From Candidatus Latescibacterota bacterium (lineage in GTDB: Bacteria; Latescibacterota; UBA2968): DNA of 64,000 bases. Each line of letters begins with the position of its first letter. Position 1 is the first letter of the stretch. The notes under the pieces are model-generated. The model was not told the origin of the DNA, ran no database searches, and was given only the letters and a program-made list of their open reading frames with translations. The stretch covers positions 7,264,001 through 7,328,000 of the forward strand of contig OZ240241.1 of NCBI GenBank assembly GCA_965198115.1. Direction: 5' to 3'. Below are positions 1 through 64,000 of the stretch, one piece after another. The position numbers were made by a program, and so were the translations under genes.

Positions 1-93
1 CGTCAAACAGAACCTGCAGCTCGAACCTGCGTAAGCTAATCACGGCAGACGTGAGCGGTTGATGTTGGGCCGTCTTTCACCCATATTGTTGCC

Positions 94-555
94 ATGGCAA
101 CAAAAGAGGGCCCTGGTTTCACCGTCGATGACGCGTTTGCGTATCTCATCCTCCGGACGCACCGGCTTCTGCGATGGCACTTTCACCGGCGGGCGGCGAA
201 AGCGGACCTCGATCTGACGCAGGAGCAGTTCGTGATGCTGAACAAACTCGCCCATCGCGACGGATGTACCCAGGGGGAACTCGTAAGCGCGACGTTCAAC
301 GATCGGGCGAACGTGTCACGCATCGTGTCGGGACTCAAGCGCAAGGGCTACCTGACCCGGCGAGACGATCCTGAAGACGGCCGGGTCGTGCGCGTCTTCA
401 TCACACACAAAGGCACGACCGTGATGCGAGAGATCGGGAAGCGGGTCCCAGCTACCAGAAAGAAGGTTTACAACGGGCTGTCTGATGAGGATTTCCAAGC
501 CCTGAAACGGATCTGTGAAAAGATCGAATCGAACATTCTATCAGAAGCTGTATAA
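94..555 (+). CDS. MarR family transcriptional regulator
   Basis: 153 aa; LTQEQF..L..L, winged-HTH DRANVSRIVSGLKRKGYL, DPEDGRVVRVFIT wing motif. Confidence 0.9.
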   Translation: MATKEGPGFTVDDAFAYLILRTHRLLRWHFHRRAAKADLDLTQEQFVMLNKLAHRDGCTQGELVSATFNDRANVSRIVSGLKRKGYLTRRDDPEDGRVVRVFITHKGTTVMREIGKRVPATRKKVYNGLSDEDFQALKRICEKIESNILSEAV

Positions 556-571
556 GCAGACCCTTAACCGT

Positions 572-591
572 TTAGTTGCGTAGGCAACTAA
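572..591. promoter_or_regulatory. Palindromic operator, MarR-box-like
   Basis: Perfect 8-4-8 palindrome TTAGTTGC-gtag-GCAACTAA between marR and the protease gene. Confidence 0.6.
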
Positions 592-675
592 CTGACCTGG
601 ACGACGAAGTCGAACCCTGTCGATCCAAGGATGACTTCGGATAAGGCCGTGGGTCGGAGCCGGAGTAAGCATCTG

Positions 676-1923
676 ATGAAGATCAGAAACTGGACAATAC
701 TGTTGGTACCTCTCTGCGCGTGCGGAAGCACCGTCGAGGTGCGAGTCACGGATTCCCCGCGTTCAATCTCGAGTCGCAAATACGGGACACTGAGGAAGGC
801 GGTGGCCAACGGTGCCATCGAACAGGCGAAGGGTCTGGCCACGACGGATGAGGAGCGAACCCTCGTGGCAGCGTTCGATTCGGCAATGAGAGGAAACTGG
901 TCTCGAGCCGAAGCGCACGTCCAGTCTCTGTCGACGGTGGATGTCGACGCGAAGACTCTACTTGCCCTCGCTTACAAGCATTCGAGTCGATGGGACGCTC
1001 TGGTCGATCTTCTGGAGGGCGACCCGTCGGTGCTGGGATCATCCCGGTCGGCGAACCTTGCGCTGGCCGGAGGATTCCGTGAGGCGGAACCCGAATCGAT
1101 CGCGATTCCGGAAGATCCTGTTGTTGTTCCGATGGGCCGGATGTGGACGGGTCAGGCCGAGGTTGACGTCACCATTGCGGGGCGTTCCTACGCCTTTGTG
1201 ATCGATACGGGGGCGGATCTGACCGTCCTGTCATCGGATGTCGCGGAGGCGTGCGAAGTTTTCGCGATCGGGGACTGGGTCGGATCGGCAGAGACCTCGA
1301 CGAGCCAGACGGTGCAGATCCGGCCAGCCATCCTACCGGAGCTGAACATAGGTGCTCTGGTGGTGAAGAATCATCCCGTGGCGATCGTAGACCGTGAGGT
1401 TCTGACGTTCCGCCTTGCGGGGATTCCGTTGGCCGAAGTGCGAGGTATCTTGGGCTGGTCGTTGATCAGACGGCTCAGCGTCGAGATCGACTATGTGCAG
1501 AATCGCGTCGTCTTTGCGCGTAGTACCGGACGAAACGATGCGAGTCGCAATCTGTTTTGGCTGGGTTATCCGATGGTGCGTCTTCGAGGTCCGACCGGGG
1601 AGTCGCTCGTTTTCGGGCTGGATACGGGCGCACAGAAAACGACGCTCAAGCGACACGCGTTCGAGAAGATGAAGCTGCTATACCGAGTGAAGGAAGGCGT
1701 TTCCATCGGCGCAGGAGGCGGAGAGTCCGTCATTCAGCGGGAAGTTGCAAATCTATTGCTCCAGCTGGGTGATTACGATCTTTACTTCAAGGACATTCGC
1801 TCGAAGTCAGGCGTCAAGGCTGCGCAGATCGTTGAACCCGATGGCCGTCTGGGCATCGATATCGCCCGATCAGGAGGACTGAAGATCGACTATCCAGCCG
1901 GTCGGATCGATCTTATGTTTTGA
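676..1923 (+). CDS. Lipoprotein aspartyl protease with two retropepsin-like domains
   Basis: Two DTGA motifs (FVIDTGA, FGLDTGA), GILG and GRLG closing motifs, lipobox-like LCAC after a hydrophobic N-terminus; ATG 676 preferred to ORF start 631. Confidence 0.8.
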   Translation: MKIRNWTILLVPLCACGSTVEVRVTDSPRSISSRKYGTLRKAVANGAIEQAKGLATTDEERTLVAAFDSAMRGNWSRAEAHVQSLSTVDVDAKTLLALAYKHSSRWDALVDLLEGDPSVLGSSRSANLALAGGFREAEPESIAIPEDPVVVPMGRMWTGQAEVDVTIAGRSYAFVIDTGADLTVLSSDVAEACEVFAIGDWVGSAETSTSQTVQIRPAILPELNIGALVVKNHPVAIVDREVLTFRLAGIPLAEVRGILGWSLIRRLSVEIDYVQNRVVFARSTGRNDASRNLFWLGYPMVRLRGPTGESLVFGLDTGAQKTTLKRHAFEKMKLLYRVKEGVSIGAGGGESVIQREVANLLLQLGDYDLYFKDIRSKSGVKAAQIVEPDGRLGIDIARSGGLKIDYPAGRIDLMF

Positions 1924-1940
1924 GCGAGCCGTGAAACCCG

Positions 1941-3508
1941 ATGAAGGCCCTTATCGTCCCCAATACGATGGTTTCGACTACTTTGACCAGGAAACGACCC
2001 ATTCTGTCGGCGCGAATGCGACGACACTTGGACGATCTGGGATTCGAGTCCCCCATCCGATATCGCCTCTGGTGTCACCGCCAGGGGCTCGATTCGGGGC
2101 TCGACAAGGGCGACGATCAACTCGCGGACGAGATCGATCGAATTACGGCCCTTGGGCTCAACGATCCCTGCATCGTTTCTACCCATACACCTCATCGCGC
2201 GAGGCTGATCACCCAGATCTACAACGGTGACCTGGATGGTGTGCCGCTCACGGACCGTCTGACGCGCGTCAGAAACCAGTTCCATCTGCTCAGCGACAAC
2301 TCAGATGACGCAAAGGCTTTTCACGAACTGGTTCTCAACCTCGAAAAATACAGCAGGCTGTTGACTGGACGGTTTGGGTTCCCTGGCGTCGGGGACGGGG
2401 AACACAACACGATAATCGGGGGACTGGGTCAGCTGGCCAGAAGTCATCGTGGCTGGATACGGCCGACGAGGCGTGGCGACCCACCAGCCAGAGCGTGCAG
2501 GGACAGTTCGGGGAACTCGCGAGATATCTGGTTGCAAAATATCACGTTGCGTCCTGTTTCGATTCAGTCTGGTTCAATGGCGGCGGAGATGACGTTCGGC
2601 GACAGCAGGCGTGGTACAGACACGTCGGTGGTGGTGGGAATCTGAGGACGGCACCCGACTTGCCGTGTAAAGTTTCCAAGAGGATGGCCCACATTCTCAG
2701 TCAAACCAACCGCCGGCGCCGTTTACTGCAGAGCATGCGATGGTGCCAGGCCGAGGCTCTGGGGGCCGAGTGGCGTTTAGCAGGATCGATCGCACGGTCG
2801 CAGATCGGTGATTCGTTCGAGAACGAGGATTTCTGGGTTACGGTCGTTCATTACTTCGTGAACAATCCGTTTCTGGAGAGGACCTATGTCGATCCCGTGA
2901 TCGACTACATCCAGGCGCACAAGTTTTCGCCGACGCGGATCCCGCAGCCGGATGGGTCTACGGTTCTGGGGCCCCCGCTCCACCCCAATTTTTCGGTGAA
3001 GGGCCGGAGCGCAGGGAAGCTGCTGGCACTCGTGGACGATTGGCACGAGGATCTCGCCGACTTCGAAGAAGTGGTCGGGGAGTCGTGGGATCCGTCGGGC
3101 ATCGGCACGTTCGAGTTGGAAGAAGTGGATGAGTCGACGGATGAGCGCCTTCGGTGGCGTGTGGTGGAACTGGGTTCGAGCCGTCTCCTCAGACACGAAG
3201 GCAAAGTGATGCACCACTGTGTGGGATCCTACGCGCGTCGATGCGTGACTGGTGAGAAGTCGATCTGGTCGCTTCGCGCCAGCGTGGACGATGACGACGC
3301 AGAGAAGCACATTTTGACGATCGCTGTCGACAACAAGAGGAAGCTCGTCACACAAGCGCGTGGGAAATACAACATGCAGCCTTTTGACAAGGCTCGGACG
3401 CGTCAGAATCAGCAGGACGCGGATCGACCCTATGTCCGATTGCTTCGCGAGTCAGCGCGTGTCCTGCGGATGTGGATGGACCGGGAGGGGCTGCGGCGCG
3501 GGAAATAG
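1941..3508 (+). pseudogene. PcfJ-domain protein, split by a frameshift near 2465
   Basis: ORFs 1941-2645 and 2495-3508 join as ..WIRP/EAWRPTSQSVQGQFGELARYL..; C-terminal L..EGKVMHHCVGSY and Q.RGKYN PcfJ motifs. Confidence 0.7.
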
Positions 3509-3653
3509 CCGGAGGACGGTTAGGGCATTGACCATTGACCGGTAACCATTGACAAAAGCAACGGCCGTGACAGAAGTGCGTGTCACGGCCGTTTTGGTAT
3601 GCCAACGAGCCGGCCGGTTTTCTCGTTGCTGATGGTCGAGTGGGCCCGCATCA

Positions 3654-4685
3654 TTGTGCCGGGAGGGTCTGGAATTGAGATTCTGCTTCGCCGGTTTCGG
3701 TCACGTTCACATTTACAGTCTTGTCGAAGAGGTTCAAGCACGTGACGACCTGACGCTCGTCGCAGCGTGTGAAGGCGACCCTGAACTGGCTGAGTGGGCG
3801 CGATCAAAGAACGTGATGATCAGTCACACGACGTTGACCGACGCGCTGGATGACGTTGTGTGTGACGTCGTGGCGATCGGCGCCCCGTTCGGGGTTCGGG
3901 GAAAGCTGGCCCTCGAAGCGCTTCGGGCGGGGAAGCATGTGATTGCGGACAAGCCGCTCTGCACGTCGCTCGAAGAGTTGTTCGAGATCGAGACACTCGT
4001 GCACGACCAGAATTTGCGTGTCGATTGCATGCTGACGATGCGCGATAGCCTGGAAATGGTGAGTCTGCGCGCCCATCTGTCCCGGGGTCGTATCGGAGAA
4101 GTCCAGGCGATTCAGTTTGGCGGGCAGCATCCGCTGAATGCCGACACCCGACCCCCGTGGTATTTCGAGCCCGGTATGCACGGCGGCACGATCACAGATA
4201 TTTTCGTCCACGCCGCCGATGCGTTGCCGTGGGTCACAGGGCTCGACTGGGCTTCCTGTCTGTCAGCCCGATGCTGGAACGCAACGTGTCCCGAGACACC
4301 CCACTTTGAAGACGGTGCGCAGGTGATGCTGACCATGTCGAACGGTTGCGGAGTGATGGGGGATGTGTCCTATTTCATGCCATCGAAGGGTGGCTACTCG
4401 CTGCCCTACTACTGGCGGATGACGCTTTTCGGTCAAAATGGCATCGCGGAGGTGTCGGATGGGAGTCGATCGTTGACTGTGACGCACGAAGGTCGAGTCG
4501 TTCCACTGGAACCGGAAACGGGGAAAAGTGGGGGCTATCTGGACGGGTTCTTGAAGGATATCGGGAATGACTCGGTTGACGGCGATCTTACGACGGCTGG
4601 CGTGTTGCGTGCGATGCGTGTCGCCCTTTCGGTCCAGCAGGCGGCGGATACGGAACAACGTGACGTCTCTCTGGCGGCGAGCTGA
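3654..4685 (+). CDS. Gfo/Idh/MocA family oxidoreductase
   Basis: N-terminal Rossmann-like GFGH, AGKHVIADKP, GGTITDIFVH motifs; exact start uncertain. Confidence 0.85.
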   Translation: MCREGLELRFCFAGFGHVHIYSLVEEVQARDDLTLVAACEGDPELAEWARSKNVMISHTTLTDALDDVVCDVVAIGAPFGVRGKLALEALRAGKHVIADKPLCTSLEELFEIETLVHDQNLRVDCMLTMRDSLEMVSLRAHLSRGRIGEVQAIQFGGQHPLNADTRPPWYFEPGMHGGTITDIFVHAADALPWVTGLDWASCLSARCWNATCPETPHFEDGAQVMLTMSNGCGVMGDVSYFMPSKGGYSLPYYWRMTLFGQNGIAEVSDGSRSLTVTHEGRVVPLEPETGKSGGYLDGFLKDIGNDSVDGDLTTAGVLRAMRVALSVQQAADTEQRDVSLAAS

Positions 4686-4693
4686 GGGCGGCG

Positions 4694-5992
4694 TTGCGTA
4701 GCCTGGAAATCCTGCTGTTGATCGGGAATCTGCCGATCGCCCTGCGCTTCTTGTTCTATCGCCGGTCGTGGCCTTTCTGGTTCGATGCGGTGCCGCTGGT
4801 GACTTTTCTCGTTCTCCTGATCCACGCGAGTTCAGAGGGCGTTCGCTGGGCGATGTCTCCCGCTTACATCACGACGCTCCTTCTCTTTCTTTCCAGCATG
4901 TTGCCGATGGTTCGATCAGCACCCCTGCCGGAATCCGTTCGGTCGGTTCTGGGAGCGGGGAGCTGCGTCTGTCTGGCGATTTCGTTCGTTCTGTCGACGG
5001 CATTTCCTGTTTTTGCGGTTCCCTCGCCGGCCGGTGACTTTCGTGTGGGTGTGACGACTCATCTCTTGCCGGGCGACTCGGGGCGCAAGATTCTCATCCG
5101 CATCTGGTATCCGACCGACGAGTCCGGATCGTCTTCCTACCTGTCGGGCGCGATCGGCACTTCCTCTCGGGTCGTTGCCGGGCAATTGGGTGTGCCCGCC
5201 TTCCTCGTGCGTCACTTTGATCTGGTTCGTACGGCCAGCCGTGTCGATGCGGATCTTTCCGCGGTTCTTCCCCGGTATCCTGTTGTCCTCCACTCGCACG
5301 ATGTGGCTCTGGGTTTTCCGGAGATGCACACGGCCCTCCTGCAGGACTTGGCGAGCCGGGGGTATCTGGTTGTCGGTGTCAATCACACGGGTATCGACAC
5401 GGTCTTGAATGACGGTCTGATGTTGTCGAAGAACGAGTCGGCTCAGATGGTGGCGGATGCGGAACGGGTGCTCGATTGGCTGGAAGACCTGGCTCCGACG
5501 GATGCACAAGGCTGGCTGGCGGATCGAGTCGACCTGGGTCGTGTGGCCTACGTGGGACACGGCGCAGGGGGTGAGGCTGTCTACAGGGCGTGCGGCCAAA
5601 GCGTCAGTTTCAACGCGGGCGTGAGCATCGGGGCGAACCTGGTCGGACGTTCGCCCCTACCCAACAGACCGTTTTTATTTGTCGACCCTTCTGAGAAAGA
5701 TTCGTCCAACGAAAACGATCCGTTCGCCGGGATGGTAGAGGCTGCCTTTGTCCTGCGGGTGGCGGACTCGGGGGCCTACATTTTTACGGATATCCCGTTC
5801 TGGTCACCGCTGATTCCGACGCGGATCGACGTGGGACCGATCGAGCCGGAGAGGGCGCACTCGATTCTGTCTACCTACGTCCACGCATTTCTGAACGTAT
5901 CTCTCAACATGGGTGTCAACGAACCCTTGCTGGAAAGGCCGTCGTCCGAGTTTCCGGAAGTTTCGATTGTTGTACACGACGTGGAGGAGTAG
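4694..5992 (+). CDS. Membrane-anchored alpha/beta hydrolase-fold protein (PAF-acetylhydrolase-like), probably catalytically dead
   Basis: N-terminal TM helices, P.P.G.F.VG, IWYP, LASRGYLVVG.NH; nucleophile elbow reads GHGAGG. Confidence 0.7.
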   Translation: MRSLEILLLIGNLPIALRFLFYRRSWPFWFDAVPLVTFLVLLIHASSEGVRWAMSPAYITTLLLFLSSMLPMVRSAPLPESVRSVLGAGSCVCLAISFVLSTAFPVFAVPSPAGDFRVGVTTHLLPGDSGRKILIRIWYPTDESGSSSYLSGAIGTSSRVVAGQLGVPAFLVRHFDLVRTASRVDADLSAVLPRYPVVLHSHDVALGFPEMHTALLQDLASRGYLVVGVNHTGIDTVLNDGLMLSKNESAQMVADAERVLDWLEDLAPTDAQGWLADRVDLGRVAYVGHGAGGEAVYRACGQSVSFNAGVSIGANLVGRSPLPNRPFLFVDPSEKDSSNENDPFAGMVEAAFVLRVADSGAYIFTDIPFWSPLIPTRIDVGPIEPERAHSILSTYVHAFLNVSLNMGVNEPLLERPSSEFPEVSIVVHDVEE

Positions 5993-6077
5993 GAAAGACG
6001 CGGCGATCTACGGAATCCGAGAGGCGATGTTTCGGAGATCCAATACGTCATCGATATCGATTCTGCACGGTTGAGTC

Positions 6078-7187
6078 TTAATGATGAAACACGAGCGGTC
6101 GGTGCTCGTGGACCTGGGTTTCCCGAGTCGTTTCGACGTCGTCGACGGATGCGTCACCGGGTCGAAGGACGATTTTACACGCTGTTCCTTCAGCGAGGTG
6201 ATCGAAGGCCTCGAGGACGTTGTCGAAATCGACTTCGTGCGACACAAGAGGTCTGAGGTCGACGACGCCGCTTTCCAAAAGCCAGCGGGTCTTGTACCAC
6301 GTATCCCAGATGCGTCTTCCGTTGATGGCGAAGACGGTGAGATTTTTGAAGATCATGTTCTCGCCGATGTCGACTTCGACGGGGTTTGACGGGATGCCGA
6401 ACAGCGTGATGCGACCGCCGTTTCGTACGGTCGCAAAAGCGCTTGTAATGGCGCTGGATGCTCCGCTCATCTCGAGGACGATGTCGACTGGGTAGCCTTC
6501 GTTGGCGTCGCGGATAGCAGTTACAACGTCCGTAGCCACAGGGTCGAAGGTTTGCGTTGCACCCATCGTGACGGCCAGTTCCCGTCGGTAGGGTGTCGGA
6601 TCGACGGCGAAGACGGCGCCTGCCCCCGATGCCCTTGCAATGCCGATGCTGAAAAGACCGATGGGGCCACAGCCGGAGACGGCTACCGTCTGTCCAGCCA
6701 GGTCGTGAGTGAGGGTCGCGAGAACAGCGTTGCCGAACGGTTCCTGGAGGGTGGCGATTTCGGGCGGGATCTTCGCTCGATCGTTTTGCCAGACGACGCT
6801 TTCGGGCACGACGACGTATTCGGCGAAGGCGCCGTCGCGATCGACGCCGAGGATCTGAGTCGACGGGCACATGTGGGCCTGTCCGGTTCGACATTGGTAG
6901 CAGTGACCACAGGTGACGTGACTTTCGGCGGAGACGAAGTCGCCGACGTGAGCCTGTTCGACCTGGGGACCGACTTGTGCGATCGTTCCAGCGAACTCGT
7001 GTCCGAGTGTGACGGGTGGATGGATCCTTTGCCGACTCCAGTCGTCCCATTTCCAGATGTGAAGATCGGTCCCACAGATACTGGCCGCCTCGACCTTGAC
7101 GAGCACTTCGTGGGGGCCAGGCTCGGGTATGGGCAGCGTGACGACTTCGAGACCCGCGGCTGCGGTGGTCTTTCGGAGGGCGTGCAT
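6078..7187 (-). CDS. tdh: L-threonine 3-dehydrogenase
   Basis: SICGTDLHIWKWDDWS, GHEF, structural Zn C..C..C..G..H.C, GVDRDGAFAEY, GRRIWDTWY. Confidence 0.92.
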   Translation of the reverse strand: MHALRKTTAAAGLEVVTLPIPEPGPHEVLVKVEAASICGTDLHIWKWDDWSRQRIHPPVTLGHEFAGTIAQVGPQVEQAHVGDFVSAESHVTCGHCYQCRTGQAHMCPSTQILGVDRDGAFAEYVVVPESVVWQNDRAKIPPEIATLQEPFGNAVLATLTHDLAGQTVAVSGCGPIGLFSIGIARASGAGAVFAVDPTPYRRELAVTMGATQTFDPVATDVVTAIRDANEGYPVDIVLEMSGASSAITSAFATVRNGGRITLFGIPSNPVEVDIGENMIFKNLTVFAINGRRIWDTWYKTRWLLESGVVDLRPLVSHEVDFDNVLEAFDHLAEGTACKIVLRPGDASVDDVETTRETQVHEHRPLVFHH

Positions 7188-7363
7188 CGTATCGGACACG
7201 GCGGTCTCCAAGCTTAGATGTGATTGAATATATATAGTATATTAAACGTTGAGGGAAAGGTCCAGTTTCCATTGTGGACGGGTCGCCCTTCGCAGTTGAC
7301 TCCACTCCTACGATGGGCTACTGTTTTGAAGTTTCTACTTAATTTTATTGAGATTACGTCGTT

Positions 7364-8269
7364 TTGAAGATGGAGTTGAGCGCTATTCCCCGAGCCGCCC
7401 TGGCTGCCTGTCTCCTCCTGTTTTCCTCGGCCCTGTTCGGCCAAACGAACGCGCGTCGCAGTGGCTTCTCGCTGCTGAACGAACCGGTTGGCGGGCGGGC
7501 CGCAGCAATGGGCGATGCGTTTTCGACGATCACTGGGGATCAGACCGCGCTCTACGCCAACCCGGCAGTGTCCGGCACGATGATGGGGAAGGATTTCGTT
7601 CTCTCCCATCACAGTTCGTTCGCCGACGTGCGACAATCCTACGCAGGTTGGGTCTACGGGAATGGCAAGCGCGGCATCGGTCTGAGCCTGGGGATTCATA
7701 CGGCGGGGAGTTTCGATGCGAGAACAGGACCGACCGCTCAGCCGATCGGTCGCTTCCATCTGTTCGAGTTGAACGCGGGCCTGTCTTACGGCCAGCGCAT
7801 TGCGGAAAGAGTTTATGTCGGATTCAGCGCCCACGCCCTTCACGAAGATCTGGCCTCGGCGCGGGCCTCCGGCTTCACGCTCGACCTCGGTTTTTTGTAT
7901 CGACCCGATGTCGAAGGTCTGACGCTGGGTGCCGCAGTCAGGCACCTCGGGCGGATGGAGGCGCTCGATAGAGAGCGGGTTTCGCTGCCTCGGGAAATCC
8001 GCGCGGGAGCGAGCCTGGCCCGGGCTCGTTTCGTCCTTTCGGCCGAGGGCCGACTTCAACGGTTCGGGAACAATGGATTCCACGTGGGCGGCGAGTTCCT
8101 GCCGGTTCCGGCCCTCGCACTGCGAAGCGGATACGTGTCGGGCTTCGATGCCCGTGATTGGACGTTCGGGTTCGGTTTGAGGCGCGGCCATTGGCGGTTT
8201 GATTACGCTGTTGTTCCATCGAGCCTCGACCTGGGTCACTCCCATCGCGTTTCAGTGGGTATTCGGTAG
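7364..8269 (+). CDS. PorV/PorQ-like outer-membrane beta-barrel protein
   Basis: Signal peptide, GGRAAAMGDAF, NPA, DLG..Y, LRSGY, FDYA, LGHSHRVSV terminal strand. Confidence 0.75.
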   Translation: MKMELSAIPRAALAACLLLFSSALFGQTNARRSGFSLLNEPVGGRAAAMGDAFSTITGDQTALYANPAVSGTMMGKDFVLSHHSSFADVRQSYAGWVYGNGKRGIGLSLGIHTAGSFDARTGPTAQPIGRFHLFELNAGLSYGQRIAERVYVGFSAHALHEDLASARASGFTLDLGFLYRPDVEGLTLGAAVRHLGRMEALDRERVSLPREIRAGASLARARFVLSAEGRLQRFGNNGFHVGGEFLPVPALALRSGYVSGFDARDWTFGFGLRRGHWRFDYAVVPSSLDLGHSHRVSVGIR

Positions 8270-8270
8270 C

Positions 8271-9293
8271 GTGACGGATCGACCCGACCCGGAAGTGACC
8301 CGGATCGGCACACCGGATGGTGATTACTTCGAGCGCAGGATCGATCCGCTGCCCCGGGTGGCTCCGTCGGGTTTGCAGATCGCGCTGTTCCTGCTGACGG
8401 TGTTGACGACGACCATGGCCGGTGCCCAGGTATCCCCCGAGTTTCAGTCGATCCCATCGGAAGAACTGAGCTGGGAGACTCTGTTCAGGCCCGACGTCCT
8501 GGTTCACGGTCTTCCGTTTTCCTTCTCCCTGATCGCGATTCTGGGTATCCACGAGATGGGTCACTTCGTGGCCTCTAGGGCGTGGCGGGTGCGGGCGACA
8601 CTGCCGTATTTCATTCCGTTTCCGATGTCGATCATCGGAACGCTGGGTGCCGTCATGCGCATCCGGTCGCGTATCCCGAATCGTCGAGCTCTGATCGACA
8701 TCGGTGCCGCCGGTCCGGTCGCGGGTTTCGTCGTTGCTGTAGGGGCGCTGGTCTACGGATTGGCCCACGCCCAGGTCGTGTCCGTCGCCGATTTCGCGGG
8801 TCAGGGCGCGATGGTTTTCGGCGACTCGCTGCTGACTGCCTGGCTCCAGAGTTGGATCGTCGGCCCCCTCCCTCCCGGGCACGATGTGATGCTGCATCCT
8901 GTAGGTTTCGCCGGGTGGCTGGGGCTGTTCGTGACGGTGTTGAATCTGCTGCCCGTCGGACAGTTCGACGGAGGGCACATCGTTTACGCGGTTTTGGGAC
9001 GACATCATTATGTCGTGTCGCGTGCGACGGTGATCGGACTGATTGTTTTCTGGGCTGCGGGTCCCGGATACGCGTGGACGGGTTCCGATGTCCCGTGGTC
9101 TGACTGGATCACATCACGATGGCCCGGCTGGTTGGTATGGGCTGCCCTGGCTCTCTTCCTCGGAAGTCGTCATCCCCCGCCGGTCGATCCCCACACGACC
9201 CTCGATGCGTCCCGGAAGTTGCTGGGTGTGGTGTCACTGATCATTTTCATCCTTTGTTTCATTCCCCGACCGATCAGTTTTCTCGAGCCCTGA
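8271..9293 (+). CDS. Site-2 protease (peptidase M50)
   Basis: HEMGH, AGP, NLLPVGQFDGG motifs; multiple TM segments; GTG start just after the upstream stop. Confidence 0.9.
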   Translation: MTDRPDPEVTRIGTPDGDYFERRIDPLPRVAPSGLQIALFLLTVLTTTMAGAQVSPEFQSIPSEELSWETLFRPDVLVHGLPFSFSLIAILGIHEMGHFVASRAWRVRATLPYFIPFPMSIIGTLGAVMRIRSRIPNRRALIDIGAAGPVAGFVVAVGALVYGLAHAQVVSVADFAGQGAMVFGDSLLTAWLQSWIVGPLPPGHDVMLHPVGFAGWLGLFVTVLNLLPVGQFDGGHIVYAVLGRHHYVVSRATVIGLIVFWAAGPGYAWTGSDVPWSDWITSRWPGWLVWAALALFLGSRHPPPVDPHTTLDASRKLLGVVSLIIFILCFIPRPISFLEP

Positions 9294-9334
9294 CGGGTTC
9301 TCTCTTCTTCTCTTTCCCCGTTTCGGAGTGAGCG

Positions 9335-10570
9335 ATGGCCCGACGACGCAGTCGTTCCGAACGGTCCAGTGCCATCTACAAGGGCAGACGCGGACGCGTA
9401 CGGCGCCGAATGGCGAGAAGCCGCGGGGTCCCCGTTCTGCGCGTGTCGGCGGGTCTGATCGTGGCCGCCGGTCTGATGATGGTGTGGCTGTGGCGTGCTC
9501 CTCGACCATATCGTACACCCGATCCGGGACCCCCGCAGGCGACCACGCTGGCGAATACGTGGCGGGCCGGGCCGGGTGAGGTCGTCGCGTTCGCCGACAC
9601 GATGGCGCGTCAGTCGGTGGAGACGCTGGCCGGTCTCGGTGTGCCACGGGACGCGATCGAGGTGAAGCAGCTGCAGCCGGCGCGGGGCAGCACGATGCGT
9701 TGGGAGGTGACATCGCGTGTGCCGGAGGACCTGCCGCTGGCGCTGTGCAACCTCTGGCTATCACGCACGGCCCGGCGTCTGGGCGGTGAGGTACTCGACG
9801 GTCGCGAGGACCTCCACGGAAGCCGCCTGTCGATGCTGGTCGGTTTGGAGGGCGATCGCACGACCCTCGTGACGCTGCGGCGGTCGCCGGCGATTCAGCG
9901 GACCGCAGGTCGCATCGCTCTGGTCATCGACGACTGCGGCTACCAGAGTCGCTCGCTGATCGGATCGTTTTGCGAAATTCCGTTTACCCTGACGTTCTCG
10001 ATTTTTCCGGATGAGCGCGAGACGGCCTGGACGGCCGAAAGAGTGACGCGATCGGGTCACGGGGTGATGGTACACCTGCCCATGGAACCGAACGACTATC
10101 CCCGAAGGGATCCTGGACAGGGCGCGATTTTCGTGGAGTATCCCTACGATCGAATCAGGCAGATCACAAAGCACGCTATGACGACCGTGCCGCACGCCAG
10201 AGGAGTGAACAACCACATGGGTTCACGGGTGACGGAGGACAGGCGTGTCATCGGTTACGTGCTTGAGGAGGTGGAGCGTCAGGGCTTCTATTTTGTGGAC
10301 AGTGTGACGAGCCCGACGTCGGTTGCCTACGATGTGTCGGTGGCCATGGGCATTCCGAGTGCGCGGAACGCGACGTTCGTCGACTTTGAGTTCGAACCGG
10401 ATGCGATCGAGACGCGGCTCAGACAGTTGGCGATGCGAGCACGACAGACGGGTACGGCGATCGGGATTGCCCACGCGCGATCGGAAACGCAGGAAGTACT
10501 GGCCAGGGTCCTGCCCGAGTTAGCGGCGGAAGGATTCGAGTTCGTGACGGCGGCTGAAGCGGTTCGATGA
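9335..10570 (+). CDS. Divergent polysaccharide deacetylase (YibQ-like)
   Basis: IALVIDDCG, HLPMEP, GVNNHMGS, FVDS.T, AIGIAH motifs; N-terminal TM anchor. Confidence 0.88.
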   Translation: MARRRSRSERSSAIYKGRRGRVRRRMARSRGVPVLRVSAGLIVAAGLMMVWLWRAPRPYRTPDPGPPQATTLANTWRAGPGEVVAFADTMARQSVETLAGLGVPRDAIEVKQLQPARGSTMRWEVTSRVPEDLPLALCNLWLSRTARRLGGEVLDGREDLHGSRLSMLVGLEGDRTTLVTLRRSPAIQRTAGRIALVIDDCGYQSRSLIGSFCEIPFTLTFSIFPDERETAWTAERVTRSGHGVMVHLPMEPNDYPRRDPGQGAIFVEYPYDRIRQITKHAMTTVPHARGVNNHMGSRVTEDRRVIGYVLEEVERQGFYFVDSVTSPTSVAYDVSVAMGIPSARNATFVDFEFEPDAIETRLRQLAMRARQTGTAIGIAHARSETQEVLARVLPELAAEGFEFVTAAEAVR

Positions 10571-10747
10571 TGACAGCCGCGAAACGCTCGATATGCGTTT
10601 GGGCGGATGGACCTGTGATCGTGACCAGTGACAATTGACCAAACGGGGGAATAGTAGATCCCCGACCTGAGCGAATTCGAAATGGATCGGATTCGTCGTT
10701 CTGTTTATATTCTCGCCCGATCCGTAGCGGATCGGGCACAACTGTTT

Positions 10748-11941
10748 ATGGATCAAGGAGTTCCGGAGGTTAAGATCGACGTCGACGGGTTCCGATTCGA
10801 GGTCATTGCCGAAGACCGTGAGACCAGCGCACGTGCTGGAGTCCTTCACACACCGCACGGCGAGGTGGAGACCCCGGTTTTTATGCCCGTCGGAACACAG
10901 GGGTCCGTCAAGACGCTCAGCCAGGAGGATCTGGAGGCTTTGGATGCGCGGATCATCCTGGGTAACACTTATCATCTTTATCTTCGCCCTGGGACGACCC
11001 TGATCGAAGAGGCCGGCGGCCTTCACGGATTCATCGGTTGGAATCGGGCGATTCTGACGGACAGCGGGGGCTTCCAGGTTCGTAGTTTGGCCGCACTCAA
11101 CAAGGTGACTGAAGAGGGCGTGGTGTTTCAGTCGCATATCGATGGATCGCGTCATCTGTTCACATCGGAGAGTGTGGTCCGGACGCAGCATCTCCTGGGT
11201 CCCGATGTGATGATGATGTGGGACGAGTGCACGCCGTTTCCCTGCACGGAAGAGGAAGCACGGTTGTCGGGCGAGCGAACGCTGCGATGGGGAGCCGCGT
11301 GTTTGGATGCGTACGACGCCCTGGGCCGACGGAGTGCGGCGGGTCGTTCACAAGCCCTTTTCGGAATCGTTCAGGGAAGCATCTTCCCCGAACTTCGAGA
11401 ACGATTCACCGAGGAAACCGTGGCGATGGACTTCCCTGGCTACGCTGTCGGTGGGACCTGTATCGGGGAGCGGAAGGCGGAGACGTGGCAGGCTGTGAAA
11501 ACGGTTGTAGAGCGCCTGCCCAGATCGAAGCCCCGTTACATGATGGGGAGCGGTCCTCCCGAAGACCTGGTCGACGGCGTTTCACGTGGGATCGACATGT
11601 TCGACTGTGTCGTCCCAACGAGAAACGCGCGAAACAGCACCGTGTTCACACGCGAGGGACGGTTGAACATCCGCGGGGCCGTGTTCAAGGACGATCTGTC
11701 ACCCCTGGACGAGACCTGTCCGATGATATCGCGCTACTCGCGAGCCTACATCCGACACCTTCTCCACGCAGGAGAGGTGCTGGGTCTTCGTCTGGCCACC
11801 CTTTGCAGCGTCCACTACTTTTTGGAGTTGATGCAAAACATGAGACAGGCCATCATCGATCAAACGTTCGGCGAGTGGCTTGTCGCGTTCAGAGCGGGTC
11901 CGTACGGCGCTACGATAGAAACGCCGACCGAGTCCGCATAG
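10748..11941 (+). CDS. tgt: tRNA-guanine transglycosylase
   Basis: TPVFMPVGT, LGNTYHL, TDSGGFQ, GIVQG, DMFDCVVPTR; directly upstream of yajC. Confidence 0.93.
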   Translation: MDQGVPEVKIDVDGFRFEVIAEDRETSARAGVLHTPHGEVETPVFMPVGTQGSVKTLSQEDLEALDARIILGNTYHLYLRPGTTLIEEAGGLHGFIGWNRAILTDSGGFQVRSLAALNKVTEEGVVFQSHIDGSRHLFTSESVVRTQHLLGPDVMMMWDECTPFPCTEEEARLSGERTLRWGAACLDAYDALGRRSAAGRSQALFGIVQGSIFPELRERFTEETVAMDFPGYAVGGTCIGERKAETWQAVKTVVERLPRSKPRYMMGSGPPEDLVDGVSRGIDMFDCVVPTRNARNSTVFTREGRLNIRGAVFKDDLSPLDETCPMISRYSRAYIRHLLHAGEVLGLRLATLCSVHYFLELMQNMRQAIIDQTFGEWLVAFRAGPYGATIETPTESA

Positions 11942-11951
11942 GAGGATACGA

Positions 11952-12284
11952 TTGTTCTGGGTGACTGAAGCGTTCGCGATGTCGGGCCAGCAGAACCAGG
12001 CTGAGGGCGGAAACATGTTCATGAACATGCTTCCCTTCCTGCTGATGTTTGTAGTCATGTATTTTCTGTTGATTCGACCGCAGTACAAAAAACAGAAAGA
12101 TCAACAGTCGATGATCGATGCTCTCAAGAAGGGAGACAAGGTGGTGACCAACGGGGGGATCCACGGTACGATTGTCGGTGTGAAGGAGAAGGACAGCATT
12201 CTCGTGGTTCAGGTGGCCAAAGATGTTCGTATCGAAGTCTCACGCGGTGCCATTTCCCGGGTGACGGACAAGAAGGGCAACTGA
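11952..12284 (+). CDS. yajC: Preprotein translocase subunit YajC
   Basis: YFLLIRPQ, LKKGDKVVTNGGIHG; tgt-yajC synteny. Confidence 0.93.
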   Translation: MFWVTEAFAMSGQQNQAEGGNMFMNMLPFLLMFVVMYFLLIRPQYKKQKDQQSMIDALKKGDKVVTNGGIHGTIVGVKEKDSILVVQVAKDVRIEVSRGAISRVTDKKGN

Positions 12285-12289
12285 GCCCT

Positions 12290-13213
12290 TTGAAGGTCGT
12301 GTTCATGGGCACGCCCGATTTTGCGGTGCCTTCGCTCGAGGCGATCGCAGGGTCGGACCACGACGTCGCCGCGGTCGTGACACGTCCTGACACCGCCAGG
12401 GGCCGCGGACAGAAACGGTCTCCACCGGAGGTCAAGGTGGCTGCGGAAGCGTTGGAGATTCCAACTCTGCAACCGGAGAGGCTCCGTGATGAAACGTTCG
12501 TAGACTCGCTGAAGGAGATCCGCGCCGACCTTTTCGTCGTTGTCGCTTTCGTGATTTTGCCGAAGATGGTGCTTGCCCTGCCGCGGCTGGGATCGATCAA
12601 CCTTCATCCATCGCTGTTGCCGAAGTATCGGGGAGCAGCGCCCATCAATTGGGCTGTGATCAACGGCGAGCGAGAGACGGGCATCACGACGTTCAAACTT
12701 TCGTCCAGAGTCGATGCAGGAGACCTGCTGATACAGGAACGCGTGTCGATCGGGCCCGAGGAAACGGCAGGGGAGCTTTACGAGCGGTTGAAAATGAAGG
12801 GGGCGTCCGCCGTTGTGGAGACCCTGGATGGCCTGGCCGAAGGTCGTCTCGAAGGTTATCCCCAGTCGGATGACGAGGCCACGCCTGCGCCCAAGCTGAC
12901 TAAAGAGACCGGTCGAATCGATTGGAAACAGACAGCCGACCGGATTCGTAATCTGGTGCGTGGAACCAATCCCTTCCCGGGCGCGTTCACGACGTGGAAC
13001 GACGCAACGATCAAGATCCACAAGGTCGGCACCGAGAGTGGGGAAGGCCCGCCCGGCAGAGTGCTTTCCGCTGACGACCGGACGGGAATCTTTATCGGCG
13101 CGGGTGAGGGTGTTGTGCGTCTGGAAGAGGTTCAGCCACAAGGCAAGCGACGAATGGATGGGCCGGCCTTCGTGCGTGGCTACCGGGTGGACGCCGGTCA
13201 CTCATTCGGTTAG
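12290..13213 (+). CDS. fmt: Methionyl-tRNA formyltransferase
   Basis: VFMGTPDFA, INLHPSLLPKYRGAAPI, DAGD, QPQGKRRM. Confidence 0.95.
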   Translation: MKVVFMGTPDFAVPSLEAIAGSDHDVAAVVTRPDTARGRGQKRSPPEVKVAAEALEIPTLQPERLRDETFVDSLKEIRADLFVVVAFVILPKMVLALPRLGSINLHPSLLPKYRGAAPINWAVINGERETGITTFKLSSRVDAGDLLIQERVSIGPEETAGELYERLKMKGASAVVETLDGLAEGRLEGYPQSDDEATPAPKLTKETGRIDWKQTADRIRNLVRGTNPFPGAFTTWNDATIKIHKVGTESGEGPPGRVLSADDRTGIFIGAGEGVVRLEEVQPQGKRRMDGPAFVRGYRVDAGHSFG

Positions 13214-13283
13214 GCTTTTAACGATATGACAGCCCCGGGTGTGCCCGGGATTTCGTTCGGTGAGATGTCAGGAGGTAAGGATC

Positions 13284-13982
13284 ATGTTTCCGTTCATGTT
13301 TTTCGATCCGACGATGATTCTGCTGATCCCGGGTCTGATTCTGGCCGGGTGGGCACAGTTGAAGGTCAAGGGCACTTTTAGAAAGTATGATGAGTATTCC
13401 GCACGGTCCGGCTATTCGGCCGACCATATCGCCCGTGACATTTTAAACAAGGGTGGGCTGGACGTCGAAATCGATCGTGTCCGCGGAGATCTTTCTGACT
13501 ATTACGATCCACGAAGCCGCGAACTCTATCTGTCGGATTCGGTTTACGGCAACAACTCGCTTTCCGCGATCGGTGTGGCCGCTCACGAAGCGGGACACGC
13601 GTTCCAACACGCGCAGGGCTACTTTCCGCTCTCGCTGCGGTCGAACCTGGTGCCGGTGGCGAACTTCGGGTCGACGCTCGGGATGCCGATGTTCTTTATC
13701 GGTTGGTTCGCGGGGTGGCAGCCTCTGGTCGAAATCGGCATTCTGTTCTTTTCGTTCGCGGTTCTGTTCGGGCTGGTGACGTTGCCCGTCGAATTCAACG
13801 CGAGCAATCGAGCGATCGCGATCCTGACCGATGGCGGTTACCTGACAGCCGAAGAGATTCCGGCCGCCCGGAAGGTGCTGAACGCGGCCGCCTGGACCTA
13901 CGTCGCTTCGGCGTTGATGGCGGTGCTGTCGCTGATCCGATTGCTTGTGATTTCAGGCGTGTTGGGTGGCCGAGACGACTAG
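13284..13982 (+). CDS. Membrane zinc metallopeptidase (YugP-like)
   Basis: LSDYYDP, VAAHEAGHA.Q, TLPVEFNAS.RA, VLNAAAWTYV. Confidence 0.88.
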   Translation: MFPFMFFDPTMILLIPGLILAGWAQLKVKGTFRKYDEYSARSGYSADHIARDILNKGGLDVEIDRVRGDLSDYYDPRSRELYLSDSVYGNNSLSAIGVAAHEAGHAFQHAQGYFPLSLRSNLVPVANFGSTLGMPMFFIGWFAGWQPLVEIGILFFSFAVLFGLVTLPVEFNASNRAIAILTDGGYLTAEEIPAARKVLNAAAWTYVASALMAVLSLIRLLVISGVLGGRDD

Positions 13983-14079
13983 CAAAGTCGTGGGCGGTCG
14001 GCAGTTGGCGGTGGGCAGAGATACGGCTTCGCCTGCGTGGTTATAGGCGACCCGCGATGGATGTTACTGGGAGGGTGGT

Positions 14080-15123
14080 ATGTACGATGTGGTGACGTTC
14101 GGGGAGGCAATGATTCGGTTGTCGTCGCCCGAATATCGAAGACTCGAAAACACGGACCGGCTGGATGTACAAATCGGGGGTGGCGAATACAATGTAGCCG
14201 TTGCGTGTGCGCATCTCGGACTGAGCACGGCCTGGGTTTCGCGGCTGGTCGACAACTGGACAGGGTGGATCATTCGTAATAAGGGTCGCGAGCACGGTGT
14301 GGATATGTCGAACATCGTCTGGGTGCCGTTCGACGGCGTGGGCCTGGAGCGCAACGGTTTCTACCACGTTGAGGTCGGCGTGGGGCCGCGGGCGAGCGCC
14401 GTGACCTACGATCGGGGTCATTCGGCGATTTCGAGGGTCGAGCCGGGGATGGTGGACTGGAAGACGATCTTCAATGGGACGAAGTGGTTTCACGTCAGCG
14501 GGATTTCACCCGCACTGTCCGAGGGCGCCGCTGCCACGACCCTCGAGGCACTCAAGGCGGCGAGTGCGGCCGGCGTGACGACGAGTTTCGACCTGAATTT
14601 CCGCTCGAAACTGTGGTCGGCAGAAGAGGCACAGAAGACGATTGCCCAGTTCATTCCGCACGTGAAGGTTCTGATCGGGAACGAAGAAGATTTCGAAAAA
14701 ACCCTCGGGCTGAAGGCGGAGGGCACGTCCGAATCTTTCGATTCGCTCGATCCCGAGAGTTACAAGAACGTCGCGCGATCGGCTGTTGAAACCTACCCGA
14801 ACGTCGAGTACGTGGGCACGACGCTGCGCGTCGCGAAAACCGGCCTTTTGAACGACTGGCGAACGCTACTCTATGACGGGAGTGATTTCTATCTATCACG
14901 GATCTACGAAGACCTGGAGATGGTGGATCGTGTGGGCGGCGGAGACAGCTTCTCGGCCGGCTTGATCGACGGTCTGTTGTCTGGCAGGAACCCGCAGGAC
15001 GCGATCGATTTTGCGGGCGGCTATTCCGCGCTGGCACATACGTTCCCCGGCGACGTGAACTGGGCAACACGCGAAGAGGCGGAGAGCGCGATGAAGGGGG
15101 GAGGGGCGAGGATTCGCCGTTGA
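14080..15123 (+). CDS. kdgK: PfkB sugar kinase, probably 2-keto-3-deoxygluconate kinase
   Basis: VVTFGEAMIRL, GG.E.NVA, FDLNFRSKLW, VDRVGGGDSF; upstream of eda. Confidence 0.8.
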   Translation: MYDVVTFGEAMIRLSSPEYRRLENTDRLDVQIGGGEYNVAVACAHLGLSTAWVSRLVDNWTGWIIRNKGREHGVDMSNIVWVPFDGVGLERNGFYHVEVGVGPRASAVTYDRGHSAISRVEPGMVDWKTIFNGTKWFHVSGISPALSEGAAATTLEALKAASAAGVTTSFDLNFRSKLWSAEEAQKTIAQFIPHVKVLIGNEEDFEKTLGLKAEGTSESFDSLDPESYKNVARSAVETYPNVEYVGTTLRVAKTGLLNDWRTLLYDGSDFYLSRIYEDLEMVDRVGGGDSFSAGLIDGLLSGRNPQDAIDFAGGYSALAHTFPGDVNWATREEAESAMKGGGARIRR

Positions 15124-15361
15124 GCTGGCAAATCCTACGGTGGACGGTAGACGGTGGACCCCTCGCGTGCTCGGGGCAGGCTCCAAAGACAGCTTCGCCC
15201 CTTATCAACGTACATTGGCGTAGGAGCGGATCGCGATCCGCCCGGCACTCGGTCACCTAGCTGTCTCGGGCACAACCCGATGATGTTTGACATGACGCAT
15301 ATGGAATGACACAATGCCTGGAGGTTTACTCCAGGCATTGTCTTTATTGGGAGGACGCGAG

Positions 15362-15997
15362 ATGGCAGGTGTCGTCGATGAGATCAAGGCGTGTGGGGTG
15401 GTGGCTGTCCTTCGTGCGGATTCACCGAACGAGCTGATGGATGTGTCCAAAGCCCTGCGGGACGGCGGTGTGGTGGCGATCGAGGTGACGATGACGGTTC
15501 CAGGGGCGCTGAAGGTGATCGAGGAGGCATCGGCCAAGATGACGGATACGATCGTCGGCGTGGGCTCCGTGTTGGACACGGAGACGGCCCGGGCGGCGAT
15601 TCTGGCCGGCGCCGAATACGTGGTGTGCCCCACGCTGAACGTGGACGTGATCGAGATGGCGAAACGCTACGGAAAGGCGGTCATGCCGGCCGGTTTTACG
15701 CCGACCGAGATCTTGACAGCGTGGCAAGCAGGTGCCGATGTGGTGAAGGTGTTTCCAGCCTCGGTGGGGGGCCCGTCGTATTTCAAGGATATCAAGGGTC
15801 CCCTGCCACAAGTGGAGCTCATGCCGACGGGGGGTGTCGATATCAATACCACGCCGGAGTTCATCAAAAACGGGGCGTGTGCGGTGGGCGCGGGCAGCGC
15901 GATGGTGGATAGGCAGGCCGTGGCCGACAAGAACTGGGCAAGGCTGACGGAGACGGCAAAGGCGTTTGTGGATGCTGTTGCCAGCGCGAGGAGCTGA
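15362..15997 (+). CDS. eda: KHG/KDPG aldolase
   Basis: VVAVLR, IEVTM, GVGSVLD, TPTEI, VKVFP, MPTGGV; SD GGGAGG before ATG. Confidence 0.9.
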   Translation: MAGVVDEIKACGVVAVLRADSPNELMDVSKALRDGGVVAIEVTMTVPGALKVIEEASAKMTDTIVGVGSVLDTETARAAILAGAEYVVCPTLNVDVIEMAKRYGKAVMPAGFTPTEILTAWQAGADVVKVFPASVGGPSYFKDIKGPLPQVELMPTGGVDINTTPEFIKNGACAVGAGSAMVDRQAVADKNWARLTETAKAFVDAVASARS

Positions 15998-16220
15998 AAA
16001 ACCAAGGCTTACGACTGAGAACACCCCTCGACTTCGCTCGGGACAGGCTCCGGACACGGAGGGATTGAGGAACCCTGGGTTCGAGGCGCTATTCGCCGCG
16101 AAACCTGAGAGTAGCCTCTGAACTCCGGTGAAAGCGATACATGCCTTGGGCTGAGGCGTTGATGAGAACTGCTGCCACGCCTGCTCTCCTCCTCGCCCAG
16201 TCGTTACTTTGGATACAACC

Positions 16221-17165
16221 ATGAGCTCCAGCCTCACCATAGGCGTTGACCTCGGCGGCACGAATACCCGTGCGGGGCTCGTAACGGAAGAGGGCGAGAT
16301 TCTTGGGCGCGGGCGGAAGCCGACGCCGGTGGCCGATGGGGCGGAGGCCGTTGTCGCCACGATTGTTGAGTGCGCACGGGAGGCGGCGGCTGACGGGGGT
16401 GTGTCGTTGGATGACATCGAGGGCATCGGCGTGGGCTCGCCGGGACCTCTCGATCCTTATGAGGGTGTGATCATCTCGCCGGAGAACATGCCGTGCATGC
16501 ACGGTGTGCCGTTGCGAGAAAAGTTGGAAACGGATTTGTCGAGACCGGTTCGCGTGGATAACGACGCGAACATGGCGGCGTTCGGTGAGCAGTGGTTGGG
16601 TGCGGGGCGTGACGTCGACCACTTTCTTTGTGTGACGCTGGGTACCGGCGTGGGGGGTGGTTGGGTCAGCGACGGGCACCTGATGCGCGGCTTCAACGGA
16701 AACGCGGCCGAGGTCGGGCACGTTACAGTGGATCACGCGGGTCCGAGGTGTATCTGTAACAACTACGGCTGTCTCGAGATGTATGCAGCGGCGACGGCGA
16801 TGGTCCGCCGGACGGTCGAGCGTATCGAAGAGACGCAGCCGGATACAGTGCTGAAAGTAGGTGGATTGTCGACGCGCGCGATTTTCGACGCGGCGGAGGC
16901 CGGTGACGCGTTTGCTCAGGGGATGTTCGAGGAGACGGGCACGTTTCTCGGCATCGGTATCGTGACGCTGGTGAACGTGACGAACGTCGAGATGGTGGCC
17001 CTCGCCGGCGGTCTGGCGGCAGCGGGCGATCGGATCTTCGAGCCAACGCGGCGGGCCTTCATGGATCGGGGGACGGTTGGAGTTCGCGAACACGTTCACA
17101 TCGTTTCCGCAGGGCTCGGAGACGACGCGGGTCTGCTGGGAGCTGCGCGCTTGGTGAAGGCATGA
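16221..17165 (+). CDS. ROK family sugar kinase (glucokinase-like)
   Basis: IGVDLGGT, NDAN, TLGTGVGGG, E.GH..C.C...GCLE. Confidence 0.9.
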   Translation: MSSSLTIGVDLGGTNTRAGLVTEEGEILGRGRKPTPVADGAEAVVATIVECAREAAADGGVSLDDIEGIGVGSPGPLDPYEGVIISPENMPCMHGVPLREKLETDLSRPVRVDNDANMAAFGEQWLGAGRDVDHFLCVTLGTGVGGGWVSDGHLMRGFNGNAAEVGHVTVDHAGPRCICNNYGCLEMYAAATAMVRRTVERIEETQPDTVLKVGGLSTRAIFDAAEAGDAFAQGMFEETGTFLGIGIVTLVNVTNVEMVALAGGLAAAGDRIFEPTRRAFMDRGTVGVREHVHIVSAGLGDDAGLLGAARLVKA

Positions 17166-17256
17166 ACCATCCTTCGACTACGCTCAGGACAGGCTTCGAC
17201 TCCAAGACGCCAATAAGACTTTGGGGTAGGAGCGGCCTCTGGCCGCGATCCCAGCA

Positions 17257-17685
17257 GTGAGGCTATCTGTTCTATCAGTCGGTCTACTCGTTTCTTCAAC
17301 TGCTTTCTCCCAAGAGGCACAACCAGACTCCACTCAGCAGGTTGTTCCAAAGTCACCCAGCGGTGCCGCGTTGCGAAGTCTCGCACTGCCCGCCTGGGGG
17401 CAGTTCTACAACGAGAAGAAGATCAAGGGTTCTATTCTGGCCGCGGCGGAAGTGGGTTCCGTCGTGGCCTATTTCGTCCGGCGAGATCAGTTGAATGACA
17501 AGTTCGTGCCGCCCGGTGCGAGAGGGTCTCGGAACGAGTTCGTGTTTGTCATAGCTGGCGTGATCTTCTACAACGTCGTGGATGCGTTCGTCGATGCGCA
17601 TCTGGATGTGGTGGATTGGGGTGAGCTATCTGTCGGAGAGACAACACGTGGGGACCCGAGGCTCTTAGTGTCGTTTAAATTCTAG
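17257..17685 (+). CDS. DUF5683-like exported membrane protein
   Basis: KSP.GA.LRSL.LP.WGQFYN, YNVVDAFVDAHL. Confidence 0.7.
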   Translation: MRLSVLSVGLLVSSTAFSQEAQPDSTQQVVPKSPSGAALRSLALPAWGQFYNEKKIKGSILAAAEVGSVVAYFVRRDQLNDKFVPPGARGSRNEFVFVIAGVIFYNVVDAFVDAHLDVVDWGELSVGETTRGDPRLLVSFKF

Positions 17686-17728
17686 TGGAACCACGGAGCA
17701 AACCGACCACACAGCGGCGAGTGAGAGA

Positions 17729-18673
17729 TCACGCGTCGCTTTTACTTTGCTCTTCGGGAGTCTGAAGCACAGGCGGAGGTGGGGCGATGATGTTGATGTC
17801 GCGGTCATCGATGGGATGGTGGAAAACGACCCGGTGAGCGTGGAGGTGATATCCGACGTCACCTGGCAGGGGTGCGCGTTCCCCATCGACGAGAGGGGTG
17901 GGGAGGCCACCGGCGACATAGAGCGGATCACCGACGAGTGGGTGGCCCAGGGCGGCGGCGTGAATACGGATCTGGTGAGGACGGCCCGTAGTGATCTGGA
18001 TTTCGACGAGCGTGTGGCCTGCTTCACGATCGACGTGGAGACGGTGCCCTTCGCTGTGTGAAACCTTTCCATCGGATGTTGCGGCGTAGAGCTGTCCGAT
18101 CGGGGCGTAGTCCACGGGGCCGATGGGTGTGTCGATTTCGAATGTGTCAGGGACATCGGTGCCTCGTAGCAGCGCCCTGTAGAGTTTGGTGATTCGGCGT
18201 TCGACAAAGGTCTCTGTCATGAGTCGGAGTGCTTCCCGGGACCGTGCGAAGAGGACGATTCCGGACGTTCCACGACCGATCCGATGGAGCGGCGAGGGGG
18301 CGATTTCGCCATCGTATCGATCTCTGACGACTGTGAGCAGTGTGTGCTGGAGGTGGTGGCCGCTCGGGAGGACGGGTAAGCCGCTCGGTTTATCGACAGC
18401 GAGGAGATGGGCGTCCTCGAAGAGTGTTGCGAATGCTAGGGGCGTCTCGGGTTCGTGCCACGGGTCCCGGAGATAGGTGAGCGTATCCCCACGTTGGAGT
18501 ATGGCTTTGGAATGAGATGGTTCCCCGTTTAAACGGACGAACCCGTTCTGTATCCGCGCAAGCCATTCGGTCTCGGAAGAGTGAGTGTAGCGACGGGTGT
18601 AGAAATCGAGGAGGGTCTCGCCCTCTCCGTCGGTGTCGATCCGATTGGTGTAGGTGTATCCCGTGTTTTCCAT
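17729..18673 (-). CDS. RluA family pseudouridine synthase
   Basis: S4-like N-terminus, DKPSGLPV.P, HRIGRGTSG, TGRPHQIRIH, GHPLVGDPLY. Confidence 0.9.
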   Translation of the reverse strand: MENTGYTYTNRIDTDGEGETLLDFYTRRYTHSSETEWLARIQNGFVRLNGEPSHSKAILQRGDTLTYLRDPWHEPETPLAFATLFEDAHLLAVDKPSGLPVLPSGHHLQHTLLTVVRDRYDGEIAPSPLHRIGRGTSGIVLFARSREALRLMTETFVERRITKLYRALLRGTDVPDTFEIDTPIGPVDYAPIGQLYAATSDGKVSHSEGHRLHVDREAGHTLVEIQITTGRPHQIRIHAAALGHPLVGDPLYVAGGLPTPLVDGERAPLPGDVGYHLHAHRVVFHHPIDDRDINIIAPPPPVLQTPEEQSKSDA

Positions 18674-18851
18674 GTCGTCGAATCGGTGACGATTGCGGTA
18701 GCGTCTGTCGCCGGAGAGATGACAGCTAGGAGGCAACACAGCCTACGAAGGGGCTGGCCTCGTGATGGCTCTCGTGGCAAGGGAATTGCGAATGTGACAG
18801 GACTCCGCGCAAGTCCTGTCGGGAAGTTCGCTACCCTCCACGAGAGGAGCA

Positions 18852-19661
18852 ACGATCAACTGCATCCCGCGCATCCTGTTCGGGCTTCTGGTTGCCTGCC
18901 ACACATCGGCGGCCGTTCACTCAGCGGGCGAATTCTCGCCAACGGGCGCCCGGGCAGGTGGCATGGGTGATACGTTTACGGCCATTGCCACCGGCGCTGA
19001 GTCCTACGGATGGAACCCCGCGGGGGTCGCGTGGTCGAGAAGCTTCGAAGGTTCCTTTGGATACGGTCGTCCCTATGGGCTGGCTTCGCTGGAAACTCTG
19101 AACGCGTCCGTGGCTTTCGGAAGACGACGATACGGGATCGGTGCGTCGGTCGTCGGGTTTGGCGATGTCGCGTATCGAGAAACGACGATGGCGATCTCTC
19201 TCGCCGGCCGTCCCAGACGCGGCCTCGTCGGTGTTGGGATCGGAGGGCGATGGATCACGATGGGTGGTACCGGACTTCGGCCGAGGGGACGTGGAATGAT
19301 TGACATCGGGTTGCGTATTGCCGGGGATGATTGGGCGGTCGCCGCCGTAGGATGGAATGCGACCGGCCATCGGGTCGACATTCTGAGCCAGGGCAGTACG
19401 TTTGGCCTTGTGCTGCGTGTGACTCCACGAGTCGTGATTGGGTTCGACATTCGGAAGGAAGTGGGTATCAGAACGGGTGCGTCCACCGGGGTCGAGGTCA
19501 CACTCAGACGACGTTTCGTCATCCGGACAGGATGGGGCGGCTACCCGGAGCGGTTGGGAGTGGGAATGGGGATCGTGACCGATCACGTTCAGATCGATGT
19601 CTCTTTTTCGATGCATTCGATTTTGGGTCACTCACATCGGCTGTCCTTGGCCGTTCGTTAG
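18852..19661 (+). CDS. Second PorV-like outer-membrane barrel with a non-canonical or lost start codon
   Basis: GARAGGMGD, WNPAG, LGHSHRLSL; an in-frame signal-peptide-like segment precedes the first ATG (18963). Confidence 0.6.
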   Translation, partial: TINCIPRILFGLLVACHTSAAVHSAGEFSPTGARAGGMGDTFTAIATGAESYGWNPAGVAWSRSFEGSFGYGRPYGLASLETLNASVAFGRRRYGIGASVVGFGDVAYRETTMAISLAGRPRRGLVGVGIGGRWITMGGTGLRPRGRGMIDIGLRIAGDDWAVAAVGWNATGHRVDILSQGSTFGLVLRVTPRVVIGFDIRKEVGIRTGASTGVEVTLRRRFVIRTGWGGYPERLGVGMGIVTDHVQIDVSFSMHSILGHSHRLSLAVR

Positions 19662-19671
19662 GGTCGATTTA

Positions 19672-19700
19672 TTGACACTGTCTGGCCCCGCTTCTATCTT
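19672..19700 (+). promoter_or_regulatory. Sigma70-type promoter
   Basis: TTGACA-17 bp-TATCTT upstream of the PASTA gene. Confidence 0.65.
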
Positions 19701-19741
19701 TGAAATCCCTTCCCAATTTCCCACGATCGCTTGTAGGATCT

Positions 19742-20476
19742 ATGCTTCGAACCATCGGGCGAGAAGTCGTCCTGTTCATCGCGTGCGCCGTGTTTATGGG
19801 TGCGGTCGGGCTCATTCTGCTGGACAGCTGGTTGATGCCCGAGTACGTCCGCAAAGGGCAGCAAATCGAGGTACCCGACGTCGTCGACCGCACACCCGAG
19901 CAGGCTCGGCGGCTCCTCGCACGGAAGGGTCTTCGCCTCAAACTGCGTGAACCCCGCTGGGATACCGATATTCCCAGGGGTCACATCATCGCGCAGCATC
20001 CCTCTGCAAACGAGCGCGTGAAGCAGGGTCGCACCGTGTTGGCGGTTCCGAGCAAGGGGCGGCGTAGTTTCACCGTTCCGGACCTCGCTCGAAAAACGCT
20101 GAGGCAAGCCGGTCTGCTTGCCCAACAGGCTGGGCTCGCGGTGGGCGAAATTCACGATGAACCCTCTCACGATATTGCAGAAGGTTCCGTGATCCGACAC
20201 GAACCTCCTCCTGGTGCTCGAGTCGCCGGTGGCACCGAGGTCATTCTGTTCGTGAGCGACGGACCTCCAGGCGAGATTATCCAAATGACGAACCTGATTG
20301 GCATCCCGATCAGAGAAGCCCGTCGAGAGATCGAGAAGCTCGGTCTGCAGATCGGGAAGATTCGTTACGAGTTCACGACGGCTTATGCTCCAAACATCGT
20401 GATTCGTCAGGTCCCGGCGGATACGATGGAAGTGCGTCAGGGTTCGCGCGTCGAGTTGGTGATCAGTAAACTTTAA
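19742..20476 (+). CDS. PASTA domain-containing protein (3 repeats)
   Basis: N-terminal TM; VPDVV, VPDL and MTNLIG repeats each ending V.L..S. Confidence 0.85.
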   Translation: MLRTIGREVVLFIACAVFMGAVGLILLDSWLMPEYVRKGQQIEVPDVVDRTPEQARRLLARKGLRLKLREPRWDTDIPRGHIIAQHPSANERVKQGRTVLAVPSKGRRSFTVPDLARKTLRQAGLLAQQAGLAVGEIHDEPSHDIAEGSVIRHEPPPGARVAGGTEVILFVSDGPPGEIIQMTNLIGIPIREARREIEKLGLQIGKIRYEFTTAYAPNIVIRQVPADTMEVRQGSRVELVISKL

Positions 20477-20616
20477 CCAACGAACAGCAACACGAAGTCA
20501 CGAAGACGCGGAGGAAAGCCGAACCAGGAGTCTTACTCCGGAGCTAGGGAGTGGACTCCAGCCCCCGTCTTTCTTCGTGACTTCGCGCCTTTGTGTTGGT
20601 TTTCCGGAGATTTGGA

Positions 20617-21279
20617 ATGATCAAGATTGCGCCGTCGTTTCTCTCAGCTGATTTCGGGAATCTAGAATCTGAGATCCGGAAGGTCGAGGAGGCGGGGGTC
20701 GAGTACATCCATTTGGATGTGATGGATGCGCATTTTGTGCCGAATCTCACGTTCGGACCTTTCATCGTAGAGGCGATTCGGAAGCGGACGGAGCTGGTGC
20801 TGGACGTCCATCTGATGATCACGGATCCCGAGACGTATCTTCAGCCGTTCGCGGACAGCGGGGCGGACATCTTCACGATCCACGCTGAGATCGAGGATGA
20901 TTTCGTCGTGTTGCTTCCGAAGATTCGGGCAGCCGGGATGAAGTCGGGGGTTTCGATCAAACCTGCGACGGGAGCGGATGTCCTGGTTCCGCATCTCGAC
21001 CAGATCGACCTTGCCCTCGTGATGTCTGTCGAGCCTGGGTTTGGTGGACAGTCGTTCATGCCGGAGGTCCTACCAAAGGCGACGGCCCTTCAGAAGGCGA
21101 TTATGGAGAAGGGTCTGGAGACGGAGATCGAAATTGACGGGGGAATCGGACCGCAAAATGCGGCGGATGCGGTCAAGGCAGGCGTTCGGGTCTTGGTGGC
21201 TGGGTCCTCGACATTTCGGGACGGAAAAGTTGCGGAGAATGTAGCGGCATTGAGAGCCGCTGCCGAGGCAGGTCTTTGA
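20617..21279 (+). CDS. rpe: Ribulose-phosphate 3-epimerase
   Basis: IAPSFLSADF, HLDVMD.HFVPNLTFG, MSVEPGFGGQ, IDGG. Confidence 0.95.
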   Translation: MIKIAPSFLSADFGNLESEIRKVEEAGVEYIHLDVMDAHFVPNLTFGPFIVEAIRKRTELVLDVHLMITDPETYLQPFADSGADIFTIHAEIEDDFVVLLPKIRAAGMKSGVSIKPATGADVLVPHLDQIDLALVMSVEPGFGGQSFMPEVLPKATALQKAIMEKGLETEIEIDGGIGPQNAADAVKAGVRVLVAGSSTFRDGKVAENVAALRAAAEAGL

Positions 21280-21438
21280 TGCCACTGTTAAATTAAGTCA
21301 TTGATAATTAGGAAATTGAAACAAGGTAATCAGTCCGTCGTGACCTTCAGGATGCGGCGGATTCGTCTTGCGTGGAATTAACCCTTCTTATATGTTTTAC
21401 AGTCTGTCGCAAAATGTGCTGCTACAACGGGTAAGGCT

Positions 21439-22764
21439 ATGTTCGATCAGCTGACCGACAAGCTTGAAGGCGTTTTCAAGAAGCTCCGTGGCCAGGGCAA
21501 GCTGACGGAAGCCAACATCGACGAAGCACTGCGAGAAGTACGGCGGGCGCTCCTCGAGGCCGACGTCAACTACAAGGTTGCGCGGGACTTCATTAAGCGT
21601 GTGAAGGAGCGTGCGGTCGGTCAGGATGTGCTGAAGAGCATTGCGGCAGGGCAGCAGGTCGTCAAGGTGGTTCACGACGAAATGGTCGTTCTTCTGGGGG
21701 GTCGGCAGTCTCCCCTTGATCTCACGGGATCGCCGCCGCTCGTGATCCTGATGGTCGGTCTCCAGGGTTCGGGAAAGACCACCACGGCAAGCAAGCTGGC
21801 TCTACAGTTGAAGGGCAAGGGAAGGACGCCGTTGCTGGTGGCTGCGGACGTGTATCGCCCGGCCGCAATCGATCAGCTCGAGGTGTTGGGCGAATCGATC
21901 GACGTCGGGGTCTACCGGGCGCCGGACGGAACCGATCCGGCTGATATTGCGAAGGGTGGGCTCGAGCTGGCAAAAGCCACCGGGCTCGACACGGTGATCA
22001 TCGATACGGCAGGCCGTCTGCACGTCGATGACGACCGGATGGATGAAGTCGAGCGCATTCGCGACGCGGTTGCCCCGAAGGAGATTTTGTTCGTCGCGGA
22101 CGGGGCGACGGGTCAGGATGCGGTGACGGCTGCAAGCGCCTTTTACGAACGGCTCGCCTTCACGGGTGTCGTCCTCACTCGATTGGACAGCGATACCCGC
22201 GGAGGTGCCGCGCTGTCGATCCGTGAGGTGACGGGTGTGCCGATCAAGTTCATTGGCGTGAGTGAAAAGCCCGACGGACTGGAGGCCTTCCACCCCGATC
22301 GGCTCGCGTCGCGCATTCTGGGGATGGGTGACATCGTCACCCTGGTCGAAAAGGCGCAGGATGCGGTGGACGAAACGCAGGCTCGCGAGATGCAGAAGAA
22401 GCTGCGGACGGCGTCGTTCACGTTCGACGATTTTCTCGAGCAGATGGAGCAGGTCAAGCAGATGGGACCGCTCGACCAATTGGTGGACATGATTCCGGGC
22501 GCCGGCAAGGCGCTCAAGGGAATGCAGCTCGAGGAGGACGCCTTCGTGGGCGTCGAAGCCATCATTCGCTCGATGACGCTCGAAGAACGAGGCAAGCCCC
22601 AGATCTTGAACGGCAGTCGCCGGCGACGGATCGCGAAGGGCAGTGGAACGACGGTGCAGGACGTCAACCGTTTGATCAAGCAGTTCACGATGATGCAGAA
22701 GATGATGAAACGCATGGCCCGTCCGGGTAAGGGCGGAAAGTTGGCCATGCCGATGTTCGGGTAA
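21439..22764 (+). CDS. ffh: Signal recognition particle protein
   Basis: ALLEADV, GLQGSGKTT, DTAGR, Met-rich M domain with SRRRRIA.GSG. Confidence 0.97.
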   Translation: MFDQLTDKLEGVFKKLRGQGKLTEANIDEALREVRRALLEADVNYKVARDFIKRVKERAVGQDVLKSIAAGQQVVKVVHDEMVVLLGGRQSPLDLTGSPPLVILMVGLQGSGKTTTASKLALQLKGKGRTPLLVAADVYRPAAIDQLEVLGESIDVGVYRAPDGTDPADIAKGGLELAKATGLDTVIIDTAGRLHVDDDRMDEVERIRDAVAPKEILFVADGATGQDAVTAASAFYERLAFTGVVLTRLDSDTRGGAALSIREVTGVPIKFIGVSEKPDGLEAFHPDRLASRILGMGDIVTLVEKAQDAVDETQAREMQKKLRTASFTFDDFLEQMEQVKQMGPLDQLVDMIPGAGKALKGMQLEEDAFVGVEAIIRSMTLEERGKPQILNGSRRRRIAKGSGTTVQDVNRLIKQFTMMQKMMKRMARPGKGGKLAMPMFG

Positions 22765-22916
22765 ACCAAAAGCAACACGAAGGCGCGAAGGCACGAAGGA
22801 AGGCGGGGGCAGAACTAGGAAATCTGGTCAGTTCCGTGGTCTCCTCGAACCTTCTTGCTCCCAACCTCCGTGTTCTCCGTGTCCTCAGTGGTTAGCTTTG
22901 TTTTTTGGAGGAGTTG

Positions 22917-23243
22917 ATGGTCAAGATTCGTCTAATGCGTCTCGGCAGTCGTCATAACCCGTTCTATCGGGTGGTGGTGATGGACACACGGGCTCCCCAG
23001 AAGAGCCGGTTCATTGAGAATCTGGGATATTACGACCCAACGAAGAATCCACAGCTCATCGAGCTCAAGGAAGAACGGGTCGCCCATTGGTTGGGGTGTG
23101 GTGCGCAGCCCACGGATACGGCCAGGAGCCTGTTCCGAAAGCGGGGTATCCTGCGTCGGATTCACGAAGCGCGTACAGGAACGAGCTCCGCAGAGGGCGA
23201 TGGTGATGGCGAAGGCTCGGAGGCCGAGTCGTCGGAATCCTGA
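22917..23243 (+). CDS. rpsP: 30S ribosomal protein S16
   Basis: MVKIRL.R.G..H.PFYR, GAQPTDT; synteny. Confidence 0.95.
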   Translation: MVKIRLMRLGSRHNPFYRVVVMDTRAPQKSRFIENLGYYDPTKNPQLIELKEERVAHWLGCGAQPTDTARSLFRKRGILRRIHEARTGTSSAEGDGDGEGSEAESSES

Positions 23244-23251
23244 CGGGGATC

Positions 23252-23764
23252 GTGGACGACGCGATGGTCGCTGTTGGAAAGTTGCAGAAGACACGCGGCA
23301 TAAGCGGGGAGATTTTCTGTCATCCGCTGACGGATTACGTCGAGCGGTTCGCAGAGCTCGAAACCGTCACACTCGAGCTTCCGAATGGACGGTACGTCGA
23401 AGCGAACGTCGAGTCCTCCCGTGTCTACGGAAACAAGCTCGCGATCAAGTTCGAGGGAATGAACACGCCGCAGGCCGTCGAATCCTATCGAGGCGCGCTC
23501 GTTCTGGTTCCGAAGGATGAGACGTTCGAGCTTCCGGACGACACGTTTTACGTGTTCGAACTCGTTGGGATGACGGTTGAGACGGCGAGAGGCGAGCAAG
23601 TCGGTACGATTAAGGATGTGCTGTCGATTCCTGGCAATGATGTCTATGTCGTCGACCGGGACGGAGAGGAACTTTTGCTCCCGGCTGCCCGGGATCTTCT
23701 GAAGGTGGATCGAGTCGCGAAGAAGATCACCGTAGAGAACCTTGAAGGACTACTAGGAAAGTAG
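23252..23764 (+). CDS. rimM: 16S rRNA processing protein RimM
   Basis: VGK...RGI.GE, FY..ELVG, GNDVYVV; synteny. Confidence 0.9.
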   Translation: MDDAMVAVGKLQKTRGISGEIFCHPLTDYVERFAELETVTLELPNGRYVEANVESSRVYGNKLAIKFEGMNTPQAVESYRGALVLVPKDETFELPDDTFYVFELVGMTVETARGEQVGTIKDVLSIPGNDVYVVDRDGEELLLPAARDLLKVDRVAKKITVENLEGLLGK

Positions 23765-23921
23765 GAAATCCAGCAATTAGGGAATTGGACTGCTTCCCGA
23801 CCGCACTCTTGGGCAACGGGAAGCGCATTACGCCGTCGCACTGAGCCCCTCGACTCCGCTCGGGACAGGCTCCGTCGAAGTGTCGGCCCTCGCATGACCC
23901 GCTTGATGCGTCGTCCTGTTG

Positions 23922-24614
23922 ATGCGTTTCGATATCATTACAATTTTCCCGGATCTGATTCGCGATGCGATGTCACACAGCATACCGGGACGCGCGATGG
24001 AGGCTGGTCTAGTCGAGTTCCACGCGCACGATCTTCGCGACCACACCGACGACCGACATAAAACAGTCGACGATACGCCCTACGGTGGGGGTGCGGGGAT
24101 GATCTTCAAGCCCGAGCCTATGGCGAGGGCGATCGAGGGTGTGCGGGGTGGAGACGTCGAGACGCCGTTAATTTATCTGACGGCCGATGGGGACCGATTC
24201 GATCAGGCTATGGCCAATCAGTTCTCGTTGAAACCTCGCCTGATCCTGCTGTGTGGCCATTACCGTGGTATCGACGATCGGATCCGCGCACAATATGTGA
24301 CGCACGAAGTCTCGGTCGGTGATTATGTGCTGAGCGGCGGCGAGTTCCCGGCGCTGGTGCTGATGGATGCGGTCACGAGACTGATCCCGGGTGTGATCGG
24401 TGACGCCGAGTCGGCGTTGGACGATTCATTCCAGAACGGATTGCTCGATTGTCCGTGGTACACACGTCCCCGTGAGTTTGCGGGGATGGCCGTGCCGGAT
24501 GTGCTGCTGGAGGGAGATCACAAGAAGATCGAGGCGTGGCGGCACGAGGAAGCACTTCGACGGACACGAGAGCGGCGACCGGACCTGTTGGAAGAAGAAA
24601 AGAAGGAAAAGTAG
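23922..24614 (+). CDS. trmD: tRNA (guanine-N1)-methyltransferase
   Basis: [35 protein letters not shown]. Confidence 0.96.
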
Positions 24615-24660
24615 AGAAGAACCTCTATTTCCCTTTGCGTGTAAGCCAGGAGAAGAAACG

Positions 24661-25005
24661 ATGGATGCGATTCTGGAAGCTGTAGGAGCCGCTCAAAAGA
24701 AAGAGGTGCCCGACTTCGGTGCGGGTGACACCGTGCGCGTGCATCAACGCGTGATCGAAGGCGAAAAGGAACGCATCCAGATTTTCGAGGGTGTCGTGAT
24801 TCAGCGACGCGGTGTGGGAATGAGTGAGACGTTCACCGTCCGGAAGATTTCGGCGGGGGGGGTCGGCGTGGAGCGCATCTATCCCGTGAATTCTCCTCGG
24901 ATCGCGAGAATCGAATGTCCTCGCCGTGGGAAGGTCCGGCGCTCTCGGATCAGTTACCTTCGTGACCGTCGAGGACGCGCAGCCAGGATTCAGGAGCAGA
25001 GGTAG
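24661..25005 (+). CDS. rplS: 50S ribosomal protein L19
   Basis: [31 protein letters not shown]. Confidence 0.96.
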
Positions 25006-25092
25006 CGAGGCCGGAGGCCTCGCTGTTGGCCGTGAACCGTTATCCGTTGTCCGTGAAGACGGCCAACGTTTGGCAATGACTCTTGGTATTTT

Positions 25093-25395
25093 ATGGCGAA
25101 TCGGCGGCGAGAGAGAGCACGCAGGACGGGAAGCGGCCGGGGCCGCGAGCAATCGGGCATCGAGGTGCTGCCGCTGCCGTATGACCGGCGGAACCTGATC
25201 GTCTTTCTCGCCGGGCTGGCTGTGATTGCCGTGGGTTACTTCTGCATGGCCCAGCCACCGGTCGATGGTTTTTTGTCGCTGACCCTCGCACCAATCCTTC
25301 TCGTGATCGGCTATTGCGGCTTGATTCCCGTAGCGCTGCTGTTGAAGAAAAAGAATGAAGAGCCTGTGGAAGGAAATCCGGCCCCGGACCAGTAG
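25093..25395 (+). CDS. Small membrane protein (DUF3098-like)
   Basis: Two hydrophobic helices, LTLAPILLVIGY. Confidence 0.6.
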   Translation: MANRRRERARRTGSGRGREQSGIEVLPLPYDRRNLIVFLAGLAVIAVGYFCMAQPPVDGFLSLTLAPILLVIGYCGLIPVALLLKKKNEEPVEGNPAPDQ

Positions 25396-25459
25396 ATGGA
25401 TTCTAGATCTTCCGGCTAACGGCCAACGGTTCTCGGCTAACGGTTTCTCAAGGGCGATT

Positions 25460-26887
25460 AGCAATGTCTTTTTCGCTGTTGAAATTGGACAGCGGCATGT
25501 GATGGTTTCAGGCGGCTGCAGGGCGTCCTTCAACGTTCCCGTCGAGGGCGGCATCGTGCGTCTGAAGGGCGACCACAAGCTTGGTCATCTGGCGGTAGCC
25601 CTTGAGTCGCCGGAAGCCCCGTTCGGCTTCCAAGGCACCGGCGGCGCTCCAGCGCAGGATCATGCGGCCGCTCTTCCATCGCTTGACGCGGCCTGAGAGT
25701 TGGCGCAACTGTCCGATCAGGTTTTCGATGACGTTCGTGCTCGAAAGGGTGCGCTCCAGGGAAGATCCACCGAGGCCCAGGCGTTTGACCGTCAGCAGAT
25801 CCTCGAGCCCTTCGCGGAGCGAGGCGGCCGCACCGGGGTGCTGCTCGTCCAGGCTCCTCGCCAGATTCTTCAGCATACGCTCGGCTAGTTCAGGATCTTC
25901 GGCTTTGAACGCGTCTTTCAGGGCGCGCTTCACCGACCCCCGCTTGCCCTCCGGCAGCGCGTCCAACACGTTCCGCTTCTTATGCTCCTGGCATCGCTGG
26001 ATGAGCGCGCGTCTTCCGAGGACCGACCGCACAGCCCTGTAAAGGGCCTTGCCGCCGTCGATCACCACGAGGATAGCCCGGTCGGTGGGGAGGCCCCGCT
26101 CTACAAGGTCCTCCAGCAGGGCCGTGCAGGTGGCCTTGTTCTCCGTCGCCCCTTCCCAGAGTCCGAGCACGTGCTTCTGGCCTTGGCCGTCAATGCCCAC
26201 CCCCGCCACAATGACGTGATCGCCGGCATAGTGGACGCCGTCGAGCATCAGCACTTTCAGGCCCAGCTCGGACAGATCGCGCTCCATCAGCGTGGCCAGT
26301 TTCCTGGCTGTCCCACGGACGAACCGGCCACTTACCGCGCTCCGACTGGTTCCACGGCCCACAAGGACCTCAGGCACCTCCTCCAGAGAGCGCCGGTACT
26401 TGCGCGTCGACACCCCGACCAGCATCTGTTCGATCGCACGCGCCTCAAGCGGGTCCCTGGCCGACCACGATTCCCAGCTCGGCAGCGACACCTCTTCCCC
26501 CGAGGTCGTCCGCACCCGAGGCCGCTTCACCTTGACCAGCCGCCCACCCAGTACCAGGGAGCTGGGCACATGCCCGCCCCGGTGAGCCTGTCGCTCTTCC
26601 GTGTGCCGATAACGAGGCCCGCACACCTGCGTCCGCTCCGACTCAAGCACCTCAATGACGTGCGACAACCCGGACACCAGAACCGTGTCCTACAGACTCT
26701 CTCGAACGAACGCACCAAGCGCCTGACTCAGTCCCGACTTGACGTTTCCCTGTTGCCGACTTGCTTTCTTACTGACATTCTTACCCATGGTGGTAGCTCC
26801 TCTTTGATGTGAACTACTTCCCACCCGAATCATGGGATTCGGGCGGAGGAGCCGCCACCCAATTTCAACAATCTAGGAGACTTCGCC
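25460..26887 (-). mobile_element. IS256 family element
   Basis: Imperfect terminal IRs (core CCAATTTCAACA), 8-bp TSD GGGCGATT, mutator transposase. Confidence 0.9.
25508..26788 (-). pseudogene. IS256 transposase with in-frame TAG at codon 33
   Basis: Frame from ATG 26788 has a TAG at 26690-26692; LMLDG, VIDGGK, QRCQEHKKRN, STNVIE motifs follow. Confidence 0.8.
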
Positions 26888-26964
26888 GGGCGATTAGCTC
26901 AGCTGGTTAGAGCGCCTGCCTTACAAGCAGGAAGTCACTGGTTCGAGTCCGGTATCGCCCACCA
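26888..26964 (+). tRNA. tRNA-Val(TAC)
   Basis: GGGCGAT/ATCGCCC acceptor stem, anticodon arm CCTGC-cttacaa-GCAGG, GTTCGAGT T-loop, encoded CCA. Confidence 0.97.
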
Positions 26965-26966
26965 AA

Positions 26967-27004
26967 ACCCCCGTAGAAGCTGAGACGCTCTACGGGGTTA
27001 ATTT
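26967..27004 (+). terminator. Intrinsic terminator after tRNA
   Basis: CCCCGTAGA...TCTACGGGG stem followed by TTAATTTT. Confidence 0.7.
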
Positions 27005-27170
27005 TGCCCAATTATAAAGGTTTATCCACCTAAGCCAAGCACAGATCTCTTGCTCACGACTAACCAATTGGCTACAATAAGGTATACACATTAGCACCCA
27101 TTGATACTTCAGAAAACCCATCTATACGTGTTGTTTAGGGTTACATAGAGGGTTACAGAGGGATTTCAAG

Positions 27171-29791
27171 ATGGCTTCCGTCCATAAATTCCCCGCCAGG
27201 AACAACTGGCGAGTGTCCTATTATTTGAAGCTCAATGGTAAGTCAGTAAAGAAGGCCAAGTATGCAAAGCTCAAGGCAGAAGCCAATGCCCTCAAGACTC
27301 AAGTTGAGAGATTGGAGGCCGCAGCCCGGACGGGCCTGGCTGTAGAAGCTGACATTCAGGAGTGGATTGAGAGGGGCTGGATAAAGAAGGAAGAAGCCGG
27401 CACCGTCTTCAGAGGATATCTGGAAACTGCAAAGAGAAACTCAAGAGCCACCCTCCAGAAGACGGGCTATCAAGAAATCCTGCGAGCCTATGAGGACTAT
27501 GCAGCAGATGTGGGTAAAGGTGGAGTAGGAAGGAAGTCTTACAAGAACCACATAAGTCTTGCCGGGCAGGTATTGGAGTGGCTCGGAACCCATCATCCAA
27601 ATCTCAGGGAGCTCACCACGCATGATGTGTCAAATTATTTAGCCCAGCTCAGGAGGAACTACTCGGATTGGAGTGTTTATCACTACCACACCAAACTCAG
27701 ACTCTTGCTCGACCAGGCCATTAGACTCGGAATGCTTTCTGAGAACCCGGCACGGCAAGTTAAGATTCGCCAGCCAAGGAAGTCCAAGGAGCGTAGGGTC
27801 CTCACCGAAGAAGAAGCAAAATACATCCTAGACGCTTCCTTGAACTATCGGACGAGAATAAGTGGCAGCCTGCCCACAGTAGTCAGACTTGGGCTCTACG
27901 CGGGACTGAGGGATGAAGAAATGTGCTGGCTCAGATGGGATGCAATCGATCGGAGGGGTGGAATAATCGACATCCACAGATCCGCTTGCGAGGAAACAGG
28001 CGAGACTTGGGTGCCCAAAGATAGCGAAGCCCGTCGGTTAGATATCAAGCTGAGCTTTGTCGACTATCTTCAAGAGGAATGTAAACGGCAGGAGGATGAG
28101 GGAATGCTCGGGCCGTTCGTGATGCCTGGTGGGGATTCGAGGAGAAAGGGCTACCGGAAGAGGCCGCTTTCCCAAGCTGCACCGCAAAAGGCCTTTTCAC
28201 TGATGATCCGTGCGGAGAAAATCGATCCAGAAATTAGGCTCTATCCGGGTTTCTCAACGGTGAAACTATAGAATGACAAGGTCATAGATCGTTCCCTACG
28301 CTTGGTTGTGTGTGTAGGACAATCAAAGCGAAGGGGGTGCGACCTATGACCGGGAGCAGATTACTATCGAAACTGCTGAGATTCAAGGGGTTCCGTGTTG
28401 TCAGCTGGTGGTTTGAGGGGAGAAGCTGCTTCGTCATCGCCGTAAAGCCCCATAAGAATGGTTGTTGTTGTCCGGAGTGCGGCCGTCGAGGTAAAATCGT
28501 CCGCACAATGCCCCATCCGCGTCGGTGGCGTGACATTCCGGTGTGCGGGTGGAGGGTCTGGCTTCTCTACCATCCTCGGGAGATTCGGTGTCCTACCCAC
28601 GGTCGTGTGGTCGAGGAGATTCCGTGGGCGGAGCGGTTGCGCTACTGCCAGACCATGACGCAGAAGGCGGCGTCCGAGTTACTGCGCATCTCTGCCTCGA
28701 CGCTGTCGGATCTCCTTCACCGATCCATCACGCGGCTTCGTGAAGGTCATCGTATCCGAGGGCTCAAAACCATCGGGATCGACGAGATCTCCTACGCCAA
28801 GCGTCACAGGTACGCCACGCTCGTTTACGATCTGGACCGCTCCTGCGTGGTGTGGGTTGGCCGCGGCAGGGCGCGTAAAACGATCGATCGGTTCTTCACA
28901 GAGGCTCTCAGTCCCTACCGGAGATCCAAGATCGAGTGGGCCTGCTGCGACATGAGCGAAGCTTACATCGGAGCCATCCAGGAACACTGTCCGAATGCCA
29001 AGCTGGTCCTCGATCGCTTTCACATCGTCAAGGCTCTCAATGCCGCCGTTGACGAGGTCCGTAAGGACCAGTGGCGTAAAGCTGCCCCGGATGAGCGCAA
29101 AGCCATGAAGGGCCTCCGATGGCTCCTCTACCGGCACTCAGCGACACGCTCCAGAGGGGATACTCGGACACTCAAAGCACTGGAGAAGGCGAACTACCGA
29201 ATCTATAGAGCCTGGAGACTCAAGGACGAGTTCGAGCAGTTCTGGGAATACAAAGCGCCCTGGGCTGCCGAACGCTTCCTGAAATGCTGGACGACGTCCG
29301 CACTCAGAAGTCGACTTGAACCCCTGCGAAAGTTCGTCAGGACCCTGCGACAGCACTTCTTCGGCGTCCTCGCATTCGTGAACACGCGTCTTACCAACGC
29401 CATCGCCGAAGGCCTCAACCGAATCGTCCAAATCGTCAAGAACCGAGCCAGCGGATTCCGCACACTCGACGCATTCAACGATATGATCTTCCTTACCGTC
29501 GGAGACATAAACATCCCTGAGCAGATTCCGAAGAGGTTCCGCACACTCTAACCGCGCCCCCATGCCAGGAACCACGGCACCTTCACCCACTCATCTCGTT
29601 GAGAGATCCGGATATAGCCAGAAATTACCGTCTACTCTCTCAGACACACATACGCGACGATGGCCCTCCGCAACGGCGTAGACCCTACAACGCTCCAGAA
29701 GCGGATGGGCCACGCCAGCCTAAACACGACGATGCAGTATCTCCACTACATCGAACCCGAGCAGCATCCAATGGATAGGCTTCCGTATTGA
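27171..29791 (+). pseudogene. Tyrosine integrase interrupted by ISL3
   Basis: N part with GLYAGLRDEE; the C part after 29627 reads TVYSLRHTYAT..MGHAS..TMQY; TSD AGAAATTA. Confidence 0.9.
28237..29619 (+). mobile_element. ISL3 family element (copy 1)
   Basis: IRs GGCTCTATCCGG/GGCTATATCCGG, TSD AGAAATTA; transposase with CPECG, IGIDE, CCDMS, DRFH, EGLN. Confidence 0.93.
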
Positions 29792-29866
29792 CGCTGGCTT
29801 TTGCGGCAGCCAGTTGAGTGTTGCCGTCCCATCGACCTATAGTAATCCAAGCTGACTTAAATTCGG

Positions 29867-30127
29867 TCAGCTACACTCCTTCATCGCCTCCCATTCCAGC
29901 CGCAGCACATCCTTCAGCCGGTAACGGATTGTCTTCTTCCCCAGCCTGTAAGCCGGCAGATACAGACCCCGCGGATTCTCGCCCCTATGTAGTTCGTTGA
30001 GCTGCCTCTTTGTGATCCCAAGACGAGCCATCACCTGCTCGGGAGCCAAGAGTCTCTCGCCGTCGAGGAGGGCGTTTCCTTCCTCCTTCATGTACTCATC
30101 GAGTTTTGGTCTTGAATTTGGCATCAC
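29867..30127 (-). CDS. Excisionase/AlpA-like HTH DNA-binding protein
   Basis: LLAPEQVMARLGI..LPAYRLGKKTIRYRLKDV; adjacent to the integrase. Confidence 0.65.
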   Translation of the reverse strand: MMPNSRPKLDEYMKEEGNALLDGERLLAPEQVMARLGITKRQLNELHRGENPRGLYLPAYRLGKKTIRYRLKDVLRLEWEAMKECS

Positions 30128-30166
30128 GATTTCGGTCTGTGGATGTCGCGTTGCATGTCTTTCCGG

Positions 30167-30970
30167 TTAGCTGGGCCGTTTCAGTTGCTTGATCATCCTA
30201 AGAATGCCGCGAAGCCCCTGAGCTATCACTCCCAGGTCCGCATCGTTGAGATCCTTTGGTAGGTTGCCCAAAGTCTTCAGAAGCCTCACGTACCGCTTAT
30301 CACTCGATAACCAATCGACGACATCCAGCATCTCCTTGTCTTCTGTCATCCGGGAGACCAATCCTCTTAGCTGCTTCGTCTCTTCCTTCCTGTCTGCCGC
30401 CAAGTGGGCTGTGATGGCATCGAGCGAAATCCCTCTCTCTCTTGCTTCCGCAAAGTGTTTAGTGCCAATGCTGACGATTGTCTCGATCATCTCGGCTTTG
30501 CGAGCATCGGACCATGCTGCCTTCTGAACCTGACTGCAATATCGGCGGGTGACGCCAGCGATACGGTCAGAATAGCCACCTGACTCTTCGGGGGGCCAAT
30601 CCAGCAAATCGGCGTCCAGAGCTATCAGTAGGTTGTTCTCAGTCAGGTTTATCTTTCTCCCTTCGGGATCTGGGTAAATCCCGTCAAGCCAACGCGCCGT
30701 GACCGATCGTTTACGACTCTCCAGCAGCTCCTCGAACTCCGTCCTGAACCGTGCCGTAATCCCCTCATTGACGATGTCTTCTGGCGTAGTCTCCAGCGCG
30801 CTCGCAATCCGCTCCAAGGTTCTCCATTCAAGGTTGGTGGCGTTTTCCCATACAGAGACTTGCTTCGGTGTCACTCTTAGCCTCTTGGCCAAGGCTGCCT
30901 GCGAGGAGGCAAGACCAGACCGCTCCCTTGCCTTCCTTACTCGATCGCCGATCGTCGTTCTTTCTTTCAT
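30167..30970 (-). CDS. XRE family HTH regulator (repressor-like)
   Basis: IGDRVRKAR..SQAALAKRL.V...VSVWEN..LERIA.AL. Confidence 0.8.
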   Translation of the reverse strand: MKERTTIGDRVRKARERSGLASSQAALAKRLRVTPKQVSVWENATNLEWRTLERIASALETTPEDIVNEGITARFRTEFEELLESRKRSVTARWLDGIYPDPEGRKINLTENNLLIALDADLLDWPPEESGGYSDRIAGVTRRYCSQVQKAAWSDARKAEMIETIVSIGTKHFAEARERGISLDAITAHLAADRKEETKQLRGLVSRMTEDKEMLDVVDWLSSDKRYVRLLKTLGNLPKDLNDADLGVIAQGLRGILRMIKQLKRPS

Positions 30971-31643
30971 GTAGGTATATCCCTATACTCAATAGGAGTG
31001 AATTTATTTCTTAAATTTACGGTACTATTTAGGTATATCAAGGTCAGTATGACCCGTGGAGGCTCTATGCGCTCCCGAAGCCCCGTATCAGCAGTTGTTG
31101 ACGACATCACTGATGAAAAGCATGCGTCACATTGCCCAATTGATGAGGTAGTGGCTCTCGCGACGCTTCGCTCCTTGCGGAGGTCGGTAACTTGATCTGC
31201 GAGGTATCCCGCAGTCTGGACCGGGCTCAAGGATCGGTCTTGACGTCCTCTGGGTTCGGAACCTCGTCGAGGTCCTCGAAAACCCGCACAGAAGGGCAAA
31301 GTTAAGCCCGCTCAGAGCCCATAATCAAACCACCCCGAACGTCTCACACTACGAACATCGCACCCAGAAAGGGGTCTACACGCATCGACGTGAGAGAGGG
31401 ATCTACGTCTCGGGACCGATTTCGGACGGCGGGAAGATCAAGGACCGAGAGGCTATGCAGAAGCACGTGGATAGAGCGTGTCCGGCGTCAACTATTCTTT
31501 TCAGCGACAACTATAATTCCCGTTGGTTTCTTTGATCAGTCGAGTTCTTCAATGGTCTACCTTTCATCTGGCTACCTCCACCTGTGGTGTGGGTATCTGG
31601 CCGAAGAAGTCGACAGTTTGTGTTTTGGGAGTGGAGGATTGCA

Positions 31644-32174
31644 TTGAAAAAGAAACTACCAAGACCACCGAATGGTGTGCGAGAAGCCAAAGAGCAGGCC
31701 CTGAGGATCGACGTGCGCCAGCTGGAGGCAAAGGGTAAAGGCCCAGCCGAGATTGCCCAAGAGCTTGGTCAGTCAGAGAAGATCATCGAAGAAGTGATCC
31801 AGCGTCTGAGGACACAGTCGATCTACACGAACCAGGATCTTCGCGTGGAGAACGTCCTCGCCTCATACTTGCAGAGACTCCAAGTGATCGATTCTGCGAC
31901 TTGGCGGGCGATTGAGGAGGCCGAGGATGTGTGGCAACAGAGGGCACTTCTGCTCGACCTGCGGACCTCGCTCCACAAGAGTCTGAAGGAAATGACGGGC
32001 GCGATTAAGGATTTGCTGCCCCCCGCAGAGCCAGAGCAGCCGAGTTTCTTCGACGTGGATGTCTCGAAGCTTCCAGACGATGAAAAGATGGATGCGTATG
32101 GAAGGGCACTCAGAAGGGCAGTTGATTCTGAGAAAGCTCGCGTCGAACCGGATGATCAGAAGGAGGGAAAGTGA
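31644..32174 (+). CDS. Hypothetical protein with HTH-like N-terminus
   Basis: SD GGAGG before TTG; GKGPAEIAQELGQSE helix-turn-helix pattern. Confidence 0.5.
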   Translation: MKKKLPRPPNGVREAKEQALRIDVRQLEAKGKGPAEIAQELGQSEKIIEEVIQRLRTQSIYTNQDLRVENVLASYLQRLQVIDSATWRAIEEAEDVWQQRALLLDLRTSLHKSLKEMTGAIKDLLPPAEPEQPSFFDVDVSKLPDDEKMDAYGRALRRAVDSEKARVEPDDQKEGK

Positions 32175-32198
32175 TGGACTTAGGCGCGAGGCTGCGGC

Positions 32199-32645
32199 GT
32201 GAGCCATTCCTACGGAAGCTCAACGATGCGTATCTGTGAGATAGCATCGAGGAGTTCGAGGCGATGTTGGGACGTAAGGATTCCGATCTCCCTCGTTCCT
32301 ATTCGTTCTGGGTCGGAAACGAAGGTCCTCTCAGGCATCGCGTGCGAGGACCTGATGAACCTGATCCTCGCGTCTGGGATCTGTCTTGGCCTGCCAGATG
32401 ACTGGGCGAGAGAAGATGCAGGAGGGATGAGGGTGACCATCACAGACGTCTGTTTCACCGGCGACGAGGACTTGTCGTATTCGATCTATGTCGCAGAGCG
32501 CGAGATCTTGACGGGTCTGTCGAAGCTCGATGTGCAACAGATCATCCTGATGATCGCAACCATACTTCGACTCAAGGATTCCTGGCAGCAGCGACGGAGC
32601 ACCGGCGTGAGGGTCACCGTCGAGGAAGATCCTTACAACTACTGA
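32199..32645 (+). CDS. Hypothetical protein
   Basis: 148-aa ORF co-oriented in the island early operon. Confidence 0.4.
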   Translation: MSHSYGSSTMRICEIASRSSRRCWDVRIPISLVPIRSGSETKVLSGIACEDLMNLILASGICLGLPDDWAREDAGGMRVTITDVCFTGDEDLSYSIYVAEREILTGLSKLDVQQIILMIATILRLKDSWQQRRSTGVRVTVEEDPYNY

Positions 32646-32751
32646 TGGTGCCCCTGGACAAACTGCGACTGAGGACGGACCTGCATCGATACACACGAGA
32701 CCCGAATGGCTCGCCCCGTTTTGCCCACCAAAAACACCAACCTGGCGATCG

Positions 32752-33171
32752 TTGAGGATGAGGCGCCCCTTGACTACTGAAACTGACTTTGCCGATCCCG
32801 TCAGGCTCCATAGTTACCGGTATCGAATGGGGAAGAACGAGGACGGAACGCTTCGGCTGTTCACAGCCTATCGATGCAGAGAGGGGCTGGTCTACGATGT
32901 GTGTGCACACTCGGCAGAGGAGTTGTCAGCTTGCGTCCCGCCGAAGGCAGGGAAGAGATTGCTCAGGAAGCATCCAGTCGACTTCAAGGTCAGCCAGATG
33001 GCAAGCGACGCAATGGTGCTCGTCTTTGACCGCCGGAACCTGGGCAAGCTGGCAGGTTCTCTGCGGTTGCGCAAGAGACGCAGAGCGTCAACGGGAGAAC
33101 GTGCGAGGCTTTGCAGGATGACTATGAAGTACTCGCCGTTCTTAAACGGTCCGAACGCGTGCAGGGCATAG
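32752..33171 (+). CDS. Hypothetical protein
   Basis: Basic 139-aa ORF co-oriented with neighbours. Confidence 0.45.
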   Translation: MRMRRPLTTETDFADPVRLHSYRYRMGKNEDGTLRLFTAYRCREGLVYDVCAHSAEELSACVPPKAGKRLLRKHPVDFKVSQMASDAMVLVFDRRNLGKLAGSLRLRKRRRASTGERARLCRMTMKYSPFLNGPNACRA

Positions 33172-33183
33172 GGGCTGAGAGGA

Positions 33184-33587
33184 ATGACGCAGCGACCGGA
33201 AGAGCCAGTGTTCCACGATGAGTGGATGCCAGTCCTGCTTTGCGACTGGCTGCCTGACACGACACTCGGTATGGCCGTCAGGATGCTGCGGAAGAAGTGG
33301 GGGATAACGGGTGGTCCCGACGATCTGAGCAGGATTACGCGGGAATGGGACCACGGTAAACGCAGGATTCTTCTAAGCGGATTAGCGGGCGATCTGTTTC
33401 AGCCGGGGCTTGACGGCGGATTCACCCACATTGTTCTGAGAGCGATGATGGACTACAGCCGTCCGGCCTACTTCTGCGCTACCCGATTTCCTGATAGGGT
33501 CGCTCAACTCAGAATTCTGTCGTGGCTCCCCCGCCACATCTGGTTGGGCCCTCACGTCACGAGCCACGAGGTGCTGGAACGGCTTGG
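33184..33587 (+). pseudogene. Divergent DUF5131 (Gp37/Gp68-like) fragment truncated by IS21
   Basis: [36 protein letters not shown] parallels the DUF5131 protein at 47374. Confidence 0.5.
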
Positions 33588-34285
33588 ACTACGTGCCCAA
33601 GCTCTTCCGCGAACTCTCCGTGGCGCAGGCCGATGGCAGTCTCACTCGCTTGCTCAGAAAACTGGCACGAGCCGATCTCCTCGTCATCGACGACTGGGGC
33701 CTCTCACCCCTCCCGATCAGTATCGACTGTTCCTCGAGATCCTTGATGACCGCCAGGGCACCGGTGCCACCTTCATCACCAGTCAATACCCGGTCAACAC
33801 CTGGCACGAACTTGCCGGCGATCCCACCGTGGGCGACGCCATCCTCGACCGACTCGTCCACAACGCACACAAGCTCGAACTCAAAGGTGACTCGCTCCGA
33901 AAGAAGGGAGGCAAAACATGAAAAACATCCCAAGACGAAACGGGGAACACAGGTTAAGACCGCTGAGCGCAAAATCACCATGCCCGTCACCCCCGATATA
34001 CGAACAGCCCATCCACAGGGGGCTCGTTGCCTCCTCGCCTACATTCTGACACAGCAACAGGGCACCCTCGATCCCGATGCTGCCACCCCTCATACACCTA
34101 CGGAGGCTATCACCCGCCATACTGACAGACTCGGCTAAAAACACCGGGGCAAGACACACCGATTTCCACCTCAAAACTTGACCCAAAGTTACCACTCTCA
34201 CATCATCACAAACACCAGCGTCGCTTCGCTCCGATCAGTGGCAACTTTGAACCGAAAAGGGTGGAAACTTTCACCGAAATCCGCA
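33588..34285 (+). mobile_element. istB: IS21 remnant (istB 3' half and right end)
   Basis: [31 protein letters not shown] with a frameshift near 33710; repeated ACTTT..CCGAA boxes ending CA. Confidence 0.85.
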
Positions 34286-35173
34286 CTCTCCTTGGGCTCT
34301 GAGTTTCGAAGATTGCGAACTAAAAACGCTCGGTCTCATCAATCCCTCAAGACAAAAAGCCCGAACGCCAGGAAAGGGTCGTCTTGGGGACCCCAAACCT
34401 GAAATCCGGGCGCGGGATAAACCGATCCTCGTTACCCTAAATCACAGACATGTCGATCGACTCCTCAGATCCGATGATCTTGATGTTCGTTACTATTCCT
34501 CTTTGAGATCGATGGTGCCAAATGACGGAGCTTTGATCAGATCAAGGACCTCGTTACCATTGAAATCCCTGACTCTCACAGTGTCGTCCGAATGATCTGC
34601 TGTGCGAGGCTTGCCGTTCTGCCTTACTACTCGCAGATCTACTGCACCGTCCTCCGGAGCACTTATCTGAAGAGCGAAAATGGAAAGGGTGAATACGATG
34701 GCCAGCATTCCACCGACCATCGCTCCAGCAGCGATGTAGAAAGTGGACAGAGCATCGCCCGAGACTTCAAACCAACGCGGAAGAATCAGTCCGATGAGGA
34801 CAGCAGTACCGAGAATGGCCGTTACACGCGAGCGGAGCTTGCGGAGACCCCACGAAAGGTTCACCACAACGAACTTGCGAGACCACTGAAGGTAGGGTAG
34901 AATCTTTAGGGCGCTTACGATAGTTCTAAGCTCAGTAGTGATTTTCTTGAGGAAGGCCTTGATCGACGGGCGGCGCAAGACCCGCTCTTCTATCTCTTCC
35001 CACCAATACGCCAAGTAGTCTCGCACGCCTAACCCCGAGTACCTTCACATAGCCCTTGGTTATTCCTGATCCCCCTACCCCTCCAACTCCTCTGCGATTG
35101 CGGTGAACTGCTCAAGCGCAGTCTGGAGGTCGTCGGCATTCTCTTGCCCGATGATTCCATCAACATCGGTACG

Positions 35174-37231
35174 TCACCCGGCGCGGTCCTGTATTCGCGG
35201 CTCCACATCCTTCAGCGTATCGAAAATCCCTTCGATCACACTCTCTTTCCCCGCGAACAATCCGTCCGGACCCCCGTCGTGCAGATTGCTGAACGGAGCC
35301 TCGTACAGAGTGGCCGCTTCCATCACACCCCGAGCGGTAAGCTGATCGATCACCATCTCGATGAAACGAATCTGTGGTGCTGTCAGGCTCCTATCGTGGA
35401 GAAATGAGGCGAATACCTCGTTCGCTGCGGCTCTGTCCATACCAACCAGACTACGTACGAAGTGCGCCAAAGACGGAGCACCGCTGCGAACAAGCAACCC
35501 CGAGAGTAAGGCATCGCCGTCGTCCTCACCGATCTCCTTGAGTGTTGCTTCCAATCCTTCGAGATCGGTTGCAGTGAGAGGCTGGTTCGTTCGAAGTCGA
35601 TGGATCACGATGTGATCGAGATGGTCGCGCAGGTAGTCTTCTACTTTCCTCTGATACTGCGGCCCCGTCATCTTTGGAATGTAAAGCGCTTCCTCCTCCC
35701 GCACGCTCAGGACTTCATCCATAAAGTCGGTGTAGACGATCTTGCGGTGCTTCTTATCAATGAATGGCACCAATCCACGAACCCGTAGCCGCAGGTCCTC
35801 CAGCGTCGTCACGTCGATCCCGTCCCAAAACGTGGTCTCCTGAATGTTGGCGAGATAGGCTGCCTCTGCCGCAACCGCAGGAATAGCCGTTTTCTCCTCC
35901 AGCATCATCGTGATCTCAATGACCCGCTGACGACGGTTCTCGAACGCAGTCTGGTCGTTCTCGGCCAAGGCAAGCTGCATCCGCAAGGCTGTAAGATCGA
36001 AGAGGCGGCATTCGATGTCGTCGGCCTCGATCTGGCTCGGTAGGTTTGCTATGTCACGATGCAACGTTTCCCGATCCGCTTCGTTCAGCGATTCCCACGT
36101 TCCCCGCTGCTGGAAATGCTCTACAGCCTCCAGATGTCCCCGTACGATGAAGTTATCCCGGTTCATCGCCGCGACCTCGGTGTACAAACCGTCGGTGAGA
36201 GAACCCTTCAGCGTGGCGTCGGGGTCCAACTCCGGAGTCTCGTGAACGTGTCCGAGCAGCTTGACCCGGGCTTGGAAAAGGCGCGTACCGATCGGAGTCG
36301 AGTCGTTGGCCTCGATGCCGTCCGGGTTCTCACGGAAAAAGTCGAAATTGAAACAGAAGTCGAAGACGCGGAAATCCTGCTTATCCTCTCCGGGTCCGAG
36401 GAGATCGGGGCACAGACGCGTGCCTCGACCGATCATCTGCCAAAACTTGATCTTCGAGTACACAGGCTTGAAGAATACCAGATTGACAACCTCGGGCACG
36501 TCGATGCCGGTGTCGAGCATGTCAACCGAGATCGCGATGTGTGGTGCTTTGTCCTTCTGTGAAAAGTCGTCGATCAAGCTCTGCGGATATTTCGCATAGT
36601 GGTCGATCACGCGGGCGAAATGACCCGCGTACTCCGGGTAGTGATGGTTGAAACGCTCCTCTATGAATTTCGCATGATCGTGGTTTCGGGCGAAGACGAT
36701 CGTTTTGCCGAGACGATCACCTGCATCCACCCGGTGACCGTTTTCCATCAGATGTTGCAGCACCTTGTCCACCGTGTCTTTGTTGAAGAGCCAGCTATTG
36801 ATCGCTGCGGAGTTGACACGGTCCGGGAGAGGATCGTCTGCGTCATCACCCCAATCGATGCTCTCCCACTCGTCCTTCTCTTCCTCACTGAGCGAGTCGT
36901 AGACGATTCCCTCTCGGGGAAAACGCAGATCGACTTGTTCCACCCGGGGCGGCACAAGGAAGCCATCGATGACCGCCGTTTCTAACTCATACGTGTCCGT
37001 TGGAACTCCGGGCTCCAAGTCGAACAGTTCGTAGGTGTTTCGATCCACCTGCTCCCGAGGCGTCGCCGTCAAGCCGACCAGCAGCGAGTCGAAATACCTG
37101 AAAATCTCGCGGTATCTCTGATAGACGGATCGGTGAGCCTCATCGATGATCACGAGATCGAAGTGACCCACGCCGAATCGTGCCTCGTTGCCCTTAGTCT
37201 CGTCGATCAGACCCATCATCGTGGGATAGGG
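35174..37231 (-). pseudogene. hsdR: Type I restriction endonuclease R subunit, 5'-truncated
   Basis: IIDEAHRS, GLTATP, SVDMLDTGIDVP, QMIGRGTR and EcoEI-type C-terminus; nuclease and Walker A regions absent. Confidence 0.88.
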
Positions 37232-37481
37232 TGTCCTCAGCGATATTCAGGGCGGTTCTCCTTTCTCGTCCAGAATGATTGGGGACCATGTTCTGTGTCT
37301 GGGGGATGCCAACAACATCCCCCAGATTCTTATATCTTAAAATATAAACAATAGGTTAGAACCAATCAAGAAGAAAACTCATAATAACATATTGTTTTAT
37401 ATATAGTTATGGCCATTATGGCATAGGGCTTGTAGTAGGGGTGGGGGAACTGCTGCCGCGACCGGTCCGCGCCAGACGGTC

Positions 37482-38235
37482 ATGCTCGAGTATCCGGGTC
37501 CCGAAGACAGGAAACTTCGAGGCGCACTCTTCCTACCCTTACACCACCAACCTGGCGACCAATGCTCAACAGTGATTGAGGTATACTACGGGGCCATGCA
37601 GTCAGGTTATGTGAATGCGTTTGGAACCCATAACTCTGTGTGGCTCACAGCCTGTGGATACGGGATCTTCCTTCCTGATCTGCCCCGCCTTGGGTGTGGC
37701 CCTGCTGATGCAATTTCATCCCTTGTTGAGGCTGCAGCGGACGCAGTTGTGGAACAGGGATACGCCGATCCTGATGCACTGGGCCTGATCGGTGGGAGCC
37801 TCGGTGGTTACTCAGTGAACTGCACCATTACCCGGAGCACCAGGTTCAAGGCTGCTGTCGCAGTCGCGTCCTACAGCGATCTGGTGTCTTTCTCCCTGAC
37901 TCTGTCAGGAAACGCCGTTACGTTGGCTTGAGACGTACCCAATGGATCTGGGAGGGCCGCCTTGGGAGATTCCAGGTCAATACCTCGAAAATTCGCCCGT
38001 CACGCGACATTGAGATGACGTTACGACCCCTCTGCTCCTACTTCACGGTACAGCAGACAAAGCCGTACCAATCCACCAAGCTGAGGAGATCTATGCCGGC
38101 TTGTTGCGGCTTGGGAAGACCGCGTCTCTCGTTCAGTATCACGGCGAAGGACATTCACCCCTTGAATGGTCGGAAGACAACAAGAGGGACTACCGGGAGC
38201 GAATCTCTGGATGGTTTGATCGGTTCCTTAGATGA
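37482..38235 (+). pseudogene. S9 prolyl-oligopeptidase family catalytic-domain remnant
   Basis: GLIGGSLGGY; second frame GGPPWE..Y.ENSP..LLLHGTAD..V..GEGH; frameshift near 37920 and an internal TGA. Confidence 0.8.
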
Positions 38236-38267
38236 AGTCGGCGGTGCGACAAAAGAGGTAAAGGATC

Positions 38268-40685
38268 ATGTTTCGTAGCTATGTGAACATGGCGGTGCGT
38301 AGCCTGCTCCGTCATCCGGGTTACACCGGGATCAATATCCTGGGTTTATCGATGGGGATCGGCTGCTGTCTGCTGTTTCTGATGTTCGTGCAGCACGAGC
38401 TGTCGTACGACAGTTTCCACCAGAGGGCCGACCGAATTTATCGGGTTGTGGACCGTCTGGAATGGCAGAACGGAGAAGTAGACTACCTGAGTATGCAGCC
38501 GGTGGAGTTTGCCAATGAGGCACCGAAGCAGGTTGCGGGGATCGAGGCGGCATCAGGGTTCATCAAGACGTCAACAGGGGTGCGACACGAAGAGCGCGAG
38601 TTCGAGACAGCTGTGGGTCTGGTGCACGCAGATTTCCTCAACATCTTCTCCTTCGAGCTGCTAGCCGGTGAGCGCGAATCCGCCATCGGCGACCCATTGT
38701 CGGTCGTGATCGACGGGGATCTGGCAACACGCTTGTACGGGCTCCATCAGAAGGAATATCAAGAAGCGATTGGGAAGACACTGACCCTGGATGACGTCAG
38801 CGAGCGTGTGTTCACGGTGACCGGAGTAATGACGCCAGTCCCCCGAAACTCAAGCCTTCACTTTGAAGCGCTTGCGTCGATCGATCACCACAAGGGTTTC
38901 TCGATCAACAGAGACATCAGCGGCGCCGCTTCCACCTATGTCCTGTTGCGGGAGGGAACAAGCGCCTCGCTGGCCGAGTCGACTTTGGCGCCACTTCTTG
39001 AGTCCCTCCTTGCCCAGAGAATCGAGATCATGAGGACTTTCTCTGTCTGGGTTTTGGATAGATTCAGTCTCGAGCTCCAGCCTCTCCATGAGGTGTACCT
39101 GAACAAGATCGGAACGTGGAACTCCTATGAAAAGGAAGGCAGCGAGCTGGGGGCGCAGACGCTGGGCGGGATCGCATTGTTCGTTCTGTCTATTGGGTGT
39201 GTCAACTTTACCACGCTGGCAATTGCCCGAGCCTCGAGCCGAGTCCGAGAAGTCGGCATCCGGAAGATGCTTGGAGCAGGTCGCGGCCGAATCCGACGGC
39301 AGATGTGGGGAGAGGCAGTCATGCTGTGCTGCATCTCCCTTTGCGTCGGTGTCGTGTTCGCGGAGCTGGCTCTGCCAGCGTTCGAGGGCATTGTAAGACG
39401 CGATCTGTCTCTGCAGGACATTCCTATCTGGATTCAAGGATGGGGGTTGCTTGGCGTTTTGGTGCTGAGTGCCGGAATCGCTGGCTACCCAGCGATGCAG
39501 CTTTCGCGGGTAGAGCCAGCTGTCTCGGCGAAGGGGAAGTCGGGTTTGGGTACGCGAACTCGGGCTATCGGCGCGCTCGTGATTCTCCAATTCGCATTGA
39601 CTTCTGGTTTGATGGTCAGCGTCATACTGATGCGCGAGCAGCTGGCCTATGTGCTTACAAAAGACCTTGGATTTCAAAAGGAAGAGATCGCTGTTTTACC
39701 GACAGGGTCGGATTCGATCGGAGTTCGATACAAGATTTCGGTTCTGGCAAATCCGCTCGTCCAGGCTGCTACACTGAGCGATCGGGCGTTCACTGACGGT
39801 TGGAACACGAGGCAGATTGATCACCCGGACCGGACGCCAGGTAGTCACCTTGAGGTGAGGATCATCCGAGGGGATGCGGACTACCTCAAGACCTTGGGGA
39901 TACGTCAGCTTACTGGACGGAACTTTCGGACAGAGGAGGTTGCAGGAGTATCAAACGTTGTGCTGGTGAACGAGACGCTTGCGAGAGCCTTCGGGGAAAG
40001 AGGTCCGATTGGCGAGCAACTGGCTGGCCTCAAGATCGATGAGCGAGTAAACGAACCCGAGGTAATCGGAGTGATAGCTGATTATCACGTGAGTTCACTG
40101 CACTCCGTCATTCCGCCGACGGTGCTGCATCTGGGCCGGTACATGAATCGTGCGAAGCTGATCGCGCGGCTCGATCCAGCTAGGACGGAGGAAGCTCTCG
40201 CTCACATGAAGGAGACGTGGGACAAGGTCGTGGCCGAGAGGCCGTTCAACATCAGCTGGCTGGATGACAGACTGCGGAGCCAGTATCAGGATGAGCAACG
40301 GTGGGGGACGATCACGCGCTACGCGCTGGCGTTTGCGATCCTGATTTCCTGTCTTGGAATGATAGGGATGTCAGCGCTATCGAGCGATGAGCGCCGGAGA
40401 GAAGTAGCGGTGCGGAAGGTGCTCCGGGCGACCGTTCAGCAGGTGGTGTCCCTGCTCAATCGTGATTTCGTAAAGCTCGTTTTTGTGGCTAATATTCTCG
40501 CAGCGCTCCCTGCGTACTACGTGATGAGTCGTTGGCTCGATACCTTTGCCTATCGCGTCAACATAGGCTGGGAGTTATTCGGAATCGTTGCAGTGGTTTC
40601 ACTGGGGATTGCTGTGGCTGCGATTAGTGTGCAGACAGTAACAGCTGCCTTGGCAGACCCCGTTGTTGGCCTAAGACAAGAATGA
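38268..40685 (+). CDS. MacB/FtsX-type ABC transporter permease (duplicated domain)
   Basis: YDSFH..ADRIYR, LQPL, R.REVGIRK.LGA, KDLGF, ADPV..LRQE. Confidence 0.9.
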   Translation: MFRSYVNMAVRSLLRHPGYTGINILGLSMGIGCCLLFLMFVQHELSYDSFHQRADRIYRVVDRLEWQNGEVDYLSMQPVEFANEAPKQVAGIEAASGFIKTSTGVRHEEREFETAVGLVHADFLNIFSFELLAGERESAIGDPLSVVIDGDLATRLYGLHQKEYQEAIGKTLTLDDVSERVFTVTGVMTPVPRNSSLHFEALASIDHHKGFSINRDISGAASTYVLLREGTSASLAESTLAPLLESLLAQRIEIMRTFSVWVLDRFSLELQPLHEVYLNKIGTWNSYEKEGSELGAQTLGGIALFVLSIGCVNFTTLAIARASSRVREVGIRKMLGAGRGRIRRQMWGEAVMLCCISLCVGVVFAELALPAFEGIVRRDLSLQDIPIWIQGWGLLGVLVLSAGIAGYPAMQLSRVEPAVSAKGKSGLGTRTRAIGALVILQFALTSGLMVSVILMREQLAYVLTKDLGFQKEEIAVLPTGSDSIGVRYKISVLANPLVQAATLSDRAFTDGWNTRQIDHPDRTPGSHLEVRIIRGDADYLKTLGIRQLTGRNFRTEEVAGVSNVVLVNETLARAFGERGPIGEQLAGLKIDERVNEPEVIGVIADYHVSSLHSVIPPTVLHLGRYMNRAKLIARLDPARTEEALAHMKETWDKVVAERPFNISWLDDRLRSQYQDEQRWGTITRYALAFAILISCLGMIGMSALSSDERRREVAVRKVLRATVQQVVSLLNRDFVKLVFVANILAALPAYYVMSRWLDTFAYRVNIGWELFGIVAVVSLGIAVAAISVQTVTAALADPVVGLRQE

Positions 40686-40715
40686 CTGAGAATCCCACCT
40701 GAGCGATATCCCTAG

Positions 40716-41056
40716 GAGCCTGTCGGAGTACCAGCCGGAGGAAGATTTCGTATTGTAGAAGTGCGATCAAGGTTCCGACTCTGAATTGGAGGTTTCCGTT
40801 GAGCACTTCTACTGGGTTTCGTGTCTACAATCCGGCTCAGTTGATGTTGCTGCCTCCGGATCTCCGGAGTTGGCTTCCCAAGGGTCATCCGACCTACTTC
40901 ATTCTGGATATCGTCGGACAACTTGATTTGTCCGCGATCTACGAGACCTACGATGGGTCTCAAGGTGGCCAGCCACCGTATGATCCCCGGATGATGGTGA
41001 GCCTACTGCTGTATGGTTACTGCGAAGGCATCAGGAGCTCCCGCAAGATCGAGAGC
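40716..41056 (+). mobile_element. IS1182 family 5' remnant
   Basis: GAGCCTGTCGGA end; LLPPDL..WLP..H, GQPPYDPRMM..LLYGY..GIRSSRKIE. Confidence 0.8.
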
Positions 41057-41087
41057 CTTCAGCGCCCCTCCGGGGGGCTGTTCGGAA

Positions 41088-41233
41088 ACCAGCCGCCCAC
41101 CCAGTACCAGGGAGCTGGGCACATGCCCGCCCCGGTGAGCCTGTCGCTCTTCCGTGTGCCGATAACGAGGCCCGCACACCTGCGTCCGCTCCGACTCAAG
41201 CACCTCAATGACGTGCGCCAACCCGGACACCAG
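41088..41233 (-). mobile_element. Internal fragment of the IS256 at 25460
   Basis: Near-identical to ~26536-26681. Confidence 0.85.
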
Positions 41234-41263
41234 ATCGGATAGGCGCAGTAGTCAAGGTCGCAT

Positions 41264-41412
41264 TTGCTTCAGCCCGCGCCCCTGTTCGCACCGACCCCCA
41301 AGGCCGCCCGGCGCGTCCTGGAGTTTTTCACCGCCCAGATCAACAACGACCACACCCGCCGGGCCTACCTGAACGCCTCGCGGCGCTTCGCCGCCTGGTG
41401 CGACGCCCGTGG
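41264..41412 (+). pseudogene. Fragment of a tyrosine recombinase paralogous to 43942
   Basis: PTPKAARR.LEFFTAQINN.HTRRAYL shared with the 43942 ORF. Confidence 0.8.
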
Positions 41413-41582
41413 CAAGTGGGACACATGGAGGTGGGACAACTCAGGCCCGCGCCAAGGCCGAGGGGATGACGCAGACAGATTTGCTGATTAACCTAATACT
41501 GACACATCAGGTGTAGGTGTAGGAATCCACCAAGACGGTAGGAAAGGAACTCGGCCCCCGGTCGAACGATCGGCGGCCTTTT

Positions 41583-41895
41583 CAGTCGGTACACGCTGCA
41601 CTTCATTGGCGTGAGGAATTCATCACGCAGGATCTCACCGGGATGCACCAGCGGCAGCTGCCGCCCCGACACCACGTCTGAGAAATCAACCGCTCCTCGG
41701 TCCATCTCCTCAATGGTAGTCAACGATCTCGACCTCCCATGCTTCACCATCGCGCCACGCGAAACAGATACGCCATCGTTCGTTGACGCGAATGCTGTCG
41801 TGCCCGCGGCGGTCGCCCTTCAACGCCTCAAGCCGATTACCGGGCGGTGCTCTCAGATCATCCAGTCGGCCGGCGGCCTCGAGAAGGGCGATCTG
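41583..41895 (-). pseudogene. HigBA toxin-antitoxin remnant (higB 3' part, higA 5' part)
   Basis: PPGNRLEALKGDRRG..SIRVNERWRICF..VEIVDYH, then VHPGEILRDEFLTP. Confidence 0.82.
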
Positions 41896-42296
41896 CTCCT
41901 GCAGCGCGGTGAGCATCCCCTCCACATCAAGCCGCCGTCTCATCTGCGATCTGCCTAAGAGCCCCGCAGACGCGTGTCCGATTTTTCGTTCTCATCGTTC
42001 GCAATCCCGGCGATGACCTCGATGCGATCCCGGCGGTGCGTGAGCGGAATATCGGACAAGTCAACCCGAAATTCAGCCTTGCACCGGGCCTTCTCGGCCA
42101 GAAATGCATCATCTTTGAGCCAATTGTAAATTTTGGAACGCGTTACACCCATATTCCAACGCCATTTTTTTCGTGTTCTGGCCCGAGATCTCAAGCCTGG
42201 CGCACACATTGGGCGCACTCGATGTGCTTTCGGTGAGTGTCATGGCCCCTCTTTTTACGTCATTCTAACAACGGGTGCTTTTCGATGCCAAAATAT

Positions 42297-43717
42297 GGCT
42301 ATATCCGGATCTCTCAACGAGCTGAAGTGGGTGAAGGTGCCGTGGTTCCTGGCATGGGGGCGCGGTTAGCGTGTGCGGAACCTCTTCGGAATCTGCTCAG
42401 GGATGTTTATGTCTCCGACGGTAAGGAAGATCATATCGTTGAATGCGTCGAGTGTGCGGAATCCGCTGGCTCGGTTCTTGACGATTTGGACGATTCGGTT
42501 GAGGCCTTCGGCGATGGCGTTGGTAAGACGCGTGTTCACGAATGCGAGGACGCCGAAGAAGTGCTGTCGCAGGGTCCTGACGAACTTTCGCAGGGGTTCA
42601 AGTCGACTTCTGAGTGCGGACGTCGTCCAGCATTTCAGGAAGCGTTCGGCAGCCCAGGGCGCTTTGTATTCCCAGAACTGCTCGAACTCGTCCTTGAGTC
42701 TCCAGGCTCTATAGATTCGGTAGTTCGCCTTCTCCAGTGCTTTGAGTGTCCGAGTATCCCCTCTGGAGCGTGTCGCTGAGTGCCGGTAGAGGAGCCATCG
42801 GAGGCCCTTCATGGCTTTGCGCTCATCCGGGGCAGCTTTACGCCACTGGTCCTTACGGACCTCGTCAACGGCGGCATTGAGAGCCTTGACGATGTGAAAG
42901 CGATCGAGGACCAGCTTGGCATTCGGACAGTGTTCCTGGATGGCTCCGATGTAAGCTTCGCTCATGTCGCAGCAGGCCCCACTCGATCTTGGATCTCTGG
43001 TAGGGACTGAGAGCCTCTGTGAAGAACCGATCGATCGTTTTACGCGCCCTGCCGCGGCCAACCCACACCACGCAGGAGCGGTCCAGATCGTAAACGAGCG
43101 TGGCGTACCTGTGACGCTTGGCGTAGGAGATCTCGTCGATCCCGATGGTTTTGAGCCCTCGGATACGATGACCTTCACGAAGCCGCGTGATGGATCGGTG
43201 AAGGAGATCCGACAGCGTCGAGGCAGAGATGCGCAGTAACTCGGACGCCGCCTTCTGCGTCATGGTCTGGCAGTAGCGCAGCATGGCATACTCGAAGCGA
43301 TACGTCACCCGAGAGAACCGCTCCGCCCACGGAATCTCCTCGACCACACGACCGTGGGTAGGACACCGAATCTCCCGAGGATGGTAGAGAAGCCAGACCC
43401 TCCACCCGCACACCGGAATGTCACGCCACCGACGCGGATGGGGCATTGTGCGGACGATTTTACCTCGACGGCCGCACTCCGGACAACAACAACCATTCTT
43501 ATGTGGCTTTACGGCGATGACGAAACAGCTTCTCCCCTCAAACCACCAGCTGACAACACGGAACCCCTTGAATCTCAGCAGTTTCGATAGTAATCTGCTC
43601 CCGGTCATAGGTCGCACCCCCTTCGCTTTGATTGTCCTACACACACAACCAAGCGTAGGGAACGATCTATGACCTTGTCATTCTATAGTTTCACCGTTGA
43701 GAAACCCGGATAGAGCC
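42297..43717 (-). mobile_element. ISL3 family element (copy 2, frameshifted)
   Basis: Same IRs as copy 1, TSD CAAAATAT; +1 G near 42978 splits the transposase. Confidence 0.92.
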
Positions 43718-43883
43718 CAAAATATAGGCCCTTTGCCAGTGGTGGACTAGGATCCAGCGTTTTGGAATCAACTGGAATCGATTTATAGCCGGTCGAAATT
43801 AATTGTTGACAGCACCGATATCGAACACCTCGTGGCGCGATCCCGAGGTTCTGTGAGCGAGAAACGTTTTGCGTCTTCGGTTA

Positions 43884-43911
43884 GAGTGTGATAATCTCCT
43901 TTATCACACTC
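43884..43911. promoter_or_regulatory. 11-6-11 inverted repeat, candidate recombinase core site
   Basis: GAGTGTGATAA-tctcct-TTATCACACTC, 30 bp upstream of the recombinase ATG. Confidence 0.6.
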
Positions 43912-43941
43912 CAATATGACACCCAACGGGAGGCCCCGCGA

Positions 43942-44982
43942 ATGAACGACACCGGCTTCGACGGACAAAGAATCACGACCCCGGGCACCGGACTCACCCT
44001 CTCTCCGGCAAGCCCGCTGCAGCCAGCAGCCCTGTTCACCCCGACGCCCAAGGCCGCCCGGCGCTTCCTGGAGTTTTTCACCGCCCAGATCAACAACCCC
44101 CACACCCGCCGGGCCTACCTGAGTGCCGCGCGGCGTTTTGACGCCTGGTGCGAGGGCCGCGGCATCGTTCAGCTCACCGACGTGCAGGCCTTCCACGTCG
44201 CCGCCTTCATCAAGGATCTGCAGGGAGCGTTCTCCCCGCCCACCGTCAAGCAGCACCTGGCCGCTTTGCGCATGCTTTTTGACTGGCTGGTGACCGGCCA
44301 CGTTCTGGAGGTAAACCCCGCCCACGCCGTGCGCGGCCCCAAATACGTCGTCAGAAAAGGCAAGACGCCCGTCCTGACGGCCGGGGAAGCCCGCGAGCTG
44401 CTCGAGAGCATCGAGACGGTCCGCACGACGAAGCGCCAGGACGGAGTGGACGAGGAACCGTCCCTTGTCGGCCTGCGCGACCGCGCCTTCATCGGCGCCA
44501 TGGTCTACACCTTCGCCCGCGTCAACGCCGTGCTGAAGATGAAAGTCCGCGACTTCTTCGTGCAGGGCCGCCGCGGATGGGTGCGGCTGCACGAAAAAGG
44601 GGGCAAGGAGCATGAAGTCCCCTGCCACCACAACCTGGAGCGGTATCTGGACGAATACATCGCCGGCGCCGGCATCGCGGAGGACCTGGACGCGCCCTTG
44701 TTCCAGACCGCGGCCGGGAGAACGGGCCGGCTCACGGGCAACGCTCTGTGGCAGCAGGACGCCTACCGCATGATCCAACGGCGGGCAAAGGCCGCCGGCA
44801 TCCAGACCCGGATCGGCAACCACACCTTCCGCGCCACCGGCATCACCGCCTACCTGAAGAACAGCGGCACGCTCGAGACGGCGCAGCACATCGCCAACCA
44901 CGAGTCCCCACGGACCACCAAGCTCTACGACCGCCGGCAGGAGGAGATTTCTCTGGACGAGGTGGAACGGATTGCCATTTAA
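43942..44982 (+). CDS. Tyrosine recombinase, intact
   Basis: LRDRA..FARV, EKGGK, HTFRATGIT, NHES..TT.LY catalytic set. Confidence 0.9.
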   Translation: MNDTGFDGQRITTPGTGLTLSPASPLQPAALFTPTPKAARRFLEFFTAQINNPHTRRAYLSAARRFDAWCEGRGIVQLTDVQAFHVAAFIKDLQGAFSPPTVKQHLAALRMLFDWLVTGHVLEVNPAHAVRGPKYVVRKGKTPVLTAGEARELLESIETVRTTKRQDGVDEEPSLVGLRDRAFIGAMVYTFARVNAVLKMKVRDFFVQGRRGWVRLHEKGGKEHEVPCHHNLERYLDEYIAGAGIAEDLDAPLFQTAAGRTGRLTGNALWQQDAYRMIQRRAKAAGIQTRIGNHTFRATGITAYLKNSGTLETAQHIANHESPRTTKLYDRRQEEISLDEVERIAI

Positions 44983-45385
44983 CCGGTTCCGTTCACTTGA
45001 CTGAGTCGGAACGTGCCGCTGGCAGGACGTGCGGTACCTGTTGAAGATCTGCTCCCACTTCGAGAAGGGCAGGTTGCTGGTGATCATGATCGTGCCGCGG
45101 AAAAGGGGTGCTGAACTTTATCAGGACTGTTGTTGACCCGGACGGGTCCAGGCTGGTACCCACCTGCTCGAGGTCGTCGACACCGAGCTCGCCGGTACCT
45201 GCCCAACCGGGCCGCTATGCGCCGGGGCCAGCTGGCCGCTCGTGGGGCCGTCGCCAAGTTGCGCTATGGTGCCTGACGGCCCGCCGCGCGACGGTTGCCC
45301 GATTCGTGCCGTGTGGTTGAAACCATGAACGGGGAGCAGATGCCGCGCTCACATCTCAATTAATGTATAGGGATTGTCAACTATT

Positions 45386-45952
45386 ATGAATCCGGCTGAC
45401 CCGAAGTGGCTTGAAATCCTTAAAGCGAGCGGTTGGCAGACAATCGGGCTCACCGTAGCTTTAGGCGTGTTCTTGGTGCTGATACGTACCGGTGTTATTC
45501 CAACGTCGGATATGTGGGTGGCCTTGCCAGCGTTAGGGGCTCTAATCTTCGGGGCGCTAGCCTTGGCGAGCATCGGCGATGCCCTGATAAAAGCAATTAA
45601 GCCGGCAGCAAGGATAGACCGCTGGCGACGCATACGGCTCGATCAGAAGTGTGCTGAGGCTTTCATACCGTACATGACTAAGAAAGACAAAGAGATCATC
45701 GGGTACTTGCTGCACCACAATCACAAGATGTTTCAGGCGGGACTGACCGGCGGCTACGCTGCGCCACTAATCTCGAAGGGGATCATTCGGCAAGACCTGC
45801 GACCGGGACAGGTCTTTGAGGAAGGGTGGGTGCCGTTCTCTGTGCCAGACCATATCTGGGCCGTATTGGAGAGGAATCGCGAATCATTCCCTTACACACC
45901 GCCCGAGGGAACAGCGGAACCACCCCCGTGGAAAGAACCGAACTACTGGTAG
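45386..45952 (+). CDS. Membrane protein, superinfection-exclusion SieB-like
   Basis: Two N-terminal TM helices, then MTKKDKEII.YLL..N..LISKGII..IW.VL. Confidence 0.45.
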   Translation: MNPADPKWLEILKASGWQTIGLTVALGVFLVLIRTGVIPTSDMWVALPALGALIFGALALASIGDALIKAIKPAARIDRWRRIRLDQKCAEAFIPYMTKKDKEIIGYLLHHNHKMFQAGLTGGYAAPLISKGIIRQDLRPGQVFEEGWVPFSVPDHIWAVLERNRESFPYTPPEGTAEPPPWKEPNYW

Positions 45953-46317
45953 GGCATGGTATAGCCTTGCTCCGTCACCGACCCGTTTGGAGCACCCGAC
46001 CCTGGTCGCTATGGTCGGATCAGCCCCGTGACCAACCGAAACACGCGATCGGGCCACCGTCACCGGCGATCAATAGATGATCGGGCACTTGCGGGGAAGA
46101 GATCGCAAACTGGAACTGCTTGGCTGGACCGGCCAGGACGCGGAATGGATCGCGCTCGTGTGCCTTCACAGCGGCGTCTTCACGCGGGCGCAGTTCTGTC
46201 ATTACTTTGATACTCAGCGAATGACAGCGGCGCGATTCGTGAAGACCTTGATCGAGCGTCGGGAGGCCGTCGAAACCGATGTAATTGCCTTTAACGGGGA
46301 AGGGAAGACGTGCCGGA

Positions 46318-46456
46318 TTATCTTCCAGTTCATCGAAGGATGGTACAACCCCCACCGACGTCACAAAGGCACCGGACAGAAATCACCCATCGAAAAGCTT
46401 CATCACCTACAACACGACCCAAGCCTGGAACTGTCCACTGGACCGGGGTAACTCCA
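46318..46456 (+). mobile_element. IS3 family right-end remnant
   Basis: IFQFIEGWYNPHRRH..SP followed by IR CTGTCCACTGGACCGGGGTAACTCCA. Confidence 0.7.
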
Positions 46457-46482
46457 TACATCCCAAGCCCAAAGAGCTCCTG

Positions 46483-47046
46483 ATGCCTCAGCGGCCAACA
46501 AGCATACTTACGACACTTGCCGTCTCCCTACTGGCCTTGACGCTAATCGCGCCTTGGGCGCTCGGGCAGGACCCGGACCCGATCACGGAAATCCGCCGCC
46601 TCGCCGAGCAGGGGGACGTTGATGCCCAATTCACCCTCGGGTTCAAGTACGCCAACGGCGAGGGCGTGCCGGAAAACGATGCCGAAGCCGTGCGTTGGTA
46701 CCGTCTGGCCGCCGACCAGGGTAACGCCGGTGCCCAAAACAACCTCGGTCTCATGTACGCCAACGGGCGGGGCGTAGCGCAAGACCTGGCCGAAGCCGTG
46801 AAGTGGTATCGGCTCGCCGCCGAGCAGGGGGACGCCATGGGCCAATACGCCCTCGGGTTCATGTACGACTACGGCGAGGGGTTACCGGATGATTACGTGC
46901 TCGCCTATGCCTGGTACAACCTTGCCGCCGCGCAAGGAAACGAGGTGGCTAGGAAGAACAAAGACAATCTCCGGACGCGCATGACCCCCGACCAAATCGC
47001 GCGGGCGCAAGAACTAAGCGCGACCCTTTTCGACCGCATCAACTAG
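46483..47046 (+). CDS. Secreted Sel1-like repeat protein
   Basis: Signal peptide; repeats AEQG..AQ..LG..Y.NG.GV..D.AEAV.WYR. Confidence 0.9.
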   Translation: MPQRPTSILTTLAVSLLALTLIAPWALGQDPDPITEIRRLAEQGDVDAQFTLGFKYANGEGVPENDAEAVRWYRLAADQGNAGAQNNLGLMYANGRGVAQDLAEAVKWYRLAAEQGDAMGQYALGFMYDYGEGLPDDYVLAYAWYNLAAAQGNEVARKNKDNLRTRMTPDQIARAQELSATLFDRIN

Positions 47047-47373
47047 CACTCGGGCTACCGGGGAGGTGAACGTTTCATGGACGGGGACATTGAAGAAATC
47101 GAGCAATTCCTGAACCAAGGAAGTACGCTCGCGTGGTTTCCTTGCCGAAAGTGCGCCCGAGGATGTGAGGGAAACCCTGAACAATTGCATTCTCAAACTG
47201 GACGCGGTGGCTAAGGGCAGCACGTTCCTGAGCCAGTACCCCTCCCGCAGCCGGCTCACCTTGTTCCTGTCGGGAACGTCCGCCCACCCGCGGTCCTTCA
47301 TCGCCTGATTGGCATACAGGACACTCAGACCGGTCATTCATTTCTCCCACTATTTATGAGTCACTTACGGGGC

Positions 47374-48030
47374 TTAGGCGCCGCTAGCCTTGATATCAGT
47401 GGGTACCGGGAACTGATCCCAGGTTCTGCCGTCCAGCGTGCGCCCGGTCTTCTTTTTGTTCATTCCACCCCACTGCTTGAAGTGGAATGCGACGCCAGCG
47501 CGAACGCACTGGTCTCGGATCGACCGCACCCAGTCCGGGCTTACTGGCCGGGCTCCCGGACCACTCTCTCCACCGGCGATGACCCAATCGATCCCCCCGG
47601 TGTTCAAACGATCTAACTGCCCAAGCAGAGGTTCGAGACTTAGAAACTTGACCGTCGCGCCGGCGCGACGCAGATGATCAATTCGAAACTGATAATCTGC
47701 ATTTTCTACGCTGACACCCATCCAGACGTTTCTCGACCATTCAAGGGCGTCCGATAATTCTTCCAGTCTCTCAGCCCGCTTCGTTAGGATTTGGTACGTG
47801 TGCTGGGAAGTCTCGCTCATTGTAGTGAACACCCGCTGTATGAACTCCAGTGGCACCGTTTCATGAAACAGGTCGGACATCGAGTTAACGAAGATCATTC
47901 GCCCCGTCTTCCACATGTCCGGGAGCTTCAGGCTCTCCTCATCGATCCGAACGACACCGTTCCACTTTGGCCGGCCACCGGAGACACGGGTTGTGCCCGC
48001 GTACTTGGGCTGTCCCATTGCCTCAAGCCG
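47374..48030 (-). pseudogene. DUF5131 (phage Gp37/Gp68-like) protein lacking its N-terminal Cys motif
   Basis: FVNSMSDLFH, QILTKR, WMGVSVE, SLEPLL, WVIAGGESG, FKQWGG; homology stops at RLEAM next to vapC. Confidence 0.8.
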
Positions 48031-48051
48031 GCCGCCTTCACACCGCCCATC

Positions 48052-48465
48052 TCAATCCTTCCAGGGGTTCAAGAGGTCGGCACCCGTCGCGGCGAAGTCG
48101 GACTCGTTGCGGGTGACGATCGCGAACCGATGCCGAAGGGCGGTCGCGGCGATCAAGCCATCGATGGCGGGCATCGGTTTCTTCAGGCGGGCCATCAGCC
48201 GGCCCCATTCGTCCGCGACGCCTGTATCGATCGGCAGAACACGGTCTTCGAACCAGGCGGGCAACTCCGTTTCAAGCCACGCGGCTATCCTCGCGCGGCG
48301 GCGACTGCTCCCGAGCTTCTCAATTCCCTTGCGGATTTCGCCCAAGGTCAAGACGCTAACGAACAACGCCTCCGATGGCACCGCGTCGAACCATTCGGAT
48401 ACGCGGGGCGAAGGCCTCGGCTTGAGCAGTTCGGAAAGCGCGCAGGTATCGACCAGAAAGCTCAC
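48052..48465 (-). CDS. vapC: VapC PIN-domain toxin
   Basis: FLVDTCALSE, GEIRKG, DGLIAATA, TRNESDF. Confidence 0.9.
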   Translation of the reverse strand: MSFLVDTCALSELLKPRPSPRVSEWFDAVPSEALFVSVLTLGEIRKGIEKLGSSRRRARIAAWLETELPAWFEDRVLPIDTGVADEWGRLMARLKKPMPAIDGLIAATALRHRFAIVTRNESDFAATGADLLNPWKD

Positions 48466-48710
48466 AGTTCAACATCGCGCGGCAGCGACTGGTCGCGCTC
48501 GATGTTCAACTGGACCCCCGCCAGCGGTGAAGTCCGCAGAAACTCACCCAATGAGGGTTTCGACCGCTTGAGGCGGTCGTAATCATCCGCCGAAAGAACG
48601 ACGGCCGCTCGTCGTCCGCGGACGGTGATCGTCTGCGGACCGGTGGCGGCTGCACCGCGCACCAATTCACTGAAGCGCGCCTTGGCCTCCTGCAACTGCC
48701 AATTAGGCAT
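48462..48710 (-). CDS. Phd/YefM antitoxin
   Basis: WQLQEAKARFSELV..GPQTIT.RG; 4-bp overlap with vapC. Confidence 0.9.
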   Translation of the reverse strand: MPNWQLQEAKARFSELVRGAAATGPQTITVRGRRAAVVLSADDYDRLKRSKPSLGEFLRTSPLAGVQLNIERDQSLPRDVEL

Positions 48711-48733
48711 GGCAAGCCTCCTCTAACTAGTAA

Positions 48734-48746
48734 CTAGTCTGACTAG
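48734..48746. promoter_or_regulatory. TA operator palindrome
   Basis: CTAGTC-t-GACTAG with extra ACTAG half-sites upstream of the antitoxin. Confidence 0.55.
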
Positions 48747-49093
48747 ATTATTGCGAAACGAGTCCGGAAGCGCAAGAGTTCATGTTCACGCCGCTCGAGG
48801 CCGTCTGCTTCGTGACACCGCCCCGGCGTTACCGACCCGCAGTCCCTCGAAGACCGCCATGATCTGTCGTGCGCGGCGCTGGCGCACACGGAAGAGTTTC
48901 TCTACCGCCGCGTGGTCGAGGCGGGTGGATGTCATGGCCCGCAGGGCGCTGAGGATTTCGTCAAGTCGATGAAACCAGGCGGGTTGGGAGGGCATGGGGG
49001 AAGCTCCTTCTCTACTATACGTTAGGGAGCGATCCGGCATTATGGCCTGCCCGGGAGCGGCGGGAGAGGGAGTTTATCATGCATGATAAAGGA

Positions 49094-49370
49094 GGTGGTC
49101 TCAACCCATCGACGCAACACTTTGCCTTGAAAGGAGGAGGTGGAGTGTATGCGGATGAAGCAAAGAGCTCGTCGCGGTTACACGCCGGCGGAACTGGAGG
49201 AGGTGTGGGACCGGTGGAAACGAGGGGAGTCGCTAAAGTCGATTGGACGCGTGTTTGGTAAACAGCCATCGTCTGTTTACCATCAGCTTGCTCCGTAAGG
49301 AGGCATCCGTCCTCGGCCACCACGCCGTTCATGTTTGGCAGCTGACGTTGTCGGAGCGCGAAGATCTCTC
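49094..49370 (+). mobile_element. IS30 family 5' remnant
   Basis: VWDRWKRGESLKSIGR..SSVY..GGIRP with an internal stop. Confidence 0.7.
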
Positions 49371-49392
49371 GAGGTAAACCCCGCCCACGCCG

Positions 49393-50478
49393 GGCAAGAC
49401 GGTCGGCGAGGTCTCGCGTGAGCTTGGCGTCAGCGAACAGACCTACTACCGGTGGCGCAAGGAATACGGCGGTATGGAGGTCGACCAGGTCCGCCGGCTG
49501 AAGGAGCTGGAGCAAGAGAACGGGCGTCTGAAACGTCTTGTGGCCGACCAGGCCCTGGATATCTCGATTCTCAAGGAGGTGTCCCGGGGAAACTTCTGAG
49601 CCCGACGCGGCGAAGGAAGGCGGTCGGGCACGTGCGTGAGGCCCTGGCTGTCTCGGAGCGTCGGGCGTGCCGTGTGCTGGGTCAGGTGCGCCGTACCCAG
49701 CGATACACGCTCAAGGTGGCGGACGGCGAGACCGTCCTGACCGCGAACATCGTCTCTCTGGCCAGCGAATATGGACGTTATGGCTACCGTCGAATCACGG
49801 CTCTTCTCAGGACCGATGGCTGGCGGGTGAACCACAAGCGGGTGGAGCGGATCTGGCGTCAGGAGGGGCTGAAGGTGCCCGCCAGGCAGCCGAAGCGGGG
49901 TCGACTTTGGCTCAACGACGGCTCCTGCATCAGACTCAGACCCGAGCATCGTAACCACGTCTGGGCCTACGACTTCGTGTTCGATCGCACACGTGAAGGG
50001 AGGCCGTTGAAGTTTCTGACAGTCGTGGATGAATACACGCGTGAGTGCCTGACCATCGAGGTCGCTCGCAAGCAAACATCACGGGACGTTCTGCGGACGT
50101 TGGCGAAGCTGATGCTGAGGTATGGTGTCCCGAAACACATCAGATCGGATAACGGGCCGGAGTTTGTAGCCAAAGCGGTTCGGGACTGGCTCTCGAGGTT
50201 GGAGGTCGGAACTTTGTTCATCGAGCCGGGCAGCCCGTGGGAGAACGGATACATCGAGAGCTTCAACGGGAAGCTCAGAGACGAGCTACTCAACGGTAAG
50301 ATCTTCACGACCTTGGAGGAGGCTAGGGTGTTGACCAAGTGGTGGCGCTGGCAGTACAATCACATCAGACCACACAGCTCATTGGGCTATCGCCCACCTG
50401 CACCTGAAGCGGTCACCAAACCGCTCACCGCAGCCATATCCTAACTCTGGATGTGGACACATAGATGGGGGCAGGTCA
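49393..50478 (+). mobile_element. IS3 family element lacking its left end
   Basis: orfA tail, GGGAAAC frameshift site 49587-49593, orfB YGYRR, WAYDF, SDNGPEF, ESFNG; IR ending GGGGCAGGTCA. Confidence 0.9.
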
Positions 50479-51049
50479 CTATTGCGTCCTGAACCTCTGC
50501 AGGATTATCTACAGACCTAACGCTGTGTCTGCATCGCATCGTTGCAAGTCCTTCGCCCACAACGACTTATCGCTCGCGGATTATATGCTGCGGCGGCCTG
50601 TTTCCGACGCGGATTGTATGTGGCGGCATACTTCTCCCGTCAGGCACCGGGCCGCCGCTGCGGCATACTTCTCCCGTCAGATCGCAGTGTTGACCGACAT
50701 CGCTTCGGGCTGGACGGAGTGCCTGCCACTGCTCGTGCGAGAGCAGGGCTTGATATACATGTAACGAAAGCTACCCATGTCTGGCCCACTGAGGCTCGTG
50801 GCGGAGCGACTGGACCCTCCTACGGGTCTCTCTGGACGTATCCTGACAACTTCGAGGAGACAAGCGATGTTCAGGAAGATTCTCACCGTGACGGCCCTGG
50901 CATTAATCCCTGGGGCATTAATCCTCGGGCTCGCCGGGCTCGCATTCTACAGGAAACGCAGGGAACCATAGGAAACACGAGGTTCGCTGGGAACCTTCGA
51001 CGAGACAGAGTTGAGCCGCAGGGCTCCGGGATGGGAAGAGTCGCCTGAG

Positions 51050-51166
51050 TCCGCTCAGTTCACTTTCGATCCACTCACAGAACCCGTCCCCGAACCGTCC
51101 ACCCTCCTCCTCCTCGGCATCGGCCTCGCGGGGCTGGCGGCTTACCGAAGGCGGAGAGCCGCCTAA
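51050..51166 (+). pseudogene. Orphan PEP-CTERM sorting-signal remnant
   Basis: Reads [26 protein letters not shown]. Confidence 0.8.
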
Positions 51167-51214
51167 TCTGACGTAGATCTTCGCAGGTCGGGGCTGCAAT
51201 TCGCTCACCTGCAC

Positions 51215-51572
51215 GTGAGGCCCCTAGTTGAAACTTAAAGGGCTCCAAACTTACGTTGTGGGTACGCGTGTGAGAGCGTGTACCCGTAAGAAAGGAGCCC
51301 ACGATGGAGAAGCTATTTGCAGGGGATGGCGAAGTCAAGGTTGGGTCAGACGTTATGGATTTGGAGACGCGTTTATCGGTGATCCGGGCGCTGATTCCGC
51401 TGGGTCTGGAGGCCGTTGCCGACGTGCTCCAGCAGGAGGTGGAGCAGCTCGCAGGCGTTCGGTATGCGCGTAAGGGTTCAGAGCAGTCGCATCGTCGATG
51501 GGGAAGCCAGAAAGGGTCCGTGTATCTGATGGACTAGAAGCTGCCGGTGGCCGTTCCCCGTGTGCGCGACGG
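51215..51572 (+). mobile_element. IS256 family (group B) 5' remnant
   Basis: TAGTTGAAACTTA end, LIPLGLEAV..EVEQLAG.RY, internal TAG; similar to 58197 onward. Confidence 0.75.
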
Positions 51573-52083
51573 GGACCTCCGAGTACGGGCGGGACTACCG
51601 GCTGGGCTACGGCCTGACGGTGCTCGAGAGCGGCGCCATGAGCTTCGAGCTGGGCCTGGAAGGCGCGCGCCGGGAGAGTTTGGGCCAGGGGGGCGCGGAA
51701 CACGGCGTTCAAGGCCGACTCATGGCGCGCTGGTAGGTGCCCGGCCCGACAGCAGCAGTAGTCAACAAGACAACGGCGGCGGCCGCAGCGGGGAATCCCA
51801 TGAATGAGGCATGTCCCGCGCAACGGCATGAATCGGCCTACCCGCGCTCGGAACTGTTCGAGCGCCGTCGCCGGCGGATGGACGACCGAGCGGCGGTCTC
51901 TTTCCCAATCCACGCGAGATTCTATTTCCTTCCAGATGGCTTCGTGAGGGAAAGATCAGGACCAGGTGTCTAAATATATTAGTTGCTTGATTTGTTGGTC
52001 TTTGTCCGCCTGAATTCCTCAGAGGAGTGGTATTCTGCGACCAACTCCGCTACTTCTGCATATTCACGCGTCTCACGTTCCTC

Positions 52084-52392
52084 TCAGGCGCGAAAAGCCC
52101 CCAATGACTCTTTGAGGAATTTCGAAAAAGCGCCGTTACGCCCCGGGCTCCAATCTCCAATCCTCTTTCCATCTGCGTCTGTGAATTCGCCGCACAGGAT
52201 CATGACGAAGTCGACCAATGTCCAAAATCCTAGGCCCCCAAGAGTGAGAAGTTGAATGATCGCAGTCTTCGTCTTTCCTGCATAGAAGCGATGGCCTCCA
52301 AATCCCCCAAATAGGAAAGCAAGGAGCAAAGCTACCATCCGATTCTTGGAACTCATGGTAGTAACCCTACTTTCTTCCATATTCCTTCCCAC
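52084..52392 (-). CDS. TM2 domain protein
   Basis: SKNRMVALLLAFLFGGFGGHRFYAGK..LLTLGGLGFW..D; start uncertain. Confidence 0.8.
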   Translation of the reverse strand: MGRNMEESRVTTMSSKNRMVALLLAFLFGGFGGHRFYAGKTKTAIIQLLTLGGLGFWTLVDFVMILCGEFTDADGKRIGDWSPGRNGAFSKFLKESLGAFRA

Positions 52393-52864
52393 TCCGATCC
52401 GAAAAGCTATTAACCCGTTTTTTTGGGTGCGGTGTTAGTTAGCTGGCTCGGTCAATTCGCATCGCCTTGAAACGGCAGGGTCTCGATGAAACGGGCCATC
52501 CGCGCAGCTTCTTGCGCCGTTAAGTCTACTGGGAGTTCAACAGTAACGGACTGATCGGATCGTAGGCGAAATGTGTGCTTGAAGAGGCTATTACCTCCGT
52601 TTTCTTCTCCCTTTTCCTCCTGAGATACTTCTTCGACTTGTTCAGTTTCACCAGCTGCTGCCTGCCCAACTCCAACCATCTGAACATCCCATTCAAAGCG
52701 TGACGTCCACCCTTTTCTCCCAACCGTGAAACTTCCGCAACCGCAATCTTCCAACTTCCGAAACACCCTGATGACGTCTCCCCGATAAACATTTTGACCC
52801 TCGTTCAAGAGATTCCAGTGAATTCGGTGAGGTCCCTATCCTAGTTGAAACTTAAAGGGCTCCA

Positions 52865-53398
52865 GTAGCCATAACGTCCATATTCGCTGGCCAGAGAGAC
52901 GATGTTCGCGGTCAGGACGGTCTCGCCGTCCGCCACCTTGAGCGTGTATCGCTGGGTACGGCGCACCTGACCCAGCACACGGCACGCCCGACGCTCCGAG
53001 ACAGCCAGGGCCTCACGCACGTGCCCGACCGCCTTCCTTCGCCGCGTCGGGCTCAGAAGTTTCCCCGGGACACCTCCTTGAGAATCGAGATATCCAGGGC
53101 CTGGTCGGCCACAAGACGTTTCAGACGCCCGTTCTCTTGCTCCAGCTCCTTCAGCCGGCGGACCTGGTCGACCTCCATACCGCCGTATTCCTTGCGCCAC
53201 CGGTAGTAGGTCTGTTCGCTGACGCCAAGCTCACGCGAGACCTCGCCGACCGTCTTGCCTTCCGAATATACGAATCTCTGCCTGACGGAGATGTCCGATG
53301 ATCTGCTCCGCTGTGTATCGCTTCCTGGCCATTCGGCCCCCTTTCTATGTTCCGATATCCTAACTTTAGGAATGGGAACAATCCAGGGGGGCAGGTCA
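52865..53398 (-). mobile_element. IS3 family left-half remnant (same element as 49393)
   Basis: IRL TGACCTGCCCC at 53398, frameshifted orfA, orfB truncated against an IS256 end at 52826-52864. Confidence 0.88.
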
Positions 53399-53490
53399 TG
53401 AGGATGTGGGCAAAACGAGCAGCGTGCGCTACAGTGGTTTGTCAGCTCAATTTCGACCGTGTGCGGCTCCGGACTAGGTGGGTAATCCAT
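53399..53490 (-). pseudogene. Radical SAM protein N-terminus, cut by IS3
   Basis: MDYPPSPEPHTVEIELTNHCSARCSFCPH (CxxxCxxC); SD-like AGGGG; starts 11 bp after the serS stop. Confidence 0.8.
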
Positions 53491-53501
53491 TAACGTCCCC
53501 T

Positions 53502-54740
53502 TTACCTTTTAATCTTCGTCATCCCATTGAGGTGGGACACGAGCGGTGGCGGAACGACGATCGAACCATCCGGTTCTTGGTAGTTCTCGATAATGACTGC
53601 GATCAAGCGGTCACAGAACCCAGTTGCAGATATAGTGTGAGGAAAGCCTCGTTCTTGTCCCACTTTGTAACGTATATTTCCACGACGAGTCTGGTAATCA
53701 CCCAGATTCGTATCTGAAGTCATCTCCCTGTAACGTGCCTGGTTGGGGAGCCACGCTTCAGTATCGTATTTAATCATGCCGGCAGCTGACAGATCCCCAG
53801 ACGAGGTGAGGACAACCCGGAATGGGATTTCAAGCTCCTGCATCAACCATTCAGCATTCTCTAGGCAACGCTGGTGCCATTCCTCCGATTCCGACGGATG
53901 ACAATACACAATCTGCTCCAGCTTATAGAACTGATGCACCCTGATGATGCCAGCGGTATCTCGTCCGTAGCTTCCTGCTTCGGTACGAAAACACATGGAG
54001 TCACCTAGGTATAATTTCGGTAACGACGTGAGCATTTCGTCCATATGGAGACCGAGAAGAATCTGTTCGCTCGTGCCAATTAGCGATAGGTCTTCTCCAG
54101 AAATGCGGAAGTTTTCTTTCTCCGAAAATGGCAGATAACCCGAACAGAACAGAGTCTGATCTTTAGCCAAGTACGGCGGAGAAATCAGTTCGAAACCTTG
54201 GATGTTGGCGCGTTCGTAGAACATCCGCATGAGCCCCATTCTCATGAGGACGGCTTCGTTCTTAAGGCAGTAAAACCGGGATTTAGCTGCATTGACGGCC
54301 CTGGGTATATCCAAAAGATCTAACGCGGCCCCGATTTCTCCATGTGGCCGGGGGGAAAAACTAAAGGATGGTGGCGAGCCAACGGTCCTAACGACGGTGT
54401 TCGCCTCTTCCCCACCAACTGGGACGCGGGGATCGAGAAGATTAGGGACCCAACTTAGCCGTTCCTTCAACTCGCGTTCCACTTTGTCGAGATCCCGAGA
54501 CAGATGTGATTCTTCTTTCTTCAATCGTTTGACTTCCTCCCGCCGCTCGATGTTTTCTCCGGAGCTCCACGACTTCGAGACTTCCTTGATTTGTTGACGT
54601 AGTGAATCCGCTTTCGAAATTAGCAACCGCCGTTCTCGGTCAAGCATCGCGATTGCATCGACATCAATGTCAGCACCCCGGGCTACACAATTAGCGCGGA
54701 TTTTCTCAAGTTCATGCCGAATTAGCTTAATATCTATCAT
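53502..54740 (-). CDS. serS: Seryl-tRNA synthetase, divergent island-borne copy
   Basis: MIDIKLIR N-terminal coiled-coil arm, [48 protein letters not shown]. Confidence 0.9.
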
Positions 54741-54795
54741 TGTTGTAGCGAATATTGGGTACTATGTGAGACAGGACTGGACGACAAGAGTCATT

Positions 54796-56169
54796 GAGCT
54801 CAGGTCAATAGGTGTGTAAAAGAAATCAGGCGGCCATCTTCCCGGCTTCGACCTGCGGTTCGGTTGAGTGTTTCTGATCGTAGACTTGTTGTAGCAAGTG
54901 TGGCGCGGTGAGTTTCCTGAATCGGCTCTCTGCGACCTTGAGCGTACGCCAGATGAGAGCCGTGGCGTTCCTGACTTTCTTGAATCGCCTGGCGGCGTTT
55001 GTGCGAAGCCGAACGGAAGCAAAGGGGCTCTCGACGACGTTCGTGGTTCTCAGGTGTTTCCAGTGTTCCTTCGGGAAGTCGTAGAACGTGACCATCCGAT
55101 CCCAGTCTCTTTCGAGCGTCTCCACGGCGGCAGGGAACTGTGAGCGATACCGTGCGGCAAAGCGTTTCCGGAGCTTCTCGGCCTCCTTTTTCGTGCCGGC
55201 ATAGGGGATCTGGACGAGCAGTGCGCGGGCTTCAGCCTGTGCACGCTTGGCGACCTTGTCGAGCACGTTGAGGATCTTGTGGTTCCAGCACCGTTGTTGC
55301 CGGCTCTCTGGCCAGACCTGATCAACGGCCGCCCAGATGCCCATATTCCCGTCCGCGGCGATCAGGACAGGATGTTCGAGCCCGCGATCCCGGAGATCCC
55401 GGAGCACCGTGAGCCAGGATTCTGTAGACTCTCGATAACCGGGTTCTATCGCCAGGATCTCCTTGCTGCCGTCGCTCATCGCGCCGATCACGACCAGCAG
55501 ACACGCCTTCTCGCGCTCGAGCCCGGCTTTGACGTAGATGCCATCAGCCCAGGCGTAGACCAGTTCGCGATTATCCAGACGCCTTTCTTTCCAGTCCTGG
55601 AAGTCGACCTCCCACTTCCCTCGAAGACGAGCGATCGAGGTCGGCGAAAGCGGCGCGCCATCACCGAGCAGCGCACGCAAAGACAACTCGAAGTCGCCCT
55701 GGGAGAGACCGTGGAGATAAAGGTCGGGAAGCAGATCTCCAATGGCCCTGGTTCTCCGGGCGAACAGGGGGAGGATGCGGCTTTCAAACCGCTCTTCCAG
55801 ACCACGAACCCGGGGACGCCGGACCTTGATCGTTCCGCAGCTCGTCGAGAGACGCCGGGGCTTGCCGTAGCCGTTCCTGTAGCCCGTGGAGCTATCGACC
55901 TCGGCTCGGCGCTCATACCACGACCGGCCCAAGAACGCGGTCGCCTCCTCCTCCAGAATGGACTGGAACCGGCCCTGGATCTCTTCACGGATCCAATCGT
56001 CAACCGTCTCCCACGTCGGCATGGACTTCAATGGGGCTCTATGCGTATGTTCCTTCACGGCGATCCTCCTTCCCAACCGGGCCTCTCACCCGGTTTTGTG
56101 TGAATCAACTATCTCACGGGAAGGGTAGGGTCGCCCTTTCTCTTTTTCCACACCTTTTGATTATAGCTC
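54796..56169 (-). mobile_element. IS256 family (group C) copy 1, intact
   Basis: 1374 bp, TSD GAGTCATT, transposase 54826-56058. Confidence 0.95.
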
Positions 56170-56425
56170 GAGTCATTCCACAATTCATGCTTCCCCCAAT
56201 TGAGTCCGAGTGCCTTCCAACACAATGCCGTCTGTGAAACGACAGATCGTAGCATTGCCGTCATTTACTCTCTCGGGTCCCTTTTCTATCTTTCGTTGCA
56301 GATGTGTTGTGTCGAGGGGAGGGATCTGAAACTACCCAAGCTGTGATTTAAGAATCCATATACGGATCCTGCCATGGCGGTGAGGTATTTTGAGGGACGA
56401 GATTTCCCCACCAAATTGTGCCCCA

Positions 56426-58196
56426 TCAAGATTTGATTTCGATTGCTAAACATCGTTCGCTTCGTTTTAGAACTATGAGATTGGTTGACATCCAGAAGGG
56501 AATCCATACGCCTTCGTGTTCCACTGTAGGGTTGCGCAAAAGTGCTGGTACATCTATCTCCTTCCGTCCTTCGATTACTACTCTACCTAATTCCTCACAC
56601 ATCCCCGAATCCACAACGTAGTAGTGCCGAGCTATAATCAAAAGGTGTGGAAAAAGAGAAAGGGCGACCCTACCCTTCCCGTGAGATAGTTGATTCACAC
56701 AAAACCGGGTGAGAGGCCCGGTTGGGAAGGAGGATCGCCGTGAAGGAACATACGCATAGAGCCCCATTGAAGTCCATGCCGACGTGGGAGACGGTTGACG
56801 ATTGGATCCGTGAAGAGATCCAGGGCCGGTTCCAGTCCATTCTGGAGGAGGAGGCGACCGCGTTCTTGGGCCGGTCGTGGTATGAGCGCCGAGCCGAGGT
56901 CGATAGCTCCACGGGCTACAGGAACGGCTACGGCAAGCCCCGGCGTCTCTCGACGAGCTGCGGAACGATCAAGGTCCGGCGTCCCCGGGTTCGTGGTCTG
57001 GAAGAGCGGTTTGAAAGCCGCATCCTCCCCCTGTTCGCCCGGAGAACCAGGGCCATTGGAGATCTGCTTCCCGACCTTTATCTCCACGGTCTCTCCCAGG
57101 GCGACTTCGAGTTGTCTTTGCGTGCGCTGCTCGGTGATGGCGCGCCGCTTTCGCCGACCTCGATCGCTCGTCTTCGAGGGAAGTGGGAGGTCGACTTCCA
57201 GGACTGGAAAGAAAGGCGTCTGGATAATCGCGAACTGGTCTACGCCTGGGCTGATGGCATCTACGTCAAAGCCGGGCTCGAGCGCGAGAAGGCGTGTCTG
57301 CTGGTCGTGATCGGCGCGATGAGCGACGGCAGCAAGGAGATCCTGGCGATAGAACCCGGTTATCGAGAGTCTACAGAATCCTGGCTCACGGTGCTCCGGG
57401 ATCTCCGGGATCGCGGGCTCGAACATCCTGTCCTGATCGCCGCGGACGGGAATATGGGCATCTGGGCGGCCGTTGATCAGGTCTGGCCAGAGAGCCGGCA
57501 ACAACGGTGCTGGAACCACAAGATCCTCAACGTGCTCGACAAGGTCGCCAAGCGTGCACAGGCTGAAGCCCGCGCACTGCTCGTCCAGATCCCCTATGCC
57601 GGCACGAAAAAGGAGGCCGAGAAGCTCCGGAAACGCTTTGCCGCACGGTATCGCTCACAGTTCCCTGCCGCCGTGGAGACGCTCGAAAGAGACTGGGATC
57701 GGATGGTCACGTTCTACGACTTCCCGAAGGAACACTGGAAACACCTGAGAACCACGAACGTCGTCGAGAGCCCCTTTGCTTCCGTTCGGCTTCGCACAAA
57801 CGCCGCCAGGCGATTCAAGAAAGTCAGGAACGCCACGACTCTCATCTGGCGTACGCTCAAGGTCGCAGAGAGCCGATTCAGGAAACTCACCGCGCCACAC
57901 TTGCTACAACAAGTCTACGATCAGAAACACTCAACCGGACCGCAGGTCGAAGCCGGGAAGATGGCCGCCTGATTTCTTTTACACACCTATTGACCTGAAC
58001 TCGGTAGTGCCTTCGAAACTTCTTCAATCCAATACTCCTGTTTCTGTTCGTTGACGTGCCAATGCCCACCTTGTCCGGGGGGGGCAGCCGTCATAATAAC
58101 ACGACTTGGCCTGAATCTGACAATATTGCGGATGAATTCATCAGAGTACTCTTCCTCGATGTGTTCAGCAACCTCTATGGAAAGAACAGTATCGGC
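56426..58196 (-). pseudogene. Class I SAM methyltransferase remnant split by an IS256
   Basis: 58196-58003 reads DTVLSIEVAEHI..TAAPPGQGGHWHVNEQ..YWI; continues after the IS as HYYVVD..WIPFWMSTNLIVLKR*. Confidence 0.7.
56629..58002 (+). mobile_element. IS256 family (group C) copy 2, intact
   Basis: 1374 bp, flanking GTAGTGCC duplicated, transposase 56740-57972. Confidence 0.95.
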
Positions 58197-58486
58197 GGTG
58201 TTGTGCCTATCGTAGTTGAAACTTAGAGGGCTCCAAACTTACGTTGGGTAGACGTGTAGGAGCGTATACCCGTAAGAAAGGAGCCCAGATGGAGAAGCTA
58301 TTTGTAAGCGATGGTGAAGTCAAGGTTGAGGGCGATGTCATCGATTTGGAGACGCGTTTGTCGGTGATCCAGGCGTTGATCCCGTTGGGTCTGGAGGCAG
58401 TGGCAGACCTCCTCCAGCAGGAGGTCGAGCAGCTCGCAGGCGTTCGGTATGCGCGCAAAGGTTCGGAGCAGGCGCATCGTCGGTGG

Positions 58487-58770
58487 GGGGTGTGTCCAGA
58501 GATTTGTGTAACTGGTGACACGATTACTTTAACGGGACACGATCTTCGAACATGATGGCGAACCGGTTGATGGCCCCATTCCAATCATTCAGTGGCCGGG
58601 TCCATCGTTTGGAGATGTTTCGGATCGCCAGATACAGGAGTTTGATGGCGGCCTGATCATTCGGGAACGCGCCTCTGTTCTTCGTGACTTTCCGGAGCGA
58701 TGCGTTCATTGACTCGATGGCGTTCGTCGTGTAGATCACCTTCCGGATCTCTGGTGGGTAGGCGAAGAAC
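58487..58770 (-). mobile_element. Classic IS256 3' remnant nested in the group B element
   Basis: IYTTNAIES.N..RK..K.RGAFPND..KLLYL; end TTACACAAATCTCTGGACACACCC. Confidence 0.8.
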
Positions 58771-59865
58771 GGGGTTCCAGGAGCGTCCCCTCGACGACTA
58801 CGGCTTCGTGACCCTCTTCATTGACGGAAAGAGCTTTGCCGACGAAGAGATCGTGATCGCTCTGGGGGTCACGATGGACGGCCAGAAGATCCCCCTGGGC
58901 TTCGTCGAATCGGCGACGGAGAACGAACGGATCTGCCGCCAGCTGATCCAGGACCTCATCCGGAGAGGCCTGTGCTACGATCAAGGCCTCCTCGTTGTGC
59001 TTGACGGCTCAAAGGGGCTCCGCAGTGCCGTCACCAAAGCCCTCAAAGGGTATGTGCGCGTGCATCGCTGTCAGTGGCACAAGCGCGAGAATGTCGTCAG
59101 CTATCTCCCGGAGAGGGAACGTCCAAGAGTTCGACGGAAGCTCCAGAAAGCCTATGACTGCGACACCTACGAGGAGGCAAAGGCCGCACTCGAATCACTT
59201 AAACCCGAACTGAAGCTGATGAATCAGTCTGCCGTAACGAGCCTCGAGGAAGGCCTGGAGGAAACCCTGACCCTCCACCGGCTGGGTATGCTCCCGTTCC
59301 TGAAACGAAGCTTCCGAACCACCAACTGCATCGAAGCCCTCAACAGCAGGACCGGCGAGCTCACTCGGAAGGTCAGACGCTGGAACAACTCTCCCCAGAG
59401 ACACAGATGGGTGGCTGCCGCACTCCTCGACATCGAACCTCGCCTGCGACGCGTGAGCGGATACAAACATCTTCCCCTACTCAGGCAAGCACTGAACAAA
59501 GATCTGAATCTCGACAACGAACAGAATGCTCAAAAGAGAGCCTGACCAAACTACGGGGCCCGATGAGTTTCAACTGACTATGGGACTTGACCCCGGGGGC
59601 CTATAACCCTGTCTTAGTCTTAAAACCAGTTTCACAGCCCCAGACTGTGATATAACTCTCTCACTGGCACTGGTACAAAATATCGGTCTGGTCAATGACT
59701 GAAGAGGTTGGTAGAAGAAGGCATTCAGGTTACCAGCCGCCGTCGGCCAAAGTTGCAACACAACCCACCCCTCCCTCTGAAAGACTGCCACCGACGGGCC
59801 GGCTTCTTGATCCTACCGCCCCGGTGGCCAACCACGATCCGTCGACCCGGCTCTACATGTCGGCT

Positions 59866-60744
59866 TCAGAACACGTAGCGCAAAGATACCCGAAGTCCAT
59901 GATTCGATAGATTCGCTCGGGTTTTGGCAAGGTCAAACTCCAGCGGGTCGCGACTTCCGTCGCGCCAGACAACCCGGCCTTTGGCCTGGCCGGTCTCCAC
60001 GGTACCGGAATCCGTGTAACGCCAGGCAAGATTCAGCGTTACCCTCTCCCCCAGCGATTTTGCAACTCCCGCAGCCAGCATCCAGGCAAAATTAACCTGT
60101 TCTCCGCCGGGAACGACGGTGGTCGTCTTCGGGAACTCCATGAGAGTTTCATCAATATTGACGCGGGACAGGCCACCACCACCCCCGATAAACGGCCTGA
60201 GGGGCCCGAGTCGAGGCAGGCCGACTTCGGTCAGATCCCAGTACGCAGCCAGCAAGCCGTGCAGTGAGGACAAATCCGCTGAAACATCCTGCCTGTCGGT
60301 GGTTTGTACAAAATTGGAGAGACCCTTGAAGGAAAACCTCGGGTGGTACTCAATAACAGCTTCCAGCCGAAGGGCAGGCGTCATGGCATAGCCGAACCCG
60401 AGATCGAAACCGGTCATTGTTCCGAAATCGCCACGTGCACTCAACGGGGTGCCGTCAAGGCCCTCCCCGCAGCCATAAAGAGCCGCCGGAGAGGTAATCG
60501 AGCAGTTCTTGTCCTGGAACCGCGTTTCTTCCGACCAGTCGAACACAACTCCAGTCACGAAATAGAATCTTGCCGAAGCGGCGGCCGTGTCGGAGACAGG
60601 CGGTGTGGGAGTCCGGCCGGGTGGCGTGGATGCGTCTTCACCTCTGGTATCGGTGGTTTGTGCGCATGTAATAACCGGAATGACCGCCACCATAATAGCC
60701 GCAACAAAGGCTGTCCGAGTCCATGATTCAAGAAAACCGATCAT
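59866..60744 (-). CDS. Outer-membrane beta-barrel protein (opacity/porin-like)
   Basis: Signal peptide, GFGY..LRLE, PFIGGGGG, FAW.L.AG, YTDSG, terminal LRYVF. Confidence 0.8.
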   Translation of the reverse strand: MIGFLESWTRTAFVAAIMVAVIPVITCAQTTDTRGEDASTPPGRTPTPPVSDTAAASARFYFVTGVVFDWSEETRFQDKNCSITSPAALYGCGEGLDGTPLSARGDFGTMTGFDLGFGYAMTPALRLEAVIEYHPRFSFKGLSNFVQTTDRQDVSADLSSLHGLLAAYWDLTEVGLPRLGPLRPFIGGGGGLSRVNIDETLMEFPKTTTVVPGGEQVNFAWMLAAGVAKSLGERVTLNLAWRYTDSGTVETGQAKGRVVWRDGSRDPLEFDLAKTRANLSNHGLRVSLRYVF

Positions 60745-60948
60745 CGGTTTATCTGTGAATCTCCAGGCTTTCCGCCACCCACCGATTTGTTGTCCTGATC
60801 CGCCATGTTAGAGGGTGCCCTGTTCTTGCTTCTCGGTGATGCGGCGCTGGATCAAGACGTTGATCTCCTCGGCCATTTTGGTCTTGCGCATGACGCAGCA
60901 TGGTTATCCGCAGGAACATCTTTGTGGTCTTCCAACTCGATTGCCTAG

Positions 60949-61325
60949 CCTGAATCATGCATGAATTTGAGTTTAGGTTGTTTTGGAGTGATGTGATCAC
61001 GCACAGGATTTGTTCTCGGCTTCTTCGGATGTCCAAGGTCCCGTAAGCGGTCTCTACGAGTCGCAAGAGTCACGATTTTCGTCCGGAACAGGTGTTGTTT
61101 TGCGACGTGTACATAGCTGTCCCCGGTATAGATCGGCGTTGTTACTGCGTGTTCGTTTCGAGCCTGGTGATGATTGACACCAAGACGTTTTTGAGTGGAT
61201 ACGATGTTGGAAAATGGAATCGGATTCTTCGTGCGCTTTCAATGACTCTCGCGCCGATTTTGAGGAAACGGTTCTGTATCGTGTTGACCTGAGGTTTGGT
61301 CCACGCGGTGCCCTTGAGCTTTGCC
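60949..61325 (-). mobile_element. IS1380 family 3' remnant
   Basis: TIQNRFLKIGARVIESARRI.FHFP.SYP; end ATGCATGATTCAGG. Confidence 0.7.
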
Positions 61326-62403
61326 GACGAAGAGATCGTGATCGCTCCGGGCGTCACGACGGACGGCCAGAAGATCCCCCTGGGCTTCGTCGAATCGGCG
61401 ACGGAGAACGAACGGATCTGCCGTCAGCTGATCCAGGATCTCATCCGGAGAGGCCTGTGCTACGACCAGGGCCTTCTCGTTGTGCTGGACGGCTCAAAGG
61501 GACTCCGCAGTGCCGTCACCAAAGCCCTCAAAGGGGATGTGTGCGTGCATCGCTGTCAGTGGCACAAGCGCGAGAACGTCGTCAGCTACCTCCCGGAGGC
61601 AGAACGTCCAAGAGTTCGACGGAAACTTCAGAAAGCCTATGACTGCGACACCTACGAGGAGGCAAAGGCCGCACTCGAATCACTCAAACCCGAACTCAAG
61701 CTGATGAATCAGTCTGCCGTGGCAAGCCTCGAGGAAGGACTGGAGGAAACCCTGACCCTCCACCGGCTGGGGATGCTCCCGTTCTTGAAGCGAAGCTTCC
61801 GAACCACCAATTGCATCGAGGCGCTCAACAGCATGACCGGCAACCTGATACGGAAGGTCAACCGCTGGAACAACTCTCCTCAGCGACACAGATGGGTCGC
61901 GGCCGCACTCCTCGACATCGAACCACGCCTGCGACGCGTGAGCGGATACAAACACCTCCCGCTGCTCAGGCAAGCACTGAAAAACAACCTGAATCTCGGC
62001 GACAATCAAGATGCTCGGCAGAGAGCATGAATACCACGGAGCCCGATGAGTTTCAACTGACTATGGGACTTGACCGTATCGGCCTTCTATCCCGACAGCT
62101 GAGGACTAACCGAATAATAGGGAAATCCTTTGCAGTGGCAAGGGGAGAAAACTCACTACCGCGTAGACCATGCTTCCCCATAGTTTTGCAGAAGAGTCGT
62201 CCCGCAATGATGCTTCAAAGCGCGTCTCCACGCTCTAACGAACAACCTATCCATCTCGCCCATAAATTGCCGGACAAACCCACCCGCAGGAAGGAAACGA
62301 AGGCAACCTTCTTCGATATGAGCCCAAGATTGATCGCGACCTGCCTCACGGTCACCTTCCAATCTTAGGTCCATCACCTGAACGACATTCCATAAGTAGA
62401 TTC

Positions 62404-63777
62404 GAGCTATAATCAAAAGGTGTGGAAAAAGAGAAAGGGCGACCCTACCCTTCCCGTGAGATAGTTGATTCACACAAAACCGGGTGAGAGGCCCGGTTGG
62501 GAAGGAGGATCGCCGTGAAGGAACATACGCATAGAGCCCCATTGAAGTCCATGCCGACGTGGGAGACGGTTGACGATTGGATCCGTGAAGAGATCCAGGG
62601 CCGGTTCCAGTCCATTCTGGAGGAGGAGGCGACCGCGTTCTTGGGCCGGTCGTGGTATGAGCGCCGAGCCGAGGTTGATAGCTCCAGGGGCTACAGGAAC
62701 GGCTACGGCAAGCCCCGGCGTCTCTCGACGAGCTGCGGAACGATCAAGGTCCGGCGTCCCCGGGTTCGTGGTCTGGAAGAGCGGTTTGAAAGCCGCATCC
62801 TCCCCCTGTTCGCCCGGAGAACCAGGGCCATTGGAGATCTGCTTCCCGACCTTTATCTCCACGGTCTCTCCCAGGGCGACTTCGAGTTGTCTTTGCGTGC
62901 GCTGCTCGGTGATGGCGCGCCGCTTTCGCCGACCTCGATCGCTCGTCTTCGAGGGAAGTGGGAGGTCGACTTCCAGGACTGGAAAGAAAGGCGTCTGGAT
63001 AATCGCGAACTGGTCTACGCCTGGGCTGATGGCATCTACGTCAAAGCCGGGCTCGAGCGCGAGAAGGCGTGTCTGCTGGTCGTGATCGGCGCGATGAGCG
63101 ACGGCAGCAAGGAGATCCTGGCGATAGAACCCGGTTATCGAGAGTCTACAGAATCCTGGCTCACGGTGCTCCGGGATCTCCGGGATCGCGGGCTCGAACA
63201 TCCTGTCCTGATCGCCGCGGACGGGAATATGGGCATCTGGGCGGCCGTTGATCAGGTCTGGCCAGAGAGCCGGCAACAACGGTGCTGGAACCACAAGATC
63301 CTCAACGTGCTCGACAAGGTCGCCAAGCGTGCACAGGCTGAAGCCCGCGCACTGCTCGTCCAGATCCCCTATGCCGGCACGAAAAAGGAGGCCGAGAAGC
63401 TCCGGAAACGCTTTGCCGCACGGTATCGCTCACAGTTCCCTGCCGCCGTGGAGACGCTCGAAAGAGACTGGGATCGGATGGTCACGTTCTACGACTTCCC
63501 GAAGGAACACTGGAAACACCTGAGAACCACGAACGTCGTCGAGAGCCCCTTTGCTTCCGTTCGGCTTCGCACAAACGCCGCCAGGCGATTCAAGAAAGTC
63601 AGGAACGCCACGACTCTCATCTGGCGTACGCTCAAGGTCGCAGAGAGCCGATTCAGGAAACTCACCGCGCCACACTTGCTACAACAAGTCTACGATCAGA
63701 AACACTCAACCGGACCGCAGGTCGAAGCCGGGAAGATGGCCGCCTGATTTCTTTTACACACCTATTGACCTGAACTC
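62404..63777 (+). mobile_element. IS256 family (group C) copy 3, intact
   Basis: 1374 bp, TSD GTAGATTC, transposase 62515-63747. Confidence 0.95.
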
Positions 63778-64000
63778 GTAGATTCTGCGATATCCGATTC
63801 TTCCGCTGAAAACGTGTCACCACATAGACTCATCACTCAATTCTTAAATCGTACCTTTGGAATGTCTCCTTAAGAAATTCATCATTCTTCCCCTTTCGGA
63901 TATTGACCCACTTAAGCGCCCTCCGTCCTGTACCGAAAACAGGGGGGAAGTCATCGTGCTTCGGTTCGAGCTTAAGGCAACGTGTGCCCTTAAGTCATGA

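What the first reader, a model, noticed from the sequence alone, without database searches (positions are those of the whole stretch)
53399..64000. Hidden operon rebuilt from TSDs: methyltransferase -> small ORFs -> divergent SerRS -> radical SAM
Seen: four insertions each carry matching flanks (GAGTCATT 54788/56170; GTAGTGCC 56621/58004; GTATCGGC 58189/62076; GTAGATTC 62396/63778). The lower-GC pieces between them were therefore once contiguous. On the minus strand they read SAM methyltransferase (SIEVAEH, APPGQGGHWHVNEQ), short ORFs, a full-length SerRS, and then a CxxxCxxC radical SAM starting 11 bp later. Established: extra SerRS copies in biosynthetic clusters serve as self-resistance (AbmK, albomycin) or as seryl-tRNA donors (VlmL, valanimycin). 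Inference: this is the remnant of an undescribed tRNA-dependent or SerRS-inhibitor pathway, or of a serine-decorating glycan/modification system.
Basis: partly seen in the sequence, partly recalled or inferred. Interest (0 to 1): 0.8.

Follow-up and report, generated by a model that had tools for sequence, protein, structure and literature searches.

The report
Shattered remnant of seryl-transfer gene cluster
Jumping genes have broken up a foreign DNA island, leaving an intact second serine-tRNA enzyme beside the stub of its usual partner enzyme; relatives suggest it is the leftover of an undescribed pathway that likely attaches serine to a sugar-nucleoside compound, and that pathway is incomplete in this genome.

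Summary
All four 8-bp duplications, the intact 412-aa SerRS and the CxxxCxxC start 11 bp downstream are real. The SerRS is a second, foreign copy: 35% identical to the host's own, absent from 167 other genomes of the phylum, and in a separate clade. The SerRS-to-radical-SAM link is conserved: the 33-aa stub belongs to a narrow radical SAM/SPASM family that lies on the same contig as this SerRS clade in other lineages. The methyltransferase link is not: it is a frameshifted glycan-type pseudogene, the 'small ORFs' are probably its tail, and 0 of 47 comparison loci carry it. Six of 16 close SerRS loci sit in a module with a truncated AlaRS-like enzyme, mostly with an archaeal-type SAM synthetase and a glycosyltransferase; 20 of 20 further Streptomyces loci have that core with another SerRS. 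It likely works like albomycin AbmK/AbmF or ascamycin AcmD/AcmF. The AlaRS-like and SAM synthetase genes and the rest of the radical SAM were not found in this genome, so the pathway is dead here. The same SerRS clade is the only serS found in five other genomes, so its odd motifs do not prove resistance. The scan noted this module before on other DNA (e1-2041672).

The parts
53502..54740 (-). Intact second seryl-tRNA synthetase (412 aa), clade with GTSEQ / DSMCFRTE / EMTS[ND]TN / HTISATG motifs
   Evidence: TIGR00414 358.5 bits, cut-off 301.65; PF00587 + PF02403; 35% to host serS; tree; GC3 0.54 vs 0.75 for host serS
53399..53490 (-). N-terminal stub of a radical SAM/SPASM gene with CxxxCxxC, 11 bp after the serS stop, cut by an IS3-type element
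   Evidence: 70% over 33 aa to the radical SAM of the G043 cluster, E 6e-10 genome-wide; fits family alignment A3
52837..53398 (-). Partial IS3-type element that truncates the radical SAM gene
   Evidence: PF01527; 99% copies elsewhere in the genome
54788..54795 (.). Target duplication GAGTCATT (partner 56170-56177)
54796..56169 (-). IS256-family element, copy 1, 55 bp upstream of the serS start
   Evidence: PF00872
56178..56425 (.). Spacer; with 54741-54795 it gives about 300 bp between the inferred methyltransferase stop and the serS start; no gene recognised
56426..56628 (-).
   Evidence: motif resemblance to homolog tails
56629..58003 (+). IS256-family element, copy 2; duplication GTAGTGCC at 56621 and 58004
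58012..58196 (-). Recognisable core of a class I SAM methyltransferase pseudogene (SIEVAEH ... GQGGHWHVNEQ)
   Evidence: 40-50% to plasmid methyltransferases next to glycosyltransferases; GC3 0.48
58197..62075 (.). Composite insertion bounded by IS256-type ends; holds transposase pieces and an outer-membrane beta-barrel gene; duplication GTATCGGC at 58189 and 62076
62084..62403 (-). Low-GC piece where the methyltransferase N-terminal half should lie; degenerate, not recognised
   Evidence: identical in Logan contig of run X1
62404..63777 (+). IS256-family element, copy 3; duplication GTAGATTC at 62396 and 63778
63786..64000 (-). End of a GT2-like glycosyltransferase frame that starts beyond the window (to 64799) and stops at 63990; probable frameshifted tail to 63833
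   Evidence: PF00535 weak, E 0.0012, below cut-off

Best explanation
This is an IS-shattered, horizontally acquired island that keeps an intact second SerRS and the stub of its partner radical SAM enzyme, and it is likely the remnant of an undescribed biosynthetic module that would transfer serine onto a sugar- or nucleoside-type acceptor. Shown: the insertions, the intact foreign SerRS, the truncated radical SAM, the decayed methyltransferase, and a recurrent module in relatives (archaeal-type SAM synthetase, truncated AlaRS-like protein, GT4 glycosyltransferase, SerRS; plus radical SAMs, DegT aminotransferase, UDP-GlcNAc 2-epimerase, or a kinase and phosphatase). Inferred for the intact module: the glycosyltransferase and tailoring enzymes build an amino-sugar or adenosine-bearing acceptor; the SAM synthetase supplies SAM or the adenosyl part; SerRS makes Ser-tRNA or Ser-AMP; the AlaRS-like protein, which has no editing domain, moves the seryl group onto the acceptor amine, as AcmF and AbmF do; the product would mimic seryl-adenylate and the cluster SerRS would double as immunity. 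Inferred for this genome: the pathway cannot run, and the SerRS survives as a spare, possibly inhibitor-tolerant, charging enzyme. The methyltransferase and GT2-like gene are probably co-travelling glycan-type cargo, not pathway members.
For: Second serS exists and only this genome has two among 41 relatives; 0 of 167 other genomes of the phylum reach E 1e-105. 53-row clade, SH-aLRT 100, apart from the host enzyme (quick tree). Radical SAM stub 70% to a gene of the G043 cluster that also holds this SerRS clade, the SAM synthetase and the AlaRS-like gene. Same pair elsewhere: P0178 reads this SerRS straight into this radical SAM, in the window's order; HHW11938.1 and HHW11937.1 are consecutive accessions on a 33,150-bp contig; three more pairs share contig length and source (P0080/P0135, P0088/P0136, P0082/P0280; indirect). 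AlaRS-like gene at 6 of 16 loci with SerRS at 56% identity or more; SAM synthetase and GT4 at 5 of them. 23 of 401 Streptomyces genomes carry the AlaRS-like gene; 20 of the 21 distant hits were fetched and all 20 have the SAM synthetase and a canonical-type SerRS; GT4-like, kinase and phosphatase genes were read in the 7 loci listed (kinase called in 2) and Pfam-checked in one. AlaRS-like fold: E 4e-16 to 2ztg, Foldseek TM 0.73 to 3wqy. Precedents: PMC12945691, PMC8323819, PMC9032320.
Against: Only one locus with DNA in hand (G043) ties this radical SAM family to the full module, and there it lies about 10 kb from the SerRS on the other strand; for the adjacent pairs no further neighbours could be read. 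10 of 16 close loci and all 11 more distant loci lack the AlaRS-like gene (some contigs are short). The clade is the only full serS found in G530, G588, G654, G042 and G045, and its motif-3 variant is shared with Patescibacteria proteins. Cluster-linked members need 5 changes on the tree. No product, activity or resistance was tested. No promoter-like site was found on the serS strand.
Confidence: 0.55

Rival explanations
1. An ordinary foreign housekeeping-type SerRS arrived as cargo on a mobile element together with its donor's neighbours, and has no biosynthetic or resistance meaning here.
For: The clade is the sole full serS found in five genomes; 21 of 27 loci lack the AlaRS-like gene; catalytic motifs align with solved SerRS; a helicase-plus-repeat unit upstream has an 87% copy elsewhere in the genome with different neighbours.
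Against: The same narrow radical SAM family lies with this SerRS clade in several lineages, which chance carriage does not explain; Streptomyces and G043 carry the clade as an extra copy inside the module.
Confidence: 0.2
2. The GT2-like gene, methyltransferase, SerRS and radical SAM were one operon that decorated a surface glycan with serine and methyl groups.
For: All four lie on one strand in one low-GC stretch; GC3 of SerRS, methyltransferase and GT2 is 0.48-0.54; methyltransferase homologs sit beside glycosyltransferases; the module in relatives is rich in sugar enzymes.
Against: No methyltransferase or GT2 homolog at 27 clade loci or 20 further module loci; about 300 bp separate it from serS; both genes are broken while serS is intact; no export or polymerase genes were seen among the module neighbours scanned.
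Confidence: 0.12
3. SerRS and the radical SAM form their own two-gene unit in which the radical SAM modifies the seryl group on tRNA or adenylate (as sulfatase-maturing radical SAM/SPASM enzymes oxidise serine; recalled), and the module merely recruits it at times.
For: Tight coupling here (11 bp) and in P0178; the family has a SPASM domain; it is missing from most module loci.
Against: No substrate evidence; G043 has it apart from serS, beside an epimerase and another radical SAM, which fits sugar tailoring; whether most of the 53 family members lie near serS is unknown.
Confidence: 0.1

Closest known systems
Ascamycin AcmD/AcmF (Streptomyces sp. 80H647; PMC12945691, passages and section 5 read)
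   Same: A truncated AlaRS-like protein with only the aminoacylation and tRNA-recognition parts is paired with a full synthetase; AcmF can also transfer serine. The relatives' protein keeps Arg, Phe and Glu at positions that appear to match AcmF Arg93, Phe104, Glu216 (matched by motif, AcmF sequence not in hand).
   Different: The partner is a SerRS, not an AlaRS; the positions matching AcmF Gln219 and Glu232 are Glu and Asp; best sequence matches are archaeal AlaRS; the module has a SAM synthetase and GT4, and no sulfamate genes were seen. The window lacks the AlaRS-like gene.
Albomycin AbmK/AbmF/AbmJ/AbmI (PMC9032320 passages; PMC8323819 passages and section 9)
   Same: An extra, divergent SerRS beside radical SAM genes that supplies seryl-adenylate to a synthetase-like ligase and gives immunity.
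   Different: No PLP transaldolase, carbamoyltransferase or siderophore NRPS among the neighbours scanned; the window methyltransferase resembles glycan-cluster enzymes.
Valanimycin VlmL/VlmA (passages in PMC9032320 and PMC12945691)
   Same: A cluster-encoded SerRS serving as seryl-tRNA donor.
   Different: No VlmA-type GNAT-fold transferase at the window or module loci scanned; the candidate transferase has an AlaRS fold.
Canonical bacterial SerRS (TIGR00414) and IS256-family elements (PF00872)
   Same: The SerRS passes the family cut-off; the insertions are ordinary IS256 copies with 8-bp duplications.
   Different: The SerRS has HTISATG for the usual HTLNG/NS/T motif and belongs to a sporadic cross-phylum clade next to Patescibacteria-type enzymes.

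Membership tests
Seryl-tRNA synthetase (TIGR00414) | Score above the curated cut-off; N-terminal arm plus class II core | tested here: met
   358.5 vs 301.65 bits; PF02403 + PF00587
Seryl-tRNA synthetase (TIGR00414) | Serine- and ATP-binding motifs kept (T-x-E, F-R-x-E, HQF-x-K-x-E, motif-3 Thr and Arg; their roles are recalled) | tested here: met
   alignment to 2dq3 and 2dq0; motif-3 Asn is Ser across the clade
Seryl-tRNA synthetase (TIGR00414) | Charges tRNA-Ser | not testable with these tools
   indirect only: clade members are the sole full serS found in five genomes
Albomycin-type cluster (AbmK) | Second SerRS distinct from the housekeeping copy | tested here: met
Albomycin-type cluster (AbmK) | Thionucleoside and siderophore genes (AbmH, AbmD, AbmE, AbmQ) in the cluster | tested here: not met
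   none among the window ORFs or the neighbour ORFs scanned with Pfam; only part of all neighbour ORFs was scanned
Albomycin-type cluster (AbmK) | Orthology to AbmK and resistance to SB-217452 | not testable with these tools
   AbmK sequence not obtained; Zeng 2009 not held
Ascamycin-type AcmD/AcmF pair | Truncated AlaRS-like protein without editing domain near a full synthetase | tested here: met
   met in relatives; absent from the window's genome
Ascamycin-type AcmD/AcmF pair | AcmF signature Gln219 and Glu232; donor is an AlaRS | tested here: not met
   Glu146 and Asp165 invariant in alignment A2, matched by motif; partner is SerRS
Valanimycin VlmL/VlmA | GNAT-fold seryl transferase partner in the cluster | tested here: not met
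   none in the window or module loci scanned; one GNAT lies near a module-free homolog, L105
IS256 family | Mutator-type transposase with 8-9-bp target duplication (length recalled) | tested here: met

The most novel reading that the evidence does not exclude
The locus is the relic of a widespread, undescribed class of seryl-adenylate-mimic antibiotics, built by an archaeal-type SAM synthetase, a glycosyltransferase and an editing-less AlaRS-fold seryl transferase and encoded in about 6% of sampled Streptomyces and in other phyla; the HTISATG SerRS clade is its mobile resistance gene, kept intact here after the pathway died and adopted as the only SerRS by Haliangium-like and other soil bacteria.
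Probability: 0.3. Interest if true: 0.8.

Novelty: new variant of a known kind. Interest (0 to 1): 0.5.

Why it matters
SerRS is a proven antibiotic target with albomycin as the only class named in the reviews read. A compact module that repeatedly pairs a SerRS with an AlaRS-fold protein, a SAM synthetase and a glycosyltransferase gives a directly testable route to new seryl-linked compounds, with cultured Streptomyces hosts, and a candidate new tRNA-dependent transferase. The window itself is a dead remnant and is useful mainly as a pointer, and as a case of a foreign SerRS outlasting its neighbours.

Tried and rejected
Rebuilding a whole methyltransferase by removing the insertions: only the C-terminal half is recognisable. 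Remainder of the radical SAM, SAM synthetase or AlaRS-like gene elsewhere in the genome: not found by tblastn or HMM. Sequencing error as cause of the breaks: Logan contigs of run X1 agree letter for letter over 53369-54822, 56143-56655, 62049-62430 and 63750-64859; X1 may be the source sample, and 58012-58196 was not among the pieces shown. Insertion-free alleles: no such joint among those shown (2 and 13 joints not shown). No RNA holder listed. Genome scan for relatives was swamped by canonical SerRS: 7 of 80 loci were at 45% or more. Plasmids: best SerRS match 38%, no clade member. Viral contigs: only distant radical SAMs, 21-34%. Sphingomonas-genus search for the P0081 locus: 0 of 156. G043 phylum: 2 of 401 for the AlaRS-like profile, one being G043. 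No tRNA gene at the locus. Promoter scan: 1 site against 1.6 expected. The profile search of cluster representatives never ran, so family sizes rest. Print: no paper held all terms; one search listed 20 of 60 with only ascamycin relevant; subscription papers and supplements were not seen. Zeng 2009 and Ushimaru 2020 were not held.
Full report
Observation. The window is G000:C1:7264001-7328000 in a single-contig 8.43-Mb genome of 59% GC. All four 8-bp duplications are at the stated coordinates and abut insertion ends. Three insertions are copies of one IS256-family element with 130 near-full copies in the genome, 97 of them with a flanking repeat of at least 7 bp by a crude count. The third insertion is a 3.9-kb composite. 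The intervening pieces were therefore once contiguous. The insertions themselves are an ordinary IS burst.

What the pieces read. The SerRS (53502-54740, minus) is intact and passes TIGR00414. The radical SAM starts after an 11-bp gap and is cut after about 30 codons by an IS3-type end. Its remainder was not found in the genome. The methyltransferase core matches class I enzymes that lie next to glycosyltransferases on plasmids (13 records; three regions read). Only profile positions 97-178 of 195 are recognisable. Beyond the window lie a broken GT2-like gene and a split helicase. Logan contigs of run X1, possibly the source sample, agree letter for letter over four of the five unique pieces shown, so most breaks look real. 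SerRS, methyltransferase and GT2 share low GC3 (0.48-0.54) against 0.75 for the host serS, which fits arrival together but not shared function. The helicase and an adjacent repeat have an 87% copy at G000:4.02 Mb with other neighbours, a hint of a mobile carrier.

The SerRS. The genome has a second serS, 35% identical; each of 40 relatives has one match, at 31-37%; 0 of 167 other genomes of the phylum reach E 1e-105. The best 120 database hits, 46-64% identical, come from scattered lineages such as Haliangium, Streptomyces, Anoxybacter, Elusimicrobia and Patescibacteria and share GTSEQ and, where the pattern matched, HTISAT. In a quick 78-row tree with SH-aLRT support only, the window protein lies in a 53-row clade (100) beside Patescibacteria-type rows, and the host copy groups with the same-genus copy (99). 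AbmK and VlmL were not in the tree. Against over-reading the divergence: this clade is the only full serS found in G530, G588, G654, G042 and G045, though these genomes may be incomplete. It is an extra copy in G041, G411 and G043.

Neighbourhoods. I compared 27 loci or locus groups (L102, a duplicate of L100, left out). Of 16 with SerRS at 56% identity or more, 6 have a truncated AlaRS-like gene and 5 of these an archaeal-type SAM synthetase (PF01941) and a GT4, with radical SAMs, DegT aminotransferase, UDP-GlcNAc 2-epimerase, SurE or GMC pieces. The other 10, some on short contigs, and 11 more distant loci lack the module. None of 27 has the window's methyltransferase or GT2. The window's radical SAM stub is 70% identical over 33 aa to a gene of the G043 cluster and fits a 53-protein family. 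That family lies with this SerRS clade elsewhere: P0178 is one 723-aa record reading SerRS then radical SAM, probably an assembly read-through, with separate calls on a 52,642-bp contig; HHW11938.1 and HHW11937.1 are consecutive; three more pairs share contig length and source, which is indirect.

The module. The AlaRS-like protein is about 320 aa and matches the catalytic and helical parts of archaeal AlaRS (E 4e-16; model pLDDT 78, TM 0.73 to 3wqy). It keeps the motif-2 Arg and Phe but not the Arg-His of the archaeal loop (the role of these residues in ATP binding is recalled). It occurs in 23 of 401 Streptomyces genomes. I fetched 20 of the 21 distant hits; all 20 have the SAM synthetase (69-72% to the L012 enzyme) and a canonical-type SerRS only 33-36% identical to ours, and none hit the radical SAM or methyltransferase queries. 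In the loci read, a GT4-like gene, a histidine phosphatase and a kinase complete the run. So the module has recruited a SerRS from two lineages, which argues that it needs serine activation or SerRS immunity. The SAM synthetase keeps the archaeal motifs (E 3.5e-68 to 4hpv), yet the second type shows no obvious SAM-using enzyme; this is unexplained. The Atlas lists unnamed clusters of 56-109 members for the AlaRS-like protein.

How it likely works. By analogy with AcmF (PMC12945691, passages and section 5) and AbmK/AbmF (PMC9032320 passages; PMC8323819 passages and section 9), SerRS supplies activated serine and the AlaRS-fold protein moves it onto an amino-sugar or adenosine-bearing acceptor, giving a seryl-adenylate mimic against which the cluster SerRS protects. 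All of this is inferred. In this genome the core genes were not found, so the pathway is dead and the SerRS is at most a spare or tolerant enzyme. The weak point is that only G043 ties this radical SAM family to the full module on DNA I could read.

Known or new. It works like the ascamycin and albomycin systems but fails their membership tests where these could be run. Four full-text searches found no paper with all terms, and passages of PMC9437257 list no such SerRS paralog; subscription papers and supplements were not seen. It is not independent support.

Verdict. Observation largely right; methyltransferase and small-ORF parts wrong; the SerRS-radical SAM link real. New variant of a known kind. 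Interest 0.5: the locus is a remnant, the module it points to is testable.

Noticed in passing
L153-L172 (20 Streptomyces genomes): Compact run of SAM synthetase, kinase, histidine phosphatase, canonical-type SerRS, GT4-like and AlaRS-like genes, often behind an HTH regulator; no SAM-using enzyme evident.
   Followed up: partly
L118-L120 (G530, G654, G588): The HTISATG-clade SerRS is the only full serS found in three Haliangium-like genomes, in a conserved module-free setting: apparent replacement of the housekeeping gene.
   Followed up: partly
L015-L017, L097, L100, L106, L108: In Jatrophihabitans-like actinobacteria a 44-46% subclade of this SerRS lies directly after a tellurite-resistance-like (StiP, C-C lyase) operon.
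   Followed up: no
just beyond the window, about 64750-67100 (L112:3750-6100); related repeat at window 50514-50681: Split DEAD-type helicase with a repeat-rich stretch and direct repeats; 87% helicase copy at G000:4022528-4024091 beside a DNA-adenine-methylase-like gene; repeat pieces at several other places. Possible family of integrated elements.
   Followed up: partly
whole genome G000: Extreme IS load: 130 near-full copies of one IS256 element and well over 100 matches to the end of an ISL3-like element.
   Followed up: partly
window 59866-60744 (-): Outer-membrane beta-barrel gene (PF13505, weak) carried inside the composite insertion.
   Followed up: no
L014:6214-8040 and L121:6655-8580: Two 610-640-aa proteins without Pfam match in the G043 cluster; also a SurE domain fused to an unnamed domain that stands alone in Streptomyces (L012:4256-5335).
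   Followed up: no
L105:9521-10766: A frameshifted copy of the clade SerRS near an ABC transporter and a 482-aa radical SAM.
   Followed up: no
L003 (G026): One genome of the host's order has a SerRS of another type (TLNNT motif) in place of the usual one.
   Followed up: no
window 47374-48710 (-): DUF5131 gene followed by a PIN-toxin/antitoxin-like pair (by sequence appearance).
   Followed up: no
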